Shown in pieces: positions 1 through 64,000 of a DNA stretch of 64,000 bases. Where the stretch lies: NCBI RefSeq assembly GCF_037042905.1, contig NC_087251.1, positions 5,396,001 through 5,460,000 of the forward strand. Reading direction: 5' to 3'. A model generated the notes under the pieces. The model had not been told where the DNA came from. It did not search any database and saw nothing but the letters and a program-made list of their open reading frames with translations. This DNA comes from Lytechinus pictus (lineage: Eukaryota). How positions within the stretch are numbered: position 1 is the stretch's first letter; each line of letters starts with the position of its first letter. Both the position numbers and the translations under genes were made by a program.

Positions 1-136
1 AGGTAGATAGAGATTTACAGATGGTCAGCATGCTCTTGAATTACAAAGCAGGTATACTGATGACAAATGCTTAGAAATGATTGATGATGAGAGAGAAAGA
101 GATATAGAGTAAAAGATAGACAGAGACAGAAAAAAC

Positions 137-232
137 AAACACACATATATCCACACACCCCCACACACACACACCCTCACACCCACACCCACACACCCCC
201 ACACATATCCACACACCCTCACACCCACACAC
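137..232. repeat. imperfect (CA)n/(CACC)n microsatellite
   Basis: cacacacccccacacacacacaccctcacacccacacc... run. Confidence 0.9.
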
Positions 233-1330
233 CATCATACAGACTGAAATACGTAGCTAGGAGAAAAAGAGATCGAGAAAAGATGAAGGGGATGGGTATA
301 GAGATAATAACAAATGGGTTACAAAGACGAAAACAAGATGAAATGAAATGCTGTAAAGGGGGCGTGAAAGTCTTTTTTTAAGGGACGTTTTTACAACTGA
401 CAAAGGAAGATTTTGTGAATGTCGCTTTTATTTGATTAAATATCCTCACCCTCATGCACTTTACTGGCTTATTGATATCGTCTTTTTATTTTCCCATGCC
501 GTTCTTGCGAGAAAACGAATTCCAATATATGTCCCTCGTCACAAAACAGACAGGACAGTGAAAGCTTCATTAATCAGGTTTATCGTGGCTCCTTTTTGCC
601 TCGGACCCATCTACAAAAGTGCATTATGATGTAAGAGAGGTGGATTCATCCTAGGTAATGCTGGCGTATAATATCCCCCTCTCTTTTCCCCTATACCGCT
701 ATCTTCTCAGGGGCATATCAGTGATTCACTTATCTTCAAAATACCCTTCACGACATATCATTCGACGATAAAAACAAATACATCTTACCCAGTGTGTTTA
801 CTTTGGTCGTATTATGCTATTCTGAAAAAACCCTAATAAAATGAGTCGAGAGGATTGCTGTTTTTGTTATTCATAACCATCTAGACGACATAGCCCGCCG
901 CAAATCCCCCCTCTAATTTCACAGAAGGCGCAAGCTAAACAGTTACATGGAATATTTTGTATCCGAAGTTAATAGTAAGTTTATAAACATAGGCGTATAT
1001 TATGATAATCATGTTTGCAATTATTATTATAATTTTTTGTGGAGGGTATGACGGCAAAGCCCCCCCCCCCCTCCCAACTGTACTCCAGGACTATTACAGA
1101 TACAACTAAATAAAACTGTCTGCTTTATTCCTTCAGTCAATATTACCCTAAACAAAATCCATATACTCATTTCATTAGTTAATATAAAATAGGAATGCAT
1201 TTAGATAAAGTTCCACTATAACGGCAAGTCTCATTTTGTCGAATAGGTTTGAATGCTTAAAATAGTTAGAAATTAAGATACCACTGACATTTGAAAGATA
1301 TCAAAAGTGACATTTTGAAGATAGACTCAC

Positions 1331-1375
1331 CATCCTCATGTAAGACATGATGGTCAACTGCTGCTGTGTTTCATC
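1331..1375 (-). CDS. Cys-loop receptor (nAChR-like) subunit, coding exon 3 (45 nt)
   Basis: Acceptor cccctcttctcctttacAG and donor GTGAGT (1325-1330). 45-nt phase-0 exon DETQQQLTIMSYMRM, equivalent to the conserved 45-nt nAChR exon (alpha7 DEKNQVLTTNIWLQM). Confidence 0.92.
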
Positions 1376-3799
1376 CTGTAAAGGAGAAGAGGGGAAAAAT
1401 ACAGAGAAGGGCATATTAGGATGCGGAACAAGATATTAGATTACAAATTAATCACGTCTTATTTCCACAATTGGTTTCAAGCTGGTGAAGAGTATATCAC
1501 CCTCAAACTAGGCTAAAATATGATTCAAGCGGCACATCGAGGGCAAACCTGATTATGTTTTCTCTCTTAATATAAGCTTTGCTTTATCCATCTTTCTAGA
1601 TTATTTCTGATTCAATTTCATCGTCATAATCTTCCCTCCCATCTTTTGGTGAACATATGCCGCCTCTAGCATGTAATTTCCTCCTCGTATACCGTGCAAA
1701 AGGTCACGTTTGTCCACACGTAGTGTGAATGCGTGCCTTCCTTTTCAACAATTCGCTTAACTTTGTTTTTGAAATACAATATTTCAAGTTCTCTCTACCT
1801 AATTAACTTTTATAAAAGGCGTTTTTCAATATCTTTGTCAGTTTTGAATAAGTTGTTAAAAACTAATTAGCAATTATCTATATTAAACTTGGTTAATGTT
1901 TCAAGTGGAGTATCTCGAATGGAAGCTTCAAGTAGATCTTAGATTAATTGACAAATTCATCCTTCATTTAAGATTCGTTTAAGATAGGAGTGGGAAAATA
2001 ATTAAATCGAAATGCAATCCTATACATTACATGTATATTAAAATAAAGTCATTCTCTACATTAATATACATATTTTCTATGTACACCCCTGCCGTTGGAC
2101 CGTTAATATTATAATGCTGCATGATGAGTTCCTTTTTGCGGTCGACATTGATTCTGGATTATGTTATCCTTCACTGTTGTACTACTACTACTAGTCCAAA
2201 TATGTACTCAATTCACAAGTTTGTTGTTACAACTGCGCCGCGGCTAAAAACAGGCATTGCGCTTCAATAGGAAGTCCCCCAATAGAGAAAGTGGGAGAGA
2301 CTCCTTGTTATGAGGTCACAATACATCACAATGTTAGAAATTATAATGTTTACGATCATGTCAAATAGGAATACGGACAAACAGTAAAAAACGCACATTT
2401 CATGTGTTTTAATGCATTAACCGATAGGGACAACCATAAACGTAAGTTGTTCAATTATTTTTAATTATCATTTTAATAACATTCCTCATTTTTTTTGAAT
2501 TCTATAATACGTTTGATTTTTAACCCGACGTTGATTCCAATGTTCCGGAATAAATGAATTAAAGAAAGTAAACACATGTTTCAATTATTAAGCTTGATCG
2601 ATGAAAATTGCTATATGATTTTCTTACAAGCAATTACAGTGATGTAATAATCGTAAAAATATAGAGAGATATAAAGGTTCAACAGACAGATAAAAAGATA
2701 GGAAGCGAATAACAAAAATAGATAACAAGGATTGACTTTACCAATGGCAAAAAGTCATTAGAAAAGAAGAAGGTATTGTAATGATGTACGACTGAGTTTA
2801 TGACTCCAGAATGAGGCAGTCATTTAGATTGAATTGCCTCCTATGACGCAGGACTAACATGTGGACTTGAATGGGAACAGATATCTTCACAGGTTTTCTT
2901 CTACCAGACAACATTGCACCTCACTCTTTACTGATGAGATCACTCTTATTCATGTTATAACTTTGTCTACAAAATATGGCCCTTCTTAATCGGGCATGGA
3001 CAGAGGGAGGGGGGCGTTTACATTTATTTATCCTCCCATAGGTCTATGATCCTCCAAACTATAATTTCCTTACAATGTTGATTTGAGAAAAGGTGCCTCT
3101 ATTTTTTCACTTTGCTTCTTGCTTTTTTTTGTCTGATGTGATTAAATGACGATTTACCATGTCGATTACCAAGGAAAGTATTATTACTAATGTCTAAGCA
3201 TGAAGACGTGCATAGAATCATGTAGGTTTTCCAGATTGTAAGTAAGAGGATTTGAAATGGGGTTCTCTTATTACGACGAACATGAAACAAGTATTGACCA
3301 AAATAGGCCCACTGCTTCATTAAATTATTTTCGGTCAAATATAGAAGAGTCATTGTTCCATCCCATATAGCTAGCTATTGATCTTGGGCCGAATTCTACG
3401 ATAGATTATTCCAACAACCAATACAATCAATTTATTGTAAGTTTTGTGTTACAGTACTCAGTTTTTTTCCATTATATTTTGATGGGTAGGAATATGACAT
3501 TTCCAATCAAAATGGAAATGATATGGAAGCCCACATAATAGAACAAAATAACTTTTCAAATTTCATGCATTACAATCATGGGAGATATTTGATTTTGATC
3601 ATGTAATATTCGAGGCATTATAGATTTAAAATATTGGGATAATGAACGTGATTAAGAGGAAACCTTAAAGGTGAAATGTAATGGTATGTTTTTCACGGTC
3701 AGGATTTACTTAGTCTGGATATTTTGGCAAGAGAAAAAATACACAATTTCATTTATCTATTTATTCATTTTTTTGGGGGGAAAGGTGAAAAACGATAAT

Positions 3800-3975
3800 G
3801 CAATTTTAATATAAAAGCGCTTGCATCTTTTTGGCACTCTATCATGAGCTCAGCATAGCCCAGTCGCCGTCCTAGCGAGCATGCCTTTCAAGGAATTATT
3901 CCTGTCAGCGAATACCATTTACTACACAATCAGGCAAAGGCGTGAATTTTTGCTGAAGGGAATAACGCCTTGGTA
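3800..3975 (-). mobile_element. decayed SINE fragment (body and 3' tail)
   Basis: Minus strand ttcccttcagcaaaa...gtaaatggtat...aagcgcttttatattaaaattgcattat resembles the central domain and LINE-derived tail of invertebrate tRNA-SINEs. No A/B boxes recognisable. Confidence 0.4.
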
Positions 3976-4801
3976 ACAAATAACGAGCATGAAAACACCT
4001 TAATAGTTTATTCTTCGTGAAGTTTGTGTGACATAATTTCATTTGGACTGTGTTAATGTATATTCCTCGTGTGACGGATTTCAAAATGATTGGCTAAGAG
4101 CTGGTATTCCTAAGCCAAGGGTTCATAAACAGACAAATACGTGTAACTATTATTTGTCTTATTAATATTTCGTGACCTATAAAGAATTCAGCGCTCTATT
4201 CATTAATAAATTAAGATGGAGATCAGTGATATGATCAAATTTAGCATCTAGAAAGACTCACGTCATCTAAAAGCGGCTCTTTTATGGTATAAAAGTATAA
4301 TATGATAACAGTATAATACATTTATCATGAAAATATACATGCTGATGACAAATTCAGAATATAAAATTTAATCATATGATTAATATGATCGTATCTGATT
4401 TAACATAAATCATATTTGACATTGAGGTTCTGAAAAAAAAAGAAATGCCAGATTACAAATTTGAATATCAAAATATCTATAAATGCACCCAAATCAACCC
4501 TAAACCGATCGATCAGTCAATGGTTTGGTTACTATATGAATTCAGTCTCCAATTTGTCTCCTGTCAAACCAACGTGTTAGATACTGTGTACATTACTTCA
4601 AAACTCGCGAGCGAATGTTGCGACTGAAAGAAAAAAATCTATATAATCAAAAGAGTACTTGATTTGCTATATAGTTTTCGCAGGTAATAAGATTTCATTT
4701 CATTTTTTTGAGAATATGATAGACTAGTTGAACAAAAGATTATCTATGGGGATATCCAGTCCTTCAACTGGCTCCAGTATGTTGGTTATTACTGTACTTA
4801 C

Positions 4802-4950
4802 AAATTTGATGATCTGTGATGGTAGAAATCTAAAGGAAACCCAGACAGGTCTGGAAGCATCAAGCACAGGTCTGGCAGCCTTGTGCCCGTATTCATTCAT
4901 TAGTTTATTCACCAAATCCTTCTCACCTCTTCCATTATACTGACTGTACA
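4802..4950 (-). CDS. Cys-loop receptor (nAChR-like) subunit, coding exon 2
   Basis: Acceptor tttttcctttgtctttcAG and donor GTAAGT (4796-4801). Encodes (V)YSQYNGRGEKDLVNKLMNEYGHKAARPVLDASRPVWVSFRFLPSQIIKF, matching the E..L...L...Y....RPV....V.V......QII N-terminal pattern of nAChR extracellular domains. Confidence 0.92.
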
Positions 4951-7329
4951 CTGAAAGACAAAGGAAAAACAGCTCGTAATATTTCAAAACAATAAATTCA
5001 ATACATGAATAACAACTATATACTAGATATGGAAATATGTGTCGTATTCATACTTTCCATTGGAATACTCGCTGTCGTAATGAAAGTTTGTCTTAATAAT
5101 TCACTTAAAAAATAATCACATTTGTGGATGGAACTGGGGGGGAGTATATTTATCTCAACATGTCACTAACACAAAAAATCAAAATGATAAGAGGGTATAC
5201 AACCATGCATTTGAGATATACTCTCGACTGATAGTCAGTGTATATCAGTGTATCGTGTGTATTTTCATCTCTGTTAAATTTCAAATACTGCAGTGTGGTT
5301 GAAATCCCTTGAATTTTATCTGATAAATATCTTTGTATATCTTTTATGGATATTTGGCCATTAGGTGTTCTATTCTTTTAACATTTTGGACGGACAAACA
5401 CATTGAAATATAACTTGAGACAGATTTCTACGATGTTGAGCGATGGCATATCTATCGGAAATGTAGCTTAATGGTTGCATGAAGCGACCGTTCATGTCAG
5501 ATTGAGTTTATCAGTGAATATATCTTTGGTCCGTCCTAAGTACTGTATCTGCTTCCAGATGGGGTTCAAGATTGCAGGCAGAAGATATCAAAGAAACTCC
5601 AAGAGAGATCAAAGTTTTCTGTCTCCTATTTATTTCGCATATAGCATTAGTTATATTCCAGAATCCATTCCCTATTGGTCATACAAATAATTTCCTTCAA
5701 TAAAATTTACTCCGTTACTTTAATTTTTGTGATTAGAATTGTTGGCTGTTATACACTGAAATGTTCAAAATACCCCAATCAAACCACAGTAAAGTAAAAA
5801 AAAATATCAATTGCACTAATTTTCTCTTTAATAAGAAGCATATTTGTACAAATGTTGTTGGAGATATTGTCGTTTTCGTTATTGTTATTAATGTTATCTA
5901 GTTATACCTCTCATACATTTACATTATGGTTAATTACGTCATATTAGTATTCAAGCGAAAGTTCCACATGATTTGTTTATAACCAAAGTAATGAAATTGT
6001 CAAAACAGATATGAATTATTGGAAGTATTTCTCCTAAAAACGTTGTAGTTTTGACCTTTCTTTGAGAAAGGATTTATGGAATTTGGCATTTATATTGAAA
6101 ACCTCAGTGAAAGAGGTTCGAAAAATCAGAGTTCATATGACTGGCGTCAAGGAGTGTAACCATTGTTGAATTGTGCCTATTATTGGGACCTTCAACAAGG
6201 CCAAGCAATCTATACACCAGTACAATTGCTTGATTATCAATCTAGGGCTGTTTTACAGACGAGAACCCATGATAAATTATGAGCATTCTGGGCTACAAAA
6301 AGAAGCGCGCCTATTTTGACCGATTTAGAACTACGCACTCATCAGTCACATAGACATTTGCGCCGGAGATTTCCATTAATTTTGCCCAATCAGTGCACTG
6401 TCCCTGCGAAGTGCAATCGACGAAATTGAACCTTGGTTTAAATCAGCGCAGTCAAGAATTGCCCTTTCCAAACCATTTGTATTCCTTCTCTTCCTTTTCT
6501 TCAATCGATTCAAGCTAAACGTAGAACAAACTATTTTTCTTATTTTCAAAATTAATGATAAATATGAGCCGCAGAACAAACCGTTTTTTTTGCAATCTAA
6601 GATAGCAAAAATTGCTGCAAGATTTTGTCTTGTAGCAGTACTAACAAATCCAAAACCCTCTCTTCTATGATACCTTTAAACTTGGATGAAACACGTAGAA
6701 GCGTGAATTTAAGTCGATTCGAAAACTTTAAAATAATTTCAAACTACGGAATTGAACTCCTCCCTTTCGATTCGTTTTTAAAAGACAGAGGGTTTTAGTT
6801 TTTTTAAATAAAAATAAAAAATAAATTGGATCTTTAGTAGATATGAAACAACTTTTTTCCATCGAGCCGAATGTGATTATCAAAACATATCAAATATTGC
6901 TTAAGGTTTATACATTCTACTCAAAATATTTAACGGGTGCCTAAGAAGTGTAATAATGTATACTAAATGCAGAAGTTAATATTCAACTTTGGGGTGAATA
7001 AATTATTTCAAACATTGATCAATACTTCCTTCAAAGAAAATCGAAAAAATCTATGTATTCATTTTATTCACTTTTTCCCTTATTGTTTTGATTATGTAAA
7101 ATAATAATGTTTTATTGACAAGAAATTCTAGTTGGAAGATAAAGAAACAAAGAGGTATGAACATGCGATCGACTTCTCCTGTGTTGACCCAAGTCAAGTG
7201 AAGCACAATGATGTCTGCTTCACCAAAAGAATAATCTACAGCTTTCAAACAACGGAACAGCTATACATGTACCCTCGATGCGTGAGAAAGGTAAAGAGAC
7301 GGGGAATTAAAGGACCTCCATTGCATATT

Positions 7330-7570
7330 TAGCACTTTAGCCCCTTCTCATTCTGTCTCTGTATATATCTTCATCGCTTTCTGTTGTTTCTGTCATTCCT
7401 TTCCTCTTTCTATCTCTCTCTCCCTCAGTTTCTCTCCCCTCCATCTCTTTCTTCATGTTTCTCTGTATCTGTGTATAGACCCCCTTTGTCTCTTCCCTTC
7501 CTACCTCCGTCATTCCTTTCCCTCTTCAATCCCTTGCCCATTTTCCTTTCATATTCTCCATCTTCTCACC
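7330..7570. repeat. CT-rich low-complexity tract
   Basis: Polypyrimidine run on the + strand. Confidence 0.8.
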
Positions 7571-8393
7571 GTCTTATCGCTATCATGTGGAAATAGAGAT
7601 GAAGATGTCGGTATCTTCATACGGGTTCGGAGGATGAGGGGACAATACGCGGTGTAGTGCAAGAAGTCGGATGCTACAAAGAGGGCAGGTGGGATGAAAT
7701 AAGAGAGGAAGGGGGTGATGGATGCTGTTGTTAGGTCAAGATGATTACGTCATACTTATCAAACAAACAAAACACCCGTTAATAAATCAAATGATGAGAG
7801 GAAGAAAATAAGCTAGACATACAAAAGATACTCTGTAATAAGCACCGAAGAACATCAAAATGCAGTTTTCAGCAAATGCAGCATTAAAGATGGCTAACAT
7901 GATTGTGGACAACACAAGAAAAGAAAAAAAATGATGTTTTGAAGCAACATGATAACCAGTGAGTGGACACCAAAGGAAAAGATGAAGCCAATAAAAAATA
8001 TTCTTAACAGCAGCCTGACGAAAGCTTCATATCTATGTAAAGTTATTTATGTATGACAACTTTAATAGTTAAGTTTACTTTAAAACGTCCGCAACTTCAC
8101 CCCCCCCCCAAAAAAAAAGAAGACATAGCTGACCATAATTGTCACTACAGTTAATATCCTAGATTGATATGCTTTGATATGACATAATAACGTATTCCAG
8201 TGAATTTATTTTGTGACTTTACATGTTTCTGACCAAATCAATATCTGTGTTAGAAAATTTTAATGGAATTGTATGAACAATCCAGGATGTAACTTTTACA
8301 TCGTACGGTAGATTTCTATATAGGGTCTTTTTAGATCATTCAAACAAAACATCACAGAGAGGTGATACTAGAATATCATTAAAATTTAATGTA

Positions 8394-9057
8394 AAGGCTC
8401 GGTCCCATTGCACTTTAGGCCTGGTCCCTCTGGCCAACGGATACAAAAGGTATTCACAAAGGACAGAGCGGACGAGCAAAATTTCGCGGGTGGCTCCATC
8501 GTTTTCATCCGCTCCAGAAATGGACAAAATTGGCGAAAAATTTGCGAAAACATAACGGAAAAAACGGACGTGGGTAGTTTGTAGCGCGGATGTTAAACGG
8601 TTGTTCTTCGGAAACCTTGCGGATGAAAACGGATGGAAGTGGATGACAGCTCCGAAGGGGTTACCGGGGGTTTCGAATATTTTATTTACGAGTTGCATAT
8701 ACGCTTACATCCTTTCTATTTCCGTGCTACTGACGATGTATATACGTTTCATGTACATTACCTTTCCTCCTTCTTTCAGTTTTCAGCTTCAGTGGATTTT
8801 GAGTTGAGAGGATGCCCAGACGATGCATCGAGGATACAGCGGACGTACATGGAACGTTTGTTGCTCGTATACGTCGGATTTACATCGTACCAGCGGATGA
8901 AATCACAGTGGACAGGTGCTCGATGGAGCGTATAGAGCGTATGTAACACGTATGAAATGTGTACACAACGGATACATAGCGTTTTCCAACGGATGGCAAT
9001 ATTTTTTTTACGTTTTACATCCGCTTTGCATCCGTAAGTGCAGTGGGACCGGGCCTT
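8394..9057. mobile_element. non-autonomous DNA transposon (PIF/Harbinger-like MITE)
   Basis: TIR aaggctcggtcccattgcactt (8394) versus aagtgcagtgggaccgggcctt (ends 9057), 20/22 match. Interior rich in (a)cggat/atccg motifs. Confidence 0.8.
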
Positions 9058-10543
9058 GTCACTTTTGTGAATAAATATCACTGTTATTGTTTTTAATTGA
9101 CGGAACATAAATACAATACAATACAATACAATATAAAATGAGTAAAACAAAGCGAACGGAATGTAGTTCTGAACAGTATGACGGGTGATGACCGTAATTC
9201 TATATCATTTGCTAAAAAGTCAGTTATGGGCTCCCATCTTCACATTTTGATAATAATCTTAAATATCATCGCCCTTTTTTCAATCATGAATAAGATAGGC
9301 ATGATATGATGTGCTGATATTGACGAAAGTTAAAGTCACATTTTTTAATAAAATGTATTGCAAACAATCACCCTGTATTTTTACAGAAACTACGGAAACT
9401 GTCTAACGTGAATAAAACACATACAACTATTCACAATAGTTGACCGTCATTGTTTTGGAGGAAAGCTTGCATCGTAAATTTTGATATATATATTTTAATA
9501 TAAGACATTGTGCATAGATATACGTCTGTTAATGTGACGCTATCCTCTGTTCATAATTATTAATGTTTTTCCAAATGACTCTAGTCTGAGTAACAGCTGT
9601 ATAATTCATTGCAACACTCGAGCATCGAGCTTGACAGACAGTACGTCGATCTAATTGACTTTGGTTTGCTTTTGCCATCGTAAGAAGAGAAGGAGCTTGA
9701 TTAGAAAAAAATATATAAAATTAAGTTTTGAGATTCTACAATAAAATGGATAAAGAATTATAGGTCAATGATTAACCTTCAATGTTCTATGAATCGATAA
9801 TGTTTTGTAAGTAAATCCTTGTAAGTATATATTATAGTAAGTTTTCTTTTATCAAATATATATGGATAGTAATGAGAAGTAGAACATGAATAAAGACCGT
9901 GGACATCACCCTCTAAAATCCGGTAGCCCCTAGGTTAAGCACTAAAAGTCGAATCAATCGATATGATAAGGAGTCTCCAAAAATGATACAGACAGCCAAT
10001 GCACTTAATCGCCAGACGACTGCCCTAATATAAGAGGAATACATATTGATTAAGTATTCAATAAAAAAATCGAGGGTAATTTATTTATGAGTCATAATTG
10101 GGAGATAGAAATGGTTTTACATGTCATTGCGACCATGGATACTGATAATCAAGAAATATTTCTTCGAGAATGAGGCACGGCTGGTTAAAATAAAACATGA
10201 TATATAGCTGGCGTCAGATAAAATCTTATTCTTATATGCCTTTGATTCGACAGTGGATATGCTAGTGTGATTGACATTAATGTGTATCCGTTTACATCAT
10301 TATTCCCAAGCAGATTTAATAAAGGACAAATAAAAATGAATACGAGAATGGGTTTAATGTCAAGTTTATAAATCAAATCAGTGACGCTTCGAGAAAATGG
10401 GGTTCAATTCATTGGTTCTTTTAATTTTCATATTCTAACGCTACTCTTATTTATGAAGGTCAAAATGATCAAAATGACTGATGTCAGTGAAAGTGACGTA
10501 TTAGATTTGGTGGGTCCGAATATACTGTAAATGTTATGCAGTA

Positions 10544-10795
10544 CACTCTAAAAATATTGGGTAAAAATTCTCCATGAGGGTAATTATGTGTCCAACCAAC
10601 ATTCATCATTTCTTCTGGGCATTCTAATTTATCCAGTGTGATGAAAATTTTGCCCATTCTAAAGTAATTGCTGCTTATTTTTTAACCTTCCTGGACAATA
10701 TACTTCCCTCATTGGGTAAAATACTGCCTCCAATTGGTTGGACACATAATTACCCCAGTGCTGGGTAAAATTTTACCAATATTTTGTTTACAGTG
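10544..10795. mobile_element. MITE with CACT..AGTG termini (CACTA/EnSpm-like), TA on both sides
   Basis: ta|cactctaaaaatattgggtaaaa ... ttttaccaatattttgtttacagtg|ta. Internal inverted repeat ggggtaattatgtgtccaaccaa / ttggttggacacataattacccc. Confidence 0.85.
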
Positions 10796-13001
10796 TACCC
10801 AATCCCGACAGTATTTTAGTTAATTATAATATTCTTTGTTTAAATATCACAGGAGTCGAGAACGATGGTGACTTTCCAGACAGTGGAAATGTCGCTATCC
10901 TCCCCTCCAAAGCTTACAATGAATACTACAAGTAAGGTTACCAGGGCTGCGAATATAATGATTCAATGCTAGAAATTGAAAATGAAAACAAAATGTTACA
11001 ATGCAAGCGTATATGTCACATTCTTGACAATAACTTAGGCCACCAAAATGCACAGCCTTTATTTACACACATTATACTGGCCATGATGACATAGAAGTGA
11101 CCTTGTAGAAAGAGAAGAAAGTGCATCCATCATAATAGCATCATACAGAACAATCTCATAGTCACTGTCCAACCCATCATGATCAAGATAGGTAATAATC
11201 CACCTTCTTGTTAAAGCGATATAACTAGGATATGTGAATATTGCCATTCATTTTGACTTCGAGAGCATCGCTGCCAGGGATTTGTGCAATAATCTACTGA
11301 ATTTGACATTGTTACTGGGATATGGTGTTTTTATTATTTATCATGGTTAATATGCTTCCGAGATATTTTACATTTATATTTATCAATTATTCATCTTAGA
11401 AATACAAGTATGCATGTTTCAGTATCAGTCTAAAACGTTGGTAATGAGATGGATTCATGTAGAACAGATTAATGTTAAGATAAGGGCTATCATCAATTAC
11501 AAAATCCCAAAATATACTGAAATAAATTTATCAAAGTGTTTATGTGTTGGTTTTAAGATAATAATGAATAAATGCGATCGAATTTGGAGCATGGATTGAA
11601 CAAAAAAAGAGACAGTCTTGCTTCACTATAAAAATAAGGAGTGACTATCCGGCGATTGCTATTAGGAGGGTTATATTAATTTGTTTAATGGATGGCAACT
11701 GGAAGTATTTTTCCATTTCCTGTTTATTGAACCGAATTATATCCAAAATAATTTATCAGTCTATATTGATATAGTAGTTCACTCTGCTATAAGAATCCCT
11801 TGTAAATGATCAACAAGATGTTCTAAAGAGTTACTGAAGCTAGTTTCTATTCCCTGACTGCTGACTGCGTTGCTTATCCGTTATTCGCAATAATTTCAAA
11901 AGTTCATTGAAAAGGCAATTAATATCACGTATGGTGTATTTCTCGGAAGCTTTGCCATTCTTGTTTTACATTACGTTTACTGTCAATCTCATGATTTTTA
12001 GCTCCTGCGACATTACTTATTAGTTATCGAGCTTAGCAATGTCCTTAATACTTTCTGAAAGCAACATTAGATACAGTTGTCACTAAACGGATTGCAACTC
12101 CAGCTACCTTATTTTTGTACGAAATGCTAGTTAGCTTTGTAAAAAAGTTTGCCACGGTAGAGAAAACGGTTTGGTTCACCCGCTTCTTGTATTGATGATA
12201 ATGATATTCCACAGATTCAAGTTAAAAAGCAATCTTTTGTTTGAAATTCTTAACTATACTGTTAGGTATGGAACGTTTTCTTCGCCCCTAATTACTTCCC
12301 ATTGTTTCAATAGTTTCAAAACTGCAAGGTATTACAATATACTTTCCACAGAGCACAACATAGAATAAATCTATCCTTAATTTTGATAACTTAATAATAA
12401 TCTTATACGTATTTATACTAGTAGCCTATTGTAAATCTCTTAATTTCAAATTTGTATTGATTTAAAAAAGAAGTGCAGACATTTTTGTTCATATACGTAG
12501 AACGTATATAGGGATGACTATGCCTATATCTATAGATTTCAAACTATTAAACGAGAAGGAAAGCCGACGATTCTGATAAAGACAGCGGGCCTGAAAACCT
12601 ATATATAGCCCTCTAGCGAAGCAGAAAAACCTTCGTAATCCTATAGCGTATATATATCGTTATACTCCGTCTCAGTCCCATTTTTACGTTAATCTCTTAA
12701 ACTACATTAGAAGTATATCACTAATACCTTTGATTTCCAAACAATGCAATTTCATTCACATCTCAAACGAGTTATCTCATGCAGCCAATCTTGTAATACA
12801 TGTGTAAAATACGGATGATAGGATTTTACGGACAGTATTCATTATTGTATCTACCACGCGTTCGAAGCTTTTTGAAAGAGTAATATATTCATCCGTATCC
12901 ACTTGTAACTCTAATTGTGTTTTGTAAAGTGCATTACTTGTGAAATAATTACTCGCCATGCTCTCACATTATTTGATAATCTGTAGGCTTTTATAACTTA
13001 C

Positions 13002-13077
13002 CTGGTTGACCATGCAAAACCAGTATCATCACCAGGAAGACAAAGCTAAGGATCTCTTCGTACATTCTGTGTGCCAT
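13002..13077 (-). CDS. Cys-loop receptor (nAChR-like) subunit, coding exon 1 (signal peptide)
   Basis: Minus strand reads ATG...MAHRMYEEILSFVFLVMILVLHGQP+G, then donor GTAAGT (12996-13001). Hydrophobic signal-peptide core and good start context (atcATGG). The phase-1 end matches the phase-1 start of the 4950 exon. Confidence 0.8.
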
Positions 13078-14193
13078 GATCCTCCAAAATGTGAAAGTCG
13101 TCTTACCAAACTTCCTTTCTCACACAATTGAGATAAAAAGGAGGCGAAAGAAAAAGAAGAAATAGCACCGATCGCGGAAAACAGGGAAAACAAGTTGCTA
13201 TATCCGTCACTATGTTAGCGTATTCCAAGTTTTGACTATATATTTTTTTCTTTTCAAGTGAGATATTATTCCGAGGAGATATCCGAAATTAAAATCTCAG
13301 TTGTTTGCGCTGGGGTTCCAATACTTAACACTGACGTAGAAAATAGCGAGAGAGTGAGAGAGAAAACGGAAATCTCGTTCACCTATCGTCTCAAGATTGA
13401 CTTGATGTACTGCAGCTATAGGAGTACAACCGCAATTATAATAGTCTTTCAACCAGTCGCAATGTTTAGATGACACCATCACCCTCAGTTGTGCTATTTA
13501 TTTAAGTGATTAGAGTTGATTTTTATGTGACTTCAATTATCTCTTTCATATATCATGTATATGGAATAGAATGTGGTTACTAAATCGTCATAAGTTTATG
13601 ATTAAGAACTATGTTGAACTATGCGGCGGGGGATGGAGGGGGGGGGGGGGGGGCTGGCTGTGGGGCATGTTCCCAGGAACTCCAAGTAAAATTATAGCCC
13701 CTTTATAGCCCAAGCAATACCTTCCACGTCTTTATTGGATTGTATTATTTTATCGTTGTTTGTATTCGTGATTATTATTATTTTTTTATTAAAAAGAATA
13801 CAAATAGAACGTAGTCGGTATTTTTTATTTCAACCACTAATGGAACTGTTATAACCACCTAAATAACTAAGCTAATTAGCTAATTAGCTAATAAGCTAAT
13901 TAATCCATATGATTTATAAAACCTTACGTAATTTAATACTGTGGTTAAGCAAGGGGGCGATTACTCCCCTTCCCATCGGCAGGTCAAAAAATAGGATTAT
14001 AAGGAAACTAAATATAGTGGGGAGAAATGTAAAAGAAAAAACTAAGTGAGGAAAGCGAAAGCACTAATGAGTTTGAAACTGATCAATGACACGCTTTCTT
14101 TCTCTAAACGGTTCCTTGTTTTTAAAAGTCAACTATAGCTAAAGCGTATTATTCATTCTTTAATGCAATGGCCGCAGAACCAGGGAGTCTATA

Positions 14194-15162
14194 CAGTGCG
14201 TATCAAAAAAAAGTTTACACTTTGAAAAAGCCCTGGAAATTCAAAAATATACAACATGTGGGTAATATTTTCACATCTAATCTTGGGTTTGGGTCCCATC
14301 TATCCAATGAAAGTAAAAGTTTTGACAGAATTTTACACTTGAGTGATCACTGTCCATTTTTGTAAAGCTCGCAGAAATCTGTTTGCGCAGAAATGCTCGT
14401 TTTTACGGGCCAAATCAAACTTACCCTGCGAAACATTTATCACACATTTCCCTTGCACGTTTAGTCAATTGAAATAAAACGGATACATTCAAGCATTTTG
14501 TAACAATTTTGCCACCCAAATTGAAATTTCAACATTTAGTAGGCACAACCTTTACCCTTTTTGTGCCAGCTGGATCTGAGGACATAACTGAAACTGAACA
14601 AAAGTTTATATCAGACATCTCCAGCATTTTTTCACTGAGTTTTAATACTTTAAAGTGGGTTTACATTTCATTTTACATTTAATACTTGTTTCTCCACACT
14701 TGTCCCAAGCTTGACAATGATTAACAAAATTAAAATCAAGCCTAAGCCATTTCATGTAAATCACAGCTCAGTGTAAAGCAAATATCGTCTCGATGGCCTC
14801 GGTGTGTGGGGGAGTGGGGTGGGGCGCAATGCACTCTTCGAAGTGTTTTGGGCAAGGAAATAAGTTTAAAAAGGTAACATATATCTTCAAATCAATTTTA
14901 CTAGCTAAATTCCTCAATTTCTTCATGATTAAGGTCTACTTTTATTTGCATAACTATTTCAAAGTTCTGCGCAAATAATTTTTCACTAAATTTTCAAAAG
15001 TAAGTGGTGCTCACTCAAGCGAAAATATTTTTCGACAGTTATATCGTCATTTGCTTAAATGGATCTGTACCAATGTTAAAATGTGGAAAGATCTTCAGGA
15101 TATTACAAATGTATCATTTTACAGGATTTGTTCAAAGTGTAAACTTTTTTTGATACGCACTG
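14194..15162. mobile_element. non-autonomous Tc1/mariner-type element (~970 bp)
   Basis: ta|cagtgcgtatcaaaaaaaagtttacactttgaa ... ttcaaagtgtaaacttttttttgatacgcactg|ta. CAGT termini, TA TSD, no transposase ORF. Confidence 0.9.
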
Positions 15163-16226
15163 TATAGGTGGATTTCAGCACCCTTCCCTCCTAAAAACAC
15201 ACTCACACACATATTTTCGGCACAGCCCCTCGTACTTTATTTGAGTTCTCAGTATGACAGAAGCATCATTATATTTGGCAATTACATGATGACCTTTTCA
15301 CAAGTGTTGATCTCTCACATCCACTGCATTTTTTTCTTACATCGTTATATTTTTATATTTATGTACATTAATTTTATTCTTTTTAGTTCTTAAATTGAAT
15401 ATGAATTTTTAAATTTAACGTGAAATCAACATAAAATCATTTTCTTTACCTTATGTTTACGAATACTAGTAGCAAAACATTCTGTCCACTGACTAATGAT
15501 GGGGTAGGGTTTTTAGATTTAGCTTCCGTTTACATAATTATTTCCTTTTAGAATCCATTAAGGCGGGCTCTAACTGATACAGGTCCATGTTGGTTGTCTC
15601 CGATATTCTATATTCAAGATTACTCTATATCGCTTGCTCGATGTGCTCGCTCTTTAAGGTGATGGTCAGTAATTACTTGATTCCAGATAGATGATGACGA
15701 TCAAGCATTCCGTGAAAGCAACTAAAAAACCCATAACAGCTGATGTGACAAGGGAAATAATGACAACGAATAAAATAAGCCTGTGATTTATCAATAAAAT
15801 TAGATAAGCAGGTGAAAATGACAGGATGCCTTTTTTCAATGCAAACAAATTCTGCAAATTATGTGATCTAATACATTAATATATTACTACAGTAGGTGAA
15901 TTGCATTCGCATAATGTATAAGGTATTTTGCCTAAATCAATATTGAAGAACAATTCTATTACGAAAAAAGTGCTTAATCTACCAGCTCGCTATACCCACT
16001 CGTATTTTATGAAAGAGGATGGCTTTAGAGGCAAATAATCTATATGCAGGAAGTATATGCAGAATAGTAATATTTGAGTTGACATGCCTCTTTCTCACTT
16101 CCGCTGATCATTCGCTTCTCTGTCGCACTTGTAATCGAGCTACATTGTTCTCTATGGTTTACCCCCAAGGCCCAAAGAAATATTTATCAAAAACACTTTT
16201 CGTTGAAGGCTGACCAACCCCCCCCA

Positions 16227-16257
<31 letters not shown>

Positions 16258-16534
16258 CACACGAGACTACCGCGCTTTGCGCGTATGGTGGTAAAATTTC
16301 ACTTTTTTCTCTGTCACAAACACGCATCGCTAGTCATGTTCTTTGATTCAAACTTTTATGGAACGAGAAGGGAATACTACCCCTGCATCCATGCACTTCC
16401 CCCATTGAGAACGCTTGGTGCCCCCTTCCCCTCGTTTTGTGACCAACGATACACCATTTATTCTGCATACAGCAAAACTAACCGATGGCACAGCCATATT
16501 GTTTCGTGTATGTTTTATTTTAATTTTTTTTTTC

Positions 16535-16775
16535 GGGGGGAGGGGGGGGGCTCAGCTGTCCGAATTTTAGCAACTTAGCTAACATATACAATCTAACAGG
16601 GGAGGGGGTCAGTTGACTAAATTTTAGCAAATTAGCTAACATATACAACCTATCAGGGGGGGGGGGCTCAGTTGACTAAATTTTAGCAACTTACCTAACA
16701 TATACAATCTATCAGAAGGGGGGTTGGCATAGTTGACTAAATTTTAGCAACTTAGGTAACATATACAATCTATCA
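16535..16775 (+). repeat. ~58-60 bp minisatellite, 4 units
   Basis: Unit ggggggctcagttgactaaattttagcaacttagctaacatatacaatctatca repeated four times. Confidence 0.9.
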
Positions 16776-18959
16776 ATCAGAGGATAATGATATTCCATTC
16801 TCTGAGCTTCAGAATTGACAGAAGAAGACACTTATGGCAATAAACACTGTAGGGTTAAATTTTTTACGATCTTACAATTAAAATCGACAAAAAACAAGGG
16901 AAGGAACCCGCGTAATGTGTGTGCGGGGGGTGTCCTTCGGGTCTTAAATTTGTTTTTATAACTAGTTCTTATGCAAAATCTAAGATAGTCTAAAGTGTCT
17001 ACTTATCAACATACACAGAATAATTGTTTTGTTGCTCCGTTCGCTTTAATATTTCCGAAAACAGTGCGTTATTTAAAAAACTCAGTCCCACACCTTTTCC
17101 CTATTATTGTACAGCTCGAAGAAAGTAGCAAAACGTCTCCTGTCCACATCATCTAGATACATTTAGCAGTATATACTAAAGCCATCATGGAGGTAGCTCA
17201 GACAGCTGCTACCAAGTAAACTTGCAGAACAAACACAAAATGTTCCCTAATAACACGAAGGATCTGGAATTATTTTATTTGACTCTCCTGCTTATAATTT
17301 CGAATGCAAATACCATCGTTCGAGAAATCACAATCATCTTTTTACACAACGCGAATTACTGACGTGATGCGTTGCTAAATGTCTCCCTTGAACCTATACA
17401 ATAACATGCTTAATTTTCTCTTTTAAATATTATGTTTTACTTGGTTTGTACTTCTGTTATTGATTTTGAAACAGAGTGAATTCGTAACACTCGAGCAATC
17501 TACATTTCATGGAACACGCAGATTGCATCCCTCTCAACAGCTGGACTATGGAATTATAGGATGCTTGATCCCCAATTATATGTATAAAATTATACATTGT
17601 CAAGTTTTGGCCAATAGTGAACATAATCTGATAAAATAGTATTTTGCTTTTATGCTTCGACAAGTTTAAGACAAACAACGCGTTGATATAATTATTTATA
17701 GTCTTTGAAATCTAAGAAACCATGAAAAATCAAAGGTTTACCGTTTAATAAGGCGTCATCAATCATCTGTAAATACCTCTTGCATAATAATCGGAGAGAG
17801 AGATTTAAAAATGTCCAGGTTACAAGATTTAAGAACAAAATTCGGTAAATAACTGCACTCTTACAACCACAAAATGACCACGCAACCAAAGTGAAATGAT
17901 AAACCACAAGCATTGTTACTCGCGCTTGGTAATTGGTTCATTTATTCACAATCATCAGTGTTTTTCCCTCGTATCGCTTATTAGTTTTCAATTAATGTTA
18001 ACAGTTCAGTTATACTAATAGCTCAAATTGATTATCTACATGGAGATATATGTATGCATGTTTGAAAGCACTGAGTCGCACATCATTCATTTAACATATT
18101 TTTACTGAAATCATCCCTGTATTTACAATAAACCACATGATTTATACCCCAAAAAATAATGAGAAGATAAACATTCATCGTTTTTGCAGCGCACTTAGAA
18201 ATATTTTTTAATGGTTTAATCAGTTCATTTTCTTTGTGACCTTTCCATTAAAAGAATAATTGACTGCTCTTAAATTTAAACATCAAAGAACTTAAAGCTA
18301 AAGGAACAGCTCAAATTTTCGTAACATTCGCTCATGTCCGGAAAAATAACATGAAGTCAGAGGTCATCTTAGTTAATACACCTAAACAAACTGAACAATT
18401 AATATACCACTGCTTGTGCTTTCATTATAGTGTGTCAATAATTTCAGCCTGGGCGCCAGATAGCTATACTCATTAACACCAATTTACGATTAATCGTCGG
18501 GATCATTACTCTCAATTTGCTGGTGAACCAGAAAGTCCTGCAAGAATGAATTATTGTAAATATTATTTTGTTGGAGAAAACTGTTTGTGCATCAGCATGC
18601 AATCATTCAACAAATCTCATCTGTAAAGACATTTTAACTCAAGACAAAGAAAAATATTTCTGTGCCAGCATTTTTGTGTTTACAGGCAAATGTTAATAAT
18701 AGCCGTAATGCTTTGTATTCCTAAAGCAAATATAATACAAAGGTCCTTCCTGACCTGTATGCTAATGATTTGTATACGAAAATAGAACGTTGTGAATATG
18801 TTTAACTGAGAAAAGGCGTGGTACCCATGGCAACGATATGAATAAAAACAATTTTTTTTTCAAACAAAGAATGTGACCAAGCGTACTGGAGATTTCGGGT
18901 GAAAAATCAGTCTAATTAAACCGTAAAAAAATTACTGCAAAACAAGAGGAACATTTCAT

Positions 18960-19114
18960 GAAGAAGATGAATGTGATGTAAAGAAGAAAAAGAAGAAGAA
19001 GAAGAAGAAGAAGGAGGAGAAGAAGAAAAAGAAGAAGAAGAAAAAGAAGAAGAAGGAGAAGAAGTAGGAAGAGAAGAAGAAGAAGAAGAAAAAAAAAAGA
19101 AAAAAAAAAAGAAG
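18960..19114 (+). repeat. (GAA)n microsatellite
   Basis: gaagaagaagaa... purine tract. Confidence 0.95.
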
Positions 19115-20264
19115 ATTGAGTAAAGTAAGAAGACGCAAAAATCTACTATATCCAAGATCTTGTATTGCAATATATAGCTCACTTTTTAATTAGAAGAGAG
19201 TAAAAATCTGCCCGATTGTGTACATAACACTTTCAATTGACACATGTTACACTTGTTCTAATTACAAGTGACAGATGCTACCGAGTTTATATGATGACAT
19301 TTATTGATTTGCTGTCTCTCTTAAAATGATCTCATTCACCATCACGATATCATTGAATATCAGATTTGAAATACCAATTCATGAAGTAGTTTATACAGTA
19401 TATGTGTTTTTGTCCCATGTATTACCGAGTATTAACTGCTTTAAAAACAAGAAGACTCCCTCCATTTCCACATCGGGATGATTATATCCAAGGGGTGGGG
19501 AAGGGGGAGGGGCTAGAGTATGAAAATGGGAATGGTATCCTGAACTATTTCAAGACAAGTATGCAAATGAAGGAGGAAGTATAGAGTATCAGGGGTATCA
19601 AGTCGTCGGAGCAATTGTTTTAAATCGTATTTTAAATGTAATAGTTGTGTAAGGCGAATGTTTCGCTGTTATTGCTACCTCCTTTATTCATTCCAAGATT
19701 CGTTGATACCTTTCTCACAAGTCCTAAACCCCAACCCCGGACCAACAAGCAATTTCCGTTAACATATTTTTAGTACTGAAAACTTTTTAAAATATCTTTC
19801 TACACTTTTTCCAGGTTTCTCCAGATATGTTCGTTATAATGGGGAAATGTATGGAATGTCTTTTTGAAACCTTCCCCCGATATATCTTTTCGCATTGTGC
19901 CCACTTCCTGAAGCTAAAGCGTGACTAGAGCTTTGATGAAACTTGGAAAAATATCAGTGCTCTGTCCTCTTTGTGTGGTCAGTCCCCCATGGAATAGTTT
20001 TAAAAGAAACACAATAATTCAGAGAAAGATATACGTTTATATACTAAAGAAAATAGTGGGATTTGTTTGATACTTTAAACATTCACGTTTATGTTGGTGA
20101 TTGACTCTTTTTGGTTGCTACATTGTATATCAGTTACCTTTTGGATTAATTTTAATTCACTACGGTACTCCTTACAAAACAATAAAAAGTAAAAGAATAA
20201 ATCGTTAGTAGAATATATAATAATTCATGCAAAAAGCTAGGATATCAGGATTATGTATCATTAA

Positions 20265-20860
20265 AGGTCAAGTCAACACCAGAATAATAATGATTTGAAT
20301 CAATGGAGAAAAAATGAATGAGTATAATGCTGAAAATTTCACCAAAATCGGATGTAAAATAACAAAGTTATGACATTTCAAAGTTTCGCCTATTTTTTCA
20401 CAAAACAGTGATATGCACAATTCAGCAACATGCAAATGAGAGAGTCGATGATGTCCCCCACTCACTATTTATTTTGTTTTATATTGTTTGAATTGTACAA
20501 TATTTCAATTTTTACAGATTTGACAATAAGAACCAACTTAACTGAACCATAAAATGTTAAAACAATGGTTATTCCACATTTAAGGAAGATATAAAACTTT
20601 GTTTTACAGGACAATGAGGAGAAATTTACAATATTCCATATAAAAAAATACAAAATAAATAGTGAGTGGATGACATCATCAGTTCCCTCAATAGCATACC
20701 GACCAGTATGTGCATATAACTGTTTTGTAAAATTAAGCGAAACTTCAAAATGCCATAACTTTCTTATTTTACATCCGATTTTGATGAGATGTTCAGTGTT
20801 ATGCTTGTTTTATTTTTATCTTTTTATTGAAATTAAATTTTGTTGGGGTGGACTTGTCCT
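20265..20860. mobile_element. Kolobok-like MITE
   Basis: ttaa|aggtcaagtcaacacca ... tggggtggacttgtcct. Long internal inverted symmetry (aaaatcggatgtaaaataa / ttattttacatccgatttt). Right TTAA not preserved. Confidence 0.75.
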
Positions 20861-21094
20861 ATCTAGTCGCAGGTTGCTATTCAAGCCAACTGTAACTCCA
20901 AACGTAAAGTCAAATGTGATCATATCTTGAAGCAGATGCGGCTCCACAGTAGGATGGGAACGATCGCTCACCGTGATTTTGAATGTAGTATAACAGGAAA
21001 GAGAAAAGGGGATAAAGGCGAGAAAAGTGAAAAAATTGCATAAAAGAGAGTTCTTTGCTGTGTAACTCTGTAATACCAATATCATTGTATTGAG

Positions 21095-21255
21095 AGATAA
21101 TGACGTCTCCTTTAGTTTGACTTGCCCCACCCCCGCCCCCGCCCTAGTCCACGTCCTGGACGATTTTTATTGATTGGGCACACCCTATCGGACCGTACCC
21201 CCGCGCGCACACATAACCAACACACACATGCCCTGTTACCATGGTTACAACCAAT
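21095..21255. promoter_or_regulatory. promoter-like motif cluster
   Basis: CRE-like tgacgtc (21101), tandem GC boxes ccccgcccccgccc (21131-21144), inverted CCAAT tgattgg (21171), RFX X-box-like gttaccatggttac (21235). Minus-strand donor-like G|GTGAGC at 20966-20971. Confidence 0.4.
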
Positions 21256-21258
21256 AAT

Positions 21259-22498
21259 AGCCACCTTTCGCAAACCTCAGGGACGGTAAGATTAGGGTCC
21301 CCTAACACAAAAATTAACGATTAATCGTACATTCGATTTTCACGAGTAATTGTACATTATAATCAATGGAATCAATCATAGAAAACTGTTCTGCATTCAT
21401 TGCTAAGCTTTGTGATACAGGCCCTATAGATCTGCTTTTCGTGTGCAAAATTCTTTTACGCGACACCCGTTTTCATGCATGTGTACCTCTGGTCATCATC
21501 GTATATGCCCCCTGAGCCGGCGGCGAACCTCTACTAGCTATGACAGCTGGCTGGAGATATTCGAAATGCAGGGCCCCTCAATAGATTATGACATGGATAA
21601 GAAAGTGGTTTTTCAAACAAATCGAGTCCATATTGAGTGAGGAAAAACTTACTGAATTAAGGCTTAGATATAGATCATTACAGTCCATCGAATCGATATT
21701 GCATTTAATGTGGATTATTGGTGGATCACTGGCAATTGATTCCATGGGTCAGATGACCTCTCCAGCTGAAACCATTTCGCATGCGTTGATATGTACACAG
21801 CATGTATACGTCTGAATACCAGCCGAAATTGCGGGGTTTTTCTTTTGTTTACTCCTTCTACACAAACGATATGCCTCTAGCACACAATGTAATGGGCATT
21901 CTGTTTCACTTTCCCCAGAAATGGGAGATTAGATTCAAATTCCCAGGAGGACCACTTCCATTGATGAGTGGATACCAGGCACGACCATGCGGTTTCGAAA
22001 AGCACCCCAAACAAGGGAAGCAAGGCTTTTCCAGATTATAAAAATGCATCTCTTAACAAGCATTTGGCTTGTGAAACCCTACAAGTATAGGAAATATATC
22101 ACTTTTTTTCAGTATTTTAAACATCGTTTTTTACACCCTTATAACGTTACAAAGGCCTATATACCTAACGTACTTGCCCACTCTGTCCCCTTTTACGCGT
22201 GTTCGCGCCTGGTATCCACTCGTCAATGGAAGTGGGCCCCCCGGGCGGCCTCTCGAGCTCTGAGAGGAAACAAATGTGGCTCTGGAAAGTCGTCCTAAAT
22301 CGGATATGTCGCTGTTACCATAGTATTTTGCACACGAACCTCAAATTGATGTTTCCGTTGCAGATGCGAAAGCTAAACAAAATCCTCATGTCACATAATT
22401 TAAATTGCAGGACAGCCTTTTACGACGGGCCCAAAAGTCTCTTCCAAAATCAACTACCGTCGTAAATAAGCGTTCGTGTTCTCTAACGAAAGGTCGGG
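21259..22498 (+). mobile_element. composite non-autonomous DNA transposon 'C', copy 1 (AAT TSD)
   Basis: aat|agccacctttcg ... cgaaaggtcggg|aat. Homologous to 42877-44095 and 47918-49175. Contains two nested MITEs. Confidence 0.85.
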
Positions 22499-22692
22499 AA
22501 TATCGGTTGTAACACGCCCTCTACTGATTCACTTACCCCCGTGATTCACCTTACCACTGATTCACTTTCCCCGAAAAAAAAAATTCATGTGACTATTCAG
22601 GGGGTGTGTGTATGCGTGTTATGGGGATGTAGTGTGTTATTGTGTTTGGTAGTCGTATCGTACAAAATAACAACAGTCCAGGAGGTGGACTA

Positions 22693-22821
22693 CCCCCGCC
22701 CCTCCCAGTGAGCCATACACCCTGTCTTGAAGTGGATCATCCCCGCCCCTCCCAGTGAGCCATACACCCTGTAATCCCCGCCCCTCCCAGTGAGCCATAC
22801 ACCCTGTCTTGAAGTGGATCA
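22693..22821 (+). repeat. tandem repeat, 3 units of ccccgcccctcccagtgagccatacaccctgt
   Basis: Direct repeats visible at 22693, 22741 and 22775. Confidence 0.85.
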
Positions 22822-22918
22822 TCTCAATATGGTACGGCATATTCGTAAAACATATCATTACTGTTATCAAACTTGATTCCATTAAAAATGGAGGATCAAA
22901 TAATTGATAAATGGGCAG

Positions 22919-23023
22919 TAAATATATAATGAATTAAAAACAGATTGCAACAAACTTGAATTGGAAATATATAATGAAATATATAATGAATTAAAAACAG
23001 ATTGCAACAAACTTGAATTGGAA
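22919..23023 (+). repeat. tandem duplication (~58 bp period)
   Basis: aaatatataatgaattaaaaacagattgcaacaaacttgaattggaaa occurs twice. Confidence 0.85.
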
Positions 23024-23950
23024 AGAAGAAAATAATGAATGTTAAATTGAAGACTAATGAAAGAAAAAATAAAATGATATCAACATAGTATAAAAGAGCA
23101 AAAGAACACAACCAAGCGAAAATATAAAACTATTCCTGGTAAGACGGGGGTATTTTGATCACGTGATCATTCTTTTTTCCCTATGGATTGACATATCATG
23201 ACAATGTTCAGGTGATATGTGAATCACTCTTCACTGCATAATTTTTCTGATTGAAAGTTCTTCTGAATTCATGTTCAATTCATCTCCTGTCCGCCACACG
23301 AATGAAAAGGTGAATATGACAAGCTATCTAGATATTATATTTCCCTCTGCTGGAAAGCAACGAAACTACAATCTTTTTACAAATTGGCAGTACTACAAAG
23401 TTCTAAAACTATGATCATGCTGATGATCCCCCTTCCATCTATTCATTTTTTTGTCATTTGAATAATATTATATTGTTACTCATTATATAAATGTTTTTGT
23501 TAGCCCTCAGAAAATATGGAATTAATCTTGCTCACTTAACATTAATTTATTAATGAAAAACCTTATAGGGGATCAGTCCATTTGGAAACGCGCCAGAATA
23601 CATTTATTTTAGTGTACATATTATGTACCAAGAGTCATGATTATTGTTGAACATGGATTGGCTGTTTTTGCTTTAGACAGTGGATGACGTATGTCGATTT
23701 ACTCGGGCGTCCATTATTTCATCTATGACACTGCCAACATATATTGCAAACAATATACAACCTTTAATGTTCCTTTATGTTGTTATTTTGCACGCTAGTG
23801 TTTTGGAATATTAACAATTCACATCAATAAGTAAATAAGGTAAATATATATTGATCTATGCGACATGGTCAAAATCTACCATTGATTTCTATGATTAAAT
23901 CTAAATAATAAAAATTTTGTTATTCCTTTTCTTAGATTTTACAGTGTTTA

Positions 23951-23980
23951 TAGCACGAACCGTCGCGACGGTTCGTGCTA
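23951..23980. repeat. perfect 30-bp palindrome
   Basis: tagcacgaaccgtcgcgacggttcgtgcta equals its own reverse complement. Confidence 0.95.
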
Positions 23981-26290
23981 GCGTCGTGTGTATACAGATA
24001 CGATGTTGTTTTCTTGATCATTGAAATGTTGTTGTTGTGTTTGTTTGCACACAATAAGATGATGTGATATCTATCATGTTTGTTTTAGTTGTTGTTGTTG
24101 TTATTAATATTATATCGATAATAAACCAGTACCAATCAAATCAGGGGACTTGAGTAGCCTAGAAGAAGGTGATCGTATTTTGGTAATGTGTTTTAGACCC
24201 GCAGGTTAAGATTGTCAGTGTGGGTCATATAGGGCGGAAGACGATACGAGTAAATTGGATTTGGGACCCAACTCTATATACCATAATAGAGAAATAAAGA
24301 AATATTTCAATCGTACAGAATACACTGTCAATTTTAAGGAAAGCTTGAATGTTGAAATTGCCCCCTATATACATCAACAGTAGAATATATTTTGTCACGT
24401 TTGGTTGTCGCTATTTTGAACTTCATTATTTAATTTACTGCCGCCTTTATCTTTGTTGTGGTGGAAGATTTAAAGCACCCAGTGCATGCGTCAATCACAT
24501 ACCGTTTTTACATTGCATTAGACATCTGATACAACGTATAATCTAATGCTAAAATTACATGAATTACAGTTAATGAAGACCTTATGACTGCATTGTATTT
24601 GATATAATGAGTTTCAATTCCCTTTTTTTATACTTTCAATTATTAAACGCACCCTTTCAAAAGAGATTTCATAGATAACACAAGTGAAATGAAAGGCATG
24701 CACGATTTTAATACCCTTTAGGACAATTAAAAAACAATAATAAACAAGTAAGATTGGAAGAGGATGATGAATGATATGAGAAGATTGGATATTGCTCAAG
24801 GGTAATTTCAGCAAGAGAGAATGGCGTATGAACATTTTCAAAACAATGTACTTTATAATTTACAACATTAATATTTTTCTCACCATTTATTTTTTTTGCT
24901 GAGTTTATCGAACATCACTAACACCATTAATATAAATTACAATGAATATTAAATTATATGTACTTCAATGAAAACAATGTGTGATTACCTCAGCAATGAC
25001 TTTATGTATAGTTTACATTTTAAAGTGTGATGCTTTGGAACTATCTGATTATTCATGAATTTCCTTTACGTGGCATTTTAAAAAACCTCTCTTCCTCTCA
25101 TGAATATACAAGGCTGCGATGATAAACTTGAAAACAAAATTATCATGATCACCATGCCATTCCATTAGAGCATATTTTTGTCCGATAGTGGTATTCTGAG
25201 ACATGACAAGTAACGATTTTACTTCAGGCTAAAATTTTCTTTTCTATCGAAGCTAAAAAGGCAAACATCAATATTTTCTATCAAAGTTAACAAGGATAGC
25301 CCGGGGATATTGCTTGAAATAATTGCAATTATCTGAGTCAGATCCGGAGAAATTCTCCAGTTCAACCCCCCCCCCATTCACCGATTATTAATGAACATGT
25401 ATCATTAAATATTGCTCACATATTACTACATTCTCCGAATGGATACCTTTGACTAATTCTTTAATCATTTCAGTTGGAATATATTGAGCTTAAAATGTTG
25501 GAAAAAGCGTTCTATGAGGAACAGTAGAGGGCGCCAATGTGCTTTTACCCCAGGCTTGATCAAATCATGGTTTTGATATCTAAGTGTCCATAGTTTGAAA
25601 TCATAAATCTAGGTTATTAGTGCTCCCAACATGTATAAATTGAAAACAAAAGGAGCTCAACTTTTCGCTGTATCGACATATTTTGATTTTACATCCCTAT
25701 TTCAAATAGCGAACAGAAGAAGATAAAGTCTCATATGCATGTATATCTGTGATAATAAAGAGATGGAAATTTTAAACATGAAGGCCCTAATCTTCATCTA
25801 TTGATGAAAAGTATTGTCGAAAGTAAGTGTATATTTTTAACACTTATTTATTTATTTATTTGTTTGTTTATGTAGTTCCACTTTTCATTTTCATATTTGA
25901 TATAGCTTGTGAATGATTAATTTACTTTGTGTTATGTATATATATGATTTTTAATCGAGAGTGAAATAAGTGCAAATTGAACTAAATTGAAAGAATTTAC
26001 TAATGTAGAAAGATAAAGTATGCGAGCCCAAACATAAAAGACGGACTAGTCATTGAGAAGAGAATGCCGGAACTAACCTTAAAAAATATCATTACTTATC
26101 AAAGTATAGGCTACAGCAACAAAAATGTTCAATTTATGAATCTCATATGATATGCATTTTATTGATGCATCACAGTTTAAACATTTAATTATGACTTAAT
26201 TTCAGAGAGCGAGCAAAAATATATACAGGCACAAGCACACCCGCTTCCCAGGTCCATGCATAGGACTATAGGTCTATTATTTCAGCGGCA

Positions 26291-26934
26291 GAGTGTCTGT
26301 TCAGACCGGCAGAGATAGCGCGATCTAGCGCGCGCTAGATCGCGCTATCTCTGCGGTGTGGAAGGTACAACGTCGTTTCGGTCCGCCCAACAGCGAGCCA
26401 CGGCGAGCCAAAACGGCGTGCCACTGGAGCACCTCTTGGGGGTGGTCCACGAGAGATAGCGCGGTCTAGCGCGCGCTAGATCGCGCTATCTCTGCCGGTG
26501 TGAACCCGAGCTACGATAGCACGCCGGAAGTCATCGTGCTGCGATCCTGCTGTGATCACGTCCACAAACACAGTTAAAATACAAGAGTCTAGAATCTAGA
26601 TTAATCAAATGAAAAAAGAAAAAAGAAATACATGCACAATGTATACAACGCCATGAAATAAACGTAGGCCGGCTAGCATAATAGGCACAGCGATATCGAG
26701 CTCTCAACTAACTAGTACGGGTTCGTAATAGCGCGCGAAATCTTTGACCGCTCTGACCTCATGACGTCACGCGTCATGGCAACAGGACCTCTCAAAAAAG
26801 GGGGTGCTACGATAGACCGCGCTATCTCACTGCGGTGTGAATCCGGCGAATGCCAATGGGCGGACCGTGGATCGCGCTACGATAGCGCGACCCACGGTCC
26901 GCCCACGGTCCCCCCTTGCGGTGTGAACAGCCTC
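26291..26934. mobile_element. GC-rich MITE (Harbinger-like ends) with internal palindromes
   Basis: gagtgtctgttcagaccg versus cggtgtgaacagcctc (imperfect TIR). Internal 46-bp perfect palindrome and repeated gatagcgcg/cgctatc motifs. Confidence 0.7.
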
Positions 26935-27497
26935 ATTAGACCAAGAGTTGTGATGCAGATAGTTTGCCGTTTGTTCTCCATCTTTAGAGAAAACTTAAGA
27001 ACAACTTTTGTGAGAAAAGATGGGAAAAAATTGAACTGAAAGGGAATTGCTTTTAGGATAGGACCATTGATATGTTGATGTAAAGGATGACCAAAGTCAA
27101 AGTGAGAATATAATTATTAAGCCAACCCTTCACACAAGACCGTTATTTTTTTATTGTTAAATTAGTTGTTGAAAGTGATTGAATTAAACAACTCTGACAA
27201 AACATTTTGTTTCCTTATTTGGTGTACGAGAAAATGTAATTTTTCTTCAAAGGAATTGTGCGATTCGATTAAATACACAAACACACTCGAATATGTGTGT
27301 TATCCCTTCAACGACAGCGGGTAGAGGATAGTAATCAGAATCTCATCATTCAAAGTGAAAACACAGCCCGCTTCTTATTAATGTATTAGATGGTCCCCGA
27401 AGAGTCTTGCCTGGATCAAACCACGTAATTAGACTTGAGGTTGATTTTACCATGGAGATATCAGCGAAATCTTACCTCCATGATTAATCTCGTAATG

Positions 27498-27785
27498 ACA
27501 TGAGCTGATAAACATCATGTAAGATGGGTTAACGTACTTGAAGATTTATCTTCCTACGCAGAATTGTACTTTACTGTATTGAACCTTCTATGTTACTGGA
27601 TGAACCTAATTCTTTTTTTATTCCATGTTTTACAAAGTTGTCATAAATGACATAAACTGATAAACATTATGTAAGATGGGTTCACGTACTTGAAGATTTC
27701 TCTTCCTACGCAGTATTGTACTATTGAACCTTTTATGTTACTGGATGAACCTACTTCTTTTTTATTCCATATTTTACAAAGCTGT
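27498..27785 (+). repeat. tandem duplication, 2 units of ~140-150 bp
   Basis: ctgataaacat.atgtaagatgggtt.acgtacttgaagattt...ttttacaaag occurs twice. Confidence 0.85.
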
Positions 27786-27805
27786 CCGTAATCTACGCAT
27801 GGCTT

Positions 27806-27993
27806 GGTTCCATGACATTTGGTCCCGCCGATGGAAAATCCGCATGTTAAGCCAAACATAAAATCTATCCTCCAACACTTAATAACCCCTAATCCTTATC
27901 TTTACATTATTCTGAACCAAAAACTATTTTACAACCCTAACTCTAACCCTTTACCCTCTGAGATATTACGACTGGACCAAATGTCGTGTCACT
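27806..27993. mobile_element. Mutator-like MITE with 9-bp TSD and internal CTAACC-like repeats
   Basis: gcatggctt|ggttccatgacatttggtcc ... ggaccaaatgtcgtgtcact|gcatgggtt (TSD 8/9). Internal accctaactctaaccct. Confidence 0.7.
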
Positions 27994-28175
27994 GCATGGG
28001 TTTATAGACGAATAATAGCCGATTCTTGTGTGATCTATCAGATTGTAAGACGTCCTAAACTTGAACAAATTCTTTTCATTTTATTTGGTAACCATGGTTA
28101 TTTGTGATACAATGGTCACCATATATTGAATGGTGCCCATGATTTTGATCTAATGGTTTGTTGGTCATAACATTA

Positions 28176-28336
28176 CAGGGGCCGCGGAACAGTTTTTAAA
28201 GTGGGGGGGGGGCTGACCATGCAAAAAATCACAATCCTATGGTCATTTTTACGTTTTTGTACACGGTTTTGGAAAAAAAGTGGGGGGGGGGCTGAAGAGC
28301 CCCAGCCCCCCCCCCCCCCGCTTCCGCGCCAACCTG
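28176..28336. mobile_element. short CAGG..CCTG MITE, 5-bp TSD (hAT-like)
   Basis: catta|caggggccgcggaa ... ttccgcgccaacctg|catta. Confidence 0.75.
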
Positions 28337-28660
28337 CATTAATAAATTGATTTTAAATTTTTAACATGGTTTGCCATAGTCGTAAACTGATGCATATATT
28401 CCCATTCTCATTACATCCAAGGCTCCTCAAAATGGCCCGTTATGCTATTGATGCATGAAATAATATTCAAGAGGAAACCATGAAAAAAATATAAGCATCA
28501 TTACATGCTTTGCAATGAGTCAAATTTTATTATCATCTATAATTATAGAGTGTGCTAGCGATGCATTAAATACGCGTATTTTGGTCCGCATCGATTGCCC
28601 GTGCAGTGTCAGAGAGTATCAAATAGGACCGAAATCCGACGAATACTAAGTATCCCATAT

Positions 28661-29072
28661 ACCGTGTTTACACGCTGCATCGGCCTTTTTGTTGCATGTG
28701 CACGCGATTAACTTGCATCGGCTATCGGTTCAGAATCGGCAATTTTGCACCACCAAAGTAGCAGGTTCAGAACCGCGAGCCGACGCAGAATCGGCTTTTT
28801 TTACTACGTGTAAACAGAATGCCGATTCTGCATCGGCAATTGGCGCGCATTTCATTTACTTTACCATGACGTACTTCAAAGCGCACGGATCCAGCGTTGT
28901 CTTTATTATGACGTATGTTGTTGGTGCGCGTATCATTTCAGGTTTTTGCCACGCGAGCCGATTCTGCACCGTGAGCTGTAACAGCGTGTAAACGCGGTGC
29001 AAGATAAACCAAAAGCCGATTCTGCATCGGCTTTTGGTTCTGAACCAAAAGCCGATCACATGTAAACACGGT
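28661..29072. mobile_element. MITE (~410 bp)
   Basis: tat|accgtgtttaca ... tgtaaacacggt|ata. Internal repeats gccgattctgcatcggc. Confidence 0.85.
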
Positions 29073-29290
29073 ATAGGCTACAAACTTGCCGTTGAGTACG
29101 AGACCTTAGTCAACATCCTAATGCGCATGCGCGAAAGCGTGAAGATATACAACGCGTACAAACAATGAAAGCATGCAATGAGATACGCAGCAAAGATCAC
29201 AATTACGCTCAATAAACTACATGTAAGTCGCATGGTCAATGACCAAAATTTATCCTATGAAGTGAGGATGCCGTAATGTGATAAGTGATA

Positions 29291-29798
29291 GGGGAGACCG
29301 GGGCTAGTTCGCACAAGGGGTAAGTTCGCCACCCCCGTTTTTTTTTTCATAATCTATACCGGTGACGTCAAACGACACATTTGCGCTATGTCATGTGACC
29401 GACGCTGCGCGCACCAGCCACATTTTTTTCGCCATTCTAGAAGATTTGAAATTCTATCTCGAAATTCTTAATTTTCGTCAAAGTGAGTGAAAAATTGGTC
29501 CTTATTTAATATTGTATACGCTACTATATGCCTAGATAATTTCATGCTATCAATGCCAGTTTCCGATAGCAAATGTGCCCTTTTTATCCCCGAATGTAAT
29601 TAGGTTCACCTACTTCGAAAATTTTCATTCAACATTGAATTCCTAAAAAAAAGTGATAGCTAATAAGATTGAAGTGATGCTGTAATTTAGCAAAGAGTCA
29701 TAGCTATCAAATGAAGACATTTGGGCACTATGTTGACTTGTAATTTGGACTGTACGGCGACTTTAGTAAAAAGGGGGCGAACTAGCCCCGGTCTCCCC
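29291..29798. mobile_element. MITE with TA TSD
   Basis: ta|ggggagaccggggctagttcgc ... gcgaactagccccggtctcccc|ta, perfect 22-bp TIR. Confidence 0.9.
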
Positions 29799-29811
29799 TA
29801 CGACTTATTAA

Positions 29812-30405
29812 AGGGGAATCCAGCCTTTGCCATAAAATGTTGTGTTGGGAAGGAGAAAAATAAATTAAACAGAATGGCGAAAGTTTGAAAGAAATCGGAC
29901 AAGGAATAAGAAAGTTATAGCTGCTTTTAAATTGAGATCACTAATAGTATGTAGATTTCAAATTGGCAACTGGGTAAGTAAATTATGACAAGGGGCAAGG
30001 ACAACTTTCCCATAGGCCATGTACTATTATCAGGGATTTGTGGTTTTCTGCTAAGTACCCATTCCCCTGGGGCAGTAATCTAAATATAATCCAGGTAGTA
30101 TATTTTTTATGTCCTCATATGAAAGAAAAATATAATTTGAAATAAAACTTTTTGGGAAAATGACATTTTAGCCACAATATGTATTGGAGTACATGGAAGA
30201 GTAGTCCTTGCCTTACATCACTAAAACATCCCATATGCGGCCAATTTGAAGTCTCCATGGGTATAGTGATTACCAATATTTACAACTTTAAAAAAATCAT
30301 AACTTTCTTGTTGTTTGTCCAATATTGTTCAAACTTTCACCTATCAACTTGTCTCATTTTTCTTCTTCTTATAAAAACAAGTTTTTATTTGGGTTGTATT
30401 CCCCT
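29812..30405. mobile_element. Kolobok-like MITE, TTAA TSD
   Basis: ttaa|aggggaatccagcc ... ggttgtattcccct|ttaa. Confidence 0.85.
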
Positions 30406-32133
30406 TTAAATCAAATTTCTCCGGGTTTTTTTTTTTTTGGGGGGGGGGGGCGTGGGATTGATGATAAAAGTTTTATTGGACATGTTGGATGGCTTTATTT
30501 CATGAAATACCAGAAATATTCCACTCGTTAGGGCCAATATTTTCTCAAACTCTTGGAATATTTCTGGTATTCCATTCTGAGCCATCCAATAATGATACAA
30601 TTATTTCCCACCATGGCCTATACAGTGTTTTAAAAGTAGTAAACAGCTCAGCAATTCAACTTCCGATAAGCTTTAAAATCTCAGATGATTCTTACCTGAC
30701 ACATAAAGGCTTGCAATTATGATTACGGAGACTTTTTGCTAAATCCTGAATGAATTTAAACAATTCCTTCAAAGAAAAAAAAATGGTTATGGATGTGATG
30801 TGGTTCTAAACTTCTTTCTTCAAAGATTAAAAAAAAACGGACTGGAAAATACGCCTTGAGGGACCATTCAACATTTGACAAGAAAATTTTGTCACTGCCC
30901 ATCATCATTTGTAACTGAAGCTTGTTTTTGAATTGATTGTGACATTAATTTGTCACTTCCATTTTTCACAGAAACGTTTCCTTTGCACGAGTATAAACGT
31001 ACGAGTTATAAATGTTGATAAGCACCATATCAAATGGATTTTTTTTTTGAAATGTCAGAACTTTGAACGTACAGTATATGGATCGAGTTCATGAAACTTG
31101 GAGTAATCAAATATTAGTGAACATTCTGCATGAGTATCAGGTCACATGAAGAAGGTCATGGCCATGTTGGGGTGTGCAAACTTTAATTGGGATGAAGAAA
31201 AAAAAAATTACAGCCGTTGTTATCGTACTTAACTAGAAAACAAAAATAATTACAATGGTATAACATTATTGATCAAATAACAATGCTTGTTATTGCTAAT
31301 AAATAAAAAACAAAATAGCATGAGAAAGCATAACAGATGGAGATGGGGTGAGGATGGGCGGAGTTATAACAGTAGATCATAAGGAATAACCTTTAAAGTA
31401 GCTGGAAGGCTGACGAAGCGGTATGTTACGCACCCCCCCCCCCCCCCTGGCATAATATTCATGCTGATAATATTGTCACAACAATAAACAATCGTCATTC
31501 CTGACTCGTTTGATGAACTCCCTTGTGGTGTTAACAGTAGCACTGTAGACTAATCGTCTTATTTTACGCTCTATTCATCCTAATTGGTCACAGGTGGGTC
31601 CTAAAATGACCGAACACGTACATCAAAAGTCATAGCGCTGTTCTTGCCCAATTTACCACTTTTTTGTGTATAATTGCCGCAAGTATTAAAACAAAGGAGA
31701 TTTCAACTAAAAAAAATGGGTAATTATAATTGGGGTCATCTACAAGGCAAAAAGATGCCGTAAACGTAGACTAGAAACCGCAGTGCCCTGGTAACGATTT
31801 TTTTCCCCCCTACGGAGTGCTGGTTTGGAAAAAAATGACAAGCAAGCAAAACAAAAATTAAAGAAAAATGAAATTAAAAGGATATTCACAATATTAAATC
31901 AATGTGGTTTTGGTTTTTAATCTCTTTATTTAGTATACCTACATGTTTTCCATGGGGTGCTGCCTATGACGTATAACACTCGCAACAATCCCCCCCCCCT
32001 CCCTGTTACGGCACATTTTGGTAAATTTACCAAAATGTGTTAGACATTGGCGGCACATTTTGGTAACTTCTGGGATCATTCGCTCAGTTGCATACTCATT
32101 CATTGCATTACAACATAAAAAGTACGCTGTAAC

Positions 32134-35100
32134 TATGGTGGCCCTGAAGGGACATCGCAAATAGACCAAATCGCGAATATTCACGACGAAATTGGCGACA
32201 AAATTCACGACGTCGCCAATTTCGTCGTGAATTTCGTCGTCGATTTGAATATTCACGACGAAATTGGCGACGTCGTGAATTTGTTTTGCTTGCCTGGGCG
32301 GTATGCGGGTTGAAACCAATTCGTCTGCTGCTAATTCCTCCACTCACAACAGGGTCTACATTCATTTAGTCTAATGCAATTCTGTCCATTAACTTTTCGT
32401 CTAACAACCATATGGTCCAATAACCATTTGGTCCAGTCATCACTTCGTCTATGACCATTTCGTCTCATAACTAGTTGGTCTAATATCAATTTTATTTTCC
32501 TTAATTTCGCCCAATTAACACTTAGTTCAATTAGACCAAATGGCATATGGAATAAATGGCTATTGGACCAACTTGGTTATTAGACGAAATGGCAGTTAGA
32601 CTATGTGAATAGTGGACGAACTGATGGTAGACCAAAATGATAGCAGACGAGTTGGCATTAGACCAAATGAAAATAAACTTTATAAAAATTGAAATGACAG
32701 AACGATGTCCACTGCTTTCCATATGCATAGGCGGATCCAGGGGGGGCCGAGGGGCCCGCCCCCCCCCCTATTGGCGGATTTAAAAAAATAAGATGAGGGG
32801 AAGACATGGAAATAAAAAGAATCTTTCATGTCACTATATAAAATTTTCACTCGCGCTTCGCGCTCGCATTGCCTGTTAGGTGTTCCAGGGGCGGATCCAG
32901 CCTTCGCCAATAGGGGGGGGGGGGGCGGAGTTATTTTCCCCGATCGGCCGCTCGAAGATGATTTTTGGTTTTTGTGAAGGGGTAGTCTTCTTAGCTTTAT
33001 TCTTATAAATCAACATAAATACATAATATCATAATCCTTATTTATATAATGTGAGCGCGAAGCGCGAACTAAATTTTTTTGGAAATCTTATGTATTTTTT
33101 CCTAAAATTTGAACATTCTGGGCAATGTTTGTTTTCCTAAAAAAGATGTGTATGCAAATAAATAATTACTACGAACGCGAAGCGCGAGCAGAAATGAACT
33201 GGTGGAATAGGTACCTGTTAAAAACTGCATGCAGTTAGTCATGAAGACGTTAAATATTTTAAAAATCAAATAATGCGAGCGCGATGCGCGAGCTGAATTT
33301 TTTTGACATTTTTTTACCTAAAGAATGGAAATTCTAAGGACTTTTTGTAACAATTGATGCGAGCGCGAAGCGCGAGCTGAAAAATTTTGACATTTCTACA
33401 TAACGAATGGAAAATTTTAATCAATTTTTGTAATCGTGAACAGGATAGCTATATAACTAAACAATTGATGCGAGCGCGAAGCGCGAGCGGATAAAATCGA
33501 GATTTAGACCTGAATACGGGACACTCTATTCATGTTTTGTAAATTTTAAAAAGAATGAGTAATTCCTACATTAATGATGCGAGCACAAAGCGCGAGTAGA
33601 AAATTGTTTATATTGTGATCTGAAACTGGATAATGGTTTTAATAGAGAACAAGTTGAATATCTGAATAAACATGCGCGCGCGTGTTTCATATTTAGACCT
33701 AGAATCTAGGTATCTAAATATATCTTTTATCATGAAAATCAAAGCGAGCGCGAAGCGCGAGCTTAAACTATTTGATATTCCGATCTGCAATAAAGAGTCA
33801 ATTTCAGCTCGATATTTCAAGCACTTTGTAAGAAAATTGTAAGGTGGACATGGATCGCATTATAATTACTTGACATAGGACCGGTGCATCCTTAGGACAT
33901 GTAGGATGTCATCATATGAAAATGATGACTGTCTTCCTATTCCTCTTGCTAAGAACGAGATGAAACAAAAGGGACAATTCAATTATTAAATTAATATCTT
34001 ATTCATTAATGCATAATGAGGGCGCGAAGTTTGATGATATTATGGCCTGAAAACTGGACATTTCCAGCACTTTTGTAATCATAAATAGGATGCATCAATT
34101 AATATATTTTTAACAATTAATGCGAGCGCAAATTGCGAGCCTAAATCTTTGTATACATTGTCATGAAAAGGGGATTGTATAATCAATATTGAGACATACA
34201 ATCAAAATGGTAGCGTGCAGCGCTAGCTGATACGTTTTGACATCAGACCTGAAAAGGGATATTTTGAAAACTTTATGGAATGCACGAAAATAATAGGTAC
34301 CTGATAAATCGAAATTTATTAATTAATATTCAGACCATAAAACTGTCATATTTACAGAGCACTTTTTAAAAATCAATTTGTAAATCACGCAAAATAATAA
34401 AAGTTTAAATTTCGAGATGAAATATGTTTTGTATATTGACTTACAAACTTGATATTTAAACTCCATATTGAACAAGATATGAAAATCACCTAACAGGCAA
34501 TGTAAGCGCGAAGCGCGAGCGAAAATTTTATATAGTGACATGAAAGATTCTTTTTATTTCCATGTCTTCCCCTCATCTTACTTTATTCACTCGTCTTCTC
34601 CTCTTCTTTTTTCTACTCTCTTTTCTCTCCTTTTTTTTTCTTTCCTTTTTTCCTTTTTTTTGCTCCGCCAATAGGGGGGGGGGGGGCCCCTCGTCCCCCT
34701 CCCCCTGGATCCGCATATGCATATGGATAGCAGTGGACATCGTTCTGTCGTTTCAATGGTTTATTTTCAATTGGTCTAATGCCAACTCGTCTGCTATCAT
34801 TTGGTCTACCATTAGTTCGTCCACTATCCACATGGTCTAACTGCCATTTCGTTTAATAACCAAGTTGGTCCAATTGCCATTTATTCCATATGCCATGTTG
34901 TCTAATTAAAATAAGTGTTAATTGGGCGAAATTAAGGAAAATAAAATTGATATCAGACCAACTAGTTATGAGACGAAATGGTCATAGACGAAGTGATGAC
35001 TGGACCAAATGGTTATTAGACCATATGGTGGTTAGGCGAAAAGTTAATGGACAGAATTTAATTAGACTAAATGAATGTAGACCCTGTTGTGAGTGGAGGA

Positions 35101-35345
35101 ATTAGCAGCAGACGAATTGGTTTCAACCCGCATACCGCCCAGGCAAGCAAAACAAATTCACGATGAAATTGGCGACGAAATTCACGACGTCGTGAATAAT
35201 TCGCGACGAAATTGGCGACGAAATTCACGATGTCGTGAATTTCGTCCTGAATATTCAAATTGACTACGAAATTGGCGACGTCGTGAATTTCGTCGTGAAT
35301 ATTCGCGATTTGGTCTATTTGCGATGTCCCTTCAGGGCCACCATA
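32134..35345. mobile_element. 3.2-kb non-autonomous element with very long inverted arms and 6-bp TSD (IS3EU-like)
   Basis: tgtaac|tatggtggccctgaagggacatcgcaaatagacc ... ggtctatttgcgatgtcccttcagggccaccata|tgtaac. Arms 32134-32882 and 34487-35345 are reverse complements apart from indels. Confidence 0.85.
32886..34719 (+). mobile_element. element 'B' (CAGGGGCGGATCCAG-ended, GCGCGAAGCGC-repeat family) nested in the IS3EU-like element
   Basis: Begins caggggcggatccagccttcgccaatagggg and ends ctggatccgcatatg. Collinear with 37206-39502. Confidence 0.85.
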
Positions 35346-36399
35346 TGTAACTACACATAATTTGCATGTTGCGTGGATGACTTCTCTGGCCGTACTGAAA
35401 TCCGGACGGACCTGGTCGCTTTTTTAACAACACTCGGGACAAAAACTTTCGAAAAAGGGCGCGCCCATGCAATTTGACCTCGCTTTCCTGCTCAACGAAA
35501 ATTACGATGCGAAGCCAGCTGGAGATCGTGATTTCGCCTCTGAAAAGTTAAGCATAAACAGCACTCCCAGAACCACGTTTACGATCGGCGTTTTGAATCA
35601 ACGTTTGAAAACGCTGATTCTGTCCTCGCAATGGAAGCATAAACACACCCTTATTTAGTCTGCTGTCATCGTTCGTTTATATTGTCGCGCATAGTCCCTC
35701 ATCGCACTTTTTGCCACCGTGACAGTGGACCGATCTCGAAGCAACACGATGACAAAATATGAGTTGCGCATAGAAACGAAGATACTATGACAAAATAATG
35801 ACGATTCTCGGTTGCCATCTTCTATGCGAAGAGAAACCAATACTAATTTTTACTAAATTTTAATAGCGATACATACACGAAGACAAGGCGAAGGCCGTGT
35901 TTATGCTTCCACTTTTCAGGCCAGAATCAGTGTTTCCACCACTGAACTGGAAATACGTGGAATACGTGTCCCTATTCCCAACGTACACAAAGCCGTGCGG
36001 CAACGAAGAGCATCGTGCTTCACGCTCGACTGAGCGAGCCGCCATTTTTAGGTCAATACTGGCTGGTCGACAAACGCTGCGTGTAGGCAGATGGGAGAAA
36101 GGAACGCACAGAAAGTGTTCCTTGTACTGTTAAAAGTTTTAGTTTGCTTTGTTACATCATGAACTATATGTTATTGAATACTTTCATAACTGAAAATGTT
36201 GATTTAGTCACATTTTTGTATTAATGGGGAGTAAACATACAGACATGAAATCATAAAAAACTCGACCTTTTTCACGTGCATACTGTGACTAAAGGCCCCA
36301 CAACAAATTTGCTTTCTGAGTAGGCCTACAATTTGTCTGAACAATAAAGGCCTACTAGCTGGTTGCATTTAAAAAAATATTTTAACGATTAGAAATCAT

Positions 36400-36970
36400 G
36401 TCCCTTTTCTCTAGATTTTTTTTAAAACCTCCCTTCTCATTCAACTATTCCTCTCATCTCCTTTTTTCTGATCTTCCTCTTCTGTCCATCTCTCTTATCC
36501 TCCCTTTTCTCCATCCCCTTCTATTGCTTCCATTTCTACTTTCATGCCCCTCTCTCTCTTATTTCTCCCCTTTATCATCCCGATCTCCCTCTTTATTATT
36601 TTTTCTTTCTCTTTCATTTCTTCTTTCTCTCTGATTTCCCTCTTCTTAATTCTCATCTCTCTCTCTCTTACCTTCCCTTTCTCTCTTTCCCCCTTATATC
36701 TCTCTTTTATTTCCTCTTATATCCCATCTCCCTAATATCGAGCCCTCTTTTATCTCCTTCTCGTCTCGCCTTTCTCTCCTCACCTCTTTCTCATCCCTCG
36801 TCATTTCCCCCTTTCACTCTCTCTTTCTCTTTGATCTTCCTCTTCTTTCCATCTCTTCTCGTTGATCGTCTGTTTCTTTTTTTATCTCTCCATCTTTACC
36901 ATTTTGCCTTTCTCATTTCAACTTTCTCTATATAAATTTTGAGTAAATATTCCCTTCCCTCCCTCTCATA
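36400..36970. repeat. long CT-rich polypyrimidine tract
   Basis: ~570 bp almost entirely C/T on the + strand. Confidence 0.9.
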
Positions 36971-37205
36971 CTGTTCAATCACACATTCAGGGTGAAAAAT
37001 TGAATAGAAGTTTGAGGACAAGAAGGTTGTTACTTTTAAATGAAGCCTTCAAAGTTAGACCATCGTGTGCTCAGCCATGAAATATCTACAAGTACAGTGT
37101 ATATAAAAATGGGCACAATAGAATTTGAATTCTTATGAAATTTGATTTGGAAGAGCATGGATGTTGCACGACATGTATGCTTACATATATACATCAATAC
37201 ACCTT

Positions 37206-39502
37206 CAGGGGCGGATCCAGCCTTCGCCAATAGGGGGGGGGGGCAGGAATTTTTTTCCAGCCATATTTTCCCCGATCGGCGGCTCGAAGATGATTTTTTG
37301 TTCGTTTCTTTGAAGGGGGTAGTCCTATAAGTCACTTCTTAGCTTTATTCTTTAAATCAACATAAATATAACATCATAATCCTTATTTTATCATGCGAGC
37401 GCGATGCGCGAGCAAATTCTTTTTAAAATTTTATGTATTTTTTCCTAAAATTTGAACATTCTAAAAAAAAAAAGATGTGCCTGCAATAATTACTACGAAC
37501 GCGAAGCGCGAGCAGATTTTTTTTAATATACGTTTTGAACTGATCGGAGAGGTAGGCCTACCTGTTAAAGACTGCTTGCAGTTAGCCACGAAGACGTTAC
37601 ATATTTCAACATTCAAATAATGCGAGCGCGAAGCGCGAGCTGAAAAATTCTAGTTTTATACCTAGAACGGGACACTCTATTCATGTTTTGTAAATCATGA
37701 AAAGGATGAGTAAGAGGGGATTTTCCTACATTAATAATGCGAGCGCAAAGCGCGAGCAGAAAATGTTTGTAAACGTTTTGAACTGATCGAAAAGTGCCTT
37801 TTAAGGACTGCTTGTACTTAGCCATGAAGACGTTACATATTTCAACAACCAAATAATGCGAGCGCGAAGCGCGAGCCGAACATTTTTGACATTTCTACAT
37901 AAAGAATGGAAAATTTGTAATCATGAACAGGATATCTATATAATTTAACAATTGATGCGAGCGCAAAGCGCGAGCGGAAAAATTCTAGTTTTATACCTAG
38001 AACGGGACACTCTATTCATGTTTTGTAAATCATGAAAAGGATGAGTAAGAGGGGATCTTCCTACATTAATAATGCGAGCGCAAAGCGCGAGCAGAAAATG
38101 TTTGTATACGTTTTGAACTGATCGAAAAGTGCATTTTAAGGACTGCTTGCACTTAGCCATGAATACGTTACATATTTCAACAATTTTTTTCAAATAATGC
38201 GAGCGCGAAGCGCGAGCGGAAAAATTCGAGATTTAGAACTAGAACGGGACACTCTATTCATGTTTTGTAAATCATGAAAAGGGATGAGCAAGGGGGATCT
38301 TCTTACATTAATAATTCGAGCACAAAGGGCGAGCAGAAAATTTTAATATTGTGATCTGAAACTGGATAACTGAATGAACATGCGCGCGCGTGTTTCAGAT
38401 TTAGACCTAGAATATAGGCATTCTACATACATCTTTTATCATAAAAATAAAAGCGAGCGCGAAGCGCGAGCTTAAAACATTTGATATTCCGATCCGAAAA
38501 AGGGGGTCAATTTCAGCTTTATGTTTCAAACACTTTGTAGGAAAATTGTAAGGTGGATATAAATCGCACTTGATAAAGAGCTAATATTTTTCATTATTAC
38601 TTTGAGTTTGAGACATAGGACCGTGACATCCTTAGGACATGTTATCATATTATGAATATGATGACTATATTATATCTTCCTATTCATCTTGCTAAGCGCG
38701 AGATTAAAAAAAAAGGACAATTTAATCATTAAATTGATATCTTATTTATCAATGCATAATGAGGGCGCGGAATCTGGTGATATTATGGCCTGAACACTGT
38801 ACATTTCAAGAACTTTTTTTATTATGAATAAGATGCATCAGCAATCAGTTGATATATTTTTAACCATTAATGCGACCGCAAATCGCGAGCCGAAATTTTT
38901 GATAAACTGTCATGAAAAGGGGATTTTAAGTAGCTTGTTATATAATCAATATTGAGACATACATAACCCGCCAATCAAAATGCAAGCATGGCAGCGCTAG
39001 CTGATACGTTTTGACAATCAGACCTGAAAAGGGATATTTTGAAAACTTTATGGAATACATGAAAATAATAAGTACCTGATCAAAAATTCGCAAACGCGCA
39101 GTGCGAGCGGAAAATGCTAATATTCAGACCATAAAACTGACATTTTTACAGAGCACTTAAAAAAAATCAATTTGTAAATCACGCAAATTAATGAAAGTTC
39201 GATTTCCGAGGAGAAATATGTTTTGTATATTGACTTCCAAACTTTATATTTAGGCTCCATGTTGAACAAGATATGTGACTCACTTAACAGGCAATGCGAG
39301 CGCGATCGAAAATTTTATATAGTGACATGAAATATTTTTTTCCAAGTCTTTCTCTCATCTTATTTTAATCACTCGTCTTCCTTGTATTCTTTTTTCTCTT
39401 TTCTTTTCCTCCCTTTTTTTTTCTTTTCCCCTTTTTTTCTTTTTTTGCTCCGCCAATAGGGGGGGGGCGGGCCCCTCGGGCGCCCACCTGGATCCGCCTG
39501 TG
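37206..39502 (+). mobile_element. element 'B', full copy with 6-bp TSD (hAT-like non-autonomous)
   Basis: cacctt|caggggcggatccag ... ctggatccgcctgtg|cacctt. Internal modules start with aatgcgagcgcgaagcgcgagc, with higher-order duplication around 37615-38340. Confidence 0.88.
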
Positions 39503-40387
39503 CACCTTTACATAAAGGAATGGGTGATGGATAAACAAAACCAAGTCAACTCTAACAAGTTTACTAATACAAATTAGAGCACAAATCAGAAAAGCATAGC
39601 AATGGTAATTCCATTTAAAAAGTTGTGGCACTTTAAATTTCGCTTATTTTCACATACCAGTTATATGCATATCCTGGTCAGTATGAAATATTCCACATGT
39701 CAAAAATTGCACAACAAGACCACTACCTCTTGTCAAATATTTTAACCCCTTTTTTAAAACTACATGAATTACCAGGTCCCAGTACATTGACGGCATTTTG
39801 TCGAAGGTGAATCATCAATATCATACATTTAGTTCATTACTTTCTTCTACGGTGCGTTCTCGAACAATATTGACCTAGCAAAATGGCGGCGGTCACGTGA
39901 CTTATCGAGTTCGCCGGCGATGTTTTGCTTGGGTGAACACGACTTCCACGTATTTCCAGTTCAGTGGTTTTCATACGTGATTAGTCCAAAACACGGTTGC
40001 GTCCATGCTTACTTTCATTTAAACGACGTTTCAAAACGCCGATCGTAAACTCACAAAAAGGTGCGTTTGTAAACGTCGTTTGACCAGAATCAGGCTTTCT
40101 GGGGAAATATAAACAGAACCACGATCATAAATGTGTTGGAATGACGTCATTTGGTACAAGCTTCCGGTGAGATGAAAATCCGCGGGCAAATACAGTCGCA
40201 TTGCTCCATGGTCGCATGTTACCTCCACGGAATTACCTCTCACCTCCCTTGTTACATTTGCATTTTTTATAATTGATTTAAGTACTATCACTATTATTAC
40301 TCTTCCAATTTGTCATCACGATGAATGTTGAGGGATTTACAACAAAAAAAAACCTGGAACATGAGTTATAATGAGGAGACATCGCCA

Positions 40388-40795
40388 GGACAACTACCCC
40401 CCGGACAATTACCCCTCGGACAACTACCCCCGGACAATTACCCCCGAGGACAATTACCCCCCGGACAACTCACCCCCCGGACAATTACCCCCTGAAGACA
40501 ATTACCCCCCGAGGACAATAACCCCCGGACAATTACCCCCGAGGACAATTACCCCCGGACAATTACCCCCGGACAACTACCCCCCCGGACAACTACCCCC
40601 GGACAATTACCCCCGAGGACAATTACCCCCGAGGACAATTACCCCCGGACAACTACCCCCGGACAATTACCCCCGAGGAGAATTACCCCGAGGACAATTA
40701 CCCCCAGAAAATCATCCCTGGACAATTAACCCCGAGGACAATTACCACCGGGAACAATTACCCCCCCCCCCCCAGGACAATAACCCCCTAGACAA
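40388..40795 (+). repeat. GGACAATTACCCCC(GA) ~15-17 bp minisatellite array (left arm)
   Basis: About 25 tandem units; inverted partner at 44120-44417. Confidence 0.92.
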
Positions 40796-40913
40796 AGGGA
40801 GTGCACAGAGTCATACGTCGGCCGTACGTTTGACGTAAGAAGTACTCAAGGCATTCTCGAGTATCTTGGAATCAAACGAACGCTGTAAGAAAGCTGTAAA
40901 AGTGAGCTCCATC

Positions 40914-41418
40914 CATAGGCGGATCCAGGGGGGGGCCGAGAGGCCCGCCCCCCCCCCCCCCCCCCCCTATTGGCGGAGCAACAAAATGAAAAAAAAGGGG
41001 AAAGAAATTTTAAAAAAAGAAGGGGAAAAAAAGGAGGAAAAAGAAGAGGTAAAATAAGAGGAGGGAGACGAGTGAAAAAAAAAGGTCAGGGGAAGTCTTG
41101 GAAAATGATAAAAAAATATATTTCATGTCACTATATTAAATTTTCCGCTGGCGCTTCGCGCTCGAATCAATTGTTTGGTATAAAAACAATTTGTAATAAA
41201 AATGTTGACATTTTTGCTCTCTCGCTCGCTCGCAACTTCATATTTATTTTTACGTGATACGCTGTATTGAGCCCCCTCAATTTTTTTTTACTCATTACTC
41301 TACTGGGACAACCCCTTCAAAGAAACAAATTAAAATCAACTTTGAGCGGCTGATCTGGGTAAATATGGGTGAAAAAAAATTGGGCCCCGCCTATTAACAA
41401 GAGCTGGATCCGCCCCTG
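40914..41418 (-). mobile_element. short B-family element, 5-bp TSD
   Basis: ccatc|cataggcggatccagggggg ... ctggatccgcccctg|ccatc. Ends homologous to element B in inverted orientation. Confidence 0.8.
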
Positions 41419-42168
41419 CCATCTGCAAATCTTTACGAAACCAAGAATTCGATCATAATTTGTATGTCACCGTAGCATAAGATCATTCGTTTTGGCAATC
41501 TTCTCAGTGGAGTAGTATACGGGGGGCCAGAGGGCACGTGCCCCTCCCTGAGATTTGGTTTGCCCCCCCCTGAAAAAACTTGACGGAGCAAAAAAAAGGG
41601 GGAGAAAAAAAGAAGAAAAAAAAGAAGGGGAAAGATAGAAGAAAAAAAAAGGAAAATGAGAGGAGGAAGAGGAGTGAATAATAAATTTATAAGGTGAAGG
41701 GAAGACTTTATTTTTATGTCACTATATTAAATTTTCGCTCACGCTTCCCGCTCGCATTGCCTTTTTGATGATATTCATATCTTGCTCAATATAGGCTGAT
41801 ATGGAGCTTAAAATATCAAGTTTTGAAGTCAATATACAAAACATATTTCATCTCGGATATCGAGCTTTCATTAATTTTTAATTTACAAATTGATTTTTTC
41901 AAGTGCTCTGTAAAATGTCCGTTTTATGGTCTAAATATTAATATTTTCAGCTCACGCTGCTCGGTCGCATTATTTGATTTGCATAGGCCTATACTTCTTT
42001 ATAAATTCTTACAAACCGTCCTTAAAATGCACCTTAAACGAATTGTATACTATTATGATCGCCAATTTGTATAGAAAAAACACTGTATTTGATTATGTCA
42101 TATTGTTTACAATTTAGTTATTTTGGTACTTAATTTCCTTCTTAATGTTTAATTGCTTTTACCCAAGA

Positions 42169-42249
42169 ATAATACACACAAAAACATCTTGTAATTTTAC
42201 AATTTAGGGCCTAAATGGTAAAATTACAAGGTGTTCTTGTGTGTATTAT
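42169..42249. repeat. ~80-bp near-perfect hairpin
   Basis: ataatacacacaaaaacatcttgtaattttacaatttagg-g-cctaaatggtaaaattacaaggtgttcttgtgtgtattat (3 mismatches). Confidence 0.85.
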
Positions 42250-42876
42250 CTTTGCATAAAGTTTTTTTTTTAGCTTACTGTATTAAGTTATAAAGCCACA
42301 TCTTAATCTGGAATGTGCACCAATTGTTTCATAATTCTTAGCTTCTTGTTACTTTTAGTTGAATTGTTTTAAAATAACAGGTTTATAGGTCCTACTTGAC
42401 AGTGTTAGTGTTGATAGTTGCGTTATCGACTTTCAATATTTATACTTATGAAGGTGTCCTTTTTACGTTTTATCCATTTGCCTGATTTCTTTCCTGAAAT
42501 TAAACCCAAATAAATAAATAAAAAAATCAGATCAGTGTGAATCAGAGATATTCAGCATTTGTGATTATTATGACTAATCGTGTTCAATTGAACTATGAAA
42601 ACTTAGTATGAGGGCCAGTTTACACATTTTCTGATGTATATATGCATAGCCAAACGGGAGGTTTCGGGTGCAAGCCCCCCCCCCCCCCCATTTTTCATGA
42701 TGCAGAAGGCGCCGCTAACCAAAAAAAAAAGGAAAAAATAAGAAAGTGAGAGAACTGGAGAAAGAGCAATAGAAAAGAGAAAGAAACAGTTATTGACGTA
42801 AGATAAAGTAGAAAATATGTCGAAAACCTGTGCCACCGACCAAATGTTACAATGGGTCCCGCTTAATTCTAACATT

Positions 42877-44095
42877 TGCCACCTTTCGCAATCCTCACGG
42901 ACGCTAATATTAGGGTCCCCTAACACAAAAGTTGACGCTTAATCATACACTTGATTTTTAAGACTGATTGTACATTATAGTCAATATAATCAAACTTAGA
43001 AAACTGCTCTACAATCAATGCTAAGATTTGTGTTACAGGGGGGTTACAGGCCCTACAGATCTGCTTTTCGTGTGTAAAATTCTTTCCCGCGACATTCGCA
43101 CCATACATGCATGTATTACGACTGATGGCTGGAATTATTCGAAATGCAGGACCTAAAATAGAATATGACATGGATAAGAAAGTGGTTTTTCAAACAAATC
43201 GAGTACATATTGAGTGAAGAAAAACTTACTGAATTAAGGCTTAGATATAGATCATTACAGTCCATCGAATCGATATTGCATTTCATGTGGATTATTGGTG
43301 GATGACTGGCAATTGATTCCATGGGTCAGATCACCTCTCCAGCCGAAACCATTTCGCATGCGTTGATATGTACACAGCGTATGCAATACGTTTAAACTTG
43401 CGGGTTTCTTTTGTTTCTTTTGTTTACTTCTTCTACACAAACGATACGCCTCTAGCACACGATGTAATGGGCATTATGTTTTACTTTCCCCAGAAATGGG
43501 GGATTAGATTCAAATTCCGGGGGGACCTCTTCCATTGATGAGTGGATACCAGGCACGACCATGGGGTTTCGAAAAGTACCCTAAACAAGGGAAGCAAGTC
43601 TTTTCCAGAATATGAAAATGCATCTTTTAACAAGTATTTGGCTTGTGAAACCCTACAAGTATTGGAAATATATCCCTTTTTTCAGTATTTTAATCATCAT
43701 TTTTTACACCTTTATAACGTTACATAGGCCTATACGTAACGTACTTACCCACTCTTTCCCTTTTTACGCGTGGTTGTGCCTGGTATCCACTCTTCAATGG
43801 AAGTGGCCCCCCCCCCCCCCGGGCGGCCTCTCGAGCTCTGGGAGGAACCAAATGTGGATTTGGAAAGTCGTCCTAAATCGGATATATCGCTGTTACCATA
43901 GTAGCAACCAGAATTTTGCACACGAAACGCAGATTGAGTGTTTCCGTTCCAGATGCGAAACGAAAAAAAATATCATGTCACACAATTTGCATTGCAGGAC
44001 AGAGTTTTACGACCATAACGACGGACCCAAAAGTCACTTCCAAAATCAACTAACGTCGTAAATACGCGTTCGCGTTCTTCCAACGAAAGGTCGGG
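42877..44095 (+). mobile_element. composite element 'C', copy 2 (ATT TSD)
   Basis: att|tgccacctttcg ... cgaaaggtcggg|att. Confidence 0.85.
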
Positions 44096-44119
44096 ATTGA
44101 TGCTGGAGAGAAGGGGGGG

Positions 44120-44417
44120 ATTTTCTGGGGGTAATTGTCCTCGGGGTTAATTGTCCAGGCGATTGTCAGGGGGTAATTGTTCCCGGTGTTAATTGTCCTC
44201 GGGGTTAATTGTCCAGGGGCGATTGTCTGGGGGTAATTGTCCTCGGGGGTAATTGTCCTCAGGGGGTAATTGTCCGGGGGGTAATTGTCCGGGGGTTAAT
44301 TGTCCTCCGGGGTAATTTTCCAGGGGGTATTGTCCGGGGGTAATTGTCCTTGGGGGGTAGCTGTCCGGGGGTAGCTGTCCGGGGGGTAATTGTCCGGGGG
44401 TTAATTGTCCTAGAACC
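44120..44417 (-). repeat. GGACAATTACCCCC minisatellite array (right arm, inverted)
   Basis: gggggtaattgtcc units ending ...aattgtcctagaacc. Confidence 0.92.
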
Positions 44418-45014
44418 AGTATATAGCATAAACAAATATATGTTTTATTATTATATTACGTATACTTTAATATTCTTTATTTTTTCTCACTATTATCCTC
44501 ACCATGGTGGAAATTATATGGCTATGTCAGGTAGCTCCATGCAATAAACACACCCTAAGACAAACTATTGATTGCGAATGCAAGCGAATGACCAGACGAA
44601 TAATTTGGCGAGTTCTGAGCTGCTCACTGTGACCTGCCACTCGCCACGCAACTCATTATATACACATTTCACCCAAAAGTCTCAGTTTCTTCAGTCAAAT
44701 GGAAGATGCAGCTTTTATTACACCCCGAGGGGCGCACACAAACGTGCAATAACTCCCGATCTATTTCCTCGTCTTCGTTTCTGATCGCACGCCATATCAA
44801 ACCATTGCTCACTTTTCGTTCGTCTTATTTGGTTATATCAACCCTTCGCTCGCCTTCGGCAGCAATTTACTCAAAGAGGTGATCTTATGATTTGACGGAA
44901 ATTTTATTTGAATTCGTTGAATTCGCGTGCATTTCGTGCATTTTTCCCATTCGTCAACCTTCGTCCGCCTACATTTGGTCAGGTGTGAGGGGGCTTTTTG
45001 TCCACGACAAATGT

Positions 45015-45250
45015 AATTTCGTCCAATGACCATGTCGTCTAATGCCGTTTGTTCCAATTTCATTTCGTCCAATAGCCAGTTTTGCCAAAAACCACTTCAT
45101 TCAATAGTAATTTGGTCTAATGTCGTTTATTCCAATATCCATTTTGTCCAATTGGGTCCAATACCCACTTGGTACAACTGACGGTTGGTCTAATACCTAC
45201 GTGGTTCTATGCCCAATTGGTCCAATTCCCACTTGGTCCAATTCCATTTG
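45015..45250 (+). repeat. degenerate ~20-bp periodic repeat (ttggtccaat/ttcgtctaat family)
   Basis: Same motif family as at 32365-32665 and 34770-35075. Confidence 0.6.
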
Positions 45251-47630
45251 GAATCGCGTGGTCATAATTTTTGTGCACGCCTCTCGGCTCTTGCCTCAAA
45301 TACACCCTTCCCAACACACACACCAACACACACACCCTCACACACATACCACATAATCATGTGAGCAAACAATATCACATATCACTTTTTTCTATCCCAC
45401 TCTTAAATCAAACTTATTTATCTCATTAGGAAAAAAATATTTGATTTGGCTGAGCCTGATATTAAAATGCAACAGTAATCGGTATGCCATGTTGCAATGG
45501 CTTTCATGGGTTATATCTTGCCATGCATGGTGTTTTGATACTTTGTTATACTCTTATCTGATGTACTAGTGTTATACCTGGCAAACAAATCAATCAGTCA
45601 GTAGCACCATCATATTTCAGTCATATAGAAGTATTTTTTATTATCATCATTACGGCCATCATCTAAATAGTGGCATTTCATCACAACACAGTTTGGTAGC
45701 AATAACATCATCATCATCGTCACATATATATCGGTGGATTAAATAAATCACGAATATCAAGATCAGAATGTATATTTCAAATTGAAATGTTTATTACGGA
45801 ATCAATTTTTAAATATGTGATAAAAATATTCCTATCCGTTTTTTTTTCGCGAAAGCATCACATTACATCAGCATTATACATAAAATGAATGCAAAAGAAA
45901 TTGCAAAGCTGTTACAAGGAAGGGGATTATTTTTTTTGTGTAAAATCTATAGAATTTTTTGTTTTAAGAACATTTTTTCTTGTCATAATGTCATATTTTT
46001 TTCACCTTCAGAGATATTGATAAGCCTTATAGTTATTATAAGGGGGCGTCAAGGATGTCAATCAAAAAAGATTAACGATATACCTCTCTCTCAAAGTCGG
46101 TTACTTAAATATCAAATCATTTTTTTCAGCATTTGCTGACAATAAATAGTATGCTAATATAACCGGGGACACTTCACAACAAAGGGTGAGTGAGCACATT
46201 GTCACATTTCGCTAGAGTGCCTTCATAAATCTGCCTATTAGTAAATCAGTAACAAGTTTGCATATTGTCTATTGTTGTGAAGTGCTGCTAGAGCTGTGTT
46301 CTATTTCCAACTATTTCTTCTTATTATAATTTACAGAGCTAATTTAGTTCATAATACGGGACATGGGCAAAAGAGTGTTACAAGAACAAAATGAGATTGA
46401 AAACGAAAACTTTTCACTTCCCTCAAAATTAAATTTGACATCTCAATGTCCAGCTCTACAGGTCCTTGTTTCATAAAGACTTCAATTATGGTAAATTTGC
46501 CCTAATTGTAACTAGCAATTAGCATGGGAACCTCAACCACAACCTAAATAAGACTAAGTAAAGTTAACTTGAATCTATACCTAGATAAAAAGTCAAACTA
46601 GTAGACAGATCTAAAATCTTATTTTTAGAAATCTAGATCTAGAACTATCCTATTGCCTAAAAATAAATAAATAAATTAATAAAATTCTGTCTCAAATCAT
46701 TCCATAGCAATTAGATCTATATAGGCCTAGATCTAAATGTTACTAGATGATACTAGATCTACTGATTAGATTTAGAGGTTTAGATCTAACGTTAGATCTA
46801 TCTGATAAATTATTCCGTATTGAATAACGTAAGGGCTTAGATCTAGTTACTTTAAGTTTTTTTTTAATGCAGATAATTTTAGTGATCGATATGAAGATGA
46901 AATAGCGGTGTCCAAAAATCAGTAGCCTAGGCTCAGGCTATCCAGCTTGTTTGACACTAATTCCCAACGGCAACACCCAATTTCGCAGCTGGCTTGCATT
47001 GGCGGTATAAAGGACGAATCCCGCTCTGACTGACTTTGGCCCAAAAATTTGATGCAGCTTTGTCGTTACTAATGTGATACTACTTAACAAGTCCACATCT
47101 ACCCCTGATATTTGACTATAAAACTGAAATAGGGTCTACAGATTTAATGAGGACGTACATAAAACATTAAAATTTACCAATTTAGGTATATACGAAAAGC
47201 TGTATTATTTTTGAGAAAATATGCCAGTCAGATCTGGAATTTTTTATCGATCTAAAGTTGCTCTGTTTTTTTTGTCCCCCCCCCCATTTGTTTCCCCCTT
47301 GTTTTGTATGGTACTCTGTTTAGATATTTTTTTCATGTATACTCTATTGTGTATTTATTGTTTATGTCACGGTGCACTCATCACAAGCTGTGCTTTCTAA
47401 GTTGCTGCCTCTATTGTTTTGTTCACGTTCTTAAAATGTATTTACGCTTTTATCGTTGGAAACAAATGTACTTTCATTTCTTCAGATTTATTCGAGATCA
47501 GGAAAAAAATTGGAAATATAGAAATCGAGGTTTACGTCGAAAACTACACATAAGACCCTGACTGCGACGCCGAACCCTAGCAAACATAAATTGAAAGTGA
47601 GATCAAAGCACGAAATTGAACTTTACTTAC

Positions 47631-47903
47631 TTTTATTGTATGGAATGCCATTAATTTGATGTCGATGTTCCCTCAAAGATTCTCTGCTCAATTGAAGATC
47701 ACTTAGAAATAATGATTTCGAACACTAATCCTATAAACTGATAATTTGTCTTGCTATTTTATCTCAGAAAGTTAAAAAAGAACGACACTCTACAGAGATA
47801 TCGTAGAGCATTGTGGGACGGAAAAAATGTTTAATGCATGAGGATATGAATAAAACAGCGCTTTAGCCAATCATACAAGTGTATTATGCGTATTTTGACG
47901 TCA
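47631..47903 (-). promoter_or_regulatory. promoter-like cluster with possible first exon
   Basis: CRE tgacgtca (47896-47903), CCAAT box agccaatca (47865), ZNF143/SBS-like gcattgtggga (47808), minus-strand donor GTAAGT at 47625-47630. Confidence 0.4.
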
Positions 47904-47917
47904 ATAAATTAAACATT

Positions 47918-49175
47918 CCCGACCTTTCGCTGGAGAACGCGAGCGCTTATTTACGACGTTAGTTGATTTTGGAAGAGACTTTTGGGCCCGTCGTCATGGT
48001 CGTAAAACTCTGTCCTGCAATGCAAATTGTGTGACATGAGATTTTTTTTTCGTTTCGCATCTGGAACGGAAACATTCAATCTGCGTTTCGTGTGCAAAAT
48101 TCTGGTTGCTACTATGGTAACAGCGATATATTCGATTTAGGACGACTTTCCAGAGCCACATTTGGTTCCTCCCAGAGCTCGAGAGGCCGCCCAGGGGGCC
48201 CACTTCCATTGAAGAGTGGATACCAGGCGCGACCACGCGTAAACAGGGAAAGAGTGGGCAAGTACGTTACGTATAGGCCTATGTAACGTTATAAGGGTGT
48301 CAAAAACGATGTTTAAAAATACTGAAAAGGGGGATATAATACTTCTAGGGTTTCACAAGCTAAATATTTGTTAAGGAATGCATTTTCATAATCTGGAAAA
48401 GACTTGCTTCCCTTGTTTAGGGTGCTTTTCGAAACCACATGGTCGCGCCTGGTATCCACTTATCAATGGAAGTGGTTCCCCCGGGACTTTGAATCTAATC
48501 CCCCATTTCTGGGGAAAGTAAAACATAATGCCCATTACATTGTGTGCTATAGAGGCATGTCGTTTGTGTAGGAGTAAGCAAAAGAAAAAAAACCCGCAAG
48601 GCCTATTGCATACATTGTATGCCGTGAACATATCAACGCATGCGAAATGGTTGCGGCTGAGAGGTGATCTGACCCATGGAATCAATTGCCAGTGATCCAC
48701 CAATAATCCACATTAAATGCAATATCGATTCGATGGACTGTAATGATCTATATCTAAGCCTTAATTCAGTAAGTTTTTCCTCACTCAATATGTACTCGAT
48801 TTGTTTGAAAAACCACTTTCTTATACATGTCATAATCTATTGTAGGCCCTGCATTTCGAATATCTCCAGCCAGCTGTCATAGTAGAGTCTCGCCGCCGGC
48901 TCAGGGGGCATATACGATGATGACCATCAGTCGTACATGCATGAAAGCAGGATTTAATATGGTGAGGGTGTCGCGTGAAAGAATTTTGCACACGAAAAGC
49001 AGATCTATAGGGCCTGTAACACAAAGCTTAGCAATGATTGTAGAGCGGTTTTCTACGTTCGATTCTATTGATAATAATGTACAATCAATCTTAAAAATCA
49101 AGTGTATGATTAATCGTTAACTTTTGTGTTCGGGGACCCTAATGTTACCGTCCCTGAGGTTTGCGAAAGGTGGCT
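47918..49175 (-). mobile_element. composite element 'C', copy 3 (inverted, ATT TSD)
   Basis: att|cccgacctttcg ... cgaaaggtggct|att. Confidence 0.87.
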
Positions 49176-49449
49176 ATTGACCTTCCAAAAGCAACCTTCA
49201 AATTTGCCACCGGCAGCCATGTTGACTATGTACAAAACCTAAGGAAAATGAAAACGCGCGGAAAGAGTTCCCTCACTGGCTTCCGTATACGTAAGATCGT
49301 ATCTCGTGGAGGCAAATTAACAACACGCCCCCAAGCGGCTGAAATCAAATTTATTATGAGTTTTGAATGAGCAAAAACACAACAACAATTATTATCAAAG
49401 ATGAATAAATTGTTTTTAAAAATGAAGCCTATTCATGACAGGACTTATA

Positions 49450-50690
49450 TGGGACGTATCCAGCTTTCTCCAAACGGGGGGGGGGGGGGGGGGCGGAAAA
49501 TGTTTCATACAAAGAACTTTTTTTCGTTTTTAAGGGGTCGTCATAAGTTTTAAGTTTATCTTGATGATTCTTACAAACAACAAGATAAGAACCTAATTAT
49601 GCGAGAACAACAGAGCCCTACATGGGAACGATTTTTTTAACAGGGGTACCAGATGCCGGTTTTCACCACAAAATAGGTGATTTCGGTTACATTTCTGCTC
49701 TTTGGTGTACCTGTTAGATTTCCAATGGTGTTGCCTATGGTGAATAACACACGCAGCACCCCCGCTTTCTAGGACCATGAGCGCGAAGCGTGCAAAACTG
49801 AACAGTTTAACTGATAAAACCCGCGGAATGCGGGCTGAAATTTTGTGGGATTTAGACCTTAAACGGGATATATTCCGAACACCTTTTGTCATAATCAACA
49901 CTGAAAAATTAGTATTGCGAATGCAAAGTGGTAGAAATATTATTGTCTACTGTCCTGAAAAAGAACATTACACGGACTTTTTATGGGAATTCCAAAAATA
50001 TTATTAGTGCTCATTCATTATCTCCTCAATATCAATGTTCCTTACCCCTTTATTTAAAAACCCTATATATCTACCCTCTCTAGTTAAATAAAAATACAAA
50101 TTATGTTCGGCAAATGTTATACTGTCAATGGTTCTTTTTTCAACTTTTTTAATGATTCCGACTTTGTATGCCTTTTTTAATTCTAACATGTAAATATGCT
50201 GTAGTGTATTTACAATCATTACTTGTTTTGTTTTCGTGCTTTGGGGGCCCTTTTAATATCAGCTTTTGCTGAAAGGGCATCCTACTAAGATATTGTTCAA
50301 ATTAATAAATACAAATTCATGAAGAGAATACGTATCGTGCATAATGCAAGCGCGAGCTGATGTTTTTAATATATATTCATCACTTTTTTTAAGGATGCGA
50401 ATTCTGCTGAAACAAAAAAGAAATAATGAAAAGTCGAATTGCGAACGAAATAATTTAATATTCTCTTGATCAGATTATATCTCACTCAAGCCAACGAGAG
50501 CGCGAGCGAAATTTGTATCATAATGACTTTATTTTTGTTTTCCCCAATTATTCCCCTTAACTTGTTTCATTAACTTTTCTTCCTTCTCTTACTTTTTTTT
50601 ATTTGCTTCTTTTCTCCTCTTTTATTCCTTTTTCTTCCGTTTTTGCGCCGGCAATAGGAGGGCCGCGGCCACTTCGGCCCCCGGATCCTC
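49450..50690 (+). mobile_element. degraded relative of element B
   Basis: Starts gggacgtatccagc...ggggggg, has scattered gcgcgaagcg/gcgcgagc modules, and ends in a CT-rich stretch then ggcccccggatcc. Confidence 0.5.
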
Positions 50691-51876
50691 CCATGCTAAA
50701 GGCTTGGTCACAGCCCGTCGTGCATGTCTTTGCACGCACGTGCATCGCAGCCTGCAATCCAGTTTGAGTTGTTGTTGGGTTTTTTTTGCAACTAATATCT
50801 ATTGTTGCCATGGTAATATCCAGCTTTAAATCTGTCAGCTTCTTCTCTTTGGCGGCTTTCTATCATTAATTTTGAATTTGAGAATTCTTGAATCAAACGT
50901 ACAGCGCCGCACATGCAAGGCACAATCAACGTGCGACCGACTTGATACTTGTCATGCTTCCACCACGATTATCAGATGACCTTAGTTATGAACGTGCGTT
51001 TAAGGTCAACGCACACCGTACATATAGGTGAGCGGCCAGAAGCCAAAAAGTGCCTTATTTCTTGACTTTAATCCCCCCGGCTGGATCAAAGCAAAATCAT
51101 ACATCAAATTAAAGGAAATTTTCTGAATTTTTCGGAATTGGGCATTAAAAATGCCGTAATGTGTAGCATCACCATGGAAACCAGCCTTGAATAAGCCACG
51201 CCCATTTTAAATACTTATTGAATATTTCTTGTGAATATTGATTTTTTACTCATTAATTTGAATTAACAGGTATTTTTTCTTATTTTCAAAGGATAGATCC
51301 ACTATATATTGTAAGAAGAATTACTGAAAAACAACTTAGCATGAATTTTATGAACATTTTCTCAGAAACTGTTGCCTAGCAACAAAAATTTCCTTAGCAA
51401 CCATTTAGCTCCTTAAGTAAACCACTTATTTTTCCATATCAAACCTAACTTTTAACTTTTTAACTAGGTTAGATTAAACCAAATAAATTACACCAATTAA
51501 ATTCTATAAAGTATTATTGAAACATAATAAAAAGAACTGAAAACCCCCATTTTAACCATTGCGAACCTCAAATAAATTTGCTAAGCTCTAACTGACATAC
51601 CCCTTCACATCGTACAAATCGCCATATTATTTTTTTTTTCAATTTGTTTCCCCTCCACAGGGATTTTATTATTATTCAAAACATAACAAGATATCTTTTC
51701 AATGACAAATCAAATTAATAACAACGAAATACAATACAACAGTAATTGTAACAAATATATAAATTGAACTGTCAGGTTTACATAATAGTAAACAATTTAA
51801 GGAACAAGCAAGGAGTAAATGAACAATAATATTCATATGTATCATTGTACATGGAAAGGGAACTGAACAGATCACT

Positions 51877-54800
51877 TCATGTAAACATGGCACGTAATTG
51901 AAACCATTTCTTTGTAAACTTTACCATTTTACAATTTGACTCTGCGATATATTTTTCATTCTTGAAATAATTCTGAAGTGCAAATTTGATATTATCAAAA
52001 ACAGGTAATTGATGTTTTACTCTGGAAGTATAGATCATCTGTCGTATCACTATCAATAAACAATTTAATGCATAATTACTTGAACCTCTTAAACCAAATA
52101 ATTTTTCTTTATTAGAGAAAAAAATTCTATTTCCAGTTTTAAGAAATATCCATTGTTCAAACCTGTCCCATATATGTTTAATACATGTACATTCACAAAG
52201 TAGATGAGTAACTGTTTCACGGTGTACATTACAAAAAGTACATTCTTTTTGTTGAGCTAAATTAATTTTAAACAATATTTCATTTGTATATAAGATATGT
52301 TGCATTATTTTGAACTGAAACCAACGTAAATTCACATCGGTAGTACAACTGAATCCAATAGAGCAATACGATTGCCATTGCTTGTCATTCATATCGAATA
52401 TACACTTCCACTTAAGGAAACTTTTACATTCCACCTTTCTTTTCTTTTTAAGAATCGTATAGATGTGTGAACAACCTTTATTATATTTCATAACAAGTGC
52501 TATTGTATCAGGGATAATAGGTTCTTGGAACTTGCTAAAGTGTGTGCCATTGCTAAAACCGTCTCTTATAGCATCACATAATCCACGGTAAAAAATAAAA
52601 TTTATTTGAACATTGTATTTTTCCTTAAGGTCATTCAAAGAGAGGAAATTGCCATGTATATCTAAAATATCATTAACAAAACGAACACCCCTATTATTTA
52701 GAGATCTACTGTGAATTGAGCTATTACCTATTTTGATAAAATCATTGTTCCATAAGGGTTGGCAAGGTATATCATTACAGTGCATAGATAACAGTGTGCT
52801 ATACGCTAAGAACATTTCTTTCCAAAAAGGATTTTTAATTTCGTGTGCCAGTCTAAAAAAATAGCTATTTCCCATATAAAGATCCAAGTTTTGCGTTTTA
52901 TGCAAAAAAGACTGAAGAAGACAAATAATATTACCGTCAATGGAACCGTTTATCATTTTTTTCATCCAAGAAATTTTCAATGACTGGCAATGCAGATTTA
53001 TGTCTATCATTTTTACTCCACCTTCAGAATAACTCTGAGACATTTGATTTCTACTTACTTTATCTGGTTTCTCTCCCCATATGAATCTATGAAATTGGGA
53101 ATTTACATCTTTTAGAAATAACTCACTTGGATTCGGGAGAGAAAGAATTAAGTAGTTCAATTTAGACACAAACAATGACTTGACAACCGTAACTCTTCCA
53201 AGGACCGTCAGGTAACGTCTTAACCATGAAGTCATTTGACTTTTGATCTCTTTAAACTTTTCATTGTAATTATGCAATGTCATTTTCTGAAGATCTGTAC
53301 AAAAATCTATACCTAAATATCTGAAGTATTCATCAAATACCCAATTCAAATTCCTATTGACAAGAATACAGTCTTTCTTGTTCTTATATCCTCCAATCCA
53401 TATTGCATGTGTCTTGGTTATATTAACAGTCAAACCTGATATTGTTTTATATTTTTCCAAGATGTCAAAAGCACTACTCAATTCTCTTTCTGAACCGTTT
53501 AATGTCAGAAGAGTGTCATCTGCATACTGTAATATTTTATGACATTTACCAGAGGGCATCCTCAAACCATCTATTGACGTTGATTGTCGAAACAAAACGC
53601 CAAGTATTTCAGCACATAATAAAAAAATATATGGAGACAATGGATCTCCTTGGCGACAGCCCCGCTCTATTGAAAATCTGGGAGACAGGTGTCCATTGAT
53701 TAAAACACAAGATTGAGCATTTTCATAAAACACATCAAACCATTTAACAATGGTCGGACCAAATTTAAAGAAGTGTAGTACATTGCGAATAAAGTCATGA
53801 GAAATTGAATCGAATGCCTTCTCAAAATCTATAATTAACAATAAACCGGGAATATCGTTTAATTCAGTATATAATAATATATCATATAACAAGCGGATGT
53901 TTTCTCCGATAAAGCGTCCGGACATAAACCCTTTCTGATTCTCATGAATAAGAAGAGGGAGTACATTCTTCAATCTATTAGCTATACAAGTAGATCCTAT
54001 TTTGTATACAACATTTAATAATGATATGGGTCTCCAATTTTTTAAATAGTGTCTATCTTTACTTCCTTTGGGGATTAAAGTAATAACTCCTAACTTCTGT
54101 ATGTAAGGCATACCAGATAAAAATGAAGAGTTTAAATATCTAACTAAAAATATATGGATTTCCTTCCAAAAATGTTTAAAAAATTCAACAGTGAATCCAT
54201 CTAGACCAGGAGATTTATTGTTTTTCATATTTGTTAGGGCATAATAAACCTCGTCGGTGGAGAGCTCTCCTTCTAAATTCCGTGACATAGCATTTGTTAA
54301 TTTATTTAGTTCATCTTTGTTTATCATTGCATTTAAATCAATATTCATAACAGGGTGCCTTTCATATAGTTGTGAATAAAAAGAAACAATTTCTGATGTA
54401 ATATCCTCATGTGTTGTTACTTCCTTATTTTCATTGGTAATCAATTTGCATATTCTTTTATTAACAACATTTTTCTTTTCTAAATTTAAAAAATATTTGG
54501 ATGGTTTCTCTCCGAACTCCATCCATTTAGTTCTGGATCTCATCTTTATTTCTTCATTATTTTCTTTTCTCAATGACTCCAACTGAGCTTTCTTCTCATT
54601 CAGAACAGTTAATTCCCTTTCTATATTTGTATTTAAAACCAAATTCTTTTCTAAATTTACAATTTCTTTCTCTAAATCATTTTCTAGATTAACGGTTTTT
54701 TTCTTTTTTGCAGCAGCATATGAAATTGTTTCACCTCTAACAACTGTTAACAGCGTATCAAAAAACAGCTGATCGCTTACATTAAACTCATACCAAGGAT

Positions 54801-55674
54801 TTTGACCATCTACTACATTTCCACCGAATCTTACCGGTCGGGTTGAGTAGGTATCAATTGTTTGTTGAATAACACCTTTAATCAGTTCTATATAAATATC
54901 ATCTTTTAACAATGAATTGTTAAATTTCCAGTAACTCGGTCCTGTCTTACAATGATTTAGATTCAATGATAACTTCACCAACGAATGATCAGTTCTGTAT
55001 CCTGGTAGAATTTCTATTCTGTTAACAAGAGACATTAATTCATGAGATACAAGAAAATAATCCAATCTGGCTGCCTTAAATGGAGTGGGTTGGCGCCATG
55101 TAAATATCTTTTCATGTTCATGTAATTCTCTCCATGGATCCACCAGGCTTAAGTTAGTTTTCATTTCATCAACTCTTTTCTTTGCGTTTGGATTATTCAA
55201 ACGAACATAATTAAATGTGTCTTTATCAAAATTTTGGACCAAATTCCAATCACCACAAAAAATTGTTAAAGGGTTTTCAAATTCTAATGCAACATTTTCA
55301 ACATCTGAATAAAAGTTAACATTGTCTTGGTTAGGGCCATATAGAGATATCAATGTTATATTATAATCATATATCTTAAGATCTAAAGCAACAAAATTCC
55401 CTTCGGTTGACCTTTTGATTTGATTTATATTAAAAATAACACCCTCCGCAAAGAGAATGGCTACACCTCTAGCATTAGACGTCTTATGACTAAAAAAACA
55501 ATTATCTCCCCAAATAGTTTTTATTGAAACTTCTTCTTCACCTACAAAATGAGTGTCCTGCAAGCAGCAGATATGAAACTTTTTTGCCTTAATATATTCT
55601 AAGACATCATTTCTTTTTTTACTATTTCCTAAACCTCGACAGTTCAAAGAAATTATACTGAAACTACCCATCAT
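51877..55674 (-). CDS. L1/Tx1 ORF2: APE endonuclease, reverse transcriptase, C-terminal CCHC
   Basis: 1265 aa uninterrupted. EN motifs SLNCRGL, LQDTH, GDWN, RLDY, TDH. RT motifs KSPGLDG, WRPISLLN, DFEKAFD, GCRQGDPLSP, QYADD, YLG. C-terminal CTFC-x8-HLLCEC. Confidence 0.97.
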   Translation of the reverse strand: MMGSFSIISLNCRGLGNSKKRNDVLEYIKAKKFHICCLQDTHFVGEEEVSIKTIWGDNCFFSHKTSNARGVAILFAEGVIFNINQIKRSTEGNFVALDLKIYDYNITLISLYGPNQDNVNFYSDVENVALEFENPLTIFCGDWNLVQNFDKDTFNYVRLNNPNAKKRVDEMKTNLSLVDPWRELHEHEKIFTWRQPTPFKAARLDYFLVSHELMSLVNRIEILPGYRTDHSLVKLSLNLNHCKTGPSYWKFNNSLLKDDIYIELIKGVIQQTIDTYSTRPVRFGGNVVDGQNPWYEFNVSDQLFFDTLLTVVRGETISYAAAKKKKTVNLENDLEKEIVNLEKNLVLNTNIERELTVLNEKKAQLESLRKENNEEIKMRSRTKWMEFGEKPSKYFLNLEKKNVVNKRICKLITNENKEVTTHEDITSEIVSFYSQLYERHPVMNIDLNAMINKDELNKLTNAMSRNLEGELSTDEVYYALTNMKNNKSPGLDGFTVEFFKHFWKEIHIFLVRYLNSSFLSGMPYIQKLGVITLIPKGSKDRHYLKNWRPISLLNVVYKIGSTCIANRLKNVLPLLIHENQKGFMSGRFIGENIRLLYDILLYTELNDIPGLLLIIDFEKAFDSISHDFIRNVLHFFKFGPTIVKWFDVFYENAQSCVLINGHLSPRFSIERGCRQGDPLSPYIFLLCAEILGVLFRQSTSIDGLRMPSGKCHKILQYADDTLLTLNGSERELSSAFDILEKYKTISGLTVNITKTHAIWIGGYKNKKDCILVNRNLNWVFDEYFRYLGIDFCTDLQKMTLHNYNEKFKEIKSQMTSWLRRYLTVLGRVTVVKSLFVSKLNYLILSLPNPSELFLKDVNSQFHRFIWGEKPDKVSRNQMSQSYSEGGVKMIDINLHCQSLKISWMKKMINGSIDGNIICLLQSFLHKTQNLDLYMGNSYFFRLAHEIKNPFWKEMFLAYSTLLSMHCNDIPCQPLWNNDFIKIGNSSIHSRSLNNRGVRFVNDILDIHGNFLSLNDLKEKYNVQINFIFYRGLCDAIRDGFSNGTHFSKFQEPIIPDTIALVMKYNKGCSHIYTILKKKRKVECKSFLKWKCIFDMNDKQWQSYCSIGFSCTTDVNLRWFQFKIMQHILYTNEILFKINLAQQKECTFCNVHRETVTHLLCECTCIKHIWDRFEQWIFLKTGNRIFFSNKEKLFGLRGSSNYALNCLLIVIRQMIYTSRVKHQLPVFDNIKFALQNYFKNEKYIAESNCKMVKFTKKWFQLRAMFT

Positions 55675-56592
55675 ACATTGAATCTAGCATTGAGTTATGA
55701 ACAATAATTCCTGTGGAGGCTTTTTCAGTTTTTTTTAACACTGACAACACAAACACAAAACAACAAACAAAAACAAACATAAACACTTGACACACAAACA
55801 AGACAACACTAAACATGATTTCACGCGAAACGAACAAGGAAGACATGGCGCATACCATCGCGCCTAGGTCCTTATCCAGGCCTTCAATATTATGCCAAAG
55901 AATAGAAACTGAAATCCACTACTTTTTAGGCACTGTAAAAATGTCTGTACATTTCGTGCAAAATTTTTTTGTGCGCAAGGCAACCAGAAATAATCTACAT
56001 AAAACAACCAGTATGTGAGTAAACGAAGTATGCGTTATTAATACCAGGACTCTGTCATTCTTCATTATCAAAGATTATAAAGATTATTTAGTCAATTGAA
56101 TGCACAGCCTTGCATATACATAAAAGTCCTAGTTTTTTTTTTTTAACAGCATTTTTAAAAATATCATCCAATAAATAAAACCAACTTTCTGAAACCGTTA
56201 GTAGTCAGTAGATGTACTTATTTCTTATTTTCTCGCATACTTACTACTTTTCCATAGACATACAAATAACATTGGTGAGAACTATACCAGTTTACTTGAG
56301 CTACACGTTATTCATGTACTTTCTTTTATATTACTTTCTTTCATATTATTACAAAGTACCCCATAATAACAAAACCAAAAAAACCAAAAAACCCAAAACA
56401 TTAATAATAATAAAAGAAACTTTAAAGAACAGCCACAATTTTTTCATGTCAAATACATAACTGAAAAACTTAAAATCATTAGATCTTGAAAGGTTTAGCC
56501 AACTCTAAAGGCCTTAAAAAACATGAAATTAAAAATTTCTTCAAAGGTTAACCAAATCCTTATTTGACATCTCTATTATTTGGAGATGCATG

Positions 56593-56623
<31 letters not shown>

Positions 56624-57168
56624 TAAAAGCAGCAACTAAGTCTTTATCATCCATGCTATGAATAAAAGCCATGAGATAAAAACACTCAATTTTTTTTATT
56701 CGAGCAGTACAAAAGAAGCAGAAAGGATTTTTTTTTAAATGTTAATACTGGGTCTCATAAAACTAAAGTATTCTTTATGCCCTTTCCATTTTGGCACAAA
56801 ATCCCCGTACAAGTTCTATTCTATTTTTTCAAAAATATTTTGTTATCATCCAGGTAAATTGTTATCTTGTACTGGAAAATAGGCCTATTCATTTTGTTTC
56901 ATGTAATAGACAACAAAAACATTCCATTGCCCATCAGTTCATGTAGGCAAAAATAAAAAAACATGTGCTTATCTTTCTTTAGTATGACATGGAAAAAGCA
57001 ATGTATTAAGAACTTAAAAAATGAAAACTAAGCACTAGAAATGGAATGGATGTAGTCCAAAGTTAAATGAAGGTAATATAAACCGCTTGGGATGATTCTT
57101 TTTTTCAGGGAAGTCCGAAAGTAAAAAATATAATGATCTAAAACTTGATGATGAGTAAATCTGCAAAG

Positions 57169-58152
57169 CTAGCCATTCACAGTTTTCCATTCTGAGTGGA
57201 TTGAGCCCCTTTCTCTGGTTTGTAGATATAACTTGACTCCAATCAGCCTGATTCTAGTCGACTTATTTTCCTCTTTACGGATTCTGTAGGCCTCTTTCTC
57301 GAGTAGGTATCGATGCTTTTTCAATTGAGGAGGTAAATCTACGACGAATCTCCATGGGAAATGTTGTGACTGCGTAGGTGACTTGTCTCCTCTTCTTGAT
57401 GTCCATTGCTGGTAGGCGTTCAAGACCTTGTTTCGATCCATCATCGAGACAAATCTGATGATGACTGGTTCTGGCGATTGTTGGCTGCCGCCTTGAGCAC
57501 GGCGGGGTAGGCGGTGAGCATTACTGAGGAGTATATCTTGCTGAATACCCATTTCTTTGAAGACCTTTCCCACCACATCGACAATGTTCTCATCAGTTTC
57601 TCGTTTTGCCCCATATAGCAACAGATTCATTTTTCTATCGTAGATTTCAAGTGCACTAAGCTTCACATTCAAGTCAGACTCTACTCTTTGTGTTTCCTTT
57701 CGCATGCTTGGCAATGATTCATTTTCAATTTTGGTTAGCCTATCAGAAGAGTCAGTAGCAAAATTCTCTAAATCAGCTATTGATTTCTTAATGTCTATGA
57801 TCTCCTTTCTCAGAGAAGATACATTCAAGTTCATATTATCAATTTTGTCAATAATTGTGTTTGTGACCTTTAGAAATTCAGCATGACTCACCGGTTCGTT
57901 TTTTTCCGCCATATTTGATTCTTGCGTAGGCCTATCTCTATGTGAAGTTACGGGGTGGGCAAACGTCGCTTTTTCGGCGGTGTTTTCTGGTGTAATGCTG
58001 CCTGTAGATGGGGCGTCTGTGCGTATTTGGGGTGCGGGTGCACGTGGTCGAGTAGTTGAGTCCCTATTTGAGTCACCTTTATCACCTTTTTTTCCTTTTT
58101 TACGAAGAAAATATGGGTCACGTCCTGGATTATGCTTTGCAGAGTCACTCAT
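57169..58152 (-). CDS. L1/Tx1 ORF1 (coiled coil, RRM, CTD RNA-binding protein)
   Basis: 327 aa. Basic/disordered N-terminus, heptad-rich coiled coil, then LE..DRKMNLLLYG, NAHRL, PEPVIIRF and DLP motifs typical of L1-type ORF1p. Confidence 0.9.
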   Translation of the reverse strand: MSDSAKHNPGRDPYFLRKKGKKGDKGDSNRDSTTRPRAPAPQIRTDAPSTGSITPENTAEKATFAHPVTSHRDRPTQESNMAEKNEPVSHAEFLKVTNTIIDKIDNMNLNVSSLRKEIIDIKKSIADLENFATDSSDRLTKIENESLPSMRKETQRVESDLNVKLSALEIYDRKMNLLLYGAKRETDENIVDVVGKVFKEMGIQQDILLSNAHRLPRRAQGGSQQSPEPVIIRFVSMMDRNKVLNAYQQWTSRRGDKSPTQSQHFPWRFVVDLPPQLKKHRYLLEKEAYRIRKEENKSTRIRLIGVKLYLQTRERGSIHSEWKTVNG

Positions 58153-58909
58153 ACTAGATTATTTCCAAAGTTTGAGGCATATTACATCCTGAATTTGGGT
58201 CCTAGGCGAGATTTTCTAGTCAGAAGACAATGGGTTGCGGCCGTCCTCCATGACGTTGCGCGAGAAAAATTATGTTCATTTTGACTGCATGCATTGAAAC
58301 ACGTATGTACAAGTCACATACTTTATACTATTTTGTGGTGAAAAAGTTGATTGAGTTAATAATACCTGATCAATTAACATGTAGTATCTTGTCTTCAATA
58401 GAACAACAACAAAATGACCATTTCATATTACCCATGGATACCAATTCATTGCCTAGCAACGACTATTTTCCATAGCAACGACTATGTTAACACTCTTTTC
58501 CCTGGACAAATCTGTGGAAAAATGGTTTATTATGAGCAATAATACTGACACAATTATCATATAGATGCCTACAACCTCGTTTTCAATAATCATTCAACAA
58601 ACTGACTATTTTATAGCTTCCTTGGAGACAAAAGTGTTGCCTAGAAACAATATTCCCTAGCAACGGCTATGTTACCACTCTTCATCTCGGCCAAATGTGC
58701 TGAGGAAGTTGTGCCTTAGAGTAAAAATATTGAGAAAATTAACATGATAGTTTGTTATCGATAGGCAAACAGCATTCCGGAGTTGTACTATTATCTACTG
58801 ACACAATTTCATTGCCTAGCAACACTATTTACCTTAGCAACGATGTATTTTCCCCTTAAAAATCTTGAGGAAAATAATCCACTTTTAAGTGTGCAGTACC
58901 ATTTGTTAA

Positions 58910-59506
58910 AGGGATGGTCCAGGCTGAAAATATTTCTATCTAAATAAATAGGGTAACATTCACAGAGCTAAATGCTGAAAATTTCTTAAAAATCGGATAA
59001 CAAATAACAAAGTTATTGAATTTTAAAGTTTATCAATATTTTTAAAAACAGTTATATGCACATCGTCATGAATATTCATTAGGTGGGCTGATGATGTCAC
59101 ATCCCCACTTTCCTTTTTCTTATGTTAATACATGAAATCATAAATGTTTCATTATTTCATACATGCGTAAATGATGTGTCTGCATTATGATGAAATAAGT
59201 TACGGCAATAAATAACTAATGTACTTAATCAGTTGTCAATTGTTTTAGTTCTTGGTAGAACAATTTTGAATAAACCTAATTTCATATAATAAATTACAAA
59301 AGAAGAAGTGGGGATATGACATCATCAGCCCACCTAATAATATTCATAAAGACATACCTAGAACTGTTTCACCGGAATAATGCAAATCTTTAAAATTCAA
59401 TAACTTGTTATTTCTTATCCGATTTGGATCAAATTTTCACCATTTTGCTTTGTGAATTTTACTCTTTTAGTTGAGATATAGAGATTATCCAGCCTGGACC
59501 ATCCCT
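58910..59506. mobile_element. Kolobok-like MITE
   Basis: ttaa|agggatggtccaggctg ... cagcctggaccatccct|ttca. Long internal inverted symmetry (ttaggtgggctgatgatgtca / tgacatcatcagcccacctaa). Confidence 0.88.
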
Positions 59507-60299
59507 TTCAATAATATACCTACATGCATACTGGCAATGGTAAATTAAAGGACACCACTTCATTTCTCTTATTTCAAAAAAAAATCATTTATCCTTGTTT
59601 GTATATTGCTTGTCTACCAATTCTAAACAGTGCGATGAGCATGGCATTTAAACTTATCATATATAAAAGAGCAGCTTCAAAGAGAAAGTTAAATGTTGAA
59701 GATAAAAAGAGAATAATATGGTTTGGAGGATTCATAGCTGGGTACAAAACATTTTTTAGTGTGCTACAGTAGGTATAGCATTGATGATATAATAGAATGG
59801 ACAACACTACTCTTCAGGCACAGTCCCTGAATTTGATCATAAAGTGGGTCTTCACCTAAGGCTTATACAGATATTTTTTTTCAATTTCAGAGACGTCCTA
59901 TACTCAATTCAGTCATTTGCAGAGGCTTTTGGCTGCATATTCAGATCACTTTCCTCGAGTGAATATAGAATGGTTTACAAATGGATCTGTTTTGTCAAAT
60001 AATACCTAATCACCCATGCATGTCCAACTTCCAAGGTTGTGTCTGTGTGGAGGCTGTAGCCCAAAGATGCCCAAGTTGTGAGTTCGACAAGTTTCTGTTG
60101 AAACTTTAACGCAATGGCAAAAATAAGCTGCTGAAAACTGCTTATCTAATAAAAGAGAGCCAAAAACTTTAATACTATTACTAAGTGTCAGAAGTTTAAT
60201 CACAGGGAACTTATAATGTCACTTTCAATTTGATAACTGGCAAGAAATCAGAGGGATGAAAGTATGAAAACTTGGGATCTTAAGCCTTAATATGATGGT

Positions 60300-60498
60300 T
60301 GTTTACCTGATTACTAAGGAAGCATGAATGCTTGTAAGCAAACAACCAGAGGACCGACAGCTTAATGTCCTCTCCAAAACCATGGTAACATGGTAATGAG
60401 GATGCGCCCTACAAAAGAGCACTAATGTACCAAGTGGGAATCAAATCCAGGTCACCGGAATCCGAAACCCCCGCTCTATCGACTGAGCTATCATTCCT
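60300..60498 (-). mobile_element. tRNA-derived SINE
   Basis: Minus strand gatagctcagtcgatagagcgg (A box) ... ggatttgattcccac (degenerate B box), followed by non-tRNA body gagaggacattaagctgtcggtcct. Confidence 0.75.
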
Positions 60499-60689
60499 GA
60501 TTAGGCCAAGAAAAGGACAAGAAAACCATTAAAGATAGACAGGCTGACTAAATTGGGAGATGTTTTCTATGTATATATAAGTGTCATTATGTAATATGTC
60601 ATGATCTTTGCACACATCTATTGAGACAACCAGGGAGGGGTATACAAGAAAAGTCCCTAAATATGGAGAGGAGGCATATCAGCTTAAGT

Positions 60690-61795
60690 GGTCTTTGATG
60701 TTGTCCTTCAGGTATTTTCTGCTACAGCGATAGTGTCAGTGACTCGGCTGTTAAAAACTGATGCCCTAAATACTCAGTTTAAGAAAAGATGTCTGAAAGA
60801 AAAGACAAGGATTCCTCTCAACATGCATACATATGTAAAGGACATCGACAAAGCTTCGAGAAAAGCTTCGGGAAAAACAGGTACACATGCCACTATTGTA
60901 GGGCTTACACTAACGCTACTGTTCGTTCCATGGAGATTTAGATCATGCATACGCACTCCCAACATCCAGCAGTATCATCTGATAAATAGTGTAATCCCTT
61001 GAGTTAGCAACTACAAGAACTTGGGTGTTACAGTTTCTTCTGATCTGCGATGGAACAAGCATTGCCAATTCGTCCGGCAGAAAGCAAGTCGTACTCTTGA
61101 ACTCTTTCCTCCTGTACAAGAGATGTGAAGTCGAGGGCCTACACATCCTTAGTGCGCCCTCAACTAGAGTATGGCTGTGAGGCCTGGAATCCATACACAG
61201 TCACAGTCATGAGATCAGCAGCTCGCTTCGTGTACTCTGACTACAGGATTTCCACATCACCTTCATCTCTTGTGACGTCATTGGAATTGGATGCACTACA
61301 CACACGCCGAATCCATGCCCAATGTTCCCTCTTTCACAAAATCCACTACCATCATGTCTTCATAACTCTTCCACTTATCGTCACCCCAGCAACATTTTAT
61401 ACAAGACATGATCACAACTTGAAGTACATCATACCTGAAGCCACAGTCGACCCCTTCAAGTTCTCGTTCTATCCAAGAACGATAAGGAACTGGAACAACC
61501 TACCCAGCTCAGCTGCCAACACCAAAGGAATGTCCAGTTTCAAGGAGGCTGCTCTCCCTGCCATCAGAATGATGCAGCCCCCTGTTGGATCCCAAATGAT
61601 TTAAAGTCAAAAGCTTGGTTTTTACTTGCACTCAGCATAGCATGTTTTACTGTACATATACAAAATTGCTATGTATATCCATCACCATCTCTGCACTTCA
61701 TGATGCTCCTTCCAGTGGCTCACTTTATTCATCATCCCAGTATAGCTTCTGTATGAGCTGCCAAAGGCATCACTACATCAAGTATCAAGTAATGT
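60690..61795 (+). mobile_element. degraded CR1/L2-group LINE 3' fragment
   Basis: Frameshifted RT C-terminal motifs YKNLGVTVSSDLRWNKH (~61012), AYTSLVRPQLEYGCEAWNPY and FKFSFYPRTIRNWNNLP. Ends in a short tandem tail catcaagtatcaagta. Confidence 0.85.
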
Positions 61796-62194
61796 AAATC
61801 TTTAAAGACATCCATGGTATAATAAATATGTCTGAGAATATATCTAAAACTGATGTAATTGGGATGATACCCCTACAGTATTGCTAAAACATACTAATCT
61901 GTATTTGTAATGATGATTTGTTCATATAATAAGGCTGGAACATCTAAATTACAGCCATAATTTTGTATCACTGCTTGAATGGAGTGGGAAAACATTGAAC
62001 TGTGCAATAATCTCTAAAGTAATAATCAGTCATCAGTGTGCCAAAACGAACTCAGTGATGATCTGGCAAGTCTAACTCCTTACTGTGCTATAAATCATCT
62101 CTGAGCCAATCCAAAAAGACCCCCAAATTATAGTGTATTCCACCTTAAAAACAGAGAGCAGATCAAAAACTGAGGGTCAGTTGGTAACAAGCAA

Positions 62195-62800
62195 ACCTAC
62201 CTTGGCGTCATTCTAGACCTTTTTTTTCATAGAAAGAACATGCTGCCAAAACAAATGCAAAATTTGGAGCAAGGAATATCATTCTGAAGAAGCTGGGAGA
62301 CAGATGGGGAATTGACAGATGCCAAATCTTTCTGTACCACAGCTCTTGCTCTTTGCTTCTCCACTGCTGAGTACGCAGCCCTTGGTGCTATATTGACCCC
62401 AAGTCTTGAATGGAGCTTGCAGAGCCATCACTGGCTGCTTGCGACTAACAGAAGTGGGTAATCTTTACCTACTCTGTATTATTGCCCCACCGTACGTCAG
62501 AAGAGAAGTCATCAGCACAGATGAAAGAAAAAAACAATCAAGAACATAGTATTCCACTCGTCAACCATGAACCTGCCAAGAGACTCAAATCTAGAGACAG
62601 TTTTCTCCGCTCAACAGAATCCCTTGATGACTCTGCACGCATGAAAGCGTCACCCTCTGGTCTAACAATCTCCAGTCTGTGATGCACAATCTCACCTATG
62701 GACTTAGTACATCACTATCCAGGTCCAAGTGAAGAATGGCCTACCTGATCTTGTTTGAATCGCCAATGGGGCTACAATAGGGATGGAGAAACTACCTGCA
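62195..62800 (+). mobile_element. degraded I-group (Ingi/Vingi-like) LINE fragment
   Basis: Frameshifted motifs YLGVILD, TALALCFSTAEYAA, RAITGCL, IAPPYVRR and RLKSRDSF, which resemble the Vingi/Ingi RT C-terminal region. Confidence 0.65.
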
Positions 62801-64000
62801 ACTGTAAGGATGATCATAGGATACAACACTTTTGTGTCTGCTCCCTCCTACCAGAGCTATGAACTGCCACTGCCTTTGCCACTGCACGAGAGTCTTTTCA
62901 CAGGAAAGTTTCATGTAATTCTTGTACCATTAACAAGACATGATATCTTTAGTGACCTAAGAAGAAGTTTGTCATTAATTATCTTACTGGTAGAAGACAC
63001 CTATTTATGGTAATCTGACATTTGGGGAAAAAATGATTATTTGCTCAAGGGTTGTTGGATGGGGGAGGGGGCGGGGACTTAATTGGTTCCTGATGGGGTT
63101 GTCGGTTAGGCTAAAACTTTGCTGAAAATGTGCCTATATTCTGATTGTTAGTGTTTTAAGGTGAAAATTACAATTTGCCAGTGAATGAGCAAAGACATTC
63201 GATGCTAACAATCTTACCCCATATCTACATACCCCCAAAAGCCACCTTTTGGAGAGACAAACTCCTGCACACCTAGGCTCCCTTTGGTCATAGTATACTG
63301 CATGATTTTAAAGGGCAATATTTGCTCTGTGCCCATCTTCTCGGGTCACTACACAAGTCCTGTGTAGTAGAGGGATCAAGCAAGATCTGGCTTTTGGGTT
63401 GAACGACTCCAGATCTTTGGCAGCGCACGGCTCTGGTAGGGGGGGGGGGTGCAGACCAAAAGGTGATGCACTGTCTGATCCTCCCCTCAGTCGTAGATAG
63501 TGTCTGCATTCCTGCTGTAGCCCCGAACTGCATATTAAGGACTTTGCACCTTCCTGTTCCAGACCATAGGCGATTAAGACATAGTCAGGATGACCATTCG
63601 TCACTTGAACCTGGGGGCGTGATTCGCTAGGTCACATGGAAAGCTTTTGCGTCACAGACTGGAGGTGGTTTAACCATTATAGGGGGATCCTTTGACTGTG
63701 TGCATAGCCATCAAGGGATTCAGTCAAGTGAAACGAAGGATTCGAGTCTCTTTTTGGAAGGTTCATAGTTAAAGAGTGGAAGAAGGACATTTTTTTTTTT
63801 GCTTGTTTTTCCACCCATTCTGATACCTCTATGTGTGGGGGACTGTGCCACACAGTAGGTAAAGATCGTTTACTCTTTTGGTAGCGGACAGTCGGAAATT
63901 GCTCAGCAAGCAGCATTCAGGACTGGGTTAAACTTGAAGCATACAGCAGAGCTTTTGAACGGATGGTTTGGCATCTGCTCCCCATATCGTGTTAGCAAGC

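Follow-up and report, generated by a model that had tools for sequence, protein, structure and literature searches.

It is a stated open question how a LINE translates its second ORF when hundreds of bases separate it from ORF1; the long spacer between the two ORFs is suggested to be the ancestral state of vertebrate L1, and an IRES inside it has been a guess (PMC5381506, PMC3894237). Reinitiation on ORF2 after translation of an upstream ORF is described for SART1 and human L1 (PMC5972666, PMC3894237, PMC2881922); in those descriptions the upstream ORF is ORF1, the spacer is absent or 63 nt long, and the SART1 structure is local and downstream. Megabat L1 has a long spacer with AUGs that aid mobility, since their removal lowers it 3.3-fold, and reinitiation has been proposed (PMC4072516). 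In the calicivirus and influenza B systems the upstream stop overlaps the downstream AUG, and 40-90 nt ahead of this stop a cis element, the TURBS, base-pairs with 18S rRNA by way of UGGGA (PMC5972666). Lastly, the 3' CITEs of Tombusviridae and Luteoviridae join a 3' element to the start region by short pairing across kilobases (PMC5382211). Here we describe a LINE that shares features with each of these systems. We found no equivalent system in the literature; the spacer sequences published with PMC5381506 may bear on the novelty of the small ORF (ORFx) described below. The element lies in a window of 64,000 nt of Lytechinus pictus DNA, the whole stretch that was analysed, and its main parts are:

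51630 to 58269, minus strand: full-length young copy of an L1/Tx1-type LINE, family F1
57169 to 58152, minus strand: ORF1, 327 aa, no Pfam match, with Atlas links to coiled-coil/FP-like and Transposase_22 clusters
55675 to 57168, minus strand: ORF1-ORF2 spacer, 1494 nt, with 43 AUGs
51877 to 55674, minus strand: ORF2, 1265 aa, with APE endonuclease, reverse transcriptase and a weak zf-RVT
51630 to 51639, minus strand: poly(A) tail, placed by the sequence and by the 3' end common to the copies

ORF2 matched Exo_endo_phos and RVT_1 in Pfam, with zf-RVT under its cut-off, and among the few clades with structures it gave E values of 4.5e-87 against human L1 ORF2p and 3.9e-24 against R2. The genome holds 43 F1 matches at 91-100%, 5'-truncated and with a common 3' end, and target-site duplications of at least 7 nt were present at the ends of 14 of 21 F1 copies. 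With a separate ORF1, a poly(A) end, 5' truncation and target-site duplications, the element is, by its predicted features, a non-LTR retrotransposon of the L1/Tx1 group, within which the comparisons made do not separate Tx1 from L1 (the reverse transcriptase tree was built by a quick method and contains no named Tx1 reference). Target-sequence specificity is typical of many, not all, Tx1 elements; it was not found here, the flanks differing between F1 copies except in two duplicated pairs. No relatives of the element were found among viral contigs.

The ORF2 leader and the 3' end of the element are complementary over two stretches:

51652 to 51661, minus strand: 3' strand of the long-range core helix, located after AAUAAA and ahead of the poly(A) and supported by duplex, folds and covariation
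55710 to 55719, minus strand: strand of the core helix in the leader, 45-36 nt ahead of the ORF2 AUG (55674) and 53-44 nt ahead of the ORFx stop
51668 to 51678, minus strand: 3' strand of a second helix, 11 bp with one G-U, predicted in folds
55698 to 55708, minus strand: leader strand of the second helix, predicted in folds of the ORF2 region and of the whole element
51665 to 51670, minus strand: AAUAAA, half covered by the second helix

The perfect, GC-rich 10-bp core reported in the initial annotation is there as described: its strands form an exact inverted pair with 7 G/C, and 12 nt separate the end of the 3' strand from the poly(A) (51639-51630). The second helix, taken then to be 10 bp long with one G-U, does carry the single G-U and is actually 11 bp long, three further pairs following it in the folds; the overlap with AAUAAA claimed for the pairing amounts to the first three letters of the motif. 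The leader-tail duplex has a predicted energy of -34.0 kcal/mol, and the supposition that shuffled sequences would not equal it holds when leader and tail are taken by themselves (none of 3000 dinucleotide shuffles reached this energy, their mean being -13.0 and their minimum -28.9) and fails for the unrestricted duplex between 200 nt of leader and the whole 3' UTR (498/500 as low). Leader and tail are also reciprocal best partners, the leader topping 635 element windows for the tail (the last 40 nt before the poly(A)) and the tail coming first for the leader. Each strand alone is predicted to pair mostly locally; the helix nevertheless appears when the 4.2-kb ORF2 region or the whole 6,643-nt element is folded at minimum energy. 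The complementarity of leader and tail is thus real and not due to chance.

The compensatory changes between sister families by which such a helix could be recognised were found. The close set consists of six families including F1 (46-65% identity; F6 is a copy of F5 and F8 a copy of F3), and in five of them, F1, F2, F3, F5 and F7, the helix persists although its letters differ. Pairing at columns 2-10 holds in 45 of 45 cells, with seven double changes over six columns, two G-U changes and no break, and the cognate assignment of leaders to tails ranks first of 120. The 3' strand of F5 was predicted from the F5 leader before its tail was retrieved, and matched save for one G-U; a pattern search for the predicted tail had given no family-level match (11 scattered matches against 5 for the control) because the real tail carries the G-U variant and has no upstream AAUAAA. 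F2 was weak in one scoring because low-complexity masking removed part of its helix (unmasked p = 0.001), and in F7, represented by a single decayed copy, the leader strand lies at -94. The equivalent pairing expected in sister families is missing from F4 alone, where no long-range helix was found within the 117 nt examined and a local hairpin occupies the same 3' position. Covariation thus shows that the predicted helix is selected. A complementarity that arose by chance, or from two separately conserved motifs (a splice acceptor, a protein site) that happen to match, might have been entertained from the 129 exact 10-mer inverted pairs within the F1 element and the likeness of the F1-F3 leader motif to a 3' splice site; we regard it as exceedingly improbable, because the covariation appears to have largely refuted it already and distant relatives pair with different sequences.

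Among 39 such distant relatives, four (L081, L082, L090 and L075) passed all controls. Their leader strand is always within 85 nt of the ORF2 AUG, whereas the 3' partner shifts to the ORF2 stop in L081 and L082 and to the middle of the UTR in L090 and L075; a leader strand fixed near the AUG while its partner moves suggests a function tied to the ORF2 start. In the same 39 relatives, ungapped-helix scoring gave 4 positives against cross leaders (p = 0.20), 8 against own windows and 7 against shuffles, and a lenient gapped alignment gave 4 against shuffles (p = 0.13); as a point against the reading favoured below, pairing pooled over the relatives is strongest between -100 and -55 and not at -45. 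As for distant families of the same genome, no pairing was found in F9 and F10, and the duplex of F11 is AT-rich (shuffle p = 0.005, cross p = 0.076).

The leader strand of the helix sits within a small ORF, hidden in the spacer and abutting ORF2, and in most cases ends about 37-48 nt before the stop of that ORF:

55664 to 55858, minus strand: ORFx, out of frame, 64 codons, its UAG starting 8 nt past the A of the ORF2 AUG
55736 to 55819, minus strand: GU-rich tract coding for a hydrophobic, membrane-like stretch of ORFx; the A-run after it codes for lysines

ORFx is intact in 6 of 6 F1 copies and in 24 of 26 copies of F1-F3, and 24 of 48 relatives have an ORF like it, where 1.6 would be expected and the reverse-complement control gave 2/48. 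Its stop is offset from the ORF2 AUG by +8 in F1 and F2, by +11 in F3 and by +1 to +23 in the 24 relatives, and lies nearer to that AUG than stops in other frames do (24/25 within 23 nt, p = 0.004). The best 19-residue Kyte-Doolittle mean of the F1 product is 2.94. The products are nearly without mutual similarity (three weak matches), none of 25 matched Pfam, and no Atlas match was found at 0.9. We show by these comparisons that ORFx, as predicted, is a small ORF under selection whose stop overlaps the ORF2 AUG. A programmed frameshift fusing ORFx to ORF2 was considered and is disfavoured, both out-frames being used (17 and 7 of the 24).

Where the initial annotation had internal entry at the ORF2 AUG, this evidence points to stop and restart from ORFx. 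In SART1 and human L1 it is ORF1 that precedes ORF2, whereas here the end of ORF1 is 1.5 kb away and it is a third ORF that abuts ORF2. Megabat L1, as described, is without a single conserved ORF over the ORF2 start, a hydrophobic product or pairing to the 3' end (PMC4072516). Compared with the TURBS, the element found at the same position pairs with the 3' UTR of its own RNA, and the upstream ORF is small and dedicated; UGGGA, motif 1 of the TURBS, was found in none of F1-F3 and in only 2 of 24 relatives. All four strong distant helix positives carry ORFx, and ORFx is far commoner among relatives than the helix (24/48 against 4/39), which argues that restart does not need the helix.

On balance we think that the selected helix probably serves ORF2 translation, and bringing the poly(A) to the ORF2 start, as first proposed, is still its most likely purpose. 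Ribosomes translating ORFx would melt the helix in passing and stop atop the ORF2 AUG, and the helix would re-form behind them. Once re-formed, it would keep the 3' UTR and poly(A)/PABP next to the ribosome that is terminating, about 45 nt upstream, and would so help it to restart on ORF2; nonsense-mediated decay would moreover take the stop for a normal one although the 3' end is 4 kb away. RNAs whose own 3' end is intact would then be the best source of ORF2. Folding back of the poly(A) is reported to suppress nonsense-mediated decay (PMC2689704). In that published arrangement, however, the pairing is downstream of the stop, whereas the F1 helix pairs upstream of it, and this difference counts against the explanation that we favour. 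3' CITEs, for their part, are described as binding eIF4F and pairing with the 5' UTR of an uncapped RNA, with no internal entry promoted (PMC5382211); here the pairing is with an internal ORF2 leader, and what it would deliver is poly(A)/PABP. No Rfam match was found over 51400-58500 at E up to 1.

The position of the 3' strand admits a different use of the helix, as a double-stranded stem just 5' of the poly(A) on which ORF2p would take hold when reverse transcription begins. In human L1, ORF2p binds a stem of the Alu type in RNA, adjoining a poly(A) tract, and the helix described here likewise lies directly 5' of the poly(A); the Alu stem, however, is local, and the human L1 3' UTR is stated to be without such a stem (PMC10830416). 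In F1, F2, F3, F5 and F7 the 3' strand ends no more than about 15 nt from the A-tail, and the F4 hairpin at the same place favours a role at the 3' end. A 24-nt tail motif is moreover the same in F1 and F2, although their endonucleases are only 65% identical, and searching for this motif gave only 81 matches, so no abundant SINE carries it unchanged. With its partner strand 4 kb upstream, the helix could not be formed by RNAs from 5'-truncated copies, nor could these steal ORF2p, so that the stem would also act as a lock. We nevertheless consider docking of this kind unlikely, if still credible, because the 3' strand is far from the poly(A) in L081, L082, L090 and L075 and because a partner inside ORFx, beside the ORF2 start, is left unexplained. 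A regulatory role in making the 3' end, in which the helix would mask AAUAAA or bring it nearer to the cleavage site, would fit the 3' strand between AAUAAA and tail in F1, F2, F3 and F7 and the contact of the second helix with AAUAAA in F1 and F2. The polyadenylation control once suggested is not conserved, however, as AAUAAA is missing ahead of the 3' strand of F5 and neither F5 nor F7 keeps the second helix, and the distant positives pair elsewhere in the 3' UTR; this reading seems to us highly improbable.

ORFx and ORF2 might also be made from a separate subgenomic or spliced RNA starting in the distal spacer, with ORFx as a regulatory upstream ORF and the helix as an ordinary 5'-3' closure. 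In favour of such an RNA, runs X22 and X23 have some reads on ORF1 and ORF2 and near-zero depth across most of the spacer, and the shunt discussed below would no longer be needed; the gap could, however, reflect divergence of organism B. The acceptor-like CAG-G of the F1-F3 leader is, however, missing in F5 and altered in F7, and no joint or start cluster is listed at the spacer or leader, at low depth; we judge a separate RNA improbable. The RNA reads, only 112-283 per run, gave nothing at the leader, and among the listed runs containing the element none is on record as RNA. As a reading of the leader motif in its own right, a splice acceptor was rejected on the loss of CAG in F5 and its change in F7, on the A-run that precedes the CAG and on the lack of a listed joint at this low depth.

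For restart after ORFx, the reading that we prefer, ribosomes would have to reach ORFx, and the 43 AUGs of the spacer make scanning from ORF1 unlikely. In F1 they may do so by a cap-driven shunt over ORF1, through pairing of the 5' UTR with the spacer:

58216 to 58251, minus strand: 5' UTR short ORF, 11 codons, strong start context
58188 to 58208, minus strand: 5' UTR stem strand, starting 7 nt after the short-ORF stop, its partner ending just before the ORFx AUG
55821 to 55880, minus strand: distal spacer strand, pairing with 5' UTR 58263-58227 and 58208-58188 and overlapping the ORFx AUG
55986 to 56009, minus strand: spacer strand, pairing with the 5' UTR end and ORF1 start (58166-58143) in the whole-element fold

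The predicted distance from short ORF to stem equals that of RTBV (7 nt) and is close to that of RTSV (8 nt), a layout shared with the CaMV shunt, and the 3' side of the stem opens onto the downstream AUG, as in the short-ORF shunt viruses; duck hepatitis B virus, too, shunts over its first long ORF to the reverse transcriptase gene (PMC5902531). In contrast to the viral cases, the F1 layout is predicted by folding, would skip a 2.3-kb loop, has a short ORF of 11 codons and is weakly conserved: the partner strand is also located before ORFx in F2, and in relatives the pairing beat shuffles in 3/18 and cross pairs in 1/18. The predicted pairing beside the ORFx start is shunt-like in F1, with weak support across relatives.

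It is conceivable, if doubtful, that LINEs of the L1/Tx1 group with long spacers are tricistronic in general and make ORF2 by a relay, in which the capped 5' end pairs beside ORFx, ribosomes shunt over ORF1, a membrane-like peptide is made that may dock the RNA on membranes, and restart follows at the overlapping stop with the 3' end alongside; the T-rich spacer repeats and predicted IRESs of fish and frog L1 might be such ORFs. At the ORF2 start the two RNA ends would then come within about 100 nt of each other, so that only full-length RNA would make reverse transcriptase, and the LINE would have an RNA-level means of favouring intact templates and a third, fast-evolving hydrophobic product in its gene set. 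A stop-start hidden ORF in half of the relatives tested, together with a covarying long-range helix, offers a specific and mutable alternative to an IRES. A further pairing in F1, bracketing the start and stop of ORF1 (p = 0.004), is absent in F2, F3 and F5, occurs in 1 of 20 relatives and is taken to be family-specific or due to chance; in the whole-element fold it is outcompeted by the pairing of 5' UTR and spacer.

The young LINE on the minus strand of the window carries a real, covarying long-range RNA helix that is found in a sub-branch of LINEs and lies inside a more widespread hidden ORF. The element defines family F1 (F2-F5 and F7 are sister families in the same genome). By leader we mean the RNA just before the ORF2 AUG (55674), by tail the RNA end before the poly(A), and by ORFx the hidden small ORF in the ORF1-ORF2 spacer whose stop overlaps the ORF2 AUG.

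Features of the F1 element and of its leader-tail helix (window coordinates)
51630-58269, minus strand: young LINE, poly(A) type, 6,643-nt element
5' UTR: 117 nt
ORF1: 327 aa
ORF1-ORF2 spacer: 1,494 nt, containing 43 AUGs
ORF2: 1,265 aa, with endonuclease, RT and a weak zf-RVT
3' UTR: ~240 nt
55719-55710 with 51652-51661, element RNA: core helix, 10 bp, 7 G/C
55708-55698 with 51668-51678, element RNA: second helix, 11 bp, one G-U

F1 has at least 43 matches at 91-100%, mostly 5'-truncated (812-Mb genome; 40 of 297 candidates scored). Duplications of at least 7 nt flank 14 of 21 copies, and the flanks of these 21 copies reveal no common target site. The closest solved structure to its ORF2 is human L1 ORF2p, and the element belongs to the L1/Tx1 group, an assignment made at group level and not to Tx1 proper.

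The inverted pair behind the leader-3' UTR pairing proposed in the initial annotation was confirmed in the sequence. When the pairing was set against shuffles, the leader-tail duplex (-34.0 kcal/mol) was matched by none of 3000 dinucleotide shuffles, but the unrestricted duplex of longer leader and 3' pieces did no better than its shuffles. Leader and tail strands are reciprocal best partners inside the element (635 windows), and the helix is present in the minimum-energy folds of the ORF2 region and of the complete element (6,643 nt); folded alone, each strand is predicted to be mostly locally paired. Part of the leader strand of the second helix, 12 nt long (55707-55696), recurs where the 3' UTR begins (~51820-51835). 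There it folds into a local hairpin, and this copy might compete with the leader for its 3' partner strand.

Sister families were located by an endonuclease-domain search, and leader and tail were compared in one or two copies per family (identity to F1: F2, 65%; F3, 58%; F4, 50%; F5, 49%; F7, 46%).

Leader and tail strands of the five families with the helix
F1: CCUCCACAGG/CCUGUGGAGG
F2: CUCCACAGG/CCUGUGGAG
F3: CUUCCGCAGG/CCUGUGGAAG
F5: UCCCUCCGAUGG/CUAUCGGAGGGA
F7: ACCCACAGUAG/CUACUGUGGGU

With the alignment register anchored by hand, helix columns 2-10 are paired in 45 of 45 cells and include seven double changes, across six columns, and two G-U changes; column 1 is broken in two of the five families. 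The cognate assignment of leaders to tails ranks first among 120. Compensatory changes, looked for as a check on the proposed pairing, occur in F2, F3, F5 and F7, which keep it. F4 runs counter to this: it has no long-range partner within 117 nt of its leader, and a local hairpin occupies the tail position. The F7 leader strand lies at -94 (single decayed copy), and pairing is absent in two of three distant own-genome families and borderline in the third. That such complementarity arose by chance is scarcely credible, and we hold with high confidence that the leader-tail pairing exists and is under selection. For F5, the tail was predicted ahead of its retrieval; the real tail is a one-G-U variant without AAUAAA, and for both reasons had been missed by the pattern search. 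A helix devoted to the control of 3' processing seems highly improbable.

Beyond this genome, 151 loci were collected from metagenome and genome-bin contigs; 43 had both ORF2 ends with flanks, and 39 remained after removal of near-copies. Under a nearest-neighbour duplex model with low-complexity masking, leader-tail pairing beats shuffled leaders in 9/39, shuffled tails in 8/39 and cross pairs in 4/39 (p=0.13). Four relatives pass all three controls (L082, 13 bp; L090, 15 bp plus; L081; L075), and alternative scorings of the 39 gave a mixed outcome. Cognate pairing is enriched at -100 to -25 of the ORF2 AUG, with a mean Z to -1.1 against a background of ~-0.2 (29 elements). In a quick tree (46 rows, four elements omitted, midpoint root) the four positives share one supported branch with F1-F3, and helix positives number 4/10 inside the branch versus 0/25 outside, a post hoc count among kin that share traits. 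Because of this distribution, we regard the helix as a trait of one sub-branch and not of all L1/Tx1 elements. The helix sequences of the four are unrelated to that of F1, and their 3' partner varies from the ORF2 stop through the mid-UTR. In the sister elements L082 and L159 the leader and the 3' UTR have a GAGCAA/UUGCUC core in common, next to a U-A to C-G change. Most of the 71 loci from bacterial genome bins (L152-L222) resemble animal-type LINEs, several of them almost complete, which suggests that host DNA contaminates these bins.

The GU-rich tract preceding the F1 leader is probably coding: it belongs to ORFx.

ORFx of F1 (window coordinates)
55858 to UAG 55666-55664, minus strand: out-of-frame ORF, 64 codons, overlapping the ORF2 start

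The frame is the same in F2 (104 codons) and F3 (55-56). For F1, F2 and F3, respectively, shuffles give p=0.009, <0.001 and 0.022, and block shuffles p=0.014, 0.001 and 0.053; 24 of the 26 copies of these families retain an intact ORFx. For the wider survey, 83 loci had an ORF2 start, 56 of them with an AUG and 400 nt upstream, and dropping five near-copies and three loci with ORF1 overlapping ORF2 left 48 relatives. An AUG-started frame of at least 45 codons ending at -2 to +25 of the ORF2 AUG is found in 24 of these, where shuffles expect 1.6 (at most 8 over 20,000 draws) and reverse-complement sequences, as a control, yield 2/48. With the stop unconditioned, 24 of 40 long ORFs finish in the -2 to +25 window and none at +26 to +50, and stops in the ORFx frame are closer to the ORF2 AUG than those in other frames (p=0.004); the AUG-nn-stop form occurs in 8/24. 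In the predicted F1 product, lysines follow a strongly hydrophobic segment, and ORFx peptides exceed shuffle-derived ORFs in hydrophobicity (p=0.002), with no sequence family common to them. ORFx is very probably a selected reading frame and, judging from these sequence features, is likely to be translated; it is more widespread than the helix, which sits inside it.

A full-text literature search, with most subscription papers outside its scope, found no published report for L1/Tx1 elements of leader-3' end pairing or of a third ORF that is conserved. PMC4072516 comes closest to ORFx; PMC5381506 predicts IRESs and does not report a shared spacer structure. Viruses offer a precedent for each ingredient, whereas for a LINE that combines them the search brought up no publication.

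The leader strand lies inside ORFx; its end is 37-48 nt upstream of the ORFx stop in F1, F2, F3, F5, L081, L082 and L090, and ~70 nt upstream in L075. Viral TURBS sit at an equal position relative to the upstream stop but carry a UGGGA motif that is absent here; the leader strand would therefore be TURBS-like in action without being a TURBS. A ribosome terminating on ORFx would leave the leader strand free for re-pairing, and the re-formed helix would bring the 3' UTR and poly(A)/PABP beside it; their proximity may aid restart on ORF2 and protect the RNA from decay. That the helix serves ORF2 restart after ORFx, together with decay protection, is the reading we lean towards, slightly. In all five families the 3' strand directly precedes the A-tail, where the helix might instead be an RT-docking stem; we consider this unlikely, and it can be compatible with ORF2 restart. 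A subgenomic RNA is quite improbable. For four raw RNA runs (112-283 reads each, mostly in the 3' half), the features listed at leader and spacer include neither a joint nor a start cluster, a result that is neutral as to a spliced or subgenomic RNA. In two stranded-looking runs the first mate falls mainly on the minus strand, which for most libraries of this type indicates RNA antisense to the element.

Almost the entire F1 5' UTR is predicted to pair collinearly with the distal spacer.

Predicted 5' UTR-distal spacer pairing in F1 (window coordinates, minus strand)
58263-58227 with 55821-55861
58208-58188 with 55861-55880: central stem
58166-58143 with 55986-56009

Among 145 scored duplexes, those with these spacer strands are the best for the 5' UTR (p=0.007). 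The 5' UTR also contains a short ORF of 11 codons that ends 7 nt ahead of the central stem, whose other strand stops just short of the ORFx AUG; this short ORF and stem, the latter from a predicted fold, match the layout of the RTBV/RTSV shunt as described in PMC5902531. In F2 a 10-bp match stops 32 nt short of the ORFx AUG (p=0.003-0.01), and in F3 none was seen within ~42 nt of its 5' UTR. Among relatives 3/18 beat shuffles and 1/18 beats cross pairs; in 7/9 elements versus 2.2 expected, the best duplex is no more than 120 nt from the ORFx AUG, the zone being post hoc and F1 and F2 counted. We treat this shunt-like pairing as a lead, weak in relatives. L120 has a 15-bp 5' UTR-spacer helix (L120:2245-2259 region; p=0.007-0.01), yet no ORFx was detected in it. 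The ORF1 start region (58152-58134) is complementary to the ORF1-stop sequence (57169-57151; 6+10 bp, p=0.004), a feature absent in F2, F3 and F5 and found in 1/20 relatives.

A run of three or four Gs just before the A-rich end occurs in all six tails (L061, L062, L064, L226, L240 and window 51649-51655), among them that of F4, though F4 is without a long-range partner, which suggests that the run may have a separate, sequence-level role. ORF1 lies ~4 kb upstream of ORF2 in an F3 copy (G000 C7:27210087-27215005) and ~8 kb upstream in an F5 copy (G000 C20:1552356-1561219), reflecting either very long spacers or insertions. In the window, TTGCCTAGCAAC-type motif repeats on both sides of the LINE (51371-51407 and 58426-58847) suggest that it inserted into another repeat. 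Just upstream, a ~600-nt element (58901-59515) whose long inverted arms are nested and 74-88% complementary resembles a miniature inverted-repeat transposon. Further inverted-repeat pairs at 48190-48485 and 48079-49004 (46 nt, 89%; 25 nt, 96%) are probably small DNA transposons, and a repetitive frame at 40371-40838, 155 codons long and built of DNYPP/GQLPP units, is probably a minisatellite.
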